Of a stretch of 64,000 nt of DNA, positions 1 to 64,000 are shown in pieces (positions within the stretch are counted from its first letter, which is position 1; every line of letters begins with the position of its first letter). Location of the stretch: NCBI GenBank assembly GCA_963706595.1, contig OY970166.1:2624001-2688000 (forward strand), written 5' to 3'. The stretch comes from an uncultured cyanobacterium (GTDB lineage: Bacteria; Cyanobacteriota; Cyanobacteriia; Cyanobacteriales; Nostocaceae). The notes under the pieces were generated by a model. It saw only the letters and a program-made list of their open reading frames with translations. It did no database searches and was not told the DNA's origin. A program made the translations under genes and the position numbers.

Positions 1-27
1 GGTTGCGCTGCGCTTAACCCAACCTAC
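1..27. repeat. Partial REP-like palindrome (GTAGGTTGGGTT type), cut by the window edge
   Basis: ggttgcgctgcgcttaacccaacctac; a related copy gttgggtt...aacccaacct lies at ~45577-45606. Confidence 0.55.
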
Positions 28-32
28 TTGTT

Positions 33-653
33 TCAAGGACTAAGTACCAATAACCATTCTTGGTTTTGGGTGTTCCATTGAGGCACAGAAGTTTGCCCAA
101 CCACATAGGGACCCCAGTAACGGCGAGAACCATCTTGTGCAAAAGCAACTATGATATCTCCCGTTTCCAACTTGAGATTCCCATTCGGTAGGGATAGAAT
201 CAACCCCTTTGTACTACCTTCTTGGGGATCAAAATCCCAATGCGCCGGAACATCATAGTTAGTTTGTTGATTACCAGAGTCTTTCACCTGAGACTGTCGT
301 GCAAGTAACGCTAGGCGCACAGGCTGATCTGTTTGATTACTCATTCGTAAAGTCCCTTGATTCTTGACATTAGCAGTTGAATTTTGTCGCTGTGCCAAGA
401 TGTGAGTCCCGTTGAGTCCGATTTTATCGGTTTGGGTTGTTTCGGGAATTGAAGTAGTCGGAGTAACTGTTTGATCGGGGAAATCTGGCTCTGATGTTTG
501 AGAAGATGCTGCTGAGGATGTATCGGAATCTGCCGACTCAAAAGACACACTTATTTCCCAGCATCCCACCATGAACCCTAGTAGCCCTAAAGCACAAACT
601 CCAATAGCAGCGTTACGATATACTGAAAATTTCATATTGATAATGGTTAGCAA
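33..653 (-). CDS. Hypothetical exported/lipoprotein-like protein
   Basis: 206-aa ORF with hydrophobic N-terminus ending ...FMVGC, S/T/P-rich linker and a globular C-terminus (HWDFDPQEG, YWGPYVVG); start may be a later ATG. Confidence 0.75.
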   Translation of the reverse strand: MLTIINMKFSVYRNAAIGVCALGLLGFMVGCWEISVSFESADSDTSSAASSQTSEPDFPDQTVTPTTSIPETTQTDKIGLNGTHILAQRQNSTANVKNQGTLRMSNQTDQPVRLALLARQSQVKDSGNQQTNYDVPAHWDFDPQEGSTKGLILSLPNGNLKLETGDIIVAFAQDGSRRYWGPYVVGQTSVPQWNTQNQEWLLVLSP

Positions 654-1125
654 TAATATTTTGTCTAGGCTTGAGGAAATACTAGCCTATTATTTGAAGG
701 GGTAATTCAGGATATTTGGCTACTAGCTGACTCTAGCTTCTGCTATCAACAGAATCTGCAATGTATCGAAAATATCATTTTTAGCAAAAAGCTTTGGCAT
801 AAATAATAACATTACTTGTCAATGAAAAAAGGTGGAAAGACCTGATTAATCAGCACAATTTCGATAATCAACGCAAAAAATAGGCAAAGTATGATACAGA
901 AGTCAGAAATGCATTTGCAGAAACACAAAAAGCAGCTGTTCAGAATTACTGCGTGTGAGTAACAAGGTGTATATCGTGAAATTTTCAGAATTAACTGGAG
1001 AAAATTCTTGATATATCTTAATATTTTTGAGTGAGTTGAGGTGACTGCTTTGAGATCAAACATCCTCTTGCTACGATCAAAGTTGGGAAAAAGTTACCGT
1101 TTCGCAGCAAGTACCCACCTAATTC

Positions 1126-1458
1126 ATGCAAAACACTCGTCTGACTAATTTAGTCGATTCCATTGCTAGTCGTCTGGGACAATGGTTTTTAAATCCTTGG
1201 CGACGTTTATCGTTACTGTTGATTAGTTTCTTCTTTGGGTTTTTTCTGGGAACAGCCATTTCTACTGTAGCTGGTCAAAGAGGTTTATTGGATATTGTGA
1301 TTGCGGGTTGTCTGGTGGTGCTGACAGAGGTTACTAGCAGAATATTTTACAGTCGTAACTTTTTGGCCAAGCGCTCTCTCTTGGTAGAATCATTAAACGT
1401 TCTCAAAGTTGGTTTTATCTATAGTATGTTTGTCGAATCTTTTAAACTGGGTTCGTGA
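1126..1458 (+). CDS. ycf20: DUF565 / Ycf20-like membrane protein
   Basis: MQNTRL start, three hydrophobic segments and C-terminal FKLGS typical of Ycf20. Confidence 0.8.
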   Translation: MQNTRLTNLVDSIASRLGQWFLNPWRRLSLLLISFFFGFFLGTAISTVAGQRGLLDIVIAGCLVVLTEVTSRIFYSRNFLAKRSLLVESLNVLKVGFIYSMFVESFKLGS

Positions 1459-2381
1459 TCATGAATTTTTGGGACGGTGATGCAGATACAACAAAAGCAG
1501 GTTTATATAACTCTATTCTGCCAACTTTTCGCCATTTCTGCCAAACTAACCTGCATAAACCACCAGAGGAAATGTTGGGGGTGTTGTGGGACTTATGGCT
1601 ACCATTGAGTTTAAAACTAGCTTCCCATCGTCGAGAATTGGGACGACCCCTAATTCAGGGAATTTTAGGTGGACAAGGTACTGGTAAAACGACAATGTGC
1701 CAAGTTCTGAGCTTAGTTCTCCAGCAGTTAGGATATCGGACTCTGAGTTTATCTTTAGATGATTTGTATAAAACTTATGGCGATCGCCTGCTTTTAACTC
1801 AGCAAGATCCCCGGTTGATTTGGCGAGGGCCACCAGGAACCCACGATCTAGATTTAGGGTTAAAGGTGCTAGATCAGATTCGCCAGGGTGAAAGTCCAGT
1901 CAGCGTTCCCCGCTTTGATAAATCTGCATACAACGGTGCAGGCGATCGCACTACCCCAGAAATTGTTACAGACATTGATATTGTCCTATTTGAAGGTTGG
2001 TTTGTGGGTGTGAGACCCATTGACCCCGATGTATTTAATCATGCCCCGCCACCAATTTTCACAGAGCAGGATCGGGTCTTTGCCCGTGATATGAATCAGC
2101 GACTCAGTGATTATCTGCCCCTCTGGGAACGATTAGACAGTTTAATGGTGCTATATCCCACTGATTATCGTTGTTCAATGACATGGCGAAAACAAGCAGA
2201 ACAACAAATGATTGCGACTGGTAAATTGGGGATGTCGGATTCACAGATTGAAGAATTTGTCAACTATTTTTGGCGATCGCTGCACCCAGAATTATTCATT
2301 ACACCGTTGGTGAAATCGTCTGTAGAAGTTGATTTAGTGATTTCCATTCATCCTGATCACAGTATTAATGCAGTCAGATAA
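1455..2381 (+). CDS. D-glycerate 3-kinase (GLYK type, P-loop)
   Basis: Walker A GGQGTGKTT plus SLDDLY, RGPPGTHD, PRFDKS, FEGWFVG and WRKQAE motifs. Confidence 0.85.
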   Translation: MIMNFWDGDADTTKAGLYNSILPTFRHFCQTNLHKPPEEMLGVLWDLWLPLSLKLASHRRELGRPLIQGILGGQGTGKTTMCQVLSLVLQQLGYRTLSLSLDDLYKTYGDRLLLTQQDPRLIWRGPPGTHDLDLGLKVLDQIRQGESPVSVPRFDKSAYNGAGDRTTPEIVTDIDIVLFEGWFVGVRPIDPDVFNHAPPPIFTEQDRVFARDMNQRLSDYLPLWERLDSLMVLYPTDYRCSMTWRKQAEQQMIATGKLGMSDSQIEEFVNYFWRSLHPELFITPLVKSSVEVDLVISIHPDHSINAVR

Positions 2382-3312
2382 ATTTTACGCGATCGCGTCC
2401 GGCTGTTTTGGCTTGATATAATGCTTTATCAGCCAGAGCCACCAATTCTTGCGAGTCAGAACTAGGTGTGGGGATGAGTGTAGCCACTCCGGCACTGATA
2501 GTCACATAAGAACTCACCGGGGAACTACTATGGGGGATAGCCAGTTTCCTAACCACAGAACAAACGATCTGTCCCAGCATGATCGCCCCTTGAATCTCCG
2601 TATGAGGTAAAATCACCGCAAATTCCTCACCGCCATAACGAGCCACTAAATCCGCAGGACGTTTAATAGTACTTTTAATAGATTTCGCCACTTGTTGCAG
2701 ACAGCGATCGCCTATCTGATGGCCATAGGTATCATTATATAATTTAAAAAAATCCACATCGCCGATAATCACAGAAAGAGGCAGTTGTTCCCTGAGCATA
2801 CGTTGCCACTCTTGATCCAAATATTCTTCAAATCGTCGGCGATTCGCGACTTGAGTTAATTGATCAATAGTCACCAACCTCTGCAATTCTTGGTTAGCAG
2901 ACTCCAATTGTTTCTGAAGCTGAGATTGGGAAATCAAGCGTTTTACCCGTTGACGCAAAACTGGCCAGTGAATCGGTTTGGTGACAAAATCAATTGCACC
3001 CACTTCAAATGCCTTGTCTACTGACTCTTGATCATCCAGTCCGGTAATCATTAAAACTGGAATATCCTGACTACACTCAAGAAACTGTAACCGATTACAG
3101 CACTCGAATCCATCCATATCGGGCATAATTGCATCCAGGAGTATGATATCGGGATGCAATTGCTCACACCGACTTAAAGCCTCTCTACCATTTTGAGCTT
3201 CCGCGATTTGATACCCTTCCCGTTTGAGAGCCAGTCGCAGCTGCATCCGAATAAATTCTTCATCATCAACAATTAGAATTAGAGATTGATTTTCTGCAAA
3301 TGTAGTTTTCAA
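2374..3312 (-). CDS. Response regulator-diguanylate cyclase (REC-GGDEF)
   Basis: REC (IVDD, LLDAIMP, KP) followed by GGEEF with an RPAD I-site. Confidence 0.93.
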   Translation of the reverse strand: MKTTFAENQSLILIVDDEEFIRMQLRLALKREGYQIAEAQNGREALSRCEQLHPDIILLDAIMPDMDGFECCNRLQFLECSQDIPVLMITGLDDQESVDKAFEVGAIDFVTKPIHWPVLRQRVKRLISQSQLQKQLESANQELQRLVTIDQLTQVANRRRFEEYLDQEWQRMLREQLPLSVIIGDVDFFKLYNDTYGHQIGDRCLQQVAKSIKSTIKRPADLVARYGGEEFAVILPHTEIQGAIMLGQIVCSVVRKLAIPHSSSPVSSYVTISAGVATLIPTPSSDSQELVALADKALYQAKTAGRDRVKFI

Positions 3313-3318
3313 TGACGC

Positions 3319-6300
3319 TCACTTCTCCAGTTCTATTTGCAAAGCCTTTTTCACTAACTCATATTCCTGGTAGAGTTGTGAGCAGATTTCTTCACTAGTT
3401 TCTAAATCACTAATTCGTCCTTTTGCTTCTAGCTGCTTGCACATTTGTGCCAAGTTAAGAGCGCCAACAGAGGCACTACTAGACTTGAGAGTGTGGGCTA
3501 CCTTCCATAAAGCTTGAGCATCTTGAGTTGCGTGTGATGCCTTGATATTTTGGATACACTTGGGAGCTTCTGTCAGATAACAATTGAGTAATTGCTTGAA
3601 TTCCGTCTCATCTCCTGACATCATATCTCGTAAAGAATTGAGAATTTTAGTGTCAATTATAGTCGGTTCTAAGTAAGTCGGCGTGACAATTGCCTCTTCT
3701 ATAACGGTGGGGGAAAAAATTGTTTTGGTGGAAGTGAATCCAGAACTGTTTCGGACTTGGCATTTACTGAGCGCTAAAGCTAACTCTCCCAGTCGCACAG
3801 GTTTGCTAATGTAGTCATCCATACCAGCCGCCAAACAGATTTCGCGATCGCCTTGCATAGCATTGGCAGTCATGGCGATCATATAAGGACGAGAAGCTGG
3901 ATATTCCTGACAGATTCTTTGGCTGGCTTCTAGTCCATCCATTTCGGGCATTTGCACATCCATCAACACGACATCATAAGGACTGAGTTGCAAAGCCCTG
4001 AGTACTTCTAGTCCATTAGCCGCCACATCTGCCCGATAACCAATCTTCTGTAACATCAGGAGGGCAACTTTTTGATTTACTGCTGTATCCTCTGCTAGCA
4101 GAATTCGCAATGGCTTTTGCTCTGCCATAGACAAATCAGGCCCAGGAGTCTGGTGTTCAGAGATCCTAGCTTTAATCAGTTGATTACCCAAAACATCAGT
4201 CAGGACATTGTAGAGTTGAGATTGTTTGACAGGTTTACTCAAAAACGTCACAAACTGCACATCCCTAAATTCTTGGCAAGTTGATTGACTGAGGTTTGTG
4301 AGCATCACCAAAGGCATCTGCTCATAGCCACGTTGTTGGTGGATGAGATTTGCTAAACTAATCATTTCCTGATCAGACATTTGTAGATCCAAAAGCGCAA
4401 CGTCAAACCCTTCTCCCTTGCTCAGTTCACCTAAAGCTTCTCGGCTGGAATTAACCGTATAAGTTGGCATTTTCCAAGACTCTGCATTGATCTGGAGAAT
4501 TTTGTGATTGCTGGAATTTTCAGCCACAATCAATAACCGCTTTCCCTCTAGCTGAACTAGGGAAGTGCAACAGGCATCTAAATAGGAATTAGCAGGTACT
4601 TGGGTAGTAATGGTGAAGTAAAAGGTAGAACCTAGAGCAGGGCGAGTGGATGAAATTAACTTGCTAGTTTTCCATCCCGCACTGGGATTACCACCGACAC
4701 CACCTTGGCTTTCCACCCAAAGAGTGCCACCCATGATTTCACTTAGCCGTTTGCTAATTACCAGTCCCAATCCTGTACCACCATATCTTCGATTCATGGA
4801 AGCATCTGCCTGAGCAAAAGGTTGAAATAAGCCTTTCATCTTCTCTGGAACGATGCCAATGCCTGTGTCTTGGATGGAAAAGAGAATTTTGTAAATGTTT
4901 TGGTTTTTCTTGCTAATCAGTTGTTGAACTTCGACGGCAAGAATCACTTCTCCCTGATTGGTAAACTTAATGGCATTATTCAGGAGATTCATCAAAACTT
5001 GGCTCAGGCGAGTGAAATCGCCGATAATCTGTACCGGAACCCCAGGCTTGATAATGTAAGCTAATTCAATATTTTTTTCCGATGCTTTGAGAGCTAAAAA
5101 GTCAATCACTCTCTCTATACAAGCTCTCAAATCAAAAGGTTGTTCTTCTAGTTCTAGTTTGCCTGATTCAATTTTGGAGAAATCCAGAATATCGTTGATG
5201 ATGTTGAGTAGAGCGTCGCCGCTACTGGAAATTGTCTCTACAAAGTCACGCTGTTGAGCAGTCAGTTGGGTAGATAGCAACAGCCCTGTCATCCCAATCA
5301 CAGCATTCATCGGAGTCCGAATTTCATGGCTCATCATCGCTAGAAACTCACTTTTCGCCCGATTTGCAGTTTCTGCTTCCCGTTTTGCTTGCTCCAAAGC
5401 AAAATTTTTCATAGTGAGTTCTTGACGTTGGCGGGTTTCTTGTTCGAGCAAGTAAGCCTGCACTAATGCTATGCCTAATTGAGCTGCTACAGCCTCAAAT
5501 AATTCAATTTCGTCTGGACTCCATTCGCGAAAATCGCTGCACTGATGCAGATAAATGGCTCCATTCGGTTCTCCTTGATAGGATGTACGCACTGTCAGCA
5601 TCGACTTCAACTTAATCTCTCGGCAGATCAGTGCGGATGGTTGGAGTAAGGGATCAAGGTAGACATTTGCAGAAGCGATCGCTTGATCCTGCTTGATCAT
5701 TTGCTCCGCATGGGGATTGCCGATAATCGCAATTTCTCTGTTAAACATGGAGCAGTAATCAGGGACTACATACTCTGCCACTAAGGGAATTTGGGGTATG
5801 GGATCGCTACGATAACAGTGAATTAAACAGCGATGAACTCCAAAAGCTTTGCCAATTTGGATCGCAGCTGTCTCAAATATGCTTTTGCTGTCGAGACTTT
5901 CACGAATTTTATGGGTAATTTGTCCCAGTAGCAACGTGCGGTTAAATTGGCGTTTTAGTGCGAATTGTGCTTCCACACGTTCAGTAATATCTTTAGTCGA
6001 GCCAACCATCCGCACTGGATTACCCTGTTCATCCCATTGAGCTTTGGCATGGACTAGTACCCACTTATAGCTACCATCATGACAGCGCACACGAAACTCA
6101 GTTACGTAATTGGGAATTTTCCGACTCAAATAATCCTGTTGAGTGAGCATGATCCGTTCGTAATCATCAGGATGGATGCGGCTCCACCAGTCATCATTGC
6201 TACCGTTGATTTGATGTTCTTTTCCCTGCAACAGATCACCCCACTTTGCAAAACGGAAAGTTTGGTTTGTAATAATGTTCCAATCCCAAATCGCATCTTG

Positions 6301-8100
6301 GTTAGCTTCAATGACTAGTTGCCAGCGTTCTTCTTTTTCTCGTAGGGCTGTTTCTGCTTGTTGGCGATCGCGCAACGTGGCTTGCCATTCGCTAATATCA
6401 TTGAGAATGCCCACGAAGTGAGTTAACTGTCCATTTTCATTATGGATAGGTGAAATACTCAATTCATTCCAAAACCTAGAACCATCTTTACGATAATTCA
6501 GCAGCACAACCTTACAACCCTTTCCAGCTTTAATAGATAAGCGCACTTGATTAATTACTGCTGGCTCGGTGTCTTTTCCTTGCAACAATTTACAGTTATT
6601 CCCAATCATGTCTGTAGCATCGTAGCCTGTGATTTGCTCAAAAGCTGCGTTGGTATAAATCACTGGATTATTAGGAAGCCTAGCATCAGCAATAATAATG
6701 CCGTTACTGGTAGCCGCAAGCGCCCTTTCTCTCAATCTCAAAGTTTCTTCAACCAGCTTCAGATCAGTAATATCAAACATGAACCCCCGCAACATCCCAG
6801 AAGCTCCAGATTCGCTGCTAACATTGACAATTTCTCGTAGCCAAACAATTCGCCCATCGGCTGCTAACATCCGATATTCAAATTCGTAATTCTCACATTT
6901 GGTAATTGATTCACAGCAAAAACGTACGGTTTTATCTCGGTCTTGCGGATGTATATGTCTGATCCAAAAATCTTCCTGATACCATTGATCAATGGGATAG
7001 TCTAGTAAAGCCTCTGCTTGGGGTCCAACATAAGTAAATTGCCAAGTCTGCAAGTCTAATTCCCAGGGAATAACTTTAACTGTTTCTAATAACTGCCTTA
7101 AATGATTTTCCCTGGCTGTGAGGGCAACTTCTATCTGTTTCTGACGACAAATCCGATCACCTAGCTCTTGATTTATTGCTGTTATCTGACTAACTTTCAA
7201 TTTCGCAGCCTGGAGAAAATAGCTAGAACAGGCCAGCATCGAGGCCAGCAATAAGCCTCCCAGCAAGACAATGATTGGTAGAGGTGAGTGTAAGTCTATG
7301 AATAATTCTGGAGTTGGGTAAACTTGGATTCGCCAGTTAACGCCGTATAACTCTATGTTCACTTCTGGCTGGTAAGGTGACTGCACTAAAATCTGTGGAT
7401 TGTGCTGGTAAATTAGCTGCTGCTCGTCCCAGATGCTAACGTTGTAGCCATCTGGGATTTGTAAAACTGAATCCAGCAGCGATTGAATTTGAAAAACTCC
7501 TAAGATAAATCCATCGAACTGATTTTGTTTGAACAGGGGTACAGATACGAAGAATCTTTTGCTACCCTGATTCAGGTTGAGTGTTCGGCTGATAGTCGTT
7601 TGATGGCGATCTGCTTGCAACAGCGCTGAGTGCAAAGTACACTCTCTGCAAAGGCGATCGCGCCTTGTTTCCAATGCGGTGCGTTGTCGTCGTGATTCCT
7701 CGATCAAGTCAAGGTTTTTGGCCGTGACATTTTCGGATTCAGGTAGAATCGAGCGTATCCGCAATGATGAGTCAACCCATTGGATGGACTGATATCCTTC
7801 GAGGCGAGGAATACCACCGCCCATAGCAGAGCCTTTTTCTATGCTTTCCAATGCCCGAATCAGAGTTTTGAGTTCGCTAGTCAATTCAGTTTTGAGAGCG
7901 ATCGCCTCCAGTTGTAAGAGTTGTTCAATATGACTCTGCTCTTCAGTCAGTAGTTTTTGCCATAACATCCCGACTGCAATTGAAGCAACAATTCCCAGCA
8001 ATAGTGGCAGTAATATTCGTTTGCTGACCAATTTCACAGATTTCCAGAAATTATATCTGTGATGCCTACCCACTGATTTTTCCTCCAGAGCTTGTAGCAC
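3319..8100 (-). CDS. Hybrid sensor histidine kinase (TM-CHASE-like-TM, 3 PAS, GAF, HisKA, HATPase, 2 REC, Hpt)
   Basis: [11 protein letters not shown]-box, [11 protein letters not shown]-box, DTGIG/GTGLGL G-boxes, two receiver domains and AHTLKSSS Hpt motif. Confidence 0.93.
7605..7659. mobile_element. 48-bp in-frame micro-insertion at a HIP1 site inside the kinase gene
   Basis: GGCGATC directly repeated at 7605-7611 and 7653-7659 (48-bp period) around a hairpin (gagtg...cactc); adds [16 protein letters not shown]. Confidence 0.6.
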
Positions 8101-8246
8101 AAATTTTTACTTTAAATTTGTTAAAATCTAAACGTTAACGAAAAAATAATGTTTTTTAAACAAAGAGAATTCTAGTCTAAACTATTAATTGTTTTATTTT
8201 CCAGAATCATCAGTCTGGAGAAAAGTTTTAAACATGATTGATCTCA

Positions 8247-8401
8247 GAGGATCTCAATAGAAGTATGATCATGGTTAATATCCCCCTTAACCCTGTGAGC
8301 AGGAAGAGAGAAATTACCCAAAGGTCTTTCCGCTTTTTCAGGTGGATTTAGGGAATTATTCAAATTTTATATCCTCCCCAGAAAATTTTTTAGACATCTT
8401 C
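8247..8401. mobile_element. Degenerate MITE remnant, similar to the 53713-54069 element
   Basis: Ends gaggatct.../...agacatcttc followed by taa; degraded cccccttaa...ggatttaggg repeat inside. Confidence 0.3.
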
Positions 8402-8567
8402 TAAACTCACAATGAATGTTTTTCAAAATTCTCAATTGAGCATTTTTGGGGGCAAGTGCCTAGAGTATTTTTTCTGAATTGTTGAACTGTGTATAACTTT
8501 AGCTGAGGAGAGATTTTTTAGCCTAAAAAAAGCTCTAATATCAAAGATATTAACTTTTGACAGATTG

Positions 8568-8659
8568 TAATACCTTTCGGTTAAGGGATGTAGAGACTTT
8601 CCATGGAACGTCTCTACAAGGGTTTTCGGCTCACGAATTTGCTTAACCGAACAGTATTG
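8568..8659. mobile_element. 92-bp MITE with 18-bp TIRs and 10-bp target-site duplication (Nezha-like architecture)
   Basis: TIRs TAATACCTTTCGGTTAAG and CTTAACCGAACAGTATTG (15/18 match); perfect flanking direct repeat TGACAGATTG at 8558-8567 and 8660-8669; internal GTAGAGAC...GTCTCTAC hairpin. Confidence 0.85.
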
Positions 8660-9121
8660 TGACAGATTGTACTTACGTAATAATGCTGACGATATTAAAT
8701 TTAATCAAGATTAATTATTATCAATAAAATCAAAAAATCAGGTTGTTATCCTGCTTACGCAGAATTTATTTATTAAAGCTTACTCTTCGAGGGTATGAGT
8801 GCTTCACATAAGTTAATGAAATTTTGAGTTCTTGATCTCAGAGTCAAGGTTTGATTTTATCGGCAAGCGATCGCTCCACGCATCACAGGTGGGAATACAA
8901 CAGGCTAAAAGAGCGTTTGCCCGCAAAGGGTGTCGGTATAAAATCGATGTCCCGATGGTGTTCTTTTGGCAGGTAATTTCCCAGAATTGTCCCATCTCTG
9001 CAACGTTTTCACAGAAACTCCCATTTTTTCGGCAAATTCATGTGGTTTAAACATAAATACACTTGTAGACAAAGCTATAAGTGTATAAGTATGTCTATTT
9101 AATTGTCAACTTAGGATAGCT

Positions 9122-10579
9122 CTAACTCTTGGATTGAATTTTTTTGACTAAATCATTAAACGGTTGCCAATCATCTTCTTGGGCGATAGGTTCCCAAACC
9201 GATTCAATCAGTGGTCTTAATAGTGCTGTTTGGGGATTATTCTTAGCTAGAGTTTGGGCAATTATATCCATGTGTTCAGGCTCAAAACCATTGAGCATTT
9301 GATGATATAATTTACACCAATTCTCAAAAATATTGGCTGTTTCTGATGTGGGTATAATCTCGGAATTTTTCATCACCATTCCTGGATCATCTCGCCATAT
9401 ATTCTGAAAAGTCCGCGCCATTTCATAGAAAAACTGATGATAACCAACTTGGCTTTCTTGTAAGAATTGAATTGTTAGCTTTAACAGTTCATTTGCTTCT
9501 GGCAACTCCAACTGCTCAAGACCTAACTTTTTCAACATTAACAACTGATATTCAGCTTGATAATACTCATTAAACTTTGTTAATTCTGACTCCATTTCGG
9601 CTTTGTCAATAATTGCCTTGAATGGTTCTTGGAGCATTTCTAAATTCAACTGGCAAATACTTGGTTGATGGCTATAACAATAGCGTCTATAGTAGTCGAA
9701 ATAAGCAGCCGTAAAGTATGGATCATAAGTAGGAATGAAGGCATAAGGGCCATAATCAAAGCTTTCCCCTGTAATGGACATATTGTCAGTATTTAGGACT
9801 GCGTGACAAAAGCCAGCCGCCATCCACTGCGCGGCTAGTTTTGCTACCCGGTTGACTAATTCTGCATAAAATAAAACATATTGATTTTTTTCCTCAATTA
9901 AATGAGGGTAATAATACTGAATTACGTGGTCTAAGAGTTTTTTGCTTAAATCTGGTCGTTGCAAATAATGCAAGCGTTCAAAAGTGCCAAAACGTATATG
10001 TGAACTGTTCATCCTGACCATCACAGATGAGCGAGTTGGTGAAGGCTCGTCACCCCGCCACAGGGATAAACCAGTTTCAATCATTGTCAAACAGCGAGAG
10101 GTGCGTACTCCTAATTGGTGTAATGCTTCTGCTGCTAGAACTTCTCGCACTCCGCCTTTAAGTGTGAGCATTCCATCACCACCACGAGAGTAGGGTGTTT
10201 TACCAGAACCTTTTGTGCCAAAGTCGTACAATTCGCCATCTGTAGCGCGGACTTGTCCGTAAAGAAAGCCTCTACCATCACCCAAGTTAGAATTATATGT
10301 GCCGAACTGATAGCCGTGGTAACGCAGTGCTAGTAATGGTTTGCGTCCCTGAAATTTACCAAAGGCGTTGCTAAAATCTTCATCTGTAACTACTTGGGGG
10401 TCTAGTCCCAAAACAGGTAGTAGTGCATCATTGCGCCAGCGTAAAATATGTTGGGGAAAAGCCTCTGCACTTACCTCGTCGTAGTAATCATCACCCAAAG
10501 ATGCCAATGCTGGTTCGTAGTTGAGGGTGAGAAAAGGATTCTGGGAATTTTCGTTGTTAGGAGTTTCAGCCAAAGTCAT
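9122..10579 (-). CDS. selO: SelO/YdiU family protein adenylyltransferase
   Basis: [38 protein letters not shown] and FDYGPY motifs; start taken at ATG 10579. Confidence 0.9.
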
Positions 10580-10631
10580 TACGAGCAAAGCTAATTGATT
10601 CTACCTTTTATCCTACCGCCGGCAGCAGGCT

Positions 10632-10659
10632 TTAACACTGAGCGTAGCCGAAGTGTTAA
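10632..10659. repeat. Small dispersed hairpin repeat
   Basis: ttaacact-gagcgtagccga-agtgttaa inverted repeat at the 5' break of the tnpB remnant. Confidence 0.55.
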
Positions 10660-10870
10660 ATTTAGTGGTCGAAGAATCAGAACTAAGCTTTATAAAGCAG
10701 GTAATGGTAAACTGATTCACGCTGATATCAATGGTAGTTTGAATATCTTACGTAAAGTAGTCCCGACAGCATTTAGTCTAGGGATAGGGGGCGTTGTAGT
10801 TTGCCCTGTCGGGGTTATTCCCGGCAAACAAATGGCATGAAATATTTGTCTATGCTTTTTGGAACTATAA
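10655..10870 (+). pseudogene. tnpB: 3' remnant of an IS200/IS605-superfamily tnpB with probable element right end
   Basis: FSGRRIRTKLYKAGNGKLIHADINGSLNILRK matches the TnpB C-terminal RuvC-III segment; no N-terminal part is present. Confidence 0.75.
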
Positions 10871-10910
10871 ATCAGATATACCTTTGCAATCTACAAAACA
10901 ATCTCTGCCA

Positions 10911-12086
10911 ATGCATCCGACTAAAAAAGTTACCGTACCTATTCGCGTTATTGGTTTGATTAGCGGCACTTCCGTAGATGGTATAGATGCTGCTTTGGTA
11001 GAGGTTTCTGGTAGTGATTTGGATTTAAAAATTGAGTTGCTAGCAGGGGAAACATATCCCTATGCTGCCGAATTAAGAGAAAAGATTTTAGCAGTTGGCG
11101 CAGGTGTTGCCATCTCAATGGCAGAATTAGCAGAAATAGATGATGCGATCGCTTTAGCCTTTGCCCAAGCGGCTCAAAATATCCAAATCGGTCATCAGCC
11201 AGCCACTTTAATTGGTTCCCACGGTCAAACTGTTTACCATCGACCACCTCAAAAAGCCGCAGGCAACACTCCTTTAGGTTACAGCTTGCAATTAGGACGC
11301 GGGGCTTTGATTGCCCATCTGACGGGAATCACTACTGTGAGTAATTTTCGCTTGGCAGATATTAATGCTGGTGGTCATGGTGCGCCCCTAGTGCCGAGAG
11401 TAGATGCTTTTTTGCTCAGTGATTCAACCCACGGACGCTGCATTCAAAATATTGGTGGAATTGGCAATGTTGCTTACATTCCGCCGCGTGGTGGTGACTG
11501 GCTTTCAAAAATTCGCGGTTGGGATACCGGACCGGGAAATAGTTTATTGGATTTGGCAGTGCAGTATTTAACTGATGGTGCTAAGTCATTAGATGAAAAC
11601 GGCAATTGGGCAGCTAGTGGTATTCCTTGCGATTCATTAGTAGAACAATGGCTGAAGCAAGATTACTTTCATCTACCCCCACCTAAATCTACAGGTCGTG
11701 AGTTATTTGGTGTGGCTTACCTGCATCAATGTTTAAAAGATGCCGAACCGTACCAACTCAATCCGGCTGACTTACTGGCGACACTCACAGAACTGACTGT
11801 GGCGACAATTGCTCACAGTTATCAGACGTTTTTACCCCAAATGCCGCAGCAGGTGTTGTTGTGCGGTGGCGGTAGTCGTAATCTGTATTTAAAACAAAGG
11901 TTACAGTTATTGTTGCCATTAGTGCCAGTCTTGACCACAGATGAAGTCGGCTTGAATGCAGATTTTAAAGAAGCGATCGCCTTCGCTGTTTTAGCCTACT
12001 GGCGACAAATGGGGCTGACTGGTAACTTACCTGCTGCCACTGGCGCACCTTGTGAAATAGTTTTAGGAGAAATTCATTCAACTTGA
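10911..12086 (+). CDS. anmK: Anhydro-N-acetylmuramic acid kinase
   Basis: [47 protein letters not shown] and KEAIAFA motifs; start ATG 10911 or TTG 10884. Confidence 0.93.
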
Positions 12087-12167
12087 AGGCCAATCAGTAT
12101 TGCAATAGTATCTCTATTTACGTCATGCTGTAGTAGGGGTATTAGATCAAGACAAGGAACATACAAA

Positions 12168-12614
12168 GTGGCTCACACTTTTTTATTGGAACCAGGGCGC
12201 TGGACAATGGAAGGCAATTGGCTAGAGCGTCATGGTATGCCAATCAGCGTGAAAGGTATGACCTTAGTCGCTTGGAATCGGGATAACTGGTTCACTATGG
12301 CCACAAAGCTGATATTTCCAGGTAGCGATCGCGCCGAAATCTCTTTGCAATATAAGGGACGGTTAGACAAGGGAGAGCGGCAGTATACTTTTCTACTGCA
12401 ACATAGTCTTTTAGGACACATTGAAGGAGAGGGTTGGATTGGTGTAGAAACCATTGTGCAGCGTTACTGGGTACTAGGTGATCGGCAACGTCGTAGTGGC
12501 TTTGAAACCATGCACCGTATCTCAGCAGAAACATACTATATCAGCAGTGGCGTGATGGCAGGTCATGTCTTAACTAATACAATGGAAGCTAGCTTAGAGC
12601 GTCAATCAACATAG
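12168..12614 (+). CDS. Conserved hypothetical protein (beta-rich)
   Basis: 148-aa ORF with SD-like aagga upstream of the GTG start. Confidence 0.75.
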   Translation: MAHTFLLEPGRWTMEGNWLERHGMPISVKGMTLVAWNRDNWFTMATKLIFPGSDRAEISLQYKGRLDKGERQYTFLLQHSLLGHIEGEGWIGVETIVQRYWVLGDRQRRSGFETMHRISAETYYISSGVMAGHVLTNTMEASLERQST

Positions 12615-12810
12615 ACTCCAAGACTTCCCAGTAAAAAAATCTGAAATCACTTGAGATCAGGCGGACAAAGGAGATAGATAGTGAGCCAAAATTGGGAAAA
12701 CTAAAACTAGACCAATCTCGAAGTGCGGAATATCATCAAATATCAGGATAAATCTACCACCTACTCATGGGTGTTCATCATGTTCATTGAACATTGGAGT
12801 GGAATTTTAT

Positions 12811-14379
12811 ATGTCAGACCCCAACATTGGTCGCTTACTCGGCAAACGCTACCAGCTTCAAGAGTTAATTGGTACTGGAGCTATGGGCCGGGTTTATCGT
12901 GCTAAAGATATTTTGTTGGGAGGCGTACCTGTTGCCATCAAGTTTCTGGCCTTGTCCATACAAAATAAGAAGATGCGATTGCAAGAGCGCTTTGAGCAAG
13001 AAGCGAAAACCTGTGCCTTACTAGGGCAAAAAAGCATTCACATTGTCCGAGTCATGGATTATGGTGTAGACGAAAATAACACGCCGTTCTATGTGATGGA
13101 ATACTTGCAAGGACAAGGCCTCACCCAGATTATCCGCCAACAAAATCAAACTCTATCGTTACCGAGATTTTTGAGTATGGCGCGTCAAATCAGTTTGGGG
13201 TTAAAGTGCGCTCATGATGGTATCCCAGTTGATGGCACAGTCTACCCAATTATTCATCGTGATATCAAGCCGAGCAATATATTGGTGATTCAAGACCCTA
13301 GTTTTGGGGAATTGGTGAAGGTGCTAGATTTTGGGATTGCTAAGTTATTACAGGCAGATAGAGACCAAACAAAATACTATTTAGGCACAATGGCTTATTC
13401 CTCTCCCGAACAAATGGAGGGTAAGGAATTAGATAATCGCGCCGATATTTATAGTCTGGGCGTGATGATGTTCGAGATGCTGACAGGGAAAATGCCCCTA
13501 GTCGCAGCAACTCACTCTTTTGGGGCATGGTATAAAACACATCAGACTGAAGAACCCCGGACTTTTGCTAAGGTTGCTCCCACCTTGCAAATTCCCCAGT
13601 CAGTAAAAAATTTAGTCATGAGTTGTCTGGCTAAAGCAGCAAGCGATCGCCCCCAAAGCATCGGTGATATTCTCCAGGCTATAGAATCTGTAGAACAGGA
13701 GTATCGTCAGCAGACAACTTCACCAAATCATCAAGCAGCTATTCAAGCCCTGGTTGTTAAAGATAAACCGCAACCGAAAGCAACAGCCAATTTACAGATA
13801 CCTTTATCAAACAATGAAATTGATCTGGTTAGCTCGGTTTCCTGGCCAGCTACTAAACCAATTGCCGATATTATTTTCCCAAAACCCATCCAGTCTAACG
13901 GAAAGATGCTCCCAGCCCTATGGGTGATGCTACCACAGCCAGAAATCAACAAACGCTTAAACTGTAATATTTATAATCAATTTTTGTTTATTCATACTCC
14001 CCACCCGATGTTGCTCTGGATTACTGTGATCTACAATCGCCAACATGAGGCCAAATTTTTACCTTATTATCTGGATATGAAAACGAGTCGGGGTCAAGAA
14101 ATCGTCGGCTTACTGGCACAGACAGCTTCCTATCGTTTGTTGTTATTTGCACGGGAAACACCAGATCGCTGTTCTCATGTTTTACTATCCAGTATTGATC
14201 CAGCCCAACCCCAAAAACTGCAACAGTGGATAGCAATGAGTAAAACCTTCGCTTCATCTGCCAATGCCCAGTTTAGTAAAAGTTTACTCAAAAGCGAGTA
14301 CGAAAAAATTAAGCCCCAGATTTTGGCAAAGTTGGAAACAGTTTTCACTGATTTTTCTTTCAATATTGCTGCCAAATAA
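12811..14379 (+). CDS. Hanks-type Ser/Thr protein kinase with uncharacterised C-terminal domain
   Basis: IGTGAMGRVY, VAIK, HRDIKPSN, DFG, SPEQ and DIYSLG motifs. Confidence 0.92.
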   Translation: MSDPNIGRLLGKRYQLQELIGTGAMGRVYRAKDILLGGVPVAIKFLALSIQNKKMRLQERFEQEAKTCALLGQKSIHIVRVMDYGVDENNTPFYVMEYLQGQGLTQIIRQQNQTLSLPRFLSMARQISLGLKCAHDGIPVDGTVYPIIHRDIKPSNILVIQDPSFGELVKVLDFGIAKLLQADRDQTKYYLGTMAYSSPEQMEGKELDNRADIYSLGVMMFEMLTGKMPLVAATHSFGAWYKTHQTEEPRTFAKVAPTLQIPQSVKNLVMSCLAKAASDRPQSIGDILQAIESVEQEYRQQTTSPNHQAAIQALVVKDKPQPKATANLQIPLSNNEIDLVSSVSWPATKPIADIIFPKPIQSNGKMLPALWVMLPQPEINKRLNCNIYNQFLFIHTPHPMLLWITVIYNRQHEAKFLPYYLDMKTSRGQEIVGLLAQTASYRLLLFARETPDRCSHVLLSSIDPAQPQKLQQWIAMSKTFASSANAQFSKSLLKSEYEKIKPQILAKLETVFTDFSFNIAAK

Positions 14380-14485
14380 ATTTGAAACCCCAAGTTTTAG
14401 GTTAGTCCGGGCAGTTTTTTGGTTTCCCATGAGCAACTGGCGCACGACATCTAGTCACCTCAACGCCCTGAAGGAATCCACATAC
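14380..14485 (-). ncRNA. Candidate small RNA
   Basis: GC-richer non-coding segment downstream of a minus-strand TACAAT -10 box (14491-14496) with an HLR1-like repeat at 14507-14524; weak 3' hairpin. Confidence 0.4.
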
Positions 14486-14506
14486 CATAAATTGTACTTT
14501 TTACGT

Positions 14507-14524
14507 GATGTAAAATTTTGTTAA
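14507..14524 (-). promoter_or_regulatory. HLR1-like (RpaB) direct repeat
   Basis: Minus strand TTAACAAA-AT-TTTACATC versus consensus (G/T)TTACA(T/A)(T/A)-N2-(G/T)TTACA(T/A)(T/A). Confidence 0.5.
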
Positions 14525-14936
14525 GAAAATATCTATCTAGTTGTAAGCTTTATTGATAAAAAATATAATAGCTATGAATGACATTTGCAAAGCTGATGGA
14601 ACCCTGATAGTAGATGGTGTTGGACTCGGGCATGCACAGCGACAGATGCTCAAAATCTCATAGTCTGTAGGCAGATCAGAAGTTGATCAAATTCCCCACA
14701 AATAAACATCTGTTATATTCAACAAGCAGACGAGTGTAAATCGATCAAATCATCAAATTACCAAAATTCCTCTTAAATTTAGCCAAGTCTGATGTTTGGT
14801 TTGACTCCAAAGCTACAGTAGTTTGGTGAAAACATAATAGTGGCTGATTTGAGTTGACGCCCCAACATCCCCAGCTCTTTTCCTCCGTGGAACTAAGCAA
14901 GAGAAGGAGGTCGCCCACTGCGACACACATACTACT

Positions 14937-15134
14937 CTATGCCATAGTGGAGCCTGAATCTAAGCCCCATTGATGTTTGAGCAGCTCTTGATAGGTTGCT
15001 TCGCGCACCATCATTTGTTCATAAAGCTTAACCAAAAAGTCTTTAGCTTGGTCGTTGCTCATGTGCTGTACTTGGCTCGCAAAGGAGCGGATACTAAATT
15101 GTTGTTCCAAAGATAATTCGATGGGTTGGCTCAT
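14937..15134 (-). CDS. nblA: Phycobilisome degradation protein NblA
   Basis: MSQPIELSLEQQFSIRSF...LYEQMMVREATYQELLKHQWG; GGAG SD upstream of ATG 15134. Confidence 0.95.
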   Translation of the reverse strand: MSQPIELSLEQQFSIRSFASQVQHMSNDQAKDFLVKLYEQMMVREATYQELLKHQWGLDSGSTMA

Positions 15135-15574
15135 AATAAACTCCGAGAAAAACAACGCGTAAAATTGATGTCGATTACAGAGGTCTCAAAAGTATAATCA
15201 GTGGATCAGTACATTTTATAAATTTGTACCTCTGTATTAAGAAAGATAACAATTGTTTGACGAATTGCCCACATCCTTATGGGTAGGATTCCCGTCTTGA
15301 TATCTTGCACCTCAGCCAACTGATGTATAACTTAGGTTTACCAAAGCTGATCTTGGGCAGAAATCACTTTTTGTAAACCATCGCTAAGTTAGTTGGAATA
15401 CCCTGATGTACTTCCTACTCATTTCAACGTCTCTTGTGAGGAGGTGCTGATAGAGGGGTAGGAAAATGGTGTTAAGGGTAAATTATATTCGACATATATT
15501 ATTCGGTGCAAAAAGTCAAGTCACCAGATTTTGCAGTATCAGTCTCCAATAAGTAATTTTGGAGGTTAAAAGTA

Positions 15575-15592
15575 TTTGTATCAAGTTGTAAA
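15575..15592 (-). promoter_or_regulatory. HLR1-like repeat upstream of nblA
   Basis: Minus strand TTTACAAC-TT-GATACAAA, 7/8 match in each half. Confidence 0.35.
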
Positions 15593-15850
15593 TAGGAAAA
15601 ATGCTCAGGCTGAACAAATCGCTGAGTATATCTACTAAAAAAATAATTTGTTGGCAATTTCGGTGTTGAAAGTCCTAGTTTTTGGTCAAAACCAATCTAA
15701 AATCACTCCGCGTAGCGGATTGATGAGTCATTAGTTTTTGCGTCCACTTGGGGCGGGTATCCACCCCAAAGAACTAATAAACTAGTGATTATTTAATTCA
15801 CCAGTCCTATCCGCTTTTGGTATGGGAAAGTCCAAAATGGCAAATCTAAT

Positions 15851-16591
15851 CTATCCTGGAGGGTTTTCTTCAAGTGAAACCATGACGATTGTGATGTTAT
15901 CGTGTCCACCCTGGTCTTTGGCGGCTTCAGTTAGAGAAAGGGAAGCTTTTTCCAAGTTGGGAGTGTTGCGGAGGTGTTCAGCGATATTCTGATTGCTCAA
16001 TTCTTCGGTGAGACCATCACTGCATAGCAGCAGGCGATCGCCTATCTTAACATCTAACGGCTGCACATCAACTTGATGCAAATCTTCCCTACCCAAACAC
16101 CGGGATAAGATATGGCGGTAGGGGTGCTGTCGGGCTTCCTCTTCAGTAATATCACCTATTTTAATCGCTCTAGCTACCCAAGTATGGTCTTCTGTGACCT
16201 GTTGTAATTGTGAGTCCCGAAACTGATATAACCTGGAATCACCAACATGAGCGCACCAAGACGAATATGATTCGCGAAAAACCACAGCGACGACTGTAGT
16301 CCCCATATCGGCGCGTTCGGGATGCTGTTGCTGATCCTGTACAATGGCTTGATTTGCTTGCCAGAGAGCGTTCTCTAGCAATTTAGGAGTAGGTTCAGCC
16401 CCATCCCAGTGGGACACCAAAAAAGCTTGAATTACCTGCGTAGCAATGCGACTGGCTTGTTCACCCCCAGCATGACCACCCATCCCATCAGCAACAATAA
16501 AAAATCGCCCATCAGGGTCGATATAGTAAGCATCCTGGTTACTAGAACGAATAAGTCCCGGATCGCTAGAACCGGTAAAGTTAAGTTTCAT
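15851..16591 (-). CDS. PP2C/PPM-family Ser/Thr phosphatase (PphA/PrpC-like)
   Basis: NQDA, VADGMGGH, MGTT, HVGDSR, LCSDGL and GGHDNIT motifs. Confidence 0.92.
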   Translation of the reverse strand: MKLNFTGSSDPGLIRSSNQDAYYIDPDGRFFIVADGMGGHAGGEQASRIATQVIQAFLVSHWDGAEPTPKLLENALWQANQAIVQDQQQHPERADMGTTVVAVVFRESYSSWCAHVGDSRLYQFRDSQLQQVTEDHTWVARAIKIGDITEEEARQHPYRHILSRCLGREDLHQVDVQPLDVKIGDRLLLCSDGLTEELSNQNIAEHLRNTPNLEKASLSLTEAAKDQGGHDNITIVMVSLEENPPG

Positions 16592-16606
16592 AATTTTTGA
16601 GCAAAA

Positions 16607-18292
16607 TCAATACGTCCGGTCATAACGGTCGAGGCGTGATAGCAAGCGAATCAGGATGACTGAAATTGCTGCTGCAATTACACCAGCTAGCACAGCCAGC
16701 CATATATAACGATTAACTAATAAAATTGTGGCCGAAAGAGTAAATCCACTGATCATTAAAGCGTAGGTTGTGCCTAGTTGGATATTGCTCTGCCTGCGTA
16801 GTAGACGCTCAGTTTCTATAGAACGGACACGCACGCGCATATCTCCCCGTTCTAATTTCTCTAATGTATCCTCTAATCTCCGAGGCAAACCGAATGCAGT
16901 TGTACTGACTTGAACTGCTTGACGACTTAATTCATTGATAAAGCTATTATTATCAGGACCATTCATATCTGTTATTAGTTGCATTGCATAAGGTTGGGCA
17001 ACTTCCATAAAGTTAAATTCTGGATCTAAGCCTTTGCCTACCCCCTCTAGAGTAGAAAAAGCTCGCATCACAAAAGTGAAGGTTGCGGGAAATCTAAATG
17101 GCTGATTATAAGCTAATTCATAGAGGTCGTCACTGATTGCCGCCACAGACTGATTTTCAAAGGGTTGATCCATGAAATGGTCCAGCATATACTGCACAGA
17201 ACGCCGCACAGGCCCCATATCATCGGTAGGTGCGATCGCGCCTAAATCGATTAAGGATTGTACCACGCGATCGCCATCTTTTTGAGCAATCCCAAACAGC
17301 GTTTCCATCAGACCTTCACGCACATTCGACTGAATCTGCCCCATCATCCCGAAGTCGTAGAAAATTAAATCACCAGTGGGACTAACAGCAATATTACCTG
17401 GGTGAGGGTCAGCATGGAAAAAGCCATTATTAAGCAGTTGCAACAAATAAGCTTGAGCGCCTTGACGTGCTAGCAGCTTACGATCTAAACCTGCGGCTTC
17501 TAAAGCTTCATATTGGCTAATTTTAATTCCAGGGAGATATTCTAAAGTTAATATTTTGGGTGAAGCATAACGCCAATAAACTCTAGGGACTTTTACCCAT
17601 TCGTAGCCGCGAAAATTCCGGCGAAAAGTATCAGCATTGCGACCTTCATTGAGATAATCAATTTCTTCCCAAAGAATGCGACAACATTCTTCGTAAATCC
17701 CTAGCCAATCTCGCCCCCTTCCCCATTTCGGATGGTTTTGAAAATAGCGGGTGATACCCTTGAGAATCTGTAAATCGATTTCAAATAGCTTCTTTAATCC
17801 AGGGCGCTGTATTTTCACAACAACTGATTCCCCAGAGTGTAATACAGCTTTGTGTACTTGCCCTAAACTAGCAGCCGCGAGGGGAATAGGTTCAAAATTC
17901 TGAAATAATTCCGGAATTTTCTTACCTAATTCCTCCTCAATACTGGCTTCTACTTTTTCATAGCTAAAAGCAGGTACTTTATCCTGTAACTTTGCCAATT
18001 CTTCCACATATTCGCCGGGAAATATATCAGCACGAGTAGAAAATAACTGCCCGACTTTAATGAAAGTTGGACCTAAGTTCAACAGGGTATTACGAATCCA
18101 GATGGCTTGGGCTTTGCGTCTGGCAACTTGCTTGGCTTCAGTCACACCGCCAGGATAACTCCAAGATTTGTTGTAACGCCAAAGCTTGAACATTAAGGTC
18201 AAGACAAAAGACCAAATGTCCACAAAGCGCGTTTTACTAGAGTAGTTTTCCCGATTCCAACGGTATGCTTTCTCTGAATAACCTGTTTCCAT
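16607..18292 (-). CDS. ABC1/AarF/UbiB atypical kinase
   Basis: LGPTFIKVGQ, AAASLGQVH, VVKIQRP, FFHADPHPGN and YDFGM motifs; C-terminal TM helices. Confidence 0.92.
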   Translation of the reverse strand: METGYSEKAYRWNRENYSSKTRFVDIWSFVLTLMFKLWRYNKSWSYPGGVTEAKQVARRKAQAIWIRNTLLNLGPTFIKVGQLFSTRADIFPGEYVEELAKLQDKVPAFSYEKVEASIEEELGKKIPELFQNFEPIPLAAASLGQVHKAVLHSGESVVVKIQRPGLKKLFEIDLQILKGITRYFQNHPKWGRGRDWLGIYEECCRILWEEIDYLNEGRNADTFRRNFRGYEWVKVPRVYWRYASPKILTLEYLPGIKISQYEALEAAGLDRKLLARQGAQAYLLQLLNNGFFHADPHPGNIAVSPTGDLIFYDFGMMGQIQSNVREGLMETLFGIAQKDGDRVVQSLIDLGAIAPTDDMGPVRRSVQYMLDHFMDQPFENQSVAAISDDLYELAYNQPFRFPATFTFVMRAFSTLEGVGKGLDPEFNFMEVAQPYAMQLITDMNGPDNNSFINELSRQAVQVSTTAFGLPRRLEDTLEKLERGDMRVRVRSIETERLLRRQSNIQLGTTYALMISGFTLSATILLVNRYIWLAVLAGVIAAAISVILIRLLSRLDRYDRTY

Positions 18293-18384
18293 ATTTTTTG
18301 TTTACCGTTGGTTGTTAACCAAATCCCTTGGATGAAAAGACACTCTGAATTTTTGAACTAATTCCCCGCAAGTGTCATGTAATC

Positions 18385-18428
18385 ATGACCAATGAGCAAT
18401 GACCAATGACTAATGACTAATGACCAAA
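18385..18428. repeat. STRR heptamer array (AATGAC[C/T])n
   Basis: atgaccaatgagcaatgaccaatgactaatgactaatgaccaa. Confidence 0.85.
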
Positions 18429-18429
18429 T

Positions 18430-18756
18430 TTATACAGAATTGCTGCGATAACGTTGCAATTCATTGCGTAAGAGGGCGATTTCGGCTCTGAGTTCATCAA
18501 TTGTTGCTTGTAAGTCAACTGAACCAGAACCAGAGTAGCTACCACCGGGGGTACTTTGACCAGAATTAGCTGCTTCAGCCGCTCGATTTGCCCGTTCTAG
18601 TACCTCTTCTGTGAACTGGCGCATTTGCTCTCTAGCTTCGGCATCAAATTTGCCCAAATCGCTCAAAGCGTCGGTTACAGCCACCTCTAGACGCTCGTTA
18701 ATTACTTCTGCTACTGCTCTGCCTACGAAAAAGGCTTGTACAAGGGGGTTACTCAT
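18430..18756 (-). CDS. Conserved small coiled-coil protein, upstream of the ABC1 kinase
   Basis: MSNPLVQAFFVGRA...DLQATIDELRAEIA. Confidence 0.8.
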   Translation of the reverse strand: MSNPLVQAFFVGRAVAEVINERLEVAVTDALSDLGKFDAEAREQMRQFTEEVLERANRAAEAANSGQSTPGGSYSGSGSVDLQATIDELRAEIALLRNELQRYRSNSV

Positions 18757-18992
18757 AAATTTTTGTTACGTTGCTCCGCAAGAGAATTATAACTTGCCTA
18801 CCTGCTTTGCGGCTTCTGCTGAAGAGGAAGAAATTTAGACCAGTCAGAATTTCATAAATTGCCGCAGGCTCTAGGATATTATCAAGTAGCAAATTTATCT
18901 GCATACAGGCGTTCACGTAGTGTACCGCAGGTAATCGCATATCATAAAAATGCTAACATCGATTTATAATTAGTTGATGCCATACTTATTCT

Positions 18993-19673
18993 ATGACCAT
19001 TGCTCAAGAATTAGCGCCCCCAGCAGGCATCTTTCAAGATGTAATCTTTCCCCCTAGTGATTTATATAGTAACGAACCTCCCTTGGAAACTGAACTACAT
19101 CTACGGCAAATAATTCTACTTTTCAAATGTCTAGAATGGCTGTGGCGAGATAGAAATGATTTTTATGCGGCGGGAAACCTAACTATCTACTACAGTCCAC
19201 ATCAACGCAAATCACAAGACTTTCGGGGTCCAGACTTTTTTGTAGTCTTGGGAACTGAACGCAAAACTCGCAAAAGTTGGGTAGTTTGGGAAGAAGACGG
19301 CAAATATCCTCATGTCATCGTGGAAATCCTTTCTAATTCCACAGCACAGACAGACAAAGAATTAAAGAAACAAATTTATCAAGATACTTTCCGTACCCAT
19401 GATTATTTTTGGTTCGATCCCTACACATTAGAATTTGCGGGATTTCACTTAGTAGATGGAGAATATCAACCTCTACAACCAAATGAACAAGGACATTTAT
19501 GGAGTCATCAACTAGGCTTATATCTGGGAGTTCATCAGGGGCTAGTGAGATTTTTTACAGAACTTGGGCAATTAGTGCCGACACCGGAAGAAACAGCAGA
19601 AAAAGCCGAACAAAAAGCTGAACGTTTGGCAGCAAAACTGCGAGAATTAAATATTGATCCTGATACAATTTAA
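18993..19673 (+). CDS. Uma2 (DUF820) family PD-(D/E)XK endonuclease
   Basis: EPPLET..H, GPDFFVV, VIVEILS, YFWFDP motifs; C-terminal AERLAAKLRELNIDPD. Confidence 0.9.
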   Translation: MTIAQELAPPAGIFQDVIFPPSDLYSNEPPLETELHLRQIILLFKCLEWLWRDRNDFYAAGNLTIYYSPHQRKSQDFRGPDFFVVLGTERKTRKSWVVWEEDGKYPHVIVEILSNSTAQTDKELKKQIYQDTFRTHDYFWFDPYTLEFAGFHLVDGEYQPLQPNEQGHLWSHQLGLYLGVHQGLVRFFTELGQLVPTPEETAEKAEQKAERLAAKLRELNIDPDTI

Positions 19674-19760
19674 TTCGTAATTCGTAATTCGTAATTCGTA
19701 ATTCGTAATTTGTAATTCGTAATTCGTAATTTGTAATTCGTAATTTGTAATTCGTAATTC
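19671..19760. repeat. STRR heptamer array (TAATTCG)n, ~13 units
   Basis: Tandem taattcg/taatttg starting at the Uma2 stop codon. Confidence 0.92.
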
Positions 19761-19790
19761 AAGAGCTTACAAACCCCAGTATAATCTTTG

Positions 19791-19930
19791 ATATCAAGTT
19801 CTGTTGAATACTTACGAAACACGAAAAACTGCTAAACCTTTGTTTTATCTCCCCTCCTCGCTTGCGGGGAGGGGTTGGGGGTGGGGTGACATGATTGTGG
19901 TAATCGTAACTAATTAAACGGACATGATAT
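19791..19930. mobile_element. 140-bp MITE-like element containing a C/G-rich hairpin repeat
   Basis: 27-bp imperfect TIRs ATATCAAGTTCTGTTGAATACTTACGA and TCGTAACTAATTAAACGGACATGATAT (20/27 match); internal cccctcctcgcttgcggggaggggttggggg. Confidence 0.6.
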
Positions 19931-20032
19931 GATTTGGTGATTATCAATGACGGGAATTATCAACTATAAATATCAATATCAATATCAATTACGGATTATT
20001 TTGAATCTTGATGGTGAAAGCTAATCTTATTC

Positions 20033-20608
20033 TCAATCAAAATTTATTCCTTCATAAATATCATTGAGAGACATTTGAAAATCTATTGTTTGTAGTGATA
20101 ATACTGCATCTTGGGTTTCATACTCTGTTAATACCCATTGACCATCATTATTTTTATGAAACTGCTCGACAAAATATTCGTATTGGTCAATCATAATATA
20201 TTCTTGAAATGTGGGCAGAGAACGATAATATCTAAATTTACTGGTTTTATCGTAAGTTTCCGTAAATTTAGATAATACTTCGGCAATTATTAAAGGGTTA
20301 GTTACAGTCGTAGCCCCAGTTCCTTCATATATTGGTTCTCCTGGAATAATCATCACATCAGGATATGTGTAGATGTGATAACGGGGTATCCACAACTTGA
20401 CATCACCCATGTAAATTTTGTAATTTTTACCCCGCATTCTGAATTTGAAATTGGTGCAAAAGTTACCTCCTATTTCGTTGTGATTGGTCGTACCACCAGC
20501 TATATGAACAATTTCTCCATCTAGATATTCATTTTTATATTCTGATGTCTCTTCTAGTTGTAAATATTCTTCTGGGGTGTACTGGCGTTTTTGTGTTTGG
20601 GTTTGCAT
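20033..20608 (-). CDS. Uma2 family endonuclease
   Basis: YTPEEYL, EYLDGEI, YPDVM, EVLS and YIMIDQ motifs; ATG 20608 with GAGG SD. Confidence 0.88.
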   Translation of the reverse strand: MQTQTQKRQYTPEEYLQLEETSEYKNEYLDGEIVHIAGGTTNHNEIGGNFCTNFKFRMRGKNYKIYMGDVKLWIPRYHIYTYPDVMIIPGEPIYEGTGATTVTNPLIIAEVLSKFTETYDKTSKFRYYRSLPTFQEYIMIDQYEYFVEQFHKNNDGQWVLTEYETQDAVLSLQTIDFQMSLNDIYEGINFD

Positions 20609-20633
20609 AAAACTTACCTCTGTGCAAGACAAT

Positions 20634-23336
20634 TTATTGAGGATAATGCTGGAATAAAAATTCTTCAGCTTCTGTTCTATTTTTAATCACTTCGTCTAAA
20701 GTAGCAGCGAGTAAATCATCTAACATTTGGCGAAATTTCGGATTTGGTTTGTAGCCTAATTTTTTTAAATCATTGCCATTAATGATTGGCTGCACATTTG
20801 CTAAAACTGTTAAATAATGCCATATCTGCTTTCTGAGGATGCGCGCACTGGGCAAAGCGATTAAAATCAGCATGGGTAAATCATACTGTCGTAGTAACTG
20901 CACTATTTCACTAGGACGCTGACAAGTTGGTAATAATTCCCTCACCTGGGTTTGGGCTTTATCCAAATTTTCCAAGCGTTTTATTCCATCCTCTGGTAAA
21001 CGCAGATTCTTGGCTACTTTCTCCCGATACTGCGGTTCTAAGTGGGCAATTAACGCTTCTAGACGCATTTCCCAATGAATGAGGGTTTGTTCAGGGTCAA
21101 ATCTTCGTAAACAGCGTTCTAACATTCGCAATTGCTGCAAAAGTGACTCATCTAGTTTCAGGGTAGGATGAATACACTGCAACGCGCCTAATTTATTCAG
21201 TAGTTCTAACGCTGATTTCCAATAGGGGGCTTGAAGAATGTATTTTAATTCAGCTTTGAGTCGAGTTTGTAAGGCTGGGGTTTTAGTATTTGTTTGGGCA
21301 GTGCGATCGTAAACGCCACTATTGATAGCATAGTGGATAAAATCTTCGGTTTGCGATTCCATCTCAAAGCCAAAGCGGACAGCAAAGCGCACACCACGAT
21401 AAATGCGAGTCGGGTCTTCAATAAAACTATTGGGGTGTAAAACCCGAATTTGCTTGGCTTGTAAATCTATTAAACCACCGAAGAAATCCAGTAATTCCCC
21501 TGGACGAGGGGAGGTCAGGCGCAAGGCGAGGGCATTAATGCTAAAATCACGCCGATACAAATCTTGACGAATGGAACTGGCTTCAACTTCCGGGTTTGCG
21601 GCTGGGTAAGGATAAAATTCTGTCCTAGCTGTCGCAATATCCATCCATAAAGAGTCTAATTCGGGGTCTTTGTGCCATAATAAAGCCGCAGTTTGAAAAG
21701 CCCCATGAATTTCTAACCGCGCCCCTGGATAAATTTCTTGCAGTGCTTTTGCTAATTCTACCCCAGCACCCACATCTGCGGCTTGGTGAAAACCATCAAC
21801 TACAAGGTCGATATCTGTAATCATTAATGACCCTGCGGCTGATTCCGCTAACAGTAAATCTCGCACCGCACCACCTACCAAATAAAGATGCCAACCGCGT
21901 TTTTCGGCTGCTTGGGATGCTACGGTGAGTAATTGCCATAGTTGTGGCGCAAGGCGATTTTCTAACTCTGTATTAAAATTTATTTTGAATTTTGAATTTT
22001 GAATTTTGAATTTGTTTTCTTCATCGGCTTGATGTAATTGCCGTAAGACATCGGTGCGGGTGACAATTCCCGCTAATTGTCCATTTTCTAATACTGGTAA
22101 GCGTCCAATATCATAAGTTACCATCAGTGATTCAATTTGTGGCAAGATGGTATCTGGCGTAATTGTTTTGACTTTAGTTGTCATGTAGCCTTTGACTGGT
22201 GCATGACTAAACCCGTGGTGAAAGGCAATATCTATATCTCGTCTGGAAATAATTCCTACCAGTTTTCCTTGGGTATCAACTACAGATAAACCAGAGTGTC
22301 CATAGCGTAATAAAATGCTTTGGGCTTGGGAAATTGTGGTTTCGGGACGAATGGTGCGGACTGGGGAGGACATCAAGTCTCTGGCTGTGGGCGGATGAGG
22401 AATTGAGGTTTTGATGCCGTCTAGGAGTTGTTGTAATGTTTCTTGTGGATTTACTTGGCGTAAATTTAATGATGCGGCTTGAGAATGTCCACCACCACCG
22501 AATATTTGAAATAAAAGATTGAGATTGACACCGGGAATTTGGCAGCGACCGATGATTGTTAAACGCGATTCATTTTCTTTATGTTTATATTCGTTTGCTA
22601 GCAATAAAGCATCAATTTCGGTTAATTCTACCAGTTGCGAAGCTAAACTTGATAACCCTGGCACAAATTCATCTGTTCTTAGTGTCACGCAACCAATAGT
22701 ATATCCACGCAAAGAAAAATATTCTAAGTTTTCCAGGGCTTCAGTTAATAGCTGCTGTAATTGCGGCGATAAACCAGGGTCAAGATAAGTGGAAATTACC
22801 GATGAACTCACTCCTTGTGCCATTAACCAAGCTAAAGCTAAAGCATCTCTGGGTGTGGCACTGTCAAAGGTTAATGAGCCTGTATCTACGTGAATACCCA
22901 AAGCCATGACTGTGGCTTGAGAGAGAGTCAGGGGAATTTGCTGTTGTTGTAATTGTTCCACCATTAAGGTTGTGCAGGCTCCCACTGGTTCAATATGGGA
23001 TGCGGTGGCGGGAATATTTAGCTGTTGACTTATGTGGTGGTCATAAACTATGATCTCTTTTATGTTGGGTAAATCTAACCATTCAGCAGCTTTACCCAGG
23101 CGATCGCGCTGTTGTGTATCCACAACTCTCAAAGAACGAATGTTTTCCGGAATAACTGCACGTCTTTCCATGAGGGGATATTCATCCCGGTGTAGTGCTA
23201 AAAAATCTCTGACAGGCGGATGTGCGCCACCGCTCAGGACAATCTTACTACCTGGCAATAGGCAAGTCAGCCCAACTGCGGCTCCTAACGCGTCAAAATC
23301 GGCGGTTGTGTGACAAAGAATTAAGTCCGTATTCAT
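20634..23336 (-). CDS. cca: tRNA nucleotidyltransferase (A-adding type: DHH-DHHA1-2xCBS-PolyA_pol)
   Basis: DFDALG, YDHH, GGGGH, CBS pair, [20 protein letters not shown] and EDPTRI motifs. Confidence 0.88.
21982..22014. repeat. STRR (ATTTTGA)n inside the coding sequence
   Basis: Four-plus heptamers encoding [10 protein letters not shown] in the CBS-nucleotidyltransferase linker. Confidence 0.85.
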
Positions 23337-23370
23337 TAGTCATCAGTCCTGTTTTGGAAATCCTAGTTCC

Positions 23371-23428
23371 TAGTCAGCGATTCATCGCTCAGAGCCTGGA
23401 TGAGCAGGACTAAAGTCCTGACTACAAA
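23371..23428. repeat. REP-like double hairpin
   Basis: tagtcagcgattcatcgct...caggactaaagtcctgactacaa. Confidence 0.55.
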
Positions 23429-23559
23429 CTAGATTTAGTTACTTAACAATGACTATAGTGACGCAAATTCTGCTAGCTTAACAAATAAGGCAAAACTGTT
23501 CGTGTCGCCCTTTACGATATTCTAGGTTTAGTATTTGCGCTAGTTTGAGAGAAGGAAAA

Positions 23560-23748
23560 ATGACCATAATATTTCAATTCGCTTTGATATCTTTAGTTCT
23601 CACATCTTTTGTTTTGGTAGTTGGCGTTCCTGTGGCCTATGCTACCCCACAAAATTGGGTGGAATCGAAAAAACTCCTTTGGCTTGGTTCTGGAGTTTGG
23701 ATTGCTTTGGTGCTTTTAGTCGGTGTATTAAACTTTTTTGTAGTTTAA
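23560..23748 (+). CDS. psbZ: Photosystem II protein PsbZ
   Basis: 62 aa, [31 protein letters not shown]; two TM helices. Confidence 0.95.
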
Positions 23749-23926
23749 GCGATCGCTGATATCTATTTGCCAAAAATAGCATAGCAACTACAGGAGCAGA
23801 AGAGCCAAGAACAAGATTTTGATTTTTCGATTTTCTGGTTCTATTTACCTAATTGTACTCTTCTGCTCCTCAGCATTTAAACAAGAAATGTATATTGGTC
23901 AGAGTATAGTTGATTAAGAGGCAGTC

Positions 23927-24505
23927 ATGGCAGTTTTTGAGGGAACTTTTGCTCAAACGGAACCGTTGCATTTAGCAGTGGTTGTGGGTCGATTCAACGA
24001 CCTCATTACCGGGAAGCTGCTACAGGGTTGTCAAGATTGCTTGAAACGCCACGGTGTAGACCCAGATCCCCACGGTAGCCAAGTGGACTATGTTTGGGTT
24101 CCTGGAAGTTTTGAAGTGCCTCTGGTCGCCCGTCAACTGGCACTTTCCCATCGTTATGATGCGGTAATTTGTTTGGGTGCAGTGATTCGGGGACAAACGC
24201 CTCATTTTGATTATGTCTCGGCTGAAGTGTCTAAGGGTATCGCCGCCGCTAGCTTTCAAACTGGTGTGCCGGTAATTTTTGGCATTTTGACCGTGGATAC
24301 TATGCAGCAAGCCTTAGAACGAGCTGGGATTAAAGGTAATCATGGCTGGGACTATGCCATGAATGCCCTAGAAATGGCTAGTCTGATGCGGCAATTGCGC
24401 TCTAATCTCACAGAGTCATATCCCCGAAATGGTCAGTCTTTACCAGCATCTTTTTCTGAAAAGAACATCGGTAATTTAGCCGCAGAGTCAGAAGAAGTCG
24501 GCTGA
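23927..24505 (+). CDS. ribH: 6,7-dimethyl-8-ribityllumazine synthase
   Basis: [30 protein letters not shown] and QALERAG motifs. Confidence 0.95.
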
Positions 24506-24552
24506 GTCTGGTGCAAGATGTGCTGAGGAATGGGGATTTAATCAAATGCACC

Positions 24553-24597
24553 AACCTCACCCCCAACCCCTCTTCTTACCAAGTAGAGGGGAGAAAT
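24553..24597 (+). repeat. Dispersed C-rich hairpin repeat
   Basis: aacctcacccccaacccctcttcttaccaagtagaggggagaaat; near-identical copy at 35744-35788. Confidence 0.8.
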
Positions 24598-24628
24598 CAA
24601 AAAAAACTCATAGATTTAAATTTAGGGG

Positions 24629-24657
24629 TTGACAAATCAAAATATATCTGAGATTAT
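24629..24657 (+). promoter_or_regulatory. Sigma70-type promoter of tRNA-Gly
   Basis: TTGACA at 24629-24634, 17-bp spacer, GATTAT. Confidence 0.5.
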
Positions 24658-24675
24658 AGAGTTTACATGGGAACT

Positions 24676-24747
24676 GCGGGTATAGCTCAGTGGTAGAGCG
24701 TCACCTTGCCAAGGTGAATGTCGCGCGTTCGAATCGCGTTACCCGCT
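24676..24747 (+). tRNA. trnG: tRNA-Gly (GCC); CCA not encoded
   Basis: Acceptor stem GCGGGTA/TACCCGC, D-arm AGCTCAGTGGTAGAGC, anticodon arm CACCTTGCCAAGGTG, T-loop GTTCGAATC. Confidence 0.97.
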
Positions 24748-25003
24748 TTTAAAAATTTTTATGTCTAGGTTAGCATATCTCTTGAGAGTGTTTAACCGGA
24801 CTACAATTTTTTGGGGTGTAGCCAACCTGCTTTATGTGGGTGTACTAGACTGGATTAAGTCTGGCTAGTTAAACGGCAGTATGATCAGTTAAAGCACGAT
24901 TTAGCCTCTCTTGGCTATTGGCCGTGGGAAACCAAACCCCAAGTTATTGTGGAACGGTATTCTCGCAGAAAATGAAAAACACGCTCAAGTTCTTAGAACG
25001 CTT

Positions 25004-25411
25004 GTGCCATCTCAAAAACCCGAAAAAATTGATTTTAACACGGAATATCCCTGTCCCTGCCGTCGCAAAGGACAATTAATTCCGATTACACTAACTGAAG
25101 CATTTGGTTGCGATCGCTGTCAACAAATCTTTGTCATAGAAGATAATGGTCGTGTCCTAGAACAGCTTTCAACCACCTATCCCTACAAACGAGCTTGGCA
25201 TTGGACGGGAAAAAGTTGGCGGATTGTGCCGACGCGGTTGGGAGAAAGTTATCTACCTATAGCGCTAGGCATTATATTCGTGCTAGTGATTATATGGTTA
25301 CCATTAGCACTGCGATTGGCAAATGGTTCTAGCATTATTGCCTGGGCGATAGTGGCGGTGCTGTTGGCTATTCTGCCAGCACTGATGGTCTGGCTTACTT
25401 ACAGAAGTTAA
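25004..25411 (+). CDS. Hypothetical Zn-ribbon membrane protein
   Basis: CPC...CDRC Cys cluster followed by two TM helices; GTG 25004 is the likely start. Confidence 0.75.
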   Translation: MPSQKPEKIDFNTEYPCPCRRKGQLIPITLTEAFGCDRCQQIFVIEDNGRVLEQLSTTYPYKRAWHWTGKSWRIVPTRLGESYLPIALGIIFVLVIIWLPLALRLANGSSIIAWAIVAVLLAILPALMVWLTYRS

Positions 25412-25415
25412 TTCA

Positions 25416-26681
25416 ATGACCGTTGAAGTTTTGGATGATTTCCCCGAACCAATTACTAGCGCTAAACGTGCTTATCAAGCGTCCCTCAAGTTGGGGTTTA
25501 CCAAGGGAGTAGACCGCAGTCGCGCTGTGTTAGCAATGGCACAGGCGCTGTCAAATTCTTTTGATGACATTTTGGAAGCTAACACTTTGGATTTAGAAGC
25601 CAGCAAAGAAATGGCTGTGCCAGAGTTAATTTTAGACTGGTTGAAGCTGACTCCCACTAGGCTAGAAGCAGCAGTAGAAGTTCTTCAGAGGTTGGGGGAA
25701 ATCTCTGACCCTTTACGGCGAGTCAGGAACGCGGACTATCAATTGGAAGATTCCCAGAGTTACACTCAGTTAATGCCTTTGGGAGTAATTGCCTTTGTTT
25801 ATGAGGCTTTTCCTGATTTAGGTGCGATCGCAGCTGGTTTATGTATTAAGACTGGTAATAGTATCATACTCAAGGGTAGTACAGAAGCGAGTCATTCTAA
25901 CGAAGCGATCGCAAATGTCCTGCAAAACGCCATTGAGGAAGTTGGTTTACCTCCAGGCTGTGTAGAACTGATTAAAGCCGAACACGGTGCTTCCATTCGG
26001 GATTTAGTCACCCAAGACAAATATGTGAATTTAATACTGCCTTATGGACGTTCTAGCTTAGTCCAGCAGGTAATGCGCCAATCAACTTGCCCCGTGTTAA
26101 AATCAGCAATGGGTAACTGTTACCTTTACTGGTCACTCAATAGCAGCTTAGACATGATTCGCTGGATGATTATGGATAGCCATGAGAGCGAACCAGACCA
26201 AGTAAACGCCATTGAAAAAGTATTAATTCACCGTCAAGCCTTACCATCATCTTTGGCAGCTTTGTGGAACAGCTTAACAGAAAAAGGCTTTGAAATTAAA
26301 GGAGACGAAGAGCTAGTAGAAGCTTTTGGGCATTTGCAGCTAGTGAAGCCAGAAGAATGGGGAAATTCTTATTTAACCAAGACAGTAGCATTTAAACTGG
26401 TAGATAGTTTAGAAGATGCGATCGCTTGGATTAATCAATACAGTAGCGGTCATGCTGACTGCATAGTTACCGAATCCTATCAAGAAAGTCGCCAGTTTGC
26501 TTTAGGAGTGAACAGCGCCTCGACCTACATCAACACTTCCCCCCGGTTTTCTCGCAACCCTTCCAGGGGAGATTCAGTATTTCTCGGTATGTCTAACCAA
26601 AAAGGACACCGGAGAGGATTTATTAGTTTGGAAACCTTAACGACTGCGAAGCACATTGTCCAAGGAAATGGACGGTTTTAG
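25416..26681 (+). CDS. proA: Gamma-glutamyl phosphate reductase-like protein (ProA paralogue)
   Basis: PLGVIAFVYE, KTGNSIILKGS, GNCYLY, SSGHADCIVT and GMSNQK motifs; the CNA motif reads VNA. Confidence 0.8.
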   Translation: MTVEVLDDFPEPITSAKRAYQASLKLGFTKGVDRSRAVLAMAQALSNSFDDILEANTLDLEASKEMAVPELILDWLKLTPTRLEAAVEVLQRLGEISDPLRRVRNADYQLEDSQSYTQLMPLGVIAFVYEAFPDLGAIAAGLCIKTGNSIILKGSTEASHSNEAIANVLQNAIEEVGLPPGCVELIKAEHGASIRDLVTQDKYVNLILPYGRSSLVQQVMRQSTCPVLKSAMGNCYLYWSLNSSLDMIRWMIMDSHESEPDQVNAIEKVLIHRQALPSSLAALWNSLTEKGFEIKGDEELVEAFGHLQLVKPEEWGNSYLTKTVAFKLVDSLEDAIAWINQYSSGHADCIVTESYQESRQFALGVNSASTYINTSPRFSRNPSRGDSVFLGMSNQKGHRRGFISLETLTTAKHIVQGNGRF

Positions 26682-26894
26682 AAGTTATGAGAGAAGTAAA
26701 AGGGTTGTATATTTAAAATAATTATTATAAATATACTCCACTAACTTCTGATAGTCAGCAAAACTTCATTAACCCAGAATTTAAATTCTATGTCAAATCG
26801 ACTAAAGCTTTCAATGTCACCTCTGGAAATGATGCATTTATTTTTATATGACCTGAAAATTCCGGAACGTCCTCGTAATTCCTAGTTAATTGAA

Positions 26895-27449
26895 TCATTC
26901 AAATACAGGTGGCCATAATTCAGAAACAGCAACTTCCCAAGCAGGAAATAACTCATTAATAGATAACTTATCTTCACCTGTTAAAACTTCAACATCACCA
27001 TTAGGACGATATACACTCACAGATAATTCATCAGGATTAATTAATATTCCTACTCTTGCACCTAACTCTAAAAATAACTTAACTTTATCTTCTAACTTAG
27101 AAACTCTATCGGTTTTCGATTTTATTTCTACAACCAAATCAGGTACTAACTGACCAAAATCTCTCACCGTGCGTTTTAGTCTTGACGCAGCTACAAAAGA
27201 AACATCAGGAGCGCGTAAATCAGTATTTGGCATAATAAACCCACCACTTGAGTCAAATATCCGCCCAAGTTTACGAGGTTTTATCCAATTACCTAATAAC
27301 CTGATTAATTCAGCCCCGATTTCACTAGATTCAATATCTGATGGACCCATAACTAGAATGTTTCCTTCTTGCAGTTCTATTTGGTAGTCCTGCTCATCCT
27401 CTTGTAGCTTTTGTTGTAGTCTGTCTACATCTTCAATAGTGAAAGTCAT
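26895..27449 (-). CDS. Uma2 family endonuclease
   Basis: DSSGGF, RAPDVSFV and PDLVVEIKS motifs. Confidence 0.88.
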   Translation of the reverse strand: MTFTIEDVDRLQQKLQEDEQDYQIELQEGNILVMGPSDIESSEIGAELIRLLGNWIKPRKLGRIFDSSGGFIMPNTDLRAPDVSFVAASRLKRTVRDFGQLVPDLVVEIKSKTDRVSKLEDKVKLFLELGARVGILINPDELSVSVYRPNGDVEVLTGEDKLSINELFPAWEVAVSELWPPVFE

Positions 27450-27505
27450 AGAACTTCTCAGATATAGTTCATCATACAGTCATCTTATCACTCTTCCTTT
27501 GTATG

Positions 27506-27539
27506 TAGTTGCGCTTTAGCGCTAAAACGCAACTACAAA
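27506..27539. repeat. REP-like perfect hairpin; possible desD terminator
   Basis: tgtagttgcg-ctttagcgctaaaa-cgcaactaca. Confidence 0.6.
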
Positions 27540-27563
27540 CTATGATGATTTATTCATGCGGAC

Positions 27564-28655
27564 TTACTCTGGAGTTGCTGCGCTTCCCATGAGTTTTAGC
27601 CAGCGATAATTAGAAGCTAATGCTTCAGTAAAAGTTTCACAAACATTGTATTTCACGTCAAAATCTTCGCAGACATCAGCTAATATTTTAGCTATTTGAG
27701 GATAATGAACGTGGCAAATATTAGGGAATAAATGATGCACAACTTGATAATTAAGACCACCTAGATACCAATTTAAAAACTGATTTTTGGGAGCAAAATC
27801 TACAGTGGTTTTGATTTGAAAAATTGCCCATTCATCATTAATTTGCTGCAAATCTGAATTGGGTTCAATAAACTCGGCTGCTTCCAAAACATGAGCCAGC
27901 ATGAAAATCACACAAATCATTAAGCCATAGGTCATGTAAGTAATCACAAATCCCAAAACAGCCTGAATAGGTGAATATCCGACAGCAATTGGTATTCCCA
28001 AGAAAAGTCCCAGCCACATCAACTTTCCACTGTAGAAAACCAACAGGTCTAGTGGTTTAAGTGTGGGAATATCATAGGTATGATATTTCCGCTTAATCGT
28101 CACTAAATAAACATCAGCAAAAGACCAATACAAGGGAATGATGGGATATATAAACCAAATGAATAGGTGTTGAAATGAATGATACCATTTATGTTCCATA
28201 TAAGGAGTCATCCGCACTAATCCATCACCATGTATTTCGACATCATGTCCTAATATATTGGTGTATTTGTGGTGCAAGAAATTATGTCTAAATTTCCACA
28301 AAAAACTAGATAAACCAATGATATCAAAGGTGTAACCAAAGATATTATTGACTATTTTGTGACGAGAATAACCACCATGATTTGCATCATGTCCCACACT
28401 AAAACCAATACCAGCAATACCAAATCCTAAAGCAATACAGCCAATTACTTTTAGCCATATTTCAGGCGGACCGAAGAGCGTAAAAGTCCAAGTAGCGATG
28501 ACCCATGACAAAATCATTGTTGTCTTAATGTACATCGCGGGATTATCTCTAGTAGAAATATCCTGCGACTCAAAATAAGCATCAACTCGCTTATTTAATT
28601 CCTTTCTAAAACCGTAGTTTTTAGTAAAAGTTACTTTTGGTTGTGTTTGTGTCAT
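27564..28655 (-). CDS. desD: Delta-6 acyl-lipid desaturase; alternative in-frame start at 28709
   Basis: HDANH, HNFLHH and QVVHHLFP boxes; GFRKELNKRVDAYF and TNILGHDVEIHGDG segments characteristic of cyanobacterial DesD. Confidence 0.85.
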   Translation of the reverse strand: MTQTQPKVTFTKNYGFRKELNKRVDAYFESQDISTRDNPAMYIKTTMILSWVIATWTFTLFGPPEIWLKVIGCIALGFGIAGIGFSVGHDANHGGYSRHKIVNNIFGYTFDIIGLSSFLWKFRHNFLHHKYTNILGHDVEIHGDGLVRMTPYMEHKWYHSFQHLFIWFIYPIIPLYWSFADVYLVTIKRKYHTYDIPTLKPLDLLVFYSGKLMWLGLFLGIPIAVGYSPIQAVLGFVITYMTYGLMICVIFMLAHVLEAAEFIEPNSDLQQINDEWAIFQIKTTVDFAPKNQFLNWYLGGLNYQVVHHLFPNICHVHYPQIAKILADVCEDFDVKYNVCETFTEALASNYRWLKLMGSAATPE

Positions 28656-28901
28656 GTATTTGATTGCACTGGATTCATTTGTGGGATAAAAATCGGGCTT
28701 TTGTCGCATATCTCTAGAGATAAACTCTATTACTAAAAATCTCAGTAAATAAAAAACTACCAGAATTAATCTTTACAGAAGAATAGACATTAATCAACAC
28801 CTAAACTATTCAATTAAGAAACTTTTCTTAATTCTCCTTACTCACTCTTCTGTGCGCCTGGTGCGACTCTGCTTGTTAGCGTCAGCGAGGCGTAGCCCGA
28901 T

Positions 28902-28926
28902 AAAAAAAGTCCGCGCCTGCGGACTT
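28902..28926 (-). terminator. Intrinsic terminator after desB
   Basis: AAGTCCGC-4 nt-GCGGACTT stem followed by a T-run on the minus strand. Confidence 0.7.
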
Positions 28927-28954
28927 CCTGTATATAGCGAAGAATCATCCTCGC

Positions 28955-30025
28955 CTACTTCTGGTGATTAGATGTATAGTAAACTTTACTACCTGTATCC
29001 GGGACAAAATGACAGCTAATAGCTGAACGCCATACCGATTTCCAAATAGGTTCCTCAGACTTGCGGAAATATTCACCCATAATCGGTTTAATCGCCTCAG
29101 TCGCCTTCAGCAAATTGTAGTGAGGCATATTCAGGAAGATATGGTGAGCAACATGAGTACCGATATCATGATGGATATGATTGATAAAACCGTAGTCCCG
29201 ATCAATACTAGAAATTGCACCTTTGAGGAAAGTCCAATCTTCTCCACGATACCAAGGAATATCTTGCTCTGTATGATGTAAAAATGTCACCAAATCTAAC
29301 CAAATCACAAACACAATGTAAGGCATAGCGTAGTATTTTAGTAACCACATCCAACCCCACTGAAAGGTAAAGAAGCCTAGTAAAGCTACCATACCAATCC
29401 AAAGTGCAGTACTAGTCAAGACATCCCATTTTTCGGAAGGCTTAAAAAGTGGGCTACTAGGTGAAAAGTGGGAACCTTTCTTCCCCGGAGAACGCTGAAA
29501 TAAATACACCGGATAAGCCAAAAGAAAGACATAATATCGTCCTATCTTTTGCACCAAGTCCATTTCCTTATACTGCGATTCTGACACAGGATACCAACTT
29601 TCATCATTATCGAGATGTCCAGTATTTTTGTGATGGGTTCTGTGGCTAATTCTCCACCCGTGATAAGGAACCAATATCGGCGTGTGAGATAAATGTCCAA
29701 TCAAATCATTCAGCCATTTGTGCTTAGAAAAAGATTGGTGTCCGCAGTCATGTCCAACGACAAATAAAGCCCAAAACATTGTTCCTTGCATGACCCAGAA
29801 AACCGGCCAAAAATACCAAGAATCTAGGTAATTAGCCACTGCATAAAGCAGTCCAATAATCAAGATGTCACGGAAGAAATAAAATAGGGATTTTGTCACA
29901 CTTGGCTGAAAGCATTCAGCAGGTATTGCTGCTTTCAAATCCTGAAGAGTAAAGGGAAGTTTACTTATTTCTTCAGACGGTTCACAGTCATCAGGATTAT
30001 TAAAAGCGATGGTATTTGATTGCAC
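28955..30025 (-). CDS. desB: Omega-3 (delta-15) acyl-lipid desaturase
   Basis: [37 protein letters not shown] motifs. Confidence 0.92.
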   Translation of the reverse strand: MQSNTIAFNNPDDCEPSEEISKLPFTLQDLKAAIPAECFQPSVTKSLFYFFRDILIIGLLYAVANYLDSWYFWPVFWVMQGTMFWALFVVGHDCGHQSFSKHKWLNDLIGHLSHTPILVPYHGWRISHRTHHKNTGHLDNDESWYPVSESQYKEMDLVQKIGRYYVFLLAYPVYLFQRSPGKKGSHFSPSSPLFKPSEKWDVLTSTALWIGMVALLGFFTFQWGWMWLLKYYAMPYIVFVIWLDLVTFLHHTEQDIPWYRGEDWTFLKGAISSIDRDYGFINHIHHDIGTHVAHHIFLNMPHYNLLKATEAIKPIMGEYFRKSEEPIWKSVWRSAISCHFVPDTGSKVYYTSNHQK

Positions 30026-30235
30026 TTGATTCTTTGGTGGGATATAAATCGGATTTTTTTGACATATCTCTAGTATTAGCCTTGACTAATACTCAAGCAG
30101 ATAATCTCTGGTAATTCACCTCAGAATTTAAGTAGATCAAGAATTACCAGAATCTATTTAATTTACAGGATACTAAATACTATTGCAACAACAAGGCTGC
30201 AATTTGCTTGATAGGTAAACTACTGGCAATACTAT

Positions 30236-31288
30236 TTATTTTCCTGCGTAATATTCGTCGAAAGTCTCATAGCCAATATCAGTTTTGTATAGTTGACATT
30301 GGTCTGTGATTTGCTTCATTAAAGACCAAGAGAACTCACATTCATCATGGAGATAAGGCTGCCAATTTTCTTTGATGCTGCTGTAAGCTAGCCGCAAATT
30401 ATAGGAAGGAATGGCAGTTGAAATATGATGAGGAACGTGGACATTGATATCGTGGCAGAAAATTTCAACCCAACGAGGATAATCACAATGAATAGTACCA
30501 GATAATTGTGCTAAAGCCTCGTTCCACTTGCTTGCTGTGTTAAAAGGAACATCTGATGCAGTGTGGTGAACGATGGTGAAGGTACTCATCCAAAAATGGT
30601 ATACCATCCAGGGTAAGAGCCAAAACTTGACAAATCCCCAAATACCTGTTGTGGCAATTAGGATCGGGAATGCGATCGCAGCAAATATAACTACTACAGC
30701 TACAGAAAGCTTAACACTGGATTGGTCTTTAGGTTTGAAGTTCCGCGCATCAAAATGCACCAACGCCCAATGTCCAATGGAACCTACCCACCACAGACGC
30801 TTACGCATGAAGCCTTCAAAGGCAAACTGCCTCAAGGGTGTCCAATTGGCAAATACGTGTGTTCTAATGGGATGCCAAGCATTATCCTCATCCAATTTGT
30901 TGGTATGAGCGTGGTGATAATTATGCTTAATCCGCCAACTGTGGAAGGGATAAATTAAGGGAGCCATAAATATGTGTCCCACTAAATCATTTACCCAACG
31001 ACGTTTGGCAAAAGACCTGTGACCACAATCATGGCCAACTACGAAAAAACCTGTTAAAGCAGTGCCTGTAAAAATCCAAGCTACAGGTAAGAGAAACCAC
31101 GGACTGATAGCTAGAAAACAGTAGCCCAAGCCGACCATCAAGACACTGAGTAGTGCTTGTGTCCAAGCTTTGCGACTGTTTTTTTCAAAACATTCTCGTG
31201 GCAAAGTCTTGATAATATCTTTGAGCTTGAAGTTGGGTTCGCCAAGGTCTTCACCTAGTTTCTGGCTGTTGATTATTGATGTAGTCAT
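30236..31288 (-). CDS. desA: Delta-12 acyl-lipid desaturase
   Basis: [36 protein letters not shown] motifs. Confidence 0.92.
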
Positions 31289-31371
31289 GAACACCTGGAA
31301 AACATTATGCTGTACTGCCTAGTCACCAAAAAAGTGGCTAGGCGCAAAGTTTCTTAACATTAGCGTCTCAG

Positions 31372-31380
31372 ATTATAACA
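31372..31380 (-). promoter_or_regulatory. Extended -10 promoter for desA
   Basis: Minus strand TGT-TATAAT about 85 nt upstream of the ATG. Confidence 0.5.
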
Positions 31381-31528
31381 ACCCCAGCGACACAAGCGCA
31401 CTATTAAATAGCTGTAGTTGATAATTTTTCGAGGTGATGAATGGTTATTAGTTGCTCGTAGAAATTACTTTTTAGCCAATAGTGAATAAATTCTGTAACT
31501 TATCCACTATTAACCAATAACCTGGAAA

Positions 31529-32347
31529 TTACTGCTTTTTAGCTGCCAACTTGACATTAGTAGCCAGACCAAATACTTGCAGCAATTGAATTGTCATCCA
31601 AGTTAAATCAATTTCCCACCATTCCAGCCCGTGACGAGCTGAGTATTGAAAAGCATGGTGATTATTATGCCAGCCTTCGCCGAATACTAGCACAGCGACC
31701 CACCAGCAATTTGTGGAGCGATCGCCTGCATCATAGCTGCGATAACCAAATTTATGCGTAGCGCTGTTCACCAACCAGGTGCAGTGGTAGACCCACACAA
31801 TGCGAACAAATATTCCCCAAACCACAAAAGACCAGCCACCCAGATACATGAGTAATAAACCCAGTGCTACCTGAACCAAAATGAAATATTTCTGTAAAAA
31901 CTGATAAACTGGGTCTTCGGCAAGATCCTTGGTAAAACGAGGAACATCAGCGTGAGCGGGAGAGTGATAAATTAACCAACCCATATGACTCCACCAGAAG
32001 CCTTTATTGGAATCGTGGGGATCTGGGTCAGTATCAGAATGTACGTGATGAATGCGATGTGTCCCGATCCACTCAATTGGTCCACCTTGACAGGCCAAAG
32101 TCCCGCAAAAGACTAAGAAATATTCCAGCCATTTGGGAGTTTGAAAACTGCGGTGAGTTACCAGACGGTGAAATCCCAGGGTAATCCCCAGTCCACCGGT
32201 GATCCAGTAAAGCAATAAAGCTACACCAACGGCATTCCAGCTAAAGTTACCGGGAAGAAAAGCGAACAAAGCGCCGATGTGCAGGGCTAGGAAAAACAGG
32301 GTATTTACCCAGTTAATTTGAAGTTTCGTTGAAGTAGCAATTGTCAT
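31529..32347 (-). CDS. desC: Delta-9 acyl-lipid desaturase
   Basis: GFHRLVTHRSF, HRIHH and GEGWHNNHH boxes. Confidence 0.92.
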   Translation of the reverse strand: MTIATSTKLQINWVNTLFFLALHIGALFAFLPGNFSWNAVGVALLLYWITGGLGITLGFHRLVTHRSFQTPKWLEYFLVFCGTLACQGGPIEWIGTHRIHHVHSDTDPDPHDSNKGFWWSHMGWLIYHSPAHADVPRFTKDLAEDPVYQFLQKYFILVQVALGLLLMYLGGWSFVVWGIFVRIVWVYHCTWLVNSATHKFGYRSYDAGDRSTNCWWVAVLVFGEGWHNNHHAFQYSARHGLEWWEIDLTWMTIQLLQVFGLATNVKLAAKKQ

Positions 32348-32431
32348 GCAATAACCCGATTGAAATTGTCTAACCTAATCTGCGGGGTTTGAAAATCCGC
32401 ATATCTATAATTTTTTCTAAAAGAGGAACTA

Positions 32432-33665
32432 ATGAACAGCTTAGAACAGCTGCGGCAAGCAGAACAGGCACTAATAGAGATTTTTTCTGGAATTGATGCT
32501 CAGGTCAAGCATAATCTCAAACGTGTCCTAGATGCCTTTCGTAATCACCGTGTAGGCGCACACCATTTTGCTGGTGTTAGTGGCTATGGTCACGATGATT
32601 TAGGACGAGAAACTTTAGATAAAGTTTTTGCCGAAGTTATGGGCGCTGAAGCTGCGGCCGTGCGGGTGCAGTTCGTTTCTGGAACTCATGCGATCGCTTG
32701 CGGCTTATTTGGTGTTCTCCGTCCTGGAGATGAAATGTTAGCAGTGGTCGGTTCTCCCTACGATACGCTCGAAGAAGTCATTGGTTTACGGGGTAAAGGC
32801 CAAGGCTCCCTTATTGAGTTTGGCATAAATTACCGCCAATTGGAGCTAACCCCCCAAGGAACTATAGATTGGGAAACTTTAAGTCATAGTGTGGCTGACC
32901 ATACGCGTTTAGTATTAATTCAACGCTCTTGTGGTTATTCCTGGCGACCGAGTTTATCAATAGCCGATATCGAAAAAATCGTTCATTTAGTTAAACAGCA
33001 AAATCCCAACACCGTCTGTTTTGTCGATAACTGTTACGGCGAATTCATTGAAACCAGAGAACCTACAGATGTGGGTGTGGATTTAATGGCGGGGTCATTA
33101 ATTAAAAATCCTGGGGGAACGATTGTCACAGCTGGCGGTTATGTTGCTGGTCGGGCTGACTTAGTAGAAGCAGCAGCTTGTCGTTTAACTGCGCCGGGGA
33201 TTGGTAGTTATGGTGGGGCGACCTTTGACCAAAATCGGTTGTTATTCCAAGGGTTATTTTTAGCTCCCCAGATGGTCGGGGAGGCGATGAAAGGGACTCA
33301 CTTAACTGGTTATGTGTTTGATAAATTGGGTTATCCCGTAAATCCCGCACCCCTTGCGCCTCGTGGGGATGTGATTCAGGCGATTAAATTAGGTTCTGCT
33401 GCCAAGTTAATTGCTTTCTGTAAGGCGATTCAGCAGCATTCACCTGTGGGTTCTTATCTCGAACCTATTCCCGATGAAATACCGGGGTATGAGAGCCAGG
33501 TGGTGATGGCTGGGGGGACGTTTATTGAGGGGAGTACTTTGGAGTTTTCGGCGGATCGGACCTTTAAGAGAGCCTTATGTGGTTTATTGTCAGGGGGGGA
33601 CTCATTGGACTCATGTGGCGATCGCATTAGAAGCGGCGATGGATGCTGTGGGTTTTAAGAGTTAA
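32432..33665 (+). CDS. Methionine gamma-lyase / aluminium-resistance family PLP protein, with a +1 frameshift near 33557
   Basis: GYGHDDLGR, FVSGTHA, DNCYGEF, GSLIKNPGG motifs; removing one C at ~33557 restores SADGPLREPYVVYCQGG...FKS* ending at 33665. Confidence 0.85.
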
Positions 33666-33672
33666 GATTATT

Positions 33673-33735
33673 TCACGCAAAGACGCAAAGAACCCCTTTC
33701 AACTCTTTCCTTTGCGCCTTTGCGCCTTTGCGTGA
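33673..33735. terminator. Repeat-derived long inverted repeat between convergent genes
   Basis: tcacgcaaagacgcaaag ... ctttgcgcctttgcgcctttgcgtga. Confidence 0.5.
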
Positions 33736-33739
33736 GCCA

Positions 33740-34933
33740 TCAATCCGGTAACTTATACTGTCCCACAATCCTCTTAGCAAACTCCGGCACATGAGCCGCC
33801 AACTTCTCAGGATAATTCCGCTTCACATACAAATAATTCCGCGTAAAATGCGAATCAATGGAAAACCGCGCATACTCTAGCCCTTTCGGTCCAATTTTTT
33901 CAATCACCACACCCATCAATTTCGCCGCCCACATCGGTAGAGTCACGCCCTTATCGTAAGCAGGAATACTCTGTTGCACAGCTTCCTTCCTGTTCCCTTG
34001 AGACATCACCGGCTGAGTGTCTAATTGGTCTTGCACCAAGTCCAGCATTTCTTTACCTGTATCATTTCTGACTACAATCCACTGCCAGCCGAAGGGTGCG
34101 CCCATATAACCCACAACTAAATCAGCCAGGGAATTAACGTAATCAAAGCAAGTCATACAGGAAGGTGCAAAAACATCTTTGAGTTTGTTGGTCTTCAAAC
34201 CAAAGAATGGCACGGTTTCTGTGGAACCATCCTCATGTTTGAAGTGAACTCGGAAGTCTTGCATAAATTCATAATGCACCACTGTTTCAGGTGAACGGCT
34301 GGTGGTTTCTAAGAATGTTTGCAGTCCGGCGCGGGTAACGTTATCTACACAAGGTGTACCCAATACATATAATTTTTCTAAGCCTAGTTCTTTTTCTACG
34401 GCTCTCAGGGCTTGAATTTGGCAACCTACACCAATGACTAATAACCGTTTCATCCCCGATTTTTCTATTTGTTCTAAAACAGAAAGGTTGGGTGATAATG
34501 TGGGTTTATTTACTCTAGCTGCCAGTATTTCTTCTGGGGTACGGGCGATCACAGGCATGGGTTGAAAGCGGTCTTCTTTGGTGTTTTGGACACAGACAAC
34601 ACCTTCAACTAAGCCGCGATTCAGCATTTCAATGGCAATGCTACTGACAATACCTGTCCATTGTGCGCCTTCGATGGGCTGCTGTTTGCGGGCGGCGATC
34701 ATGTCTTGATGAACACCAAAGTATAGTTCATTTTCATTATCTAGGTTGCGCGATCGCTTGTGGGTTTCTTCTTCGAGTCCCCCTATCTGCTGATTAATAA
34801 AAGCGCAGGCTTCCTTGACATAATGAATATAGTATGTATCACACAGTCCGCACTCGCTACAGAGTTCTTTCGCCGGGCGGCGACTAGTAGATTTGAGGGC
34901 TTTGGCTTTTTTGTGAGGAGAAACTGAAGTCAT
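33740..34933 (-). CDS. bciB: F420 hydrogenase beta-subunit family; ferredoxin-dependent 8-vinyl (divinyl chlorophyllide) reductase
   Basis: CSECGLC, GAQWTG, GVGCQ, GTPCVDN and SCMTCFDY motifs. Confidence 0.85.
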   Translation of the reverse strand: MTSVSPHKKAKALKSTSRRPAKELCSECGLCDTYYIHYVKEACAFINQQIGGLEEETHKRSRNLDNENELYFGVHQDMIAARKQQPIEGAQWTGIVSSIAIEMLNRGLVEGVVCVQNTKEDRFQPMPVIARTPEEILAARVNKPTLSPNLSVLEQIEKSGMKRLLVIGVGCQIQALRAVEKELGLEKLYVLGTPCVDNVTRAGLQTFLETTSRSPETVVHYEFMQDFRVHFKHEDGSTETVPFFGLKTNKLKDVFAPSCMTCFDYVNSLADLVVGYMGAPFGWQWIVVRNDTGKEMLDLVQDQLDTQPVMSQGNRKEAVQQSIPAYDKGVTLPMWAAKLMGVVIEKIGPKGLEYARFSIDSHFTRNYLYVKRNYPEKLAAHVPEFAKRIVGQYKLPD

Positions 34934-35108
34934 ATTAAACGCAATTTTTTATCTCAAAACTTAAGATAGCGGAATGCTGTATTTTACACAAAATTTCAGA
35001 GCAATTCTACACGTCTACCATCAGGGAACCTTTACGCTAAGTGCCAATTCATTCAATACTGACAACTACAGCACGAACCAGTCTAATAATTTACTTCAGG
35101 ATGAAATT

Positions 35109-35732
35109 ATGAAAAAACAAGTGATTACAAAATTTGGACTTTTTATTACCTTGGCTTTCATCTCAATTTTGGCTGGTTGTGACACAAACGCACAAACTGA
35201 ACAATCACCACCTATCTCAGATGCTTCCACTGAACAAGCAAAGCCTGTTTCAGAAGTTCCTGCTGAACAAGCAAAGCCTGTCTCAGATCCTCCTGACTGT
35301 GAAAATGGTTGTCAGAAACTAGCAACAGACACCAGCTTTAGTCAATCATCAATTCAGCCTGAAGTTTTTGCTAACCTGCCAAAATGGAACAATATCTGTG
35401 AACAAACTAACCAAAATACTTATTGTTCTATTCTGAAACCTTATCAATTTGCTAATGGCATAGTTTATCTAAAAGTCTCTGGTACAGAATCTTTTATCAC
35501 TGATATTCAGTTTACATCCAGTATTGAACAAGATCAAGCTATGAGTATTGCTAAAGCTGCCCTCAACAGTCAACAGCCTTTTGAAAAAACCGAAAAAACC
35601 CCAGATAAAATAATTTTGTATAGCAATCCTTTTGAACGAGGGAATGATACTGATTATTTAGAAGTAACTCATTTAAATTTAAATTCTGAAAACCAAGTTC
35701 CTCAGATTACTTCCTATTCTACAACTCCTTAA
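35109..35732 (+). CDS. Hypothetical lipoprotein
   Basis: MKKQ...ILAGC lipobox; internal 33-bp-period duplication (EQAKPVS twice). Confidence 0.75.
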   Translation: MKKQVITKFGLFITLAFISILAGCDTNAQTEQSPPISDASTEQAKPVSEVPAEQAKPVSDPPDCENGCQKLATDTSFSQSSIQPEVFANLPKWNNICEQTNQNTYCSILKPYQFANGIVYLKVSGTESFITDIQFTSSIEQDQAMSIAKAALNSQQPFEKTEKTPDKIILYSNPFERGNDTDYLEVTHLNLNSENQVPQITSYSTTP

Positions 35733-35743
35733 ATAAAATACAT

Positions 35744-35788
35744 AACCTCACCCCCAACCCCTCTCCTTACTAAGGAGAGGGGAGAAAT
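35744..35788 (+). repeat. Dispersed C-rich hairpin repeat
   Basis: aacctcacccccaacccctctccttactaaggagaggggagaaat. Confidence 0.8.
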
Positions 35789-36688
35789 TCATCTTCCTCA
35801 ACCATCAAATAACTGTATCTGAGAATTCCCATTTCTTCCTCTGTGTACTCTGCGCCTCTGTGGTTCGTTATCAAAGAAAAAGTCGATAAATAACAAGCTG
35901 ATTTGTGATTTACCTAGTGTGTTTGCAACCTGACTCCAGTTCATTCTAAATTGTGATAAAATACTCAATTTTACGGGAATACATTCACAATTTTTTAATT
36001 CTAATTATTAAGGTTTTGTGATTGGCTCAATAATTACTTTATATTGGTGTAGTAATTTTCTGGTGTCTTGCGGAAAACCTGCGTCTGCTTTAAGTTATGT
36101 GCCGTATATATTTTTCGACTGTACTCCCAAAAATTCACCTGATTATTGGTAATTTAGGTAAAATATGCACCTCCTGAGAAGTATTGACATCTAAAATTGT
36201 TGAGCTTTTATATTGCATATTCTGAGAAAACATTATAAATTATGAAATTATAGGGGAATAATCTAATTTACCGCCTCAAAAATAAATTTTGATTAAGTAA
36301 ATCTACCAGACACAGTTAAAACTGCACACACCTTAAGTAATACCGGAGATATATTCTTGTTTGGTCAAGTCAGGTTACGGATGTACAGACAAGACACAGA
36401 ATCATCTGGGAATATATATGGTGTCGCTGTTTTGAGGAGTAATGAAATTGCTTGAATCCAAAAATACTGAGCTACGATTCACAAAGAAGTCACAAAGAAG
36501 ATAATTAAAAATCAATTAATTCTAGATTAAGTTGCGGAGAAATCGGTAGCTTAAGTTATTATTTATAAGTTATTTTTTCAAAGCAATTTGCTATTCAAAA
36601 CATAGTTTTTGTTATGCTAAAAATAGCATAAATAGTCAATGAAGGCGCATCTACTAAAAAATCACCCCCTGAATGGAGTTACCTAGCG

Positions 36689-38137
36689 ATGCCAATAAAT
36701 GAAGTCCTAACAGATGAAAATATAGAAGAACAAGCATGGCGAGCGTTAGAGAAGTCAATTCTCTATTATCAAGGTCGCCCCATTGGGACTGTAGCCGCTT
36801 ATGATGCATCTGTAGAAGCACTAAATTATGACCAGTGCTTTGTCCGGGATTTTGTTTCTTCAGCGTTAATTTTTCTGATCAAAGGTAGAACAGATATTGT
36901 TCGTAATTTCCTGGAAGAAACATTAAAGTTACAGCCTAAAGAAAGGGAATTAGATGCTTATAAGCCTGGGCGTGGGTTAATTCCAGCTAGCTTTAAAGTT
37001 GTAGTAGAAAATGGAGAGGAACATTTAGAAGCTGATTTTGGGGAACACGCGATCGCTAGAGTCACTCCAGTAGATTCTTGTCTCTGGTGGATTATTTTGT
37101 TACGTGCTTATGTAGTCGCTACAAAGGATTATTCCATCGCCTATCAACCTGAGTTCCAGAAAGGTATCCGGTTAATTATCGAAATCTGCTTGGCTAATCG
37201 CTTTGATATGTACCCGACGCTGTTGGTTCCCGATGGCGCTTGTATGATTGACCGTCGGATGGGTATCTATGGTCATCCTCTAGAACTTCAGGTTTTATTT
37301 TATGCGGCTTTGCGTGGGGCGCGTGAGATGCTGGTTTGTAAAGGTAATCAAGATTTAGTCGCAGCAATTGATAACCGCTTACCACTTTTGTGCGCTCATG
37401 TTCGCCAGCATTATTGGATAGATATTAATCGCCTCAATGCAATTTATCGCTTCAGGAGTGAAGAATATGGCAAAGGCGCAGTGAATCTATTTAATATCTA
37501 TGTAGACTCTCTTCCCTATTACGAATTAGACAAATGGCTACCGAGAAAAGGTGGTTATTTAGCTGGTAATGTTGGTCCATCGCAGTTAGACACGCGTTTC
37601 TTTGCACTGGGTAACTTGATGGCAATTATTTCCGATTTAGCCACCGAAGAACAGTCACAAGCCATTATGACTTTGATTGAAGAACGTTGGGACGATTTGG
37701 TGGGAGATATGCCGATGAAAATCTGTTTCCCAGCTTTAGAAAGCGAAGAATACAGAATTGTTACAGGATGTGATCCTAAAAATATCCCTTGGTCATATCA
37801 TAATGCTGGAAGTTGGCCGGTATTAATGTGGATGTTCGCCGCAGCAGCTGTAAAAACCAATAAAACTGGTTTAGCCAGAAGGACTATTGAAATTGCCAAA
37901 GCCAGATTGAGTGAAGATGAATGGCCAGAGTATTATGACGGTAAGAAAGGGCGACTAATTGGCAAACAAGCCAGGAAATATCAAACTTGGACAATTGCTG
38001 GGTTCTTGTTGGCAAAAGAACTCATGGATAATCCCAATTATTTACCGTTAGTGAGTTTTGATGAATTACCGCCTGAAGCAATTTCCCGCGCCTGTGAGTT
38101 TGAAATTGGCAGTGTAGAACCTTACATACCTCGATAG
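36689..38137 (+). CDS. Alkaline/neutral invertase (GH100), InvB-like
   Basis: [49 protein letters not shown] and WPEYYDG motifs. Confidence 0.93.
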
Positions 38138-38233
38138 TAGATAGCACTAGGTTAATGATATCTAATATGTAGAAACTAAGTGCATTAATACTTCAGAGAA
38201 AGTGTGTAAACTGTCAAAAATAAACATTATTTT

Positions 38234-38263
38234 AAAGCCCCTGTGTAGTTCTATGGGGCTTTT
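38234..38263 (+). terminator. Intrinsic terminator after the first invertase
   Basis: AAAGCCCC-13 nt-GGGGCTTTT. Confidence 0.65.
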
Positions 38264-38547
38264 ATTATTCTCTAAATTGCTCTGAGTGATCACTTTTAAA
38301 ATAGAGCGTATGTGACAATGAGGTAAATGAGTAACTTGGGTTATCCTGAGAGTATGGACGGTAGAATATCGCCCTAGATACTATGCGGGCAGGATGGCGA
38401 CTCCAGAAAATTTATAAGCTGAAGATGGGTACTTGATTTACTTGCAAAGTGCTGTATCCATTACCATACTAAAAAGTATTGAAAATCAAGAGTTAAACTC
38501 TGGTTTTTCTCTAGGTAAAATCCCCTCAAATTGGAGTGTTTCTCGGA

Positions 38548-39963
38548 ATGGAAAGAGAGGAAGTAGTCATAGCTGATGATTTAGAGAAACAGGCTTGGGA
38601 AATTTTACAAAAGTCGATTCTTTACTACCAAGGTCGTCCTGTAGGTACAATGACTACCTATGATTCTTCGCTAAAAGCGTTAAATCATGACCATTGTTTT
38701 ATCAGGGATTTTGTGCCGTCAGCATTACTGTTTTTAATTAAAGGTAAATATGATATTGTCCGTAATTTTCTAGAAGAAACTTTAAAGTTACAACCTAAAA
38801 AAGGTTTATTTGATGCTTATATACCTGGGCAGGGTTTGATACCAGCCAGCTTCAAAGTTGTATCAAAAGATGGGGAAGAATATTTAGAAGCGGATTTTGG
38901 TGAACAAGCGATCGCCAGAGTTACACCTGTTGATTCTTGTCTGTGGTGGATTATAATACTATATGCTTATGTCAAAGCTACAAAAGATATAAGTTTCGCC
39001 TTGCAGCCAGAATTTCAGCAGGGAATTACGTTAATCATGGAACTCTGCTTGGCGACACGGTTTGATATGTACCCCACGCTGTTAGTTCCAGATGGCGCTT
39101 GTATGATTTATCGGCGTATGGGTATCTATGGATATCCTTTGGAAATTCAAGCTTTATTTTATTCGGCGTTGCATTCGGCGCGGAAGTTGCTGATTTGTGC
39201 AGGTGATGAAGAGATTGTCGTCGGGATTGATAACCGCTTACCTCTATTAAGAGATCATATTCGTCATCACTATTGGATTGATATGAAGCGATTGAATGTA
39301 ATTTATCGCTTTAAAGGTGAAGAATACGGAGAGTCAGCAGTCAATCAATTTAATATATATCCTGATTCCATTCCCTATGCTAATTTAGCTATGTGGTTGC
39401 CTAAACACGGTGGTTACTTAGCAGGTAATGTTGGACCATCGCAACTAGATACACGTTTTTTTGCATTGGGAAATATGATGGCGATTATTTCCTCTCTTAC
39501 CAGTGAACAGCAATCTCAAGCCATTATGAATCTCATTGAAGAACAGTGGGATGATTTGGTGGGAGAAATGCCGATGAAAATCTGTTTCCCGGCTGTAGAA
39601 AAGGATGAATACAGAATTTTTACCGGATGTGACCCCAGAAATGTCCCTTGGTCATACCATAATGGTGGTAGTTGGCCGGTATTATTGTGGTCGTTAATTG
39701 CTGCGGCTCAAAAAACAGGTAGAACGGATATTGCTAACCGCGCGTTGGAAATTGCCGAAACACGTCTGAGTCAAGATAATTGGCCGGAATATTACGATGG
39801 TACACGGGGGCTGTTAATTGGTAAGCAAGCGAGAAGATATCAAACCTGGACAATTTCCGGCTTTCTATTGGCAAAAGAATTGATGCGAAATTCGGCGCAT
39901 TTAGGATTAATTAGTTTTGCACAATTTGATTTAGAGAATGCTTCCCAGTCTTGTGAATTGTAA
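38548..39963 (+). CDS. Second alkaline/neutral invertase (GH100), tandem paralogue
   Basis: Colinear with 36689..38137; VPDGA and WPEYYDG motifs retained. Confidence 0.9.
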   Translation: MEREEVVIADDLEKQAWEILQKSILYYQGRPVGTMTTYDSSLKALNHDHCFIRDFVPSALLFLIKGKYDIVRNFLEETLKLQPKKGLFDAYIPGQGLIPASFKVVSKDGEEYLEADFGEQAIARVTPVDSCLWWIIILYAYVKATKDISFALQPEFQQGITLIMELCLATRFDMYPTLLVPDGACMIYRRMGIYGYPLEIQALFYSALHSARKLLICAGDEEIVVGIDNRLPLLRDHIRHHYWIDMKRLNVIYRFKGEEYGESAVNQFNIYPDSIPYANLAMWLPKHGGYLAGNVGPSQLDTRFFALGNMMAIISSLTSEQQSQAIMNLIEEQWDDLVGEMPMKICFPAVEKDEYRIFTGCDPRNVPWSYHNGGSWPVLLWSLIAAAQKTGRTDIANRALEIAETRLSQDNWPEYYDGTRGLLIGKQARRYQTWTISGFLLAKELMRNSAHLGLISFAQFDLENASQSCEL

Positions 39964-40209
39964 ATTGTTGTTTCTGTTGGTTGTGGTGCAAAGGTGCGGG
40001 AACGAGCAAACATTGGCGTTGCTGATTGAAAGTATGAATTATTCTCACGCATCAGCGTATCGCTAATGCGGAGCGTGCCGTAGGCTCTAGTATGAAGTAT
40101 GTTAGGCGCAAAAAATTCTTGTTTATTCAGATTAAAAAAGTTCAATTCAATTTTAGTATTCCCCAATTCAGCCAGAAATTAACATTGAATTGAGTGAGTA
40201 GGCGATCGC

Positions 40210-40309
40210 ACTTTTCAAGGGATATGGAAAAACCAACACGAAACCTAACCCCCTAGCCTTGTCGGTGAGATGAATGAAGCGAGGTTTTGCAGATACTGTG
40301 AAAAGTCAG
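40210..40309. mobile_element. ~100-bp MITE-like element flanked by HIP1 on both sides
   Basis: Imperfect TIRs ACTTTTCAAGGGATATGGAAAA and TTTTGCAGATACTGTGAAAAGT (17/22 match); GCGATCGC at 40202-40209 and 40310-40317. Confidence 0.5.
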
Positions 40310-40330
40310 GCGATCGCATTCGTTCAGATA

Positions 40331-40834
40331 TCAAAACTTAGCTAAATTAAACACAAAATTTGTTTGTGTATCCAATAAATTACCGGATATTTTGCTCCCA
40401 CAGTTTTGGAAATTTCCTTGCAGTGTCGCTACTTTTTTCTGGATTTTCAAATTGTTCTGTAATTTTGACTCCCATAATTGCAGAGTTACAGTATTACCTT
40501 GCACCGAAGCTATTGCTTTTCCCTGATTCAAATTTCCAGATGAGCCAAGAAATTTCCAATTTCCCTGTGGAGTGGCTTTTCCCGAAGCAATACTGATCTC
40601 TACAGAAGTTGTAGCATCATCACCATTTGCAACTATAATACCTTTCCAGTTACCGATAATTGATGCTTTACTACATAGCTGAGGCTGGAATTGAGGCTGC
40701 TGGTTAATTTGGCGGAAGTTTGTCTGTGCAGAAGCGGCGGAAATGTTACCCGAAAGTGCTAAACCAGTGGAGACAGATATTGTAGAAACTGTCATCATAG
40801 TAGCAAGAGCAATAGATTTTATAGAAAGTTTCAT
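40331..40834 (-). CDS. Hypothetical secreted protein
   Basis: Signal peptide ending ASA-Q; beta-rich mature part with two Cys. Confidence 0.7.
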   Translation of the reverse strand: MKLSIKSIALATMMTVSTISVSTGLALSGNISAASAQTNFRQINQQPQFQPQLCSKASIIGNWKGIIVANGDDATTSVEISIASGKATPQGNWKFLGSSGNLNQGKAIASVQGNTVTLQLWESKLQNNLKIQKKVATLQGNFQNCGSKISGNLLDTQTNFVFNLAKF

Positions 40835-41002
40835 GGTATTTTGTTTCTTTTAGTTAGTGTGGATAAAAGAAGTTTTTTATCTTCCTTCACTAACTCCATA
40901 GGTCTACCTCTAATTATTTATGCAGTTATAAATAGGCAAAAATTTTTGCTGATTTTTTCTCACCTCTGCATCCTCTGCGGTTCAAATCATCTACTATATT
41001 TC

Positions 41003-42352
41003 ATGACAAATCCCCGTCAAATAGCTTTTAATGCCTTGCGAGATGTTCACAAAGGAGCTTATGCTGATGTGGCTTTAAATAGAGGCCTGCAAAAAGTTAC
41101 CTTACCGAATCACGATCGCCGTTTACTGACAGAATTAGTATATGGCAGTGTCAGAAGACAACGCACCCTCGACGCACTTATAGACCAACTCGCCACTAAA
41201 AAATCTCACCAACAACCCAAAGACCTCCGCAGCATCCTACATCTGGGTTTATACCAACTGCGTTATCAAGAGCGTATCCCCGCTTCGGCGGCTGTGAACA
41301 CCACCGTCGAACTAGCTAAAGAAAATGGCTTTTCTGGTCTGACAGGTTTTGTGAATGGTCTATTGCGGCAATACATCCGGTTAGCGGAGAAATTATCAGA
41401 ACCTTTAAAGCTACCTGAGAATCCAGTGGAACGTTTGGGAATTTTACACAGTTTTCCTGATTGGATTATTCAGGTTTGGTTAGACCAATTGGATTTGGCT
41501 GAGACAGAAAATCTCTGTGATTGGATGAACCAAACACCGACAATTGATTTACGAATTAATCCCCTGCGGACTTCTATTGAGGAAGTTGAAACAACTTTAG
41601 AGTCGGCGGGAATTTTAACGCGGCGGGTTAACCATTGTCCCCAAGCTTTAAGATTAATTGGGAGTACCGGCGCAATTCAAAATCTGCCCGGATTTAACGA
41701 GGGTTGGTGGTCTGTACAAGATGCTAGCGCTCAACAGGTGGGTTATTTACTTAATCCCCAAACTGGTGAGGTGGTGATTGATGCTTGTGCTGCACCTGGG
41801 GGGAAAACTACCCATATTGCCGAGTTAATGGGGGATGAGGGGGAAATTTGGGCTTGCGATCGCACTGCGTCCCGATTGCGTAAACTGAAAGAAAATGCTC
41901 AACGGCTGCATTTACAATCTATTCAAATTTGCACAGGTGATAGCCGCAATTTACCGCAATTTTACAATACAGGCGATCGCCTCTTACTCGATGCTCCATG
42001 CTCTGGCTTGGGAACCCTACACCGCCACGCTGATGCACGTTGGCGACAAACACCGGAATCTGTGCAGGAACTTTCAATTTTGCAAACAGAACTCTTAGCA
42101 CATACATCTGAGTTTGTCAAGCCCGGAGGTACACTGATTTATGCCACCTGTACCCTACACCCAGCCGAAAATGAAGGTGTGATTTCGACATTTTTAATTA
42201 ATCATCCCCAATGGCAAATTCAGCCCCCAGAGGTAGATTCGCCGAATTATGCCTATTCCACACCCCAAGGCTGGCTTAAAGTCTGGCCTCATCGACAGAA
42301 CATGGATGGCTTTTTTATGGTGCGCTTAAGAAAAGCCAACGATTCCGAATGA
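41003..42352 (+). CDS. rsmB: 16S rRNA m5C967 methyltransferase
   Basis: NusB-like N-terminus plus VQD, DACAAPGGKT, DAPCSG and YATCTL motifs. Confidence 0.93.
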   Translation: MTNPRQIAFNALRDVHKGAYADVALNRGLQKVTLPNHDRRLLTELVYGSVRRQRTLDALIDQLATKKSHQQPKDLRSILHLGLYQLRYQERIPASAAVNTTVELAKENGFSGLTGFVNGLLRQYIRLAEKLSEPLKLPENPVERLGILHSFPDWIIQVWLDQLDLAETENLCDWMNQTPTIDLRINPLRTSIEEVETTLESAGILTRRVNHCPQALRLIGSTGAIQNLPGFNEGWWSVQDASAQQVGYLLNPQTGEVVIDACAAPGGKTTHIAELMGDEGEIWACDRTASRLRKLKENAQRLHLQSIQICTGDSRNLPQFYNTGDRLLLDAPCSGLGTLHRHADARWRQTPESVQELSILQTELLAHTSEFVKPGGTLIYATCTLHPAENEGVISTFLINHPQWQIQPPEVDSPNYAYSTPQGWLKVWPHRQNMDGFFMVRLRKANDSE

Positions 42353-42410
42353 ATACTGTTTGTGATTGTACTATTTTGTTGAAGCCCCGAATCTACCGGA
42401 AGAGGCAGCA

Positions 42411-42833
42411 ATGGTTACTGATTCCCATGTGAAAAACTTAGTTAAAATTTTGATAGGTGCGGCTTGGATTGATGGTAAAATCCAGCCTGAAGAACGGCAA
42501 TATTTGCGGGAAATAGCTCAAGCAAAGGGTTTGGCCACAGACCCAGAGATTAAGCCTTGGCTATACGAATTGGTTCCTGTGCGACCACAAGAATGTTATG
42601 CTTGGGTCGAAGAATATTTAGGCGATCGCCCCAGCCTGGAAGATTGCGAAAATCTCATCGAGGCTATTAGTGGATTAATTTACAGTGATGGCGAAGTAGC
42701 TGTAGAAGAAGCACGACTGCTGACCAAACTACAGAATTTAGCAAAGCTGAATGAATCTACTCAACCAGCTCACACAGGGTTGCTGAAGCAAATTCAACAG
42801 CTTTATCGTCGCTGGGTTGATGTCCAAAACTAA
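42411..42833 (+). CDS. TerB-like protein
   Basis: AAWIDGKIQPEE and LIYSDGEVAVEE repeated motifs. Confidence 0.8.
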   Translation: MVTDSHVKNLVKILIGAAWIDGKIQPEERQYLREIAQAKGLATDPEIKPWLYELVPVRPQECYAWVEEYLGDRPSLEDCENLIEAISGLIYSDGEVAVEEARLLTKLQNLAKLNESTQPAHTGLLKQIQQLYRRWVDVQN

Positions 42834-42839
42834 CACCAG

Positions 42840-42879
42840 AGTTATCAGTTATCAGTTATTAGTTATCAGTCATCAGTCA
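42840..42879. repeat. STRR (AGTTATC)n with an inverted partner at ~43002-43032
   Basis: agttatcagttatcagttattagttatcag ... tgataactgttaactgttcactg. Confidence 0.7.
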
Positions 42880-43033
42880 AGAGAGATAACTGGGTTTAAG
42901 TCCCCCAGTATATCCGCGTTAACTGACAATTGAAAACTCATAACCCAAAGCCGATTATTGGTAGGCGTTGATGGCGGTTATAAATCCCCCACCTTATGCC
43001 TTGATAACTGTTAACTGTTCACTGTTTACTGAT

Positions 43034-43261
43034 TTAAGACTTCGGTTCACCCACCCCCGGAGTTTCTTCTTTTTCAACTTTTGGGACAAAATCAGGACGG
43101 TCTTTGCTTTCCCAGCCAGCAGGTCGTTTAGAGTTGTACCAAGCGATAGAACCAATGGTGACAGCAGCAATAAAGCCAACTACATATACCAAAGTAAAAG
43201 CTAAAGGAAAATGGGAACCTTTATCTACTACTTCAGCAGCCGTTTGCATCAATAAATTCAT
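43034..43261 (-). CDS. psb35: Photosystem II assembly factor Psb35-like
   Basis: Single TM helix followed by IAWYNSKRPAGWE. Confidence 0.7.
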   Translation of the reverse strand: MNLLMQTAAEVVDKGSHFPLAFTLVYVVGFIAAVTIGSIAWYNSKRPAGWESKDRPDFVPKVEKEETPGVGEPKS

Positions 43262-43461
43262 GAGTATATTATCCTATTGTGATCAACATTACTTAAGAGG
43301 CTATAGAAAGAGCGTATCACTTACATCCACCCCAAGTTTGAATGACTTGATGTCATCTGGGAGATATTGGCTTGAGAAAATAGACCTTCTTTGATGAACG
43401 AGACCGACACCAAAGCTAGAAATCATCCATAAAATAGAATAAATAGTCAATTACAGTCAAG

Positions 43462-43875
43462 ATGGCTCACTACCAAAAACTCCTAAAAATTTCTACTACC
43501 GGCAAAAATTTTCAGAATATCACTGCAAAAATTGCCGCCGCAGTTGCAGAGTCTGGGGTAGAAACTGGACTTTGTACCTTGTTTTTACGCCACACCTCCG
43601 CCAGTTTAGTCATACAAGAAAATGCTGACCCAGATGTACTGGTGGATTTAGCCAACTTTATGGCAAAATTAGTGCCAGAATCAGCCAAATATATCCACGA
43701 TGCCGAAGGTGCAGACGATATGCCAGCACATATACGCACAGCACTCACCCATACCTCAGAACATATTCCCATAAATCGTGGTCATTTAGTCCTGGGAACT
43801 TGGCAAGGTATTTATATTTGGGAACATCGTCAGCGTAGTCATACCAGAGAATTAGTTATCCATATTTCTGATTAG
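43462..43875 (+). CDS. yjbQ: YjbQ (UPF0047) family protein
   Basis: HTSASL..ENADPDV, HDAEGADDMPAH and LGTWQGI motifs. Confidence 0.9.
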   Translation: MAHYQKLLKISTTGKNFQNITAKIAAAVAESGVETGLCTLFLRHTSASLVIQENADPDVLVDLANFMAKLVPESAKYIHDAEGADDMPAHIRTALTHTSEHIPINRGHLVLGTWQGIYIWEHRQRSHTRELVIHISD

Positions 43876-44043
43876 GGAGTGGGGAGAAGAGGCAGGGGGG
43901 AAGGGTGCAGGGTGCAGGGGGGAAGAAGCAGGGGGGCAGGGTGCAGGGGGGCAGGGTGCAGGGGGGCAGGGTGCAGGGTGCAGGGTGCAGGGGAGAAGAT
44001 TGTTACTTCCCAATGACCAATGACTAATGACCAATGACTAATG
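43876..44043. repeat. G-rich STRR (GGGTGCA/GGGGGCA)n followed by (CAATGAC)n
   Basis: Visible tandem heptamers. Confidence 0.88.
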
Positions 44044-44159
44044 CTGTAAATGTATCAATTTGTAAAGCTAAATATGAAATTAATTTGGATTTAATTAATA
44101 ATTAAAAGTTGGGCAAGATAAACTTATATTTTGATATGTTCAGGCTATTTGAATATACT

Positions 44160-44909
44160 ATGAAGCATGACCTGAAGCCAAATCACCTTTTTCAATGCCT
44201 TGACGAAATTTTAGCCCAACAGTCTGTTAATCTCTTAACTCTCAACCCCCAAAAGACTTTAATCACCAGTTTTGTAGAACTAGAAAAATTAATAACTGCA
44301 AAAACCACAAACCAGGAAATTATTTTTGCCTTGCGGGATACTTTGGAACTCATAGTTTATGCCCAGGTGCAAAATTTCCCAGAAAATATCTTCTGGGATT
44401 TTGATTTTATGGTGAGTAGTATGGTTAGACAAGCTTTAGTCGCAGATGAAGGTGCTATTTCTTTTTTAGCAAGCTTCAGTAATAAAATGGTCTTGCTAAT
44501 AGAGTTATTCGGCATTAAAAAAGAAATTCGCTTCCGCTATGTTCACGATTTTATCTATGGGTTTGATTGGGCAAGATGGGTACAAAAAGAACCACAAACT
44601 CGCTCACATTCAGAGCCTTTTAGCTTAATGTTTTTAGATGATTTGCTGATGAAGGGTGAAAAACTTGTCAAACATATCAATTATGGTCAGGTGACATCTT
44701 ATAATCTTAGTAATACAGGATATCGTAATCCCTTCGACTTTTCCCGTGAACCAGAAGATGAACACTTGCTGCTAACTTCTTTAGCTAGAGAAAAACTTAT
44801 CCCTGTGGAAGCATGGAACTGGGATACCAGCCCGGTGTGGAACCTACCCTTCCAAGAAATGCGCCAGCAGTTAGCATTAAAGTTAAACATTCAACCCCAG
44901 AGACACTGA
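44160..44909 (+). CDS. Conserved hypothetical protein
   Basis: ORF with FPENIFWDFD, FRYVHDFIYGFDWARWV and YRNPF motifs; its stop overlaps the next start (TGATG); start uncertain (44136 or 44160). Confidence 0.75.
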   Translation: MKHDLKPNHLFQCLDEILAQQSVNLLTLNPQKTLITSFVELEKLITAKTTNQEIIFALRDTLELIVYAQVQNFPENIFWDFDFMVSSMVRQALVADEGAISFLASFSNKMVLLIELFGIKKEIRFRYVHDFIYGFDWARWVQKEPQTRSHSEPFSLMFLDDLLMKGEKLVKHINYGQVTSYNLSNTGYRNPFDFSREPEDEHLLLTSLAREKLIPVEAWNWDTSPVWNLPFQEMRQQLALKLNIQPQRH

Positions 44910-45568
44910 TGAAAGCATTTGTAGCCGGAGCAACAGGTGAAACAGGTCGCCGCATTGTCGAAGAACTCATAGCCCGCAATATTCCCGTGCGGGCTATGGT
45001 CAGAGATTTAGAGAAAGCTAGAGCTATTTTTCCTCCTGATGTCGAGTTAGTTGTGGGCGATGTCTTAGAAGCACAAAGCCTGAATGCGGCTTTAGGAGAT
45101 AGTACAGTTTTGCTGTGCGCCACTGGTGCAAAACCCAGCTTTGACCCCACTGGCCCCTATAAGGTTGATTTTGAAGGGACTAAAAATTTAGTTGATGCTG
45201 CTAAGGCTAAGGGAATTGAGCATTTTGTCTTTGTATCTTCTTTGTGTGTTTCCCAGTTATTCCATCCGTTGAACTTGTTTTGGCTGATTTTGGTGTGGAA
45301 AAAACAAGCAGAGGAATACATTCAAAAAAGCGGTTTGACTTATACCATTGTCCGCCCTGGTGGTTTGAAAAATGAAGATAACTCTGATGCCATTGTGATG
45401 CAGAGTGCTGATACATTATTTGATGGTAGTATTCCTCGACAGAAAGTCGCTCAGGTTGCTGTTGAGTCTTTGTTTGAGCCAGCCTCACGGAATAAAGTTG
45501 TTGAGGTTGTGGCTAAACCAGATGCGACCTCGAAGAACTTGGGAGAACTATTCGCTAATGTTGTTTAA
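44909..45568 (+). CDS. Atypical SDR / NAD(P)H-binding protein
   Basis: MKAFVAGATGETG Rossmann motif; YTIVRPGGL. Confidence 0.9.
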   Translation: MKAFVAGATGETGRRIVEELIARNIPVRAMVRDLEKARAIFPPDVELVVGDVLEAQSLNAALGDSTVLLCATGAKPSFDPTGPYKVDFEGTKNLVDAAKAKGIEHFVFVSSLCVSQLFHPLNLFWLILVWKKQAEEYIQKSGLTYTIVRPGGLKNEDNSDAIVMQSADTLFDGSIPRQKVAQVAVESLFEPASRNKVVEVVAKPDATSKNLGELFANVV

Positions 45569-45732
45569 TTAGTTTTGTTGGGTTTGGCAAAGCCTCAACC
45601 CAACCTCCGAATATGGTATTTTTTCAAAATAATAGAAGAGCGCTAATTTCGGAAGAAAGCACTTTCTTTGTGAACTTTGTCGAAATAAGTGCGTCAATTA
45701 TTGTTGTTAGCGAAGATCGAATTTAAAGGAGT

Positions 45733-46431
45733 TTGACTCTGAAAGGCTTTAAACTCAAAGGCGTTGAGCCTCTGATTGGCCCTATCGCCGCACTGCTTGG
45801 CTTGGTCTATTTGTTGCAGTGGTACATACATGGTACATTGCGATCGCCTACCGATCCTGTATTTAGAGTCCAACAGCCGCCTTTGGTGATGCAAGGGGGT
45901 GATCCTCATATCCGCGCTTTGATGCGAACCATCTCAGCCAGTGAGGCTAATGGTCCTCGTCCTTATTCTCTTTTGTATGGTGGACAGCAGGTTAATAACC
46001 TCAGCCGTCATCCTGAGATATGCGTCACCATTGTCACAGGTCCAAATAAAGACAATTGTTCGACTGCTGCTGGTAGATATCAAATTATCAATAATACTTG
46101 GTTTGAAATCGCCCCTCGCTATCATCCCAACCCTCCCCAGCAGATGATGTTTTGGTCTGCGTATAGTTTTGAAGCAGAGTATCAAGATGTGGTGGTTTAT
46201 CGTTGGTTGAATGATACAAAGGTTTGGGGAACTGATATTTCTCAACTCTTGCAAAAGGGCAAAATTAACGACGTTTTGCGGCGGCTTTCTCCCACTTGGA
46301 CGAGTCTGGGATATGGTATCGAAACTAATTCAATTAGTAGCTCTTTGCCAAATATTTATGAGAAAATGTTGAAGGAAGAGTTAAAGGCTGCTAATCCACC
46401 AGCATCTACAATTACGACCCCCCAGCGTTGA
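45733..46431 (+). CDS. Membrane-anchored lambda-lysozyme-like muramidase/lytic transglycosylase
   Basis: N-terminal TM; ALMRTISASE, STAAGRYQI..TW, QD and WTSL motifs. Confidence 0.75.
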   Translation: MTLKGFKLKGVEPLIGPIAALLGLVYLLQWYIHGTLRSPTDPVFRVQQPPLVMQGGDPHIRALMRTISASEANGPRPYSLLYGGQQVNNLSRHPEICVTIVTGPNKDNCSTAAGRYQIINNTWFEIAPRYHPNPPQQMMFWSAYSFEAEYQDVVVYRWLNDTKVWGTDISQLLQKGKINDVLRRLSPTWTSLGYGIETNSISSSLPNIYEKMLKEELKAANPPASTITTPQR

Positions 46432-46501
46432 GTTTTAACAAACCACAACAGGCACAGAGAACACAGAGTTAGAGGGAAGAGGGGGAATTTTGCATGGTTT
46501 G

Positions 46502-46542
46502 TTGACACTCACTAATTAAATATGTATATTCAAAGTATATAC
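46502..46542 (+). promoter_or_regulatory. mazEF promoter with overlapping palindromic operator
   Basis: TTGACA (46502)-17 bp-TATATT (46525); GTATAT-N7-ATATAC at 46524-46542. Confidence 0.65.
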
Positions 46543-46627
46543 TTCAGGCAAAATCGTTGAGAGTGTTTCACTCCAAAAATTTTAGATTCAGGCGTGTGGA
46601 CTTTTCAGAAAATATTTGGAGCTAGCT

Positions 46628-46870
46628 ATGACAGCAGTTGTTGCTAAATGGGGAAATAGTTTAGCTATCCGGATTCCCAGAGCGGTAGCTGAACAAGCAC
46701 AGGTAACGGAAGGAACAGCTATAAATTTTACTGTCGAAGGTAATAGTATTGTACTTTTACCACAAAAACGAAAGAAATATACCCTTGATGAGTTACTTGA
46801 AGGTATGACTCCTGATAACTTTCATCCTGAATTTGAAACTGGAAATACGGTGGGTAATGAAGATTGGTAG
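46628..46870 (+). CDS. mazE: MazE/AbrB antitoxin
   Basis: KWGNSLAIRIP and YTLDELLEGMTPDNFH motifs. Confidence 0.92.
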   Translation: MTAVVAKWGNSLAIRIPRAVAEQAQVTEGTAINFTVEGNSIVLLPQKRKKYTLDELLEGMTPDNFHPEFETGNTVGNEDW

Positions 46871-47304
46871 TTAAACCGTACTTTCCTGACAGAGGAGACA
46901 TTATCAAATTAGAATTTGGAGCCGTGCGGTTTACGGCTGATTCGATTCGGCGTGTATTTGCTCTTCAAGCGTCAGGAATGCCATTTGAGGATATTGCTAA
47001 GACATTAAACAATGAACTAGAACAACAAGGGCGTGAGCAAATTGGCTACCGCCCTGTTTTGGTAATATCTCCAATTAAATACAATCGAATGGCTTCTTTG
47101 GTTTTAGCTTGTCCCATAACTAGCACTTCAAAAGGGCTTAATTTTGAAGTTCCACTTGTTGAGGAAATGCAAACAAAAGGAGTTGTGTTAGCCGACCAAA
47201 TTAAAACATTTGATTGGAAAGCTAGAAAGGTAAAATTTGTTGAAAGTGTTGGACAAGATTTAATAGAAGAAGTACAGGCAAAACTCGAAACTTTAATTAT
47301 ATAA
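46864..47304 (+). CDS. mazF: MazF/PemK toxin with internal insertion
   Basis: PDRGDII, GREQIGYRPVLVISP, CPITS and DQIKTFDWKAR motifs; overlaps the mazE stop. Confidence 0.88.
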   Translation: MVVKPYFPDRGDIIKLEFGAVRFTADSIRRVFALQASGMPFEDIAKTLNNELEQQGREQIGYRPVLVISPIKYNRMASLVLACPITSTSKGLNFEVPLVEEMQTKGVVLADQIKTFDWKARKVKFVESVGQDLIEEVQAKLETLII

Positions 47305-48108
47305 GATAAAATATTTCATGTTTTTTACAAATTCTTCAGTATTTTCTAAGTGAATGTTATGCCCAGCATGATTGATTATTTTTAGCTGGGAAAGTTTACA
47401 TTTTTGAGCTATTTCTGTATTGATATCTATAAATTTTTGATCATATTCGCCGCTTAATAAGAGCAAAGGTGTTGTATTTTGGTTGAGTTGGTTCCATAAG
47501 GAAGGTTGATTTCCAGTTCCCATAAATTGCAATGATTTAGTTAGTTCGATTGGATGATTTTGCAAACGACTTTCTAAGATACTTTCAAAGTTGGGATGAT
47601 TTTTGATTGCGCCAAAGATTGGCTGATTATACCAATTTTGTAAAAAAATAGTAAAATCTGCTTTGGTAATACTTCTTGCTAGTTTCCTAGCAATTTGGGC
47701 ATCATTTTTAACTCTTGCTAATCTTTCTCTTTCTGTTGCTAAACCTGGGGATGCTGATTCTAGGACAACTTTAGCAAAACGCTCTGGGAAATGTAGAGTC
47801 AAATATAAGGCTAATCTTCCACCCATTGAATAACCTACTAAGAAGCATTGGTTAATTTTTAACTTGTCTAATAAGTTAATTAAAGCATTAGCTGTATTTG
47901 CCATTGTATAGTATTCATCCCCACCTAATACTTGAGTGTTTCCATGTCCGGGAAGGTCAATTGTGAGAAATGAAAATTCTTCAGCTAGTATTTTGATGGC
48001 TTCGTCAAATTCATGAATATTACCCATAAAACCATGCAGAAACAGAATAACTGGTTTGTTGGGATTGTTAATTAAAGAATAATAAAGTTTATAATTTCCT
48101 AATCTCAT
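47293..48108 (-). CDS. menH: SHCHC synthase (alpha/beta hydrolase)
   Basis: LHGFMG, DLPGHG, GYSMGGR, ESASPG, WYNQPIF, DQKF and GHNIH motifs. Confidence 0.85.
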   Translation of the reverse strand: MRLGNYKLYYSLINNPNKPVILFLHGFMGNIHEFDEAIKILAEEFSFLTIDLPGHGNTQVLGGDEYYTMANTANALINLLDKLKINQCFLVGYSMGGRLALYLTLHFPERFAKVVLESASPGLATERERLARVKNDAQIARKLARSITKADFTIFLQNWYNQPIFGAIKNHPNFESILESRLQNHPIELTKSLQFMGTGNQPSLWNQLNQNTTPLLLLSGEYDQKFIDINTEIAQKCKLSQLKIINHAGHNIHLENTEEFVKNMKYFILYN

Positions 48109-48278
48109 CGGGGAGTATCTTTAATGTATGATTTTGACTTACCCAGAGGCAGGGTATAAAAAAACGAACCGCAAAGGACACAAAGTAAAGAGGGTTGGAA
48201 AGGGTTTTTTCGTCAGTACCGGATGTTTTTGGAAAGTTGGGATTGTTGAAAATTAGCTTATTCACAGAATTTCCAAAT

Positions 48279-49985
48279 TTAAATACCGTGACTTTTACCA
48301 ATTACCCAATTACGCCGGAAAAATCTGGCTAAGGCTGGTTCTTCTAAGGATAAATAAATGGGACGACCGTGGGGACAGGTGCGGGGGTTGCGAGTGCGTT
48401 GCCATTGATCTAATAATGTCTGCATTTCTGGCATGGTCATGGGTGTACCATTACGAATAGCACTGCGACAGGCGACGGCTACTTGGGCTACTTGTAAGTC
48501 TCCTCCCCAACTGAGTTCTAAAATTGCGTCTGCACTGTCTTCTCGCTGTTGCAAAAGTGCGGGTATGGTGCGAATTGCCCAAAGTTGTTCGCCGAAGGGT
48601 TCTATATCTAAACCAATTCTTTGCAGTTGTGATACTTGCGCTGGTGATATTTGATAAAGAATGATGGCGGGTTCAATGGGTACAAGTTGCCAGTGATCAC
48701 AGATTTGCTCATATAATACTCGTTCATGGGCTATATGTTGTTCTACTAACCACATACCATTGGGATGTTCTACTACTATATAGGTGTTGCTGAGTTGCGC
48801 GATCGCCTTTACAGAAAGCTGATTATTATTTTCTTCAGGGGTATTTTCAGGATTAACGTGATAACCGCCTTTAGCTTCTGCGGCTTTGAGTATTTTACTG
48901 ACTCTGGTTGTATGGACAGATTCTTTAAGATTGGCTGCACTTATGCGGAGTGCTTGGTCAATTGCTTGGGTAATTTGTTCTTGCCAATAACCAATTTCAT
49001 TCAGATAAATTTCGCTTTTGGCGGGGTTCCGATTCCAGTTAATTTGGTCAGGAGAAATGGTCAGATTTAATAAACAAATCGGATAGCGATCGCGTGGTAA
49101 TGTTCTATGAAATGCTGATAGAATTGTTTGCTCTAATTCTGGCGATTTTACCATGCGGCCGTTAATTGCTACCCGCACCCAATCAGGGCGGCGACGATGA
49201 CATCTATCAGGTAAGCCTACAACTAAATTGAGACAAGAGGAGACGCGATGAGAGGAGACGCGATGAATCGCGTCTGTACAAGAGGGCTGGGGGTTGGGTA
49301 TTTCTAGGTTGATTTCGTTTAAGTCGCCTTGTCGCACTTGGGGGAGAATTTGCGGTAGGAGTTGTGCAGTGGAAGCTGCGAGAGAGATACTGAACCATTG
49401 GCGGTCATTTTGCCAAACTTGCCAAGTCACATGGGGGTGACACAGGGCGATTTGTTGAATTGCTAATTGTACGCCTCGCATTTGCTGGGCGGCTGTGGGT
49501 AAACCTTGACGACGCACGGCACAATTACCGAAGAGATCAGAAACTGTCACCACTGTACCAGGTGCGATCGCAGTTGCTTCAAATTCTACAGCTTTGCCAC
49601 TGTCACCATAAACAACCCGCCAGCCCACGTTTCCGCCCGGTGGACGGCTCAAAATCTCCAAATCTGCCAAAGTTGTCAAACTGTGCAACGCTTCACCGCG
49701 AAAGCCCAAACTGTTAATCTTCCATAAATCTTCACTAGAGCGAATTTTGCTGGTACTGTGTGCTAGGGCGGCTTGTTGCAAGTTATATTCGTCCATTCCG
49801 CAACCGTTATCTGCAACGCGAATGCGCCACTGCTGCGGCCAAAGAGAAACTACAATGCGGTTTGCGCCTGCGTCTAGGGAATTTTCTACCAATTCCCGCA
49901 CCACAGAAGCTAAAGAGTCAATTACCTCTCCAGCCGTAATCAGATATACGACTTCAGTCGGTAAAGCTTGAATAGTAGATGCCAT
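48279..49985 (-). CDS. mutL: DNA mismatch repair protein MutL
   Basis: AGEVI, ELVENSLDAG, DNGCG, HSTSK, LGFRGEAL, EQHIAHERVLYE, ACR and CPHGRP motifs. Confidence 0.95.
   Translation of the reverse strand: MASTIQALPTEVVYLITAGEVIDSLASVVRELVENSLDAGANRIVVSLWPQQWRIRVADNGCGMDEYNLQQAALAHSTSKIRSSEDLWKINSLGFRGEALHSLTTLADLEILSRPPGGNVGWRVVYGDSGKAVEFEATAIAPGTVVTVSDLFGNCAVRRQGLPTAAQQMRGVQLAIQQIALCHPHVTWQVWQNDRQWFSISLAASTAQLLPQILPQVRQGDLNEINLEIPNPQPSCTDAIHRVSSHRVSSCLNLVVGLPDRCHRRRPDWVRVAINGRMVKSPELEQTILSAFHRTLPRDRYPICLLNLTISPDQINWNRNPAKSEIYLNEIGYWQEQITQAIDQALRISAANLKESVHTTRVSKILKAAEAKGGYHVNPENTPEENNNQLSVKAIAQLSNTYIVVEHPNGMWLVEQHIAHERVLYEQICDHWQLVPIEPAIILYQISPAQVSQLQRIGLDIEPFGEQLWAIRTIPALLQQREDSADAILELSWGGDLQVAQVAVACRSAIRNGTPMTMPEMQTLLDQWQRTRNPRTCPHGRPIYLSLEEPALARFFRRNWVIGKSHGI
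49233..49285. mobile_element. 45-bp in-frame small dispersed repeat insertion in mutL
   Basis: ACAAGAGG direct repeats at 49233-49240 and 49278-49285 around the hairpin AGACGCGAT-GA-ATCGCGTCT and a 15-bp tandem duplication. Confidence 0.75.
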
Positions 49986-50134
49986 AAATTACAGTTTAGG
50001 CGAGCAGTCAACCACTGAATAGAATAAGCATTTTTATTTACAATTCCACAGAATTTTTGATTTATTGTAAAGAAACTCAGGTTCTAGAAGGATTGTTGAT
50101 AGATTGCTTGTAAGGTTATCCGCGAGAAAAGGTT

Positions 50135-50470
50135 ATGATTAGTGATTTAGTTGCTGAAGTTCATGATCTAAAGTTTCGTCTGGAATGGGGACAACCAGCG
50201 TTTACAATCATCGATGTGCGCGATCGCCACACTTACAATTACAATCGCATCACAGGCGCAATCCAAATCCCCTTAGATGAATTAGTAAAACGCGCTAAAT
50301 CTGCACTACACCAAGAACGCCAGATTTATATCTATGGAGATAGCGACACACAAGCCGGCTATGCTGTGCAATTATTACGAGCTGCTGGGTTTAGTCATGC
50401 CACTGTCATTAGAGGCGGTATCACAGCCTGGAAAACAGTTGGTGGGGCTACAGAAGGGATAGCTGCTTAA
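50135..50470 (+). CDS. Rhodanese-like domain protein
   Basis: IIDVRD, ITGAIQIP and GGITAW motifs; no Cys in the active-loop region. Confidence 0.85.
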   Translation: MISDLVAEVHDLKFRLEWGQPAFTIIDVRDRHTYNYNRITGAIQIPLDELVKRAKSALHQERQIYIYGDSDTQAGYAVQLLRAAGFSHATVIRGGITAWKTVGGATEGIAA

Positions 50471-50591
50471 AGTTCCATACTCTAACACTCATCCTCAAAA
50501 TCTATGCGTACCTCCGCGTTAACTTAGCGTAACTCTGCGTTTAATCTTTCATGTGGGATAGGTATCCTACCCCACAAAATAAATCATTTCA

Positions 50592-51635
50592 CTAATCTGT
50601 GATCGACAAAACTTTCGGAAGTTCCGGTTTAAGTAGTCTGTTCAAAAGAGATGCAGGGGCTTGATTGTGAGGCCAAGCAAAAGCATGGCGAAAAGCTGCA
50701 TTTTGACAAGCTTGGAGTTGTTCAAAATTAATAATGTCGTAAGTCAAAAGATTTTCGTACTCAAACGGTAAACGCATATTATGCAGCCCAGCGTTATCCG
50801 TACAAATAGCAATATCTACCCCAGCTGCAAAACAACGGTCAAAAACTAATTTTAGTTGCCGGATATCCTGTAAAGTACCTGTTTTCAGGTAAGTTGTAGG
50901 ACAAACTTCTAAACACTGTCCTCTTTTCGCTATATCTGTTAATAACTCTGGAGATAATAGAGGAATTTGGATACCGTGACCAATTCGCATCAGGTAGGGT
51001 AAGAGTTTCGGGTGACAGCCATCGGTGGTTTCGTAAAGGTGTCCGGTGGTGTTTACGCCTTGCGATCGCGCATAATCATACAAGCTGACCCATTCTTCTA
51101 GACGTTCTTCATAATAGCGATCGCCCCCAGCCACATCAATCCCACAAACGTACTGTTTATTCTGCACAGCTAACTCAATTATTGCCCGATTCACCTCATA
51201 AGGTAAACGCGAGTGCATACAGAGAATTTGGCTCGTCACAATGGGATATTCTGGTAAATGACTAGCTTTGCCTACCACCGCCACAATTTCTGCCATCTTA
51301 TCAATTCTTTCGGTTTGACTCAGATGTTCCGGTGTGCGTAAGTATGGAGTATAGCGTAATTCTAAATAAGCCAAATTTTCAAAGATATAAGCACCACGCA
51401 ATAAGCGATAAATAAAGTAAGGTAAAGTTTCTACAGTTTGGACACTTTCTACCAAAGTGTGTAATTCTAAATACTCATCTAAAGTGTTGCGAGGACGGGT
51501 GTAAAAGTCTTCAAATTCCGAATATTCAGCAAAACGAGTAATTAAATCTGTAGCATGGCGCTCAAAGTATCGCCACAAAACGCGGGGAACAACGGAACCC
51601 CCCAGATGTCTATGTAACTCAGCATATAATGCCAT
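50592..51635 (-). CDS. Adenosine/adenine deaminase family protein
   Basis: ELHRHLGGS, HLYE, RIGHG, EVCPT and CTDN motifs. Confidence 0.85.
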   Translation of the reverse strand: MALYAELHRHLGGSVVPRVLWRYFERHATDLITRFAEYSEFEDFYTRPRNTLDEYLELHTLVESVQTVETLPYFIYRLLRGAYIFENLAYLELRYTPYLRTPEHLSQTERIDKMAEIVAVVGKASHLPEYPIVTSQILCMHSRLPYEVNRAIIELAVQNKQYVCGIDVAGGDRYYEERLEEWVSLYDYARSQGVNTTGHLYETTDGCHPKLLPYLMRIGHGIQIPLLSPELLTDIAKRGQCLEVCPTTYLKTGTLQDIRQLKLVFDRCFAAGVDIAICTDNAGLHNMRLPFEYENLLTYDIINFEQLQACQNAAFRHAFAWPHNQAPASLLNRLLKPELPKVLSITD

Positions 51636-51806
51636 AATGGTATTTTGTAAATATAAAGTTTATTAATTGTAACAAAAGCTATAAATAAAAAAATCTCTAC
51701 TTTTTACAAATTTTTGGGGATTAGAAACATAAAGTGCCTAAATTTAGTCAAATTAATTACAAAGTCACTAAATTTAGGTGATTACTGTTTATTTACAGCA
51801 AAATTC

Positions 51807-53012
51807 ATGAAAGCCAAAATACTTTTATGTGGTGTGTTGGGGTTACTTGGCATCAGCAGCCTAATTTTTCACGCCACAACACAGCCCCAGAATTATATTA
51901 AAGCAGAGGTGGCTACTACGCCAAAAAATCTCCCTCAAAACCTAGAAACCGCAGTGCGCGAAAAAATGGCGCAGCAATTGCAAATTAACAGCAAACTTCT
52001 CAAACTAACTAAATCTGAAATAGCTAATTGGGACGACTGTTTACCCGACAAATCAGGCGTAATTCCGACTCAACCTTGTTCAGCTAAATCCCGTTCTGGC
52101 TGGCGTGTAACCATTAGTGGTCAAGGGGAAAATTGGGTTTATTATGTCACTAATAATGGATTTATTACCCTTGATGCCACTGCCAGTTTAAATCAAACTA
52201 TTCTCTCAGCTTTATCCACAAAATTATCCCTAGAAACCAACAATATTTCTATTATTGCCGCACAACTAAGCAAAGGTCTTCCGGCCTGTCCGATCAATGC
52301 TACTTGCAAAGTCCAGCCAATTTTAGGATGGCGTATTCTTGTAAAAGGTAGAGAAAAACCATTCTTTTTGGGATTGGATGGCCAAGATTTAAATTATGGG
52401 AATTTAAGTTTATATTTGCCCCAAGAAACAGCAGAAATGCCCCGAAATATTGGCGAGAAGGTGTTAGAAGATTTTGTGAGTCGCCATGATAATTTAAATT
52501 CTAACCTGCGAGTTGAAAGTATTAAAGCTATAAAATGGAATTTGTGTAGCAGTGGAGGACCAACAAGACCAGAAATGGGAAATTGTCCAAATGTAGAAAT
52601 AGGAGGTTGGCAAATGATAGTTATTAGTGGCGCTAATCGCTATGTTTACTATATTGACCAAACCGAAGTTTCTAACCCTCATATTTTTCCCCAACCTGAT
52701 GCAATGCAGAGTTTACCTAATTCATTAGTAACTGCAATCAAAAAAGATGCAGCTAAACGGGCAAAGGTCTCAGAAAATATGATTGGTCTGCACTGGGCAA
52801 GTCCCAAATTTTTTGATGGTTGTTTGGATATTGACAACCAAAAATTACATTGTCGTCAGTCCATTTCAGCAGGATGGGAAGTGAGGGCTGCTGGCGGTAA
52901 TGTTCCTAGTGGAAATCCTTCATGGGCAAGTGCTACCTGGAGTTATAATGTGAATCTGGCGGGCAATGATATTCGGTTTTTACAGTCTGGTGTGTGGCTT
53001 CCAGTACCTTAA
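51807..53012 (+). CDS. Hypothetical secreted protein with four Cys-pair/GW repeat domains
   Basis: Signal-like N-terminus; four ~80-aa units each with C...C...GW. Confidence 0.75.
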   Translation: MKAKILLCGVLGLLGISSLIFHATTQPQNYIKAEVATTPKNLPQNLETAVREKMAQQLQINSKLLKLTKSEIANWDDCLPDKSGVIPTQPCSAKSRSGWRVTISGQGENWVYYVTNNGFITLDATASLNQTILSALSTKLSLETNNISIIAAQLSKGLPACPINATCKVQPILGWRILVKGREKPFFLGLDGQDLNYGNLSLYLPQETAEMPRNIGEKVLEDFVSRHDNLNSNLRVESIKAIKWNLCSSGGPTRPEMGNCPNVEIGGWQMIVISGANRYVYYIDQTEVSNPHIFPQPDAMQSLPNSLVTAIKKDAAKRAKVSENMIGLHWASPKFFDGCLDIDNQKLHCRQSISAGWEVRAAGGNVPSGNPSWASATWSYNVNLAGNDIRFLQSGVWLPVP

Positions 53013-53041
53013 GCTATGCTGATTAATTTGCACTCTTGTAT

Positions 53042-53671
53042 CTAACCTAATACACGCCTCACCCACTCTCTTACTGCTTTTCTCATCGTCCTTCTTCCCT
53101 CGGTGCGATTTTCCTCAATCAACCTGGGTAACTCCCGAATTGGTAAACTAGGAAAAACCAAACTTGTTTCAGACTCTATATAATCACCATTCTGCAATAA
53201 ATAAATCTTCAATTCTCCAGAGTCATAACACCAGATTTCCGGAACACCCAACCGCGCATAAATCGGAAATCGATTTAAAGATTTGCTGGTAACATCAATT
53301 TCTAATGCTAAATCTGGGGGCGGATCTTGGTTTAAATCTAAATCAAGCTTACCCCTAATAGCTGCTTCATTTTGGAAATAAAAACAATCATCTGGTTCTA
53401 AACCAGCCATCCGGCTTTGCTGCTTCCAGGTAGTTGAACCATAGCTTTCATATTTTAAATCTAATTCTAAAGCTATATCTTCAATAGCGATGCTGAAACT
53501 TTTTTTATAATATTCGTGTTCTGGTAAAGGTGTGATTATTTCCAAGTTCCCGTTATCGTAAGCTATTCTGGCTGCACGATTTTCGCCCAAATCCTGTAAG
53601 ATGTTTTCAAATTGTTGCCAGCTAATGTTGTAAAGTACGACTCTATCGGCTCGATTTTTCACAGCTATCAT
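53042..53671 (-). CDS. Uma2 family endonuclease
   Basis: ISWQQFE, EPDDCFY, PPPDLALEID and GVPEIW motifs. Confidence 0.9.
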   Translation of the reverse strand: MIAVKNRADRVVLYNISWQQFENILQDLGENRAARIAYDNGNLEIITPLPEHEYYKKSFSIAIEDIALELDLKYESYGSTTWKQQSRMAGLEPDDCFYFQNEAAIRGKLDLDLNQDPPPDLALEIDVTSKSLNRFPIYARLGVPEIWCYDSGELKIYLLQNGDYIESETSLVFPSLPIRELPRLIEENRTEGRRTMRKAVREWVRRVLG

Positions 53672-53712
53672 GATTTTTTGACTCCTGTAAATCAGCAATT
53701 AGCCCTACTTAA

Positions 53713-54069
53713 GAGAATGTTTTAAAAGTCCTCTTTTTAGTAGCAAAACGTTTTAGATCCCCCTAAATCCCCCTTAAAAAGGGGGACTTTGATTCTAGTT
53801 CCCCCCTTTTAAGGCAGGGCTGTTTCATTCCATCAGGAGGGAGGATTTGTCAATATCATTAGGGATAATTTTTGGGACAGAAGTCATGGAAAACCTACAT
53901 TTCAATCCAAAAAATTCAAATTTTTCTCAGGATATTTAGAGCGATCGCTTTAAATATCCCTTGACATAATAAGCCTTTGAGGGAATGAAACAGCCCTGCC
54001 TTTTTAAGGGGGGCTAGGGGGGATCGACTCGTGCTTAACATTACAGCCAACTAGTTTGAAAACATCCTC
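53713..54069. mobile_element. Outer MITE (IS5/IS1031-like ends, TAA duplication)
   Basis: TIRs GAGAATGTTTTAAAAGT and AGTTTGAAAACATCCTC (14/17 match); TAA on both flanks; internal cccctaaatcccccttaaaaaggggg repeats. Confidence 0.65.
53815..53998. mobile_element. Inner 184-bp MITE (ISAs1-like ends)
   Basis: Perfect 17-bp TIRs CAGGGCTGTTTCATTCC and GGAATGAAACAGCCCTG; flanks CCTTTTAAGG and CCTTTTTAAGG. Confidence 0.8.
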
Positions 54070-54098
54070 TAAATATTGACTCATTTATGGAAACTTGG

Positions 54099-55469
54099 TT
54101 AACAGTTGCAGCAGTAGCGATCGCGCCCTTGTTGTTTAGCATCGTATAATGCTTTATCGGCATAAGCTATCAGTGTATCTGGATGCACTTCCACGGTCGG
54201 TATCAGTGAGGCAATACCCAAACTCACTGTGACGATATCGGCGACATGAGAATGTGCATGGGGAATAACCTGATCACGAATTACTTGTTGAATTTTTTGT
54301 GCTATTTTAATTACTCCTTCTTTATCTGTATTGGGCAGAAGGACTGTAAATTCTTCGCCACCATAACGTGCCAGTAAATCGGCGGGACGGCGAACTACTT
54401 CTTGGACTGTTTGTGTTATTCTAATCAGGCAATCGTCACCAGCCAGATGACCATAGTAGTCATTGTAAGCTTTAAAGTTATCAACATCGAATAAAATCAA
54501 TGATAGGGGCTGCTTTTCCCGCGCTAGACGTTGCCATTCTGCTTGCAATCGGGTATCAAAACAACGACGGTTAGCTACCTGAGTTAAACCATCAATATTT
54601 GCCAGTTGTTTGAGTTTTTGATTGGCATCTTGCAGAGCCAATTCAATTTGCTTACGGGCAGTTATATCACGGATAGTAATGGAAAAGCCATCACCTAATT
54701 TTACAGCTACAAAGTGATACCAAGAAGAATCTCCTGATGGATAGTAAAAATCTTGTTCTAGAGCTTTCCCAGTCTCCACAATCTCAATGAAATTATCAAA
54801 TAGTTCTGGTTGAATTTTAACCAAAAACTTTTTTAGTACCAATTTACCGAGCATCTCTTCACGACTGCGTTCAAATACTTTAGCAATTACAGGGTTAACA
54901 ACTAAACAGCGAAAATCCTCAATATTCCCAGTTTCGGGGTTACGAACAGCTTGCAAAGCTGCGATTCCATCTAGAGAACTATTCAAAACGCTAGATAACA
55001 AAGCTCTAGACTGATAAAGTGCCTCTTCTGTCTCTCTACGGTAATTAATTTCTTTTTGCAGAAGGCGTTGTTGTCGTTGAATAGTTAACTGATTATTTAG
55101 ACGTGCTACTACTTCTTCGATTTGAAAGGGTTTGGTGATGTAGTCTACACCCCCGGAATTAAAAGCTTTAACTTTATCGAAAACATCATCTAAAGCACTA
55201 ATAAAAATCACGGGAATGTAACATAAGTCTTCATCTGCTTTCAGGGCTTGACAGACTTGATACCCATCCATTTCCGGCATTTTGATATCTAACAGAATAA
55301 CTTCTGGTCGCTTGACCTTGACCGTTTTGAGTGCCATTCGCCCACTGGTGACGCTGCGAACAGTGTAGCCAAGTTTGACAAGCAAATCGCTTAGTAATTG
55401 TAGGTTTTCGGGAATGTCATCTACTAGAAGAATATTGCCTTGATTTTCTATATTAGAATCAGGATTCAT
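54099..55469 (-). CDS. Response regulator-PAS-diguanylate cyclase
   Basis: REC (LVDD, LLDIKMP, KP), PAS-like region, RPAD I-site and GGEEF. Confidence 0.92.
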   Translation of the reverse strand: MNPDSNIENQGNILLVDDIPENLQLLSDLLVKLGYTVRSVTSGRMALKTVKVKRPEVILLDIKMPEMDGYQVCQALKADEDLCYIPVIFISALDDVFDKVKAFNSGGVDYITKPFQIEEVVARLNNQLTIQRQQRLLQKEINYRRETEEALYQSRALLSSVLNSSLDGIAALQAVRNPETGNIEDFRCLVVNPVIAKVFERSREEMLGKLVLKKFLVKIQPELFDNFIEIVETGKALEQDFYYPSGDSSWYHFVAVKLGDGFSITIRDITARKQIELALQDANQKLKQLANIDGLTQVANRRCFDTRLQAEWQRLAREKQPLSLILFDVDNFKAYNDYYGHLAGDDCLIRITQTVQEVVRRPADLLARYGGEEFTVLLPNTDKEGVIKIAQKIQQVIRDQVIPHAHSHVADIVTVSLGIASLIPTVEVHPDTLIAYADKALYDAKQQGRDRYCCNC

Positions 55470-58123
55470 TGCTTATCAGGGGTTCGGCTAGTTCCACAAG
55501 CTGTTCAAATTCAAATTGGCGAGCAAGTTTTGTTAACGAGTGTATCAAACGAGGTTCTGTTTTAGGAATTTCTCCTAGCAGTTCTAAGACGAGGTGAGTA
55601 TTTGCCTCAAGGGCTGCTGCGTATATTTGAGTAATCCATTCTCCAGACATACAGGTGAGGTCTTGGGGTGTCAAGGCGCTTTCTGCTGCCCTATCTAATG
55701 CTGGTGAACTAGTTTGTGCAAAGATGTATTTTACACCCAAATGCTTGGCAAGGGCATCAAAAATTGTTTGTTCAGTAAATGGTTTGCGGAGAAAGTCATC
55801 ACAACCGGCTGAAAGCACAATGGCTTTTTCTTCTTCTAATACACTAGCAGTTAAAGCAATGACAGCCGTAGCATTGCCTTTGGTGGTAGATTTAATCTGT
55901 TTTGTCGTCTCATAACCGTCCATCACTGGCATCCGCATATCCATAAAAATTAAATGCGGTTCCCACTCATCCCAAATCGTCAATGCTTCTTGACCATTAC
56001 TAGCTGTTTTTATTTCAAAACCCAAGGGTTCTAATAGCTTAATTAGTAATTGACAATTAATAACTTTATCATCTACTGTTAATATTTTATATTGAGGTTG
56101 ACCTGGTGATAGTCCTAAAATCTGGGTATATTCTTTGTCGGTTTGGCTGTTAGTATTTTGCCCTAATTTGACTTGAATATAAAATTTAAAAGTAGAGCCT
56201 TTTCCTAATTCACTTTCAACGCTAATATCTCCACCCATTAAGTTGATAAACTGGCGACTAATTGCCAAACCAAGTCCTGTTCCTTCTTGGGCATCTTTAC
56301 CGGATTGCGTTTGACTAAAAGCTGCAAATAGTTTGGGTAATTCTGCCGCAGCAATTCCTGAACCTGTATCCTGAATTTTAAAATCAAGAGTGACAACATC
56401 TGTAGTTTCTGCACTGCTATAATTCACCTTGACACTAATTCCACCTTGTGCAGTAAATTTGATGCTATTACTAATTAAATTAATTAATACTTGCCGTAGT
56501 TTCACTTCATCGGTGCAAATATAGACGCGGTATATTTTCAGAGCGTTGAAACATTAAACTTAAATCTTGATTGCTTGCTCGTAAGTGAAACATATCTTCT
56601 AAATCATCTAGCAAGCGATAAAGGTCAAAATCTTTGGGGTTGAGGGTGGTTTTTCCGGCTTCGATTTTGGATAAATCGAGAATATTATTAATTAATATAA
56701 GTAAATATTCCCCACTGCGATAAATAATCCCGGCATTTTCATATGAATCAGATGGGGTATTTGGAGAACGTAATATTAATTGGGAAAAACCCAGAACTGC
56801 ATTTAAAGGAGAGCGTAATTCATGACTCATATTCGCAATAAATGTGCTTTTGGCTTGATTAGCTGCTTCGGCTTTTTCTTTGGCATTTGCTAGTTCTGCG
56901 GTTCTTTCCTTCACTCGCTGTTCTAAGGTTTCAAAAGATACTTGCAATTGATCCGCCATTGTATTGAAAGATATTGCCAGTTGAGCAATTTCGTCTTTTG
57001 AGCTAATTTTGACCCGGATATCTAAGTTACCTGCGGTAAATTGGGAAACTATATTAGTCAGGTAAATCAAGGGTTTTGTCAATAATTGCCCAAACACAAA
57101 AGCGATAATAGTAACAACTGTGGCGATGAATGCAAAAAGGAACATTGCATCGCGAATTTGCCTTTCTACAGGTGCGAGGGCGACAGTAAGGGGTTGTGCA
57201 AAAAGTACAGACCAAGGTTGATATTGCAAACGGGCGATTGCTACAAGGTTAAGCTCATTCCCTGTTGCTGCTAAGGATGTAATTACATAGGGTTGTTGAT
57301 TATCCAATGCTTGCTTAAGTTTTACCTCATTGGTGGCTAATTCATTAATAGGAGCAAAAGGTAAACGCCCTTCCGATTGCAGTTTATTGATCACATCTGT
57401 AAACAGAGGGACGATTGATTTAAACAGCAGTTTAGGTGCATTGCTATGTGCTAGATAAATATGATTTTCATCTAAAAGAATAGCAAAAGATTTTGCTCCA
57501 GCCCGTTCAGTTTGTCGAGTTACTAATTGCTGGACAACCGTAGCATTGTATGTGACTCGCAATACACCTAATATATCCCCCTTGGCGTTGCGAACCGGAC
57601 TGCTAAAAAAGAGGGTAACGAGGCCAGGAATATTTGGACTTCGCCTCATACTAGAAACAAATGATAGCTGAGTGTGCATCGGTTGTCTAAAGTAATCTTC
57701 ACCAGATTCATCTCTACCAATATCCGGTGTATTCGTATCCAAGACATTTTTTCCATTTAAGTCGAGCAAAGCATAGGAAATAACATTGAGCATATCTTTG
57801 CGACTGAGACGGATTAATGTTTCTGTTGCTAACCGTTCTTCATGGCTACCATCTCGCCGTTCAAGAGGTAGGCTGAGGCAGTCCGCCAAACCTGGTAAAA
57901 TTGCTTCCACACGCACAGAATTGAGATTTCCATCAATAAACGCATCTATTCTGTTAGCAGTTTCGTTAGCTGCCGCAGATAGGGCTTGTCGTGCGTTTTC
58001 GGTTAGTGCCTTTTGAGTTGTCTGTTTGTTGATAAAAGCCAACAATAACAACGGCATCAAAGCCACAATGAGAAACGATAAAATCAACTTTGTTCGGATG
58101 CTACCCAAAAGCGAGTGCTGCAT
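55459..58123 (-). pseudogene. Hybrid histidine kinase (TM-Cache-TM-HAMP-HisKA-HATPase-REC) split by a +1 frameshift at ~56524
   Basis: ORFs 56507..58123 and 55459..56505 join as P-R-Y-I-C-T-D-E-V-K-L-R-Q if one base is removed, matching both adjacent paralogues; may be a sequencing error. Confidence 0.8.
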
Positions 58124-58132
58124 GGCTTCAGA

Positions 58133-59107
58133 TTAGGAGGGAGAATTTAAGAAAGAAGAATTGAACAAGGTTGTGATCTCAGGAATGCGTGTCACATTAC
58201 CCGTGCGAATAAAAAAGTCTGCATATATTTTGGCAGTTTTGTAAATAGAATTATGACTATTAGATCGAAAAAACTGCTGATTTTCCTGAAGATCGGTGAG
58301 ATTTACACCCTCCAAAGAGAGTGTGTTGCTAAATATTCAAGAATTTGCTGATAATTACATTTCCTTCCTGAATATTTGCTTCCCAATATGTCAAGGCTTG
58401 CAGCCATCCGCGAATAAAGGCGCGAATATCTTCTGGGCGATCGCGAATTATCTAACCCGAAATGCTACCAAATCCAAAATTAAGCCAGGGGTTTGTTTGC
58501 TGTTAAATAGGATATGTCCCCCAATTTTATAGCTTCGGAAAGATAGGGTTCCCAAGTGTGTCCGGCTTGAATAGCATTATTTTTCAGGCGTTGGGGAATT
58601 TCTAAAGCATCGAATTTAACAAAATTTACATCATCGCTGGTTAAGTTGGCTGTTTTCAACATTTCAGTTACAAAAACTTCGCTAAACCCTCCCAAATTTG
58701 CACCTAGCTTTTTCCCTTTTAAGTCAGCAACAGTTTTAATATCTGGTTGTGCCACTACCACATCTGCTCCATTTGTCTCATCCACAACCATCACAGTTTG
58801 CATATCGGGATTAGTGGCACTTAAGATCATAAAATCCCCTAAAGTCAATCCGATACCATCGTATTTTCCGGCACTAAAATCTGCTTGCTGCAATTGGGCA
58901 AAGTCTACATAGTTAAGTTCTACTTCTACTTCTTGGTCCTTAAAAAATCCTTTTTTTTGGGCAATTATCGCTGGACCATTGCCCACAAAAGTGATGCAGG
59001 TCAATTTAAAAGGAGGGTGTTTTACTTCAATCGGTGTTGAAGTAGTAACAAGCAAATAGCAACCAGGAGGTCAGGAAAAAAATACTAATTATCAGAGTTT
59101 CACTCAA
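58133..59107 (-). pseudogene. ABC-type substrate-binding lipoprotein (NMT1/SsuA-like) with about four frameshifts
   Basis: Fragments in different frames: IISIFFLTSWLLFAC | KKGFF...GADVVVA...DLKGKK...HTWEPY | GHILFNSKQTPGLILD | IIRDRPEDIRAFIRGW | EGVNLTDLQEN. Confidence 0.75.
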
Positions 59108-59125
59108 GTAAGATTTAATTATTCT

Positions 59126-61534
59126 TTATAGCAAGGGTAAATTCTCAACTAAATCAACAATCTGTTCAAATTTAAATTGACGAGCAAGTTTTGTTAAAGA
59201 ATGTATCAGGTGAGTTTCTATCTTTGGAATTTCTTTTACCAGTTCCAAGACGAGGTTGTTATTGGCCTCAAGCGCAGCTTCATATAAGTTATTTATCCAT
59301 TCTCCAGACATACAAGTTAAATTTTCTGATGTTAATGGGCTTGACTCTACACTCTCTAAATCAAGTGCATGGTTTTCTGAAAATATGTATTTTACACCTA
59401 GATGTTTAGCTAAAGCATCAAAAATTGTATGTTCTCTAAATGGTTTGCGGAGAAAGTCATCACAACCGGCTGAAAGTACTATGGCTTTCTCTTCTTCTAA
59501 TACACTTGCAGTTAAAGCGATTACAGCTGTAGCATTGCCTTTGGTGGTAGATTTAATCTGTTTTGTCGCCTCATAACCATCCATAATCGGCATCCGCATA
59601 TCCATAAAAATTAAGTGAGGTTCCCACTCATCCCAAATAGTTATGGCTTCTTTGCCGTTACTAGCTTCTTTCATCTCAAAACCCAATGGTTGTAAAAGCT
59701 TCAGCAATAATTGACGATTAATAGCTTTATCATCTACTACGAGGATTTTATATGTAGGTTGACCAGCCCCCAATCCTAGTACATGAGGATGTTCTTCCAC
59801 ATCATTACTATTTATTGCTTGACCTAATTTGGACTGAATATAAAATTGAAATGTTGTACCTTTTCCTAACTCGCTTTCTACTGAAATATCCCCACCCATT
59901 AACTGTACAAATTTCCGACTGATTGCTAAACCTAACCCCGTTCCTTCTTGCATTTCTTTTCCGGCTTCGGCTTGGGTAAAGGCCTCAAATAGTTTTGGTA
60001 GTTCTGCGGGGGCAATTCCTACTCCAGTATCATGCACTTGAACATGGAGATAAAAACAATCAGTTGTTATTTTTTCTCCCTGAAAAACATAGAGAGTAAT
60101 TTGACCCACAGGGGTAAATTTAATGGCATTACTCAGTAAATTTATTAAAACTTGACGCAGTTTTACTTCATCAGTGCAAATATATAGCGGTAAGCTTTCA
60201 CTACGCTGAAATATTAGTGACAATCCGGCACTACTAGCCCGCAGATGCAGCATATCTTCTAAATCATCTAGTAAGCGATGGAGATTAAAATCATTAATAT
60301 TCAGGGTTGCTTTCCCGGCTTCGATTTTGGATAAATCGAGAATATGATTAATCAAGGTGAGTAAGTAGTCGCCACTGCGATAAATAATGCCGGCATTTTC
60401 ATATTGATCGGGCGGGAGATTGTTTGCACGTAACATCAGTTGCGAAAAGCCAATAACAGCGTTGAGGGGCGATCGCAATTCATGACTCATATTGGCAATA
60501 AATGCACTTTTAGCCCGGTTCGCGGTTTCAGCTTTGGCTGCTAGTTCCTGCGCCTTAGCTTCACTTGCTTGTAAATCTCTAGTGCGGTCAAAAACTCGTT
60601 GTTCTAGTTCTGTATTAACTATTTTAAGATTTAATTTATACTGATGGTTTTCTGTAACAATGGCTAACATCACCATAGTAGTCACAGATATTACACCCAT
60701 AAATAATTGTAACAATACAATTGAATTAGTATTCAAAGCTGCATCATAAAACACTCCTAATTCGTAGCTGGTAGCAACAGCAGCTACAGTAGATATAATC
60801 GCCACTAATACAGTGGTGATTTTAGCACCAAAGCGAAAAGCCGACCAAAATAAAGGCGGTAATAGTAAATACTCTAAATGTTGTGGTTGAATCAAAGTAA
60901 AATAACTAACTATACATAAAAAAATTATTGTCACTAACATTTCCCGATTCAGCCAAGATTTAACTTCAAAATTAGGGGTTTTTTTGGCTAAAGTTAAAAT
61001 AAGAGGAGCAAATACTAAAATCCCGACCGCATCACCCACCCACCAACCCAAGGCGATTTGTGTATATTCATTCCAAGGTTGATAACCAGATAAGCAAACT
61101 ATAAACGGACCTACTAAAGATTGAAAAATAGTCCCAGTAAACAAAATGCAAACAGAGAAAATAACTACATCTTTCACTTGAGCAAAAGGGTAATTAGTGC
61201 GCGCTAATCGCAATATTAGTGTTATAGAAATTAGTGCGCCAATAGCAGTACCAATAGCTGGCGCAACAATTAAAATTATGTTGTTAACGAGGATAGTATT
61301 AGTTAACATTGCTCCTAAAGAGACTCCAAACCAACGCGATCGCCCCCACAACAACAAAAAGCCAATAGCAAGACCCGCAGCTGGCCAAATAGGAGTACCA
61401 AAATCCGGAAGTGACATTTTTTTCAATACCAGCCAAGAGACAACATAGTAACTCGTGGCAATAATTAATATATGGAACCACCAACGAGGATTGCGATAGT
61501 CAACGCCCAGACGTAAAAAAATCTTCACAGCCAT
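59126..61534 (-). CDS. MASE1-domain hybrid histidine kinase
   Basis: Multi-TM region with PIWPAAG, WWVGDAVG and WSAFRFG; MSHELRSPLN H-box, G-boxes and REC. Confidence 0.9.
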   Translation of the reverse strand: MAVKIFLRLGVDYRNPRWWFHILIIATSYYVVSWLVLKKMSLPDFGTPIWPAAGLAIGFLLLWGRSRWFGVSLGAMLTNTILVNNIILIVAPAIGTAIGALISITLILRLARTNYPFAQVKDVVIFSVCILFTGTIFQSLVGPFIVCLSGYQPWNEYTQIALGWWVGDAVGILVFAPLILTLAKKTPNFEVKSWLNREMLVTIIFLCIVSYFTLIQPQHLEYLLLPPLFWSAFRFGAKITTVLVAIISTVAAVATSYELGVFYDAALNTNSIVLLQLFMGVISVTTMVMLAIVTENHQYKLNLKIVNTELEQRVFDRTRDLQASEAKAQELAAKAETANRAKSAFIANMSHELRSPLNAVIGFSQLMLRANNLPPDQYENAGIIYRSGDYLLTLINHILDLSKIEAGKATLNINDFNLHRLLDDLEDMLHLRASSAGLSLIFQRSESLPLYICTDEVKLRQVLINLLSNAIKFTPVGQITLYVFQGEKITTDCFYLHVQVHDTGVGIAPAELPKLFEAFTQAEAGKEMQEGTGLGLAISRKFVQLMGGDISVESELGKGTTFQFYIQSKLGQAINSNDVEEHPHVLGLGAGQPTYKILVVDDKAINRQLLLKLLQPLGFEMKEASNGKEAITIWDEWEPHLIFMDMRMPIMDGYEATKQIKSTTKGNATAVIALTASVLEEEKAIVLSAGCDDFLRKPFREHTIFDALAKHLGVKYIFSENHALDLESVESSPLTSENLTCMSGEWINNLYEAALEANNNLVLELVKEIPKIETHLIHSLTKLARQFKFEQIVDLVENLPLL

Positions 61535-61600
61535 AACTAAATAAAGAATAGCGGAATCTTAACAATCTCCAAGGGGACAGAAGCAACTACTTAACGAAAT

Positions 61601-64000
61601 CTACCTAATTTGGTCAATGGTTAATAGCGGTTCGATTAAATCAACCATCGGCTCAAATTCAAATTGTTGCGCCATTTTAGTCAGGGAATTTAACAGCATC
61701 TGCTCTGTTTCCGGAATTTCTTTTACCAATTGCAAAACCAAATTAGTATCAGCTTCCAGTGTTGCTTCATATAATTGATTAATCCATGCTGGAGACATAC
61801 ATTTGAGATTATCAGATATTAAACAATTTTCTGCTATATTTGCATAATCGACTGGATTATTGTCTGCAAATATGTATTTTACACCCAGATGTTTCGCCAA
61901 AGCATCAAAAATTATCTGTTCTGCAAAAGGTTTCCGCAGAAAGTCATCACAACCGGCAAAGAGAACTATGGCTTTTTCTTCTTCTAAAACACTCGCAGTT
62001 AAAGCAATGACAGCCGTCGCATTGCCTTTGGTGGTAGATTTAATCTGTTTTGTCGCCTCATAACCATCCATAATCGGCATCCGCATATCCATAAAAATTA
62101 AGTGAGGTTCCCACTCATCCCAAATAGTTATGGCTTCTTTGCCGTTACTAGCTTCTTTAATCTCAAAACCCAATGGTTGTAAAAGCCTAACTAGAAGTTG
62201 ACGATTAATCTGTTTATCATCGACTGCGAGGATTTTGTATGTAGGCTGACCAGCAGTCAGTCCTAGTACATGAGGACGCTCATCCACATCATTACTTTTG
62301 GTTTCTTGTCCTAATTTTGCTTGAATATAAAATTGAAATGTTGTGCCTTTTCCTAACTCGCTTTCTACTGAAATATCCCCACCCATTAACTGCACAAATT
62401 TCCGACTGATTGCTAAACCTAAACCCGTTCCTTCTTGCATTTCTCTTCCGGCTTCTGCTTGGGTAAAAGCCTCAAATAGTTTTGGTAGTTCGGCGGCGGA
62501 AATTCCTACTCCAGTATCACTGATCCGCATATAGAGATTAAAAACATCAGTTGTTTCTTGTTCTCCCTGAAAGACATAGAGAGTAACTTGACCTACAGAG
62601 GTAAATTTAATAGCATTACTGAGTAAATTGATTAATACCTGACGCAGTTTTACTTCATCGGTGCAGATATAATGCGGTAAATTTTTACTCCGCTTAAATA
62701 TGAGTGACAATCCGGCACTACTAGCCCGCAGATGCAGCATATCTTCTAAGTCATCTAGTAAGCGATGGAGATTAAAATCATTAATATTCAGGGTTGCTTT
62801 CCCGGCTTCGATTTTGGATAAATCGAGAATATGATTAATCAGGGTGAGTAAGTAGTCACCACTGCGATAAATAATGCCGGCATTTTCATATTGATCGGGC
62901 GGGAGGTTGTTTGCACGTAACATCAGTTGCGAAAAGCCAATAACAGCGTTGAGAGGCGATCGCAATTCATGGCTCATATTGGCAATAAACGCGCTTTTAG
63001 CGCGGTTTGCGGCTTCGGCTTTGGCCGCTAATTCCTGGGCTTTAGCTTCACTTGCTTGTAAATCTTTCGTTCGTTCAGAAACTCGTTGTTCTAATTCGGT
63101 ATTAACTGTTTTGAGATTTAACCGATAGTTATGGTTTTCTGTGACAATAGCTAACATCACCATAGTCGTCACAGATATTACACCCATAAACAATTGTAAC
63201 AATAAAATTGAATTACTTTTTAAAGCGGTGTTATAAAATATTCCTAAGCTATCACTCGTAGCAACAACAGCTACTGTAGATACAATTGCCACTAATAAAG
63301 TGGTGGTTTTATCACCAAAGCGGAAAGCTGACCAAAATAACGGTGGTAGTAGTAAATATTCTAAAGGTTGTGGTTGAATAAAAGTAAAATAGCTAATTAT
63401 ATATAAAGTAATTACTGTTGCTAACATTTCCCAGGTTAGCCAAGATTTAACTTTAAAATCAGGTGTTTTTTTGGCTAAAGATAAAATAGTAGGAGCAAAT
63501 AATAAAATTCCTATAGCATCGCCCACCCACCAATTTAAGGAGATGATTAAATATTTATTCCAGGGTTCGTAACCAGCTAAAGAAACTGTCATTGCACCTA
63601 ATAAGGATTGAAGAATTGTGCCAGGAAACAAGCTACAAACAGAGAAAATAACTACATTTCTGACTTGATAAAAAGGGTAATTAGTGTGAGTTAGGATAAG
63701 TATGAGAGTTACAGAAATTAGTGAGCCAATAGTAGTACCAAAACCTCCAATCATAGCTAAAATTGGCACTTTAATACCGATAGAATTAGCAAAGGTTGCT
63801 CCTAAGAATACTCCCAACCAATGCGATCGCCCCCAAAGCAACAAAAAGCCAACAGCAAAACCCGTAGCAGGCCAAATAGGAGTACCAAAAGCTGGAACTG
63901 ACATTGTTTTCAATACCAGCCAAGAGACGCTATAGTAACTGATGGCAATAATTAAGACATGAAACCACCAACGAGGATTTTGATAGTCAATACCGAGACG
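61601..64000 (-). CDS. MASE1-domain hybrid histidine kinase, tandem paralogue; 5' end outside the window
   Basis: Frame is open to 64000 (RLGIDYQNPRWWFH..., matching the paralogue N-terminus); same domain order. Confidence 0.9.
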   Translation of the reverse strand, partial: RLGIDYQNPRWWFHVLIIAISYYSVSWLVLKTMSVPAFGTPIWPATGFAVGFLLLWGRSHWLGVFLGATFANSIGIKVPILAMIGGFGTTIGSLISVTLILILTHTNYPFYQVRNVVIFSVCSLFPGTILQSLLGAMTVSLAGYEPWNKYLIISLNWWVGDAIGILLFAPTILSLAKKTPDFKVKSWLTWEMLATVITLYIISYFTFIQPQPLEYLLLPPLFWSAFRFGDKTTTLLVAIVSTVAVVATSDSLGIFYNTALKSNSILLLQLFMGVISVTTMVMLAIVTENHNYRLNLKTVNTELEQRVSERTKDLQASEAKAQELAAKAEAANRAKSAFIANMSHELRSPLNAVIGFSQLMLRANNLPPDQYENAGIIYRSGDYLLTLINHILDLSKIEAGKATLNINDFNLHRLLDDLEDMLHLRASSAGLSLIFKRSKNLPHYICTDEVKLRQVLINLLSNAIKFTSVGQVTLYVFQGEQETTDVFNLYMRISDTGVGISAAELPKLFEAFTQAEAGREMQEGTGLGLAISRKFVQLMGGDISVESELGKGTTFQFYIQAKLGQETKSNDVDERPHVLGLTAGQPTYKILAVDDKQINRQLLVRLLQPLGFEIKEASNGKEAITIWDEWEPHLIFMDMRMPIMDGYEATKQIKSTTKGNATAVIALTASVLEEEKAIVLFAGCDDFLRKPFAEQIIFDALAKHLGVKYIFADNNPVDYANIAENCLISDNLKCMSPAWINQLYEATLEADTNLVLQLVKEIPETEQMLLNSLTKMAQQFEFEPMVDLIEPLLTIDQIR

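Follow-up and report, generated by a model that had tools for sequence, protein, structure and literature searches.

The desD gene of this genome is preceded by a copy of the upstream region of its neighbour desB, and this copy is likely to be desD's own promoter and ribosome entry site, located downstream of the desB terminator. That desD had captured the desB leader was proposed in an earlier note on this DNA. We find that one duplication accounts for the capture, and that the copied segment is under nucleotide-level constraint in all nine desD-bearing members of the genus.

The window, i.e. the whole stretch of 64,000 nucleotides that was analysed, contains the genes in the minus-strand order desC-desA-desB-desD, and named relatives place the cluster in or next to Nodularia. 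The genes, and the hairpins following desA and desB, are the following.

27564-28655, minus strand: desD, delta-6-type acyl-lipid desaturase (Pfam FA_desaturase; cluster names)
28902-28926, minus strand: intrinsic-terminator-like hairpin after desB (fold and recurrence)
28955-30025, minus strand: desB, omega-3 desaturase, GTG start (Pfam; cluster names)
30182-30203, minus strand: terminator-like hairpin after desA
30236-31288, minus strand: desA
31529-32347, minus strand: desC

We take 30236-31288 to be desA, a delta-12 desaturase gene, and 31529-32347 to be desC, a delta-9 desaturase gene, in both cases from gene order and homology. The start codon of desB is GTG in 30 of 30 homologues. For desD the start is likely ATG 28655, as judged from the MTQTQ N-terminus, which is present in 9 of the 10 DesD database proteins fetched and also in the outgroups. 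This corrects an annotation, as the 381-residue DesD call made for the genome probably has 18 residues too many. An in-frame desB-desD fusion, hinted at by database entries of 368 residues, was considered and rejected; the extra residues in these entries are C-terminal. All four desaturases are known from Nodularia, according to the accessible parts of PMC2593844 and PMC4390868. Elsewhere in the window, the plus-strand ORF at 32432-33660 changes frame near 33555-33570 and has its expected-looking C-terminus in another frame, which is either a frameshift or an assembly error.

The core of the copy is the segment 28656-28717, which matches 30012-30073 at 53 of 62 nt without gaps, as the earlier note had it. 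It is the one second copy of the 62-nt segment in the 5.57-Mb genome (E 4.6e-13), and local alignment of the desB and desD upstream regions gives a score of 119, compared to a maximum of 47 in 500 shuffles. The patchier similarity that had been described beyond the 62 nt is likewise found, with a gapped extension reaching the shared CTGTAAA..TTCTGGTA element. In the least eroded relatives, the copy is about 180 nt long and runs from a -10-like hexamer before CTGTAAA, through the hairpin, to desB codon 5, the first 14 nt of desB included. The reason that only 62 nt are conspicuous in this genome is that about 25 nt of the copy have been lost near 28718. A short repeat-like element, variable among relatives and with two weaker copies elsewhere in the genome, lies between the terminator and the copy at 28845-28898. 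The parts of the two leaders that are discussed below are these.

28652-28678, minus strand: mini-ORF from ATG 28678 or GTG 28669, holding the copied desB codons 1-5; intact in 6 of 9
28656-28696, minus strand: copied desB translation-initiation region, the most deeply retained part of the copy
28656-28709, minus strand: frame from the upstream ATG into DesD, not conserved (open in frame in 3 of 9; pN/pS 1.1)
28726-28764, minus strand: decayed copy of the desB leader hairpin (model R1, 16.5 bits; folds)
28774-28785, minus strand: predicted -10 box (28785-28780) and predicted transcription start near 28774
30000-30065, minus strand: ORF upstream of desB and out of frame with it, not conserved as a peptide (6 of 11 genus members have it intact)
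30107-30151, minus strand: conserved 11-bp hairpin in the desB leader (covariation)
30164-30175, minus strand: predicted desB -10 box (30175-30170) and predicted start near 30164

Of 251 genomes of the family, 83 have a DesD match at a threshold of E <= 1e-60, among them 8 of the 10 other genus members, and desB is present in 218. The copy stands ahead of desD in all nine desD-bearing genus members. In the sister genome G033 its last 33 nt only are retained, with 25 of 33 positions identical to this genome, as compared to 10-14 of 33 for three outgroups. The nine desD copies form one clade (support 100/99) in a leader tree of 24 rows, built without the mis-cut rows G074 and G011 and without the short copy of G033; one duplication event thus explains all nine. 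The DesD proteins of Nodularia and G033 also form one clade (100/99), and the desD leaders of the outgroups are unrelated to the desB leader. On this evidence the captured leader appears as the derived state, an older desD leader having been replaced. Gene conversion between the copies was considered as well but is not needed, as the copies sort by position in the tree.

At 17 other loci with both desB and desD, leader-versus-leader scores of 16-41 lie at or near the shuffled maxima of 29-44, in a local-alignment test that is insensitive to short remnants since it missed the eroded copies in G033 and L064. An order-wide DNA search returned a second leader copy in this genome only, among 301, and a metagenome scan added no Nodularia loci. 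In these comparisons the copy is confined to Nodularia and one sister genome. Adjacency of desB and desD is common in Nostocaceae. There are other gene orders as well (L084, L085, L087, L046; L078, L082, L083, L086), namely desA-desD-desB and one in which desD faces the remaining cluster genes, and four genomes (G171, G186, G191, G198) have two adjacent desD-like genes in tandem. Independent loss of desB was seen in four desD-bearing Nostocaceae (L011, L015, L067, L074), and in three of these four the desB hairpin is still upstream of desD; in L074 and L015, independent internal deletions of desB left the leader and the first codons.

The arrangement most likely arose, and would work, in the following way. 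A duplicate of the desB 5' region would have formed, and a deletion would have brought desB codon 5 up against the desD ATG, at the expense of the older desD leader. Local duplication and import of an internally deleted desB allele from a relative cannot be told apart. Transcription would start near 28774, past the desB terminator, giving desD a separate transcript, and translation would proceed from an initiation region that is unstructured and has no Shine-Dalgarno sequence. With a probable promoter and a leader of the desB type captured in this way, desD may therefore follow desB-like regulation.

The constraint on the copy was assessed by counting parsimony steps on a fixed tree of nine genomes, with base-matched 4-fold sites as the control. 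For segments that were picked after inspection of the alignment, with indels unscored and with related, hence non-independent, genomes, the desD copy has 14 steps versus 32.6 expected from the -10-like box to the hairpin arm, 15 versus 33.1 in the initiation region, and 6 versus 17.3 in the copied desB codons, whereas the middle has 62 versus 70.1 and a stretch of 19 nt that adjoins the -10-like box on its upstream side has 20 versus 22.3. These counts show, at the nucleotide level, two constrained modules, one made up of the -10-like box and the hairpin arm and the other of the last ca 40 nt, with a freely changing middle. Within the latter module, 28656-28696 has an anti-Shine-Dalgarno energy of 0 and a local MFE of -0.6 to -1.9.

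The proposed promoter lies in the first of these modules. A TAnnnT hexamer is found at the homologous place in 8 of 9 desD copies, with T1, A2 and T6 kept and positions 3 and 5 varying. Retention of T1, A2 and T6 is the pattern expected of a -10 box. In the promoter segment, copy and original are identical at 24-27 of 31-32 nt in eight of nine genomes. Against a promoter at this place, G173 has no hexamer and G033 lacks the whole promoter part, and desD is intact in both. On the desB side, a hexamer with A2 and T6 precedes the hairpin in just 26 of 42 leaders, so the promoter reading cannot be extended to the family as a whole; in several of them it overlaps a terminator T run. Neither candidate promoter is among the 10 sites reported by a sigma-70 consensus scan, for which 13.7 were expected. 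Two other possibilities for the shared element were considered and rejected. For an RpaB/HLR1 reading of CTGTAAA, judged by eye, no second half-site was seen. For a multi-copy regulon motif, model R1, with which 150 of 5957 candidates were scored, yielded no further strong site in the genome, the runner-up having 26.8 bits, and the hits of pattern scans were scattered.

We now turn to the transcripts. Assembled, unstranded contigs from eight RNA runs of six studies were mapped to the close relative G156. The desD contigs listed begin at -134, -131, -131, -128, -114, -107, -73 and -61 (8 of 8 runs), and none of them begins upstream of the start predicted for G156 at -148. It is important to note that the contig gap between the repeat and -134 is no evidence alone, as further records in X17 may cover it. 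These contigs give a weak hint that desD RNA in G156 begins within the copied segment, past the desB terminator. Contigs bridge the desA-desB spacer in 3 of 4 runs, those matching G156 closely. In the accessible part of the supplement of PMC10287535, desC-desA-desB of PCC 7120 form one RNA-seq unit, TU00996, for which the table gives no internal start. The same supplement has an antisense unit, TU00997, which extends over desB and has its end about 50 nt upstream of the desB start. The accessible parts of the supplements of PMC3610870, PMC10287535, PMC3141674 and PMC4734099 contain no start site for these genes, and a search of 12 of the 17 supplement files of PMC5853447 gave nothing either. 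In one low-count series, available in part from the supplement of PMC3141674, desB rises far more than desA.

As had been noted earlier, a terminator separates desB from desD: the hairpin and T run at 28902-28926 fold as a terminator-like stem. The stem recurs in all nine desD-bearing genus members and in G033, G188, G226 and G029. It is not listed by a consensus scan, probably because G-T pairing absorbs the T run. This stem bears on another reading of the copied element, namely as an RNA-processing or stabilising site, an A/U-rich stretch before the hairpin, at which desD mRNA would be cut from read-through transcripts. Such a site would agree with the hairpin being far more widely kept than the hexamer and with the single desC-desA-desB unit of PCC 7120, and the contig starts fit a start at -148 and a cut near -141 alike. 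However, a terminator-like hairpin with a T run lies ahead of the copy in nine of nine genomes, and in the desD copies the hexamer and CTGTAAA are better preserved than the hairpin, a weak one in this genome. We consider the processing site unlikely.

The hairpin deserves attention also in its own right. The majority of the desB leaders compared have an 11-bp stem with a variable loop, and the arm pattern is matched in 42 of 50. In an alignment (A1) of the 37 distinct sequences among these 42, 93% of the cells are paired; one pair is C-G in 22 rows and U-A in 15 with zero mismatches, although, the rows being pattern-selected by their arms and related, this compensatory change may represent one or two events. 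Another pair tolerates G-U in four rows. The covariation score was reached by 0 of 500 shuffles, and slid controls were far lower. No Rfam match was obtained for the hairpin, the region 27000-33000 giving one chance hit below the gathering score. Present in ca 40 Nostocaceae genomes, it is a candidate cis-regulatory or stabilising RNA element. The desD-side copies score 40.7, 37.7, 35.8 and 20.5 bits with model R1 in four relatives, and 16.5 bits here; by this model, the desD-side hairpin is partly kept and partly decayed. In Synechocystis and Trichormus, desB is reported to be induced by cold in the accessible parts of PMC4390868 and PMC4933973. A more far-reaching scenario is that the desB hairpin is a hitherto undescribed, temperature-responsive cis-regulatory RNA of Nostocaceae, and that Nodularia set a copy of it, along with promoter and coupling mini-ORF, before desD, giving co-switching in the cold. 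We regard this as rather doubtful. If it were true, delta-6 and omega-3 desaturation, and with them stearidonic acid synthesis, would switch together in the cold.

A captured promoter could also be combined with translational coupling of desD, by way of the mini-ORF that starts at ATG 28678 or GTG 28669. The earlier note had described the GTG 28669 mini-ORF, with a stop overlapping the desD ATG, correctly; an additional ATG at 28678 lengthens it to eight codons. In favor of coupling, the mini-ORF is intact in six of nine genomes and in G033, with the same 14-nt spacing, the desD-specific ATG at -23 is present in the six genomes with an intact mini-ORF and absent in the three that broke it, and desD has no Shine-Dalgarno sequence. 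On the other hand, the mini-ORF is broken in G218, G173 and G134, i.e. in three of nine genomes, and desD is intact in all three. Furthermore, the ATGA start is present in all 13 desD genes compared, so the TGA comes free and the frame of the mini-ORF is a 1-in-3 chance, and the changes observed in the mini-ORF are missense or nonsense, none silent. The mini-ORF is dispensable, and we judge coupling to be improbable.

That the repeat is a neutral duplication scar is very unlikely: the middle does change at the neutral rate, with deletions, and large parts are lost in G033 and G173, but the two ends change less than half as fast as 4-fold sites, and the copy has stayed nearer its source than have 4-fold sites, whose identity over an equal depth is 64-66% (this genome versus G033).

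We have also considered the two upstream ORFs, which had been thought to be one short leader ORF kept by both copies. Their translations are confirmed, with 13 of 18 residues identical, and the frame from ATG 28709 does run into DesD. The exact two-copy arrangement, however, is found in this genome only, one of nine. Among the genus members, 6 of 11 have the desB-side ORF intact, as do 3 of 19 other genomes (9 of 30 in all); its losses include ATG-TGA, ACG, ATC and deletion. The desD-side ATG is present in six of nine genus members, in frame in three, stopped early in two and frameshifted in one. Counted over 13 codons in those 22 of the 43 rows that have no gaps, 9 alleles are synonymous and 41 non-synonymous, corresponding to a pN/pS of 1.11 (expected synonymous share 0.197, p 0.67), and the peptide has no Pfam match. 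In the desB control, by comparison, synonymous alleles exceed non-synonymous ones in 23 of 24 equal-sized windows. With ORFs lost, stopped or frameshifted in most relatives, no conserved start or frame, and no coding constraint, we reject the peptide; the upstream ATG frames are by-products of the leader copy. A functional leader peptide or N-terminal extension of 18-21 codons common to desB and desD is hardly credible and already largely refuted by the lack of a synonymous excess and the four different outcomes among the desD copies, even though G029 and G088 share an identical peptide, from which that of G033 differs little, an ATG in some frame occurs in six of nine desD copies, and the sequence near the desD-side ATG is slow to change (13 versus 26.1 steps).

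Finally, the locus can be compared with known systems. Like the leader peptides and coupled upstream ORFs of bacteria, it has short ORFs that overlap or abut the start codon, one of them by ATGA; unlike there, start, frame and coding signature are not conserved. A literature search found no paper on a desB-leader duplication or a desB leader hairpin. The genes are those of the known cyanobacterial desC-desA-desB(-desD) cluster, as described in the accessible parts of PMC2593844 and PMC4390868, which do not mention a duplicated leader; what differs from the cluster elsewhere is that the desD leader resembles the desB leader, in Nodularia and G033 only. For desB of PCC 7120, a FurA box has been predicted in silico upstream of the gene (PMC4005646, accessible part), and this 19-mer contains CTGTAAA too, which we read here as part of the start-site region.

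Judged from sequence comparison, the leader capture is real, of single origin and selectively kept, and its type of mechanism is already known. It would represent a clean natural regulatory rewiring, by copying of a neighbour's control region, that can be dated to one node, and it bears on the control of polyunsaturated lipid synthesis in a bloom-forming brackish genus. Since each module is already deleted in some natural variant, the list of parts of the desB leader is testable. Duplication or deletion leading to promoter capture is described for citT of E. coli and his of Salmonella in the accessible part of PMC11111574, and the likeness is that a rearrangement sets the upstream control region of another gene directly before a coding sequence. 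In contrast to those cases, the desD one is natural, fixed and genus-wide, with a candidate promoter; the recipient was probably expressed already, and it took over the whole leader plus five codons.
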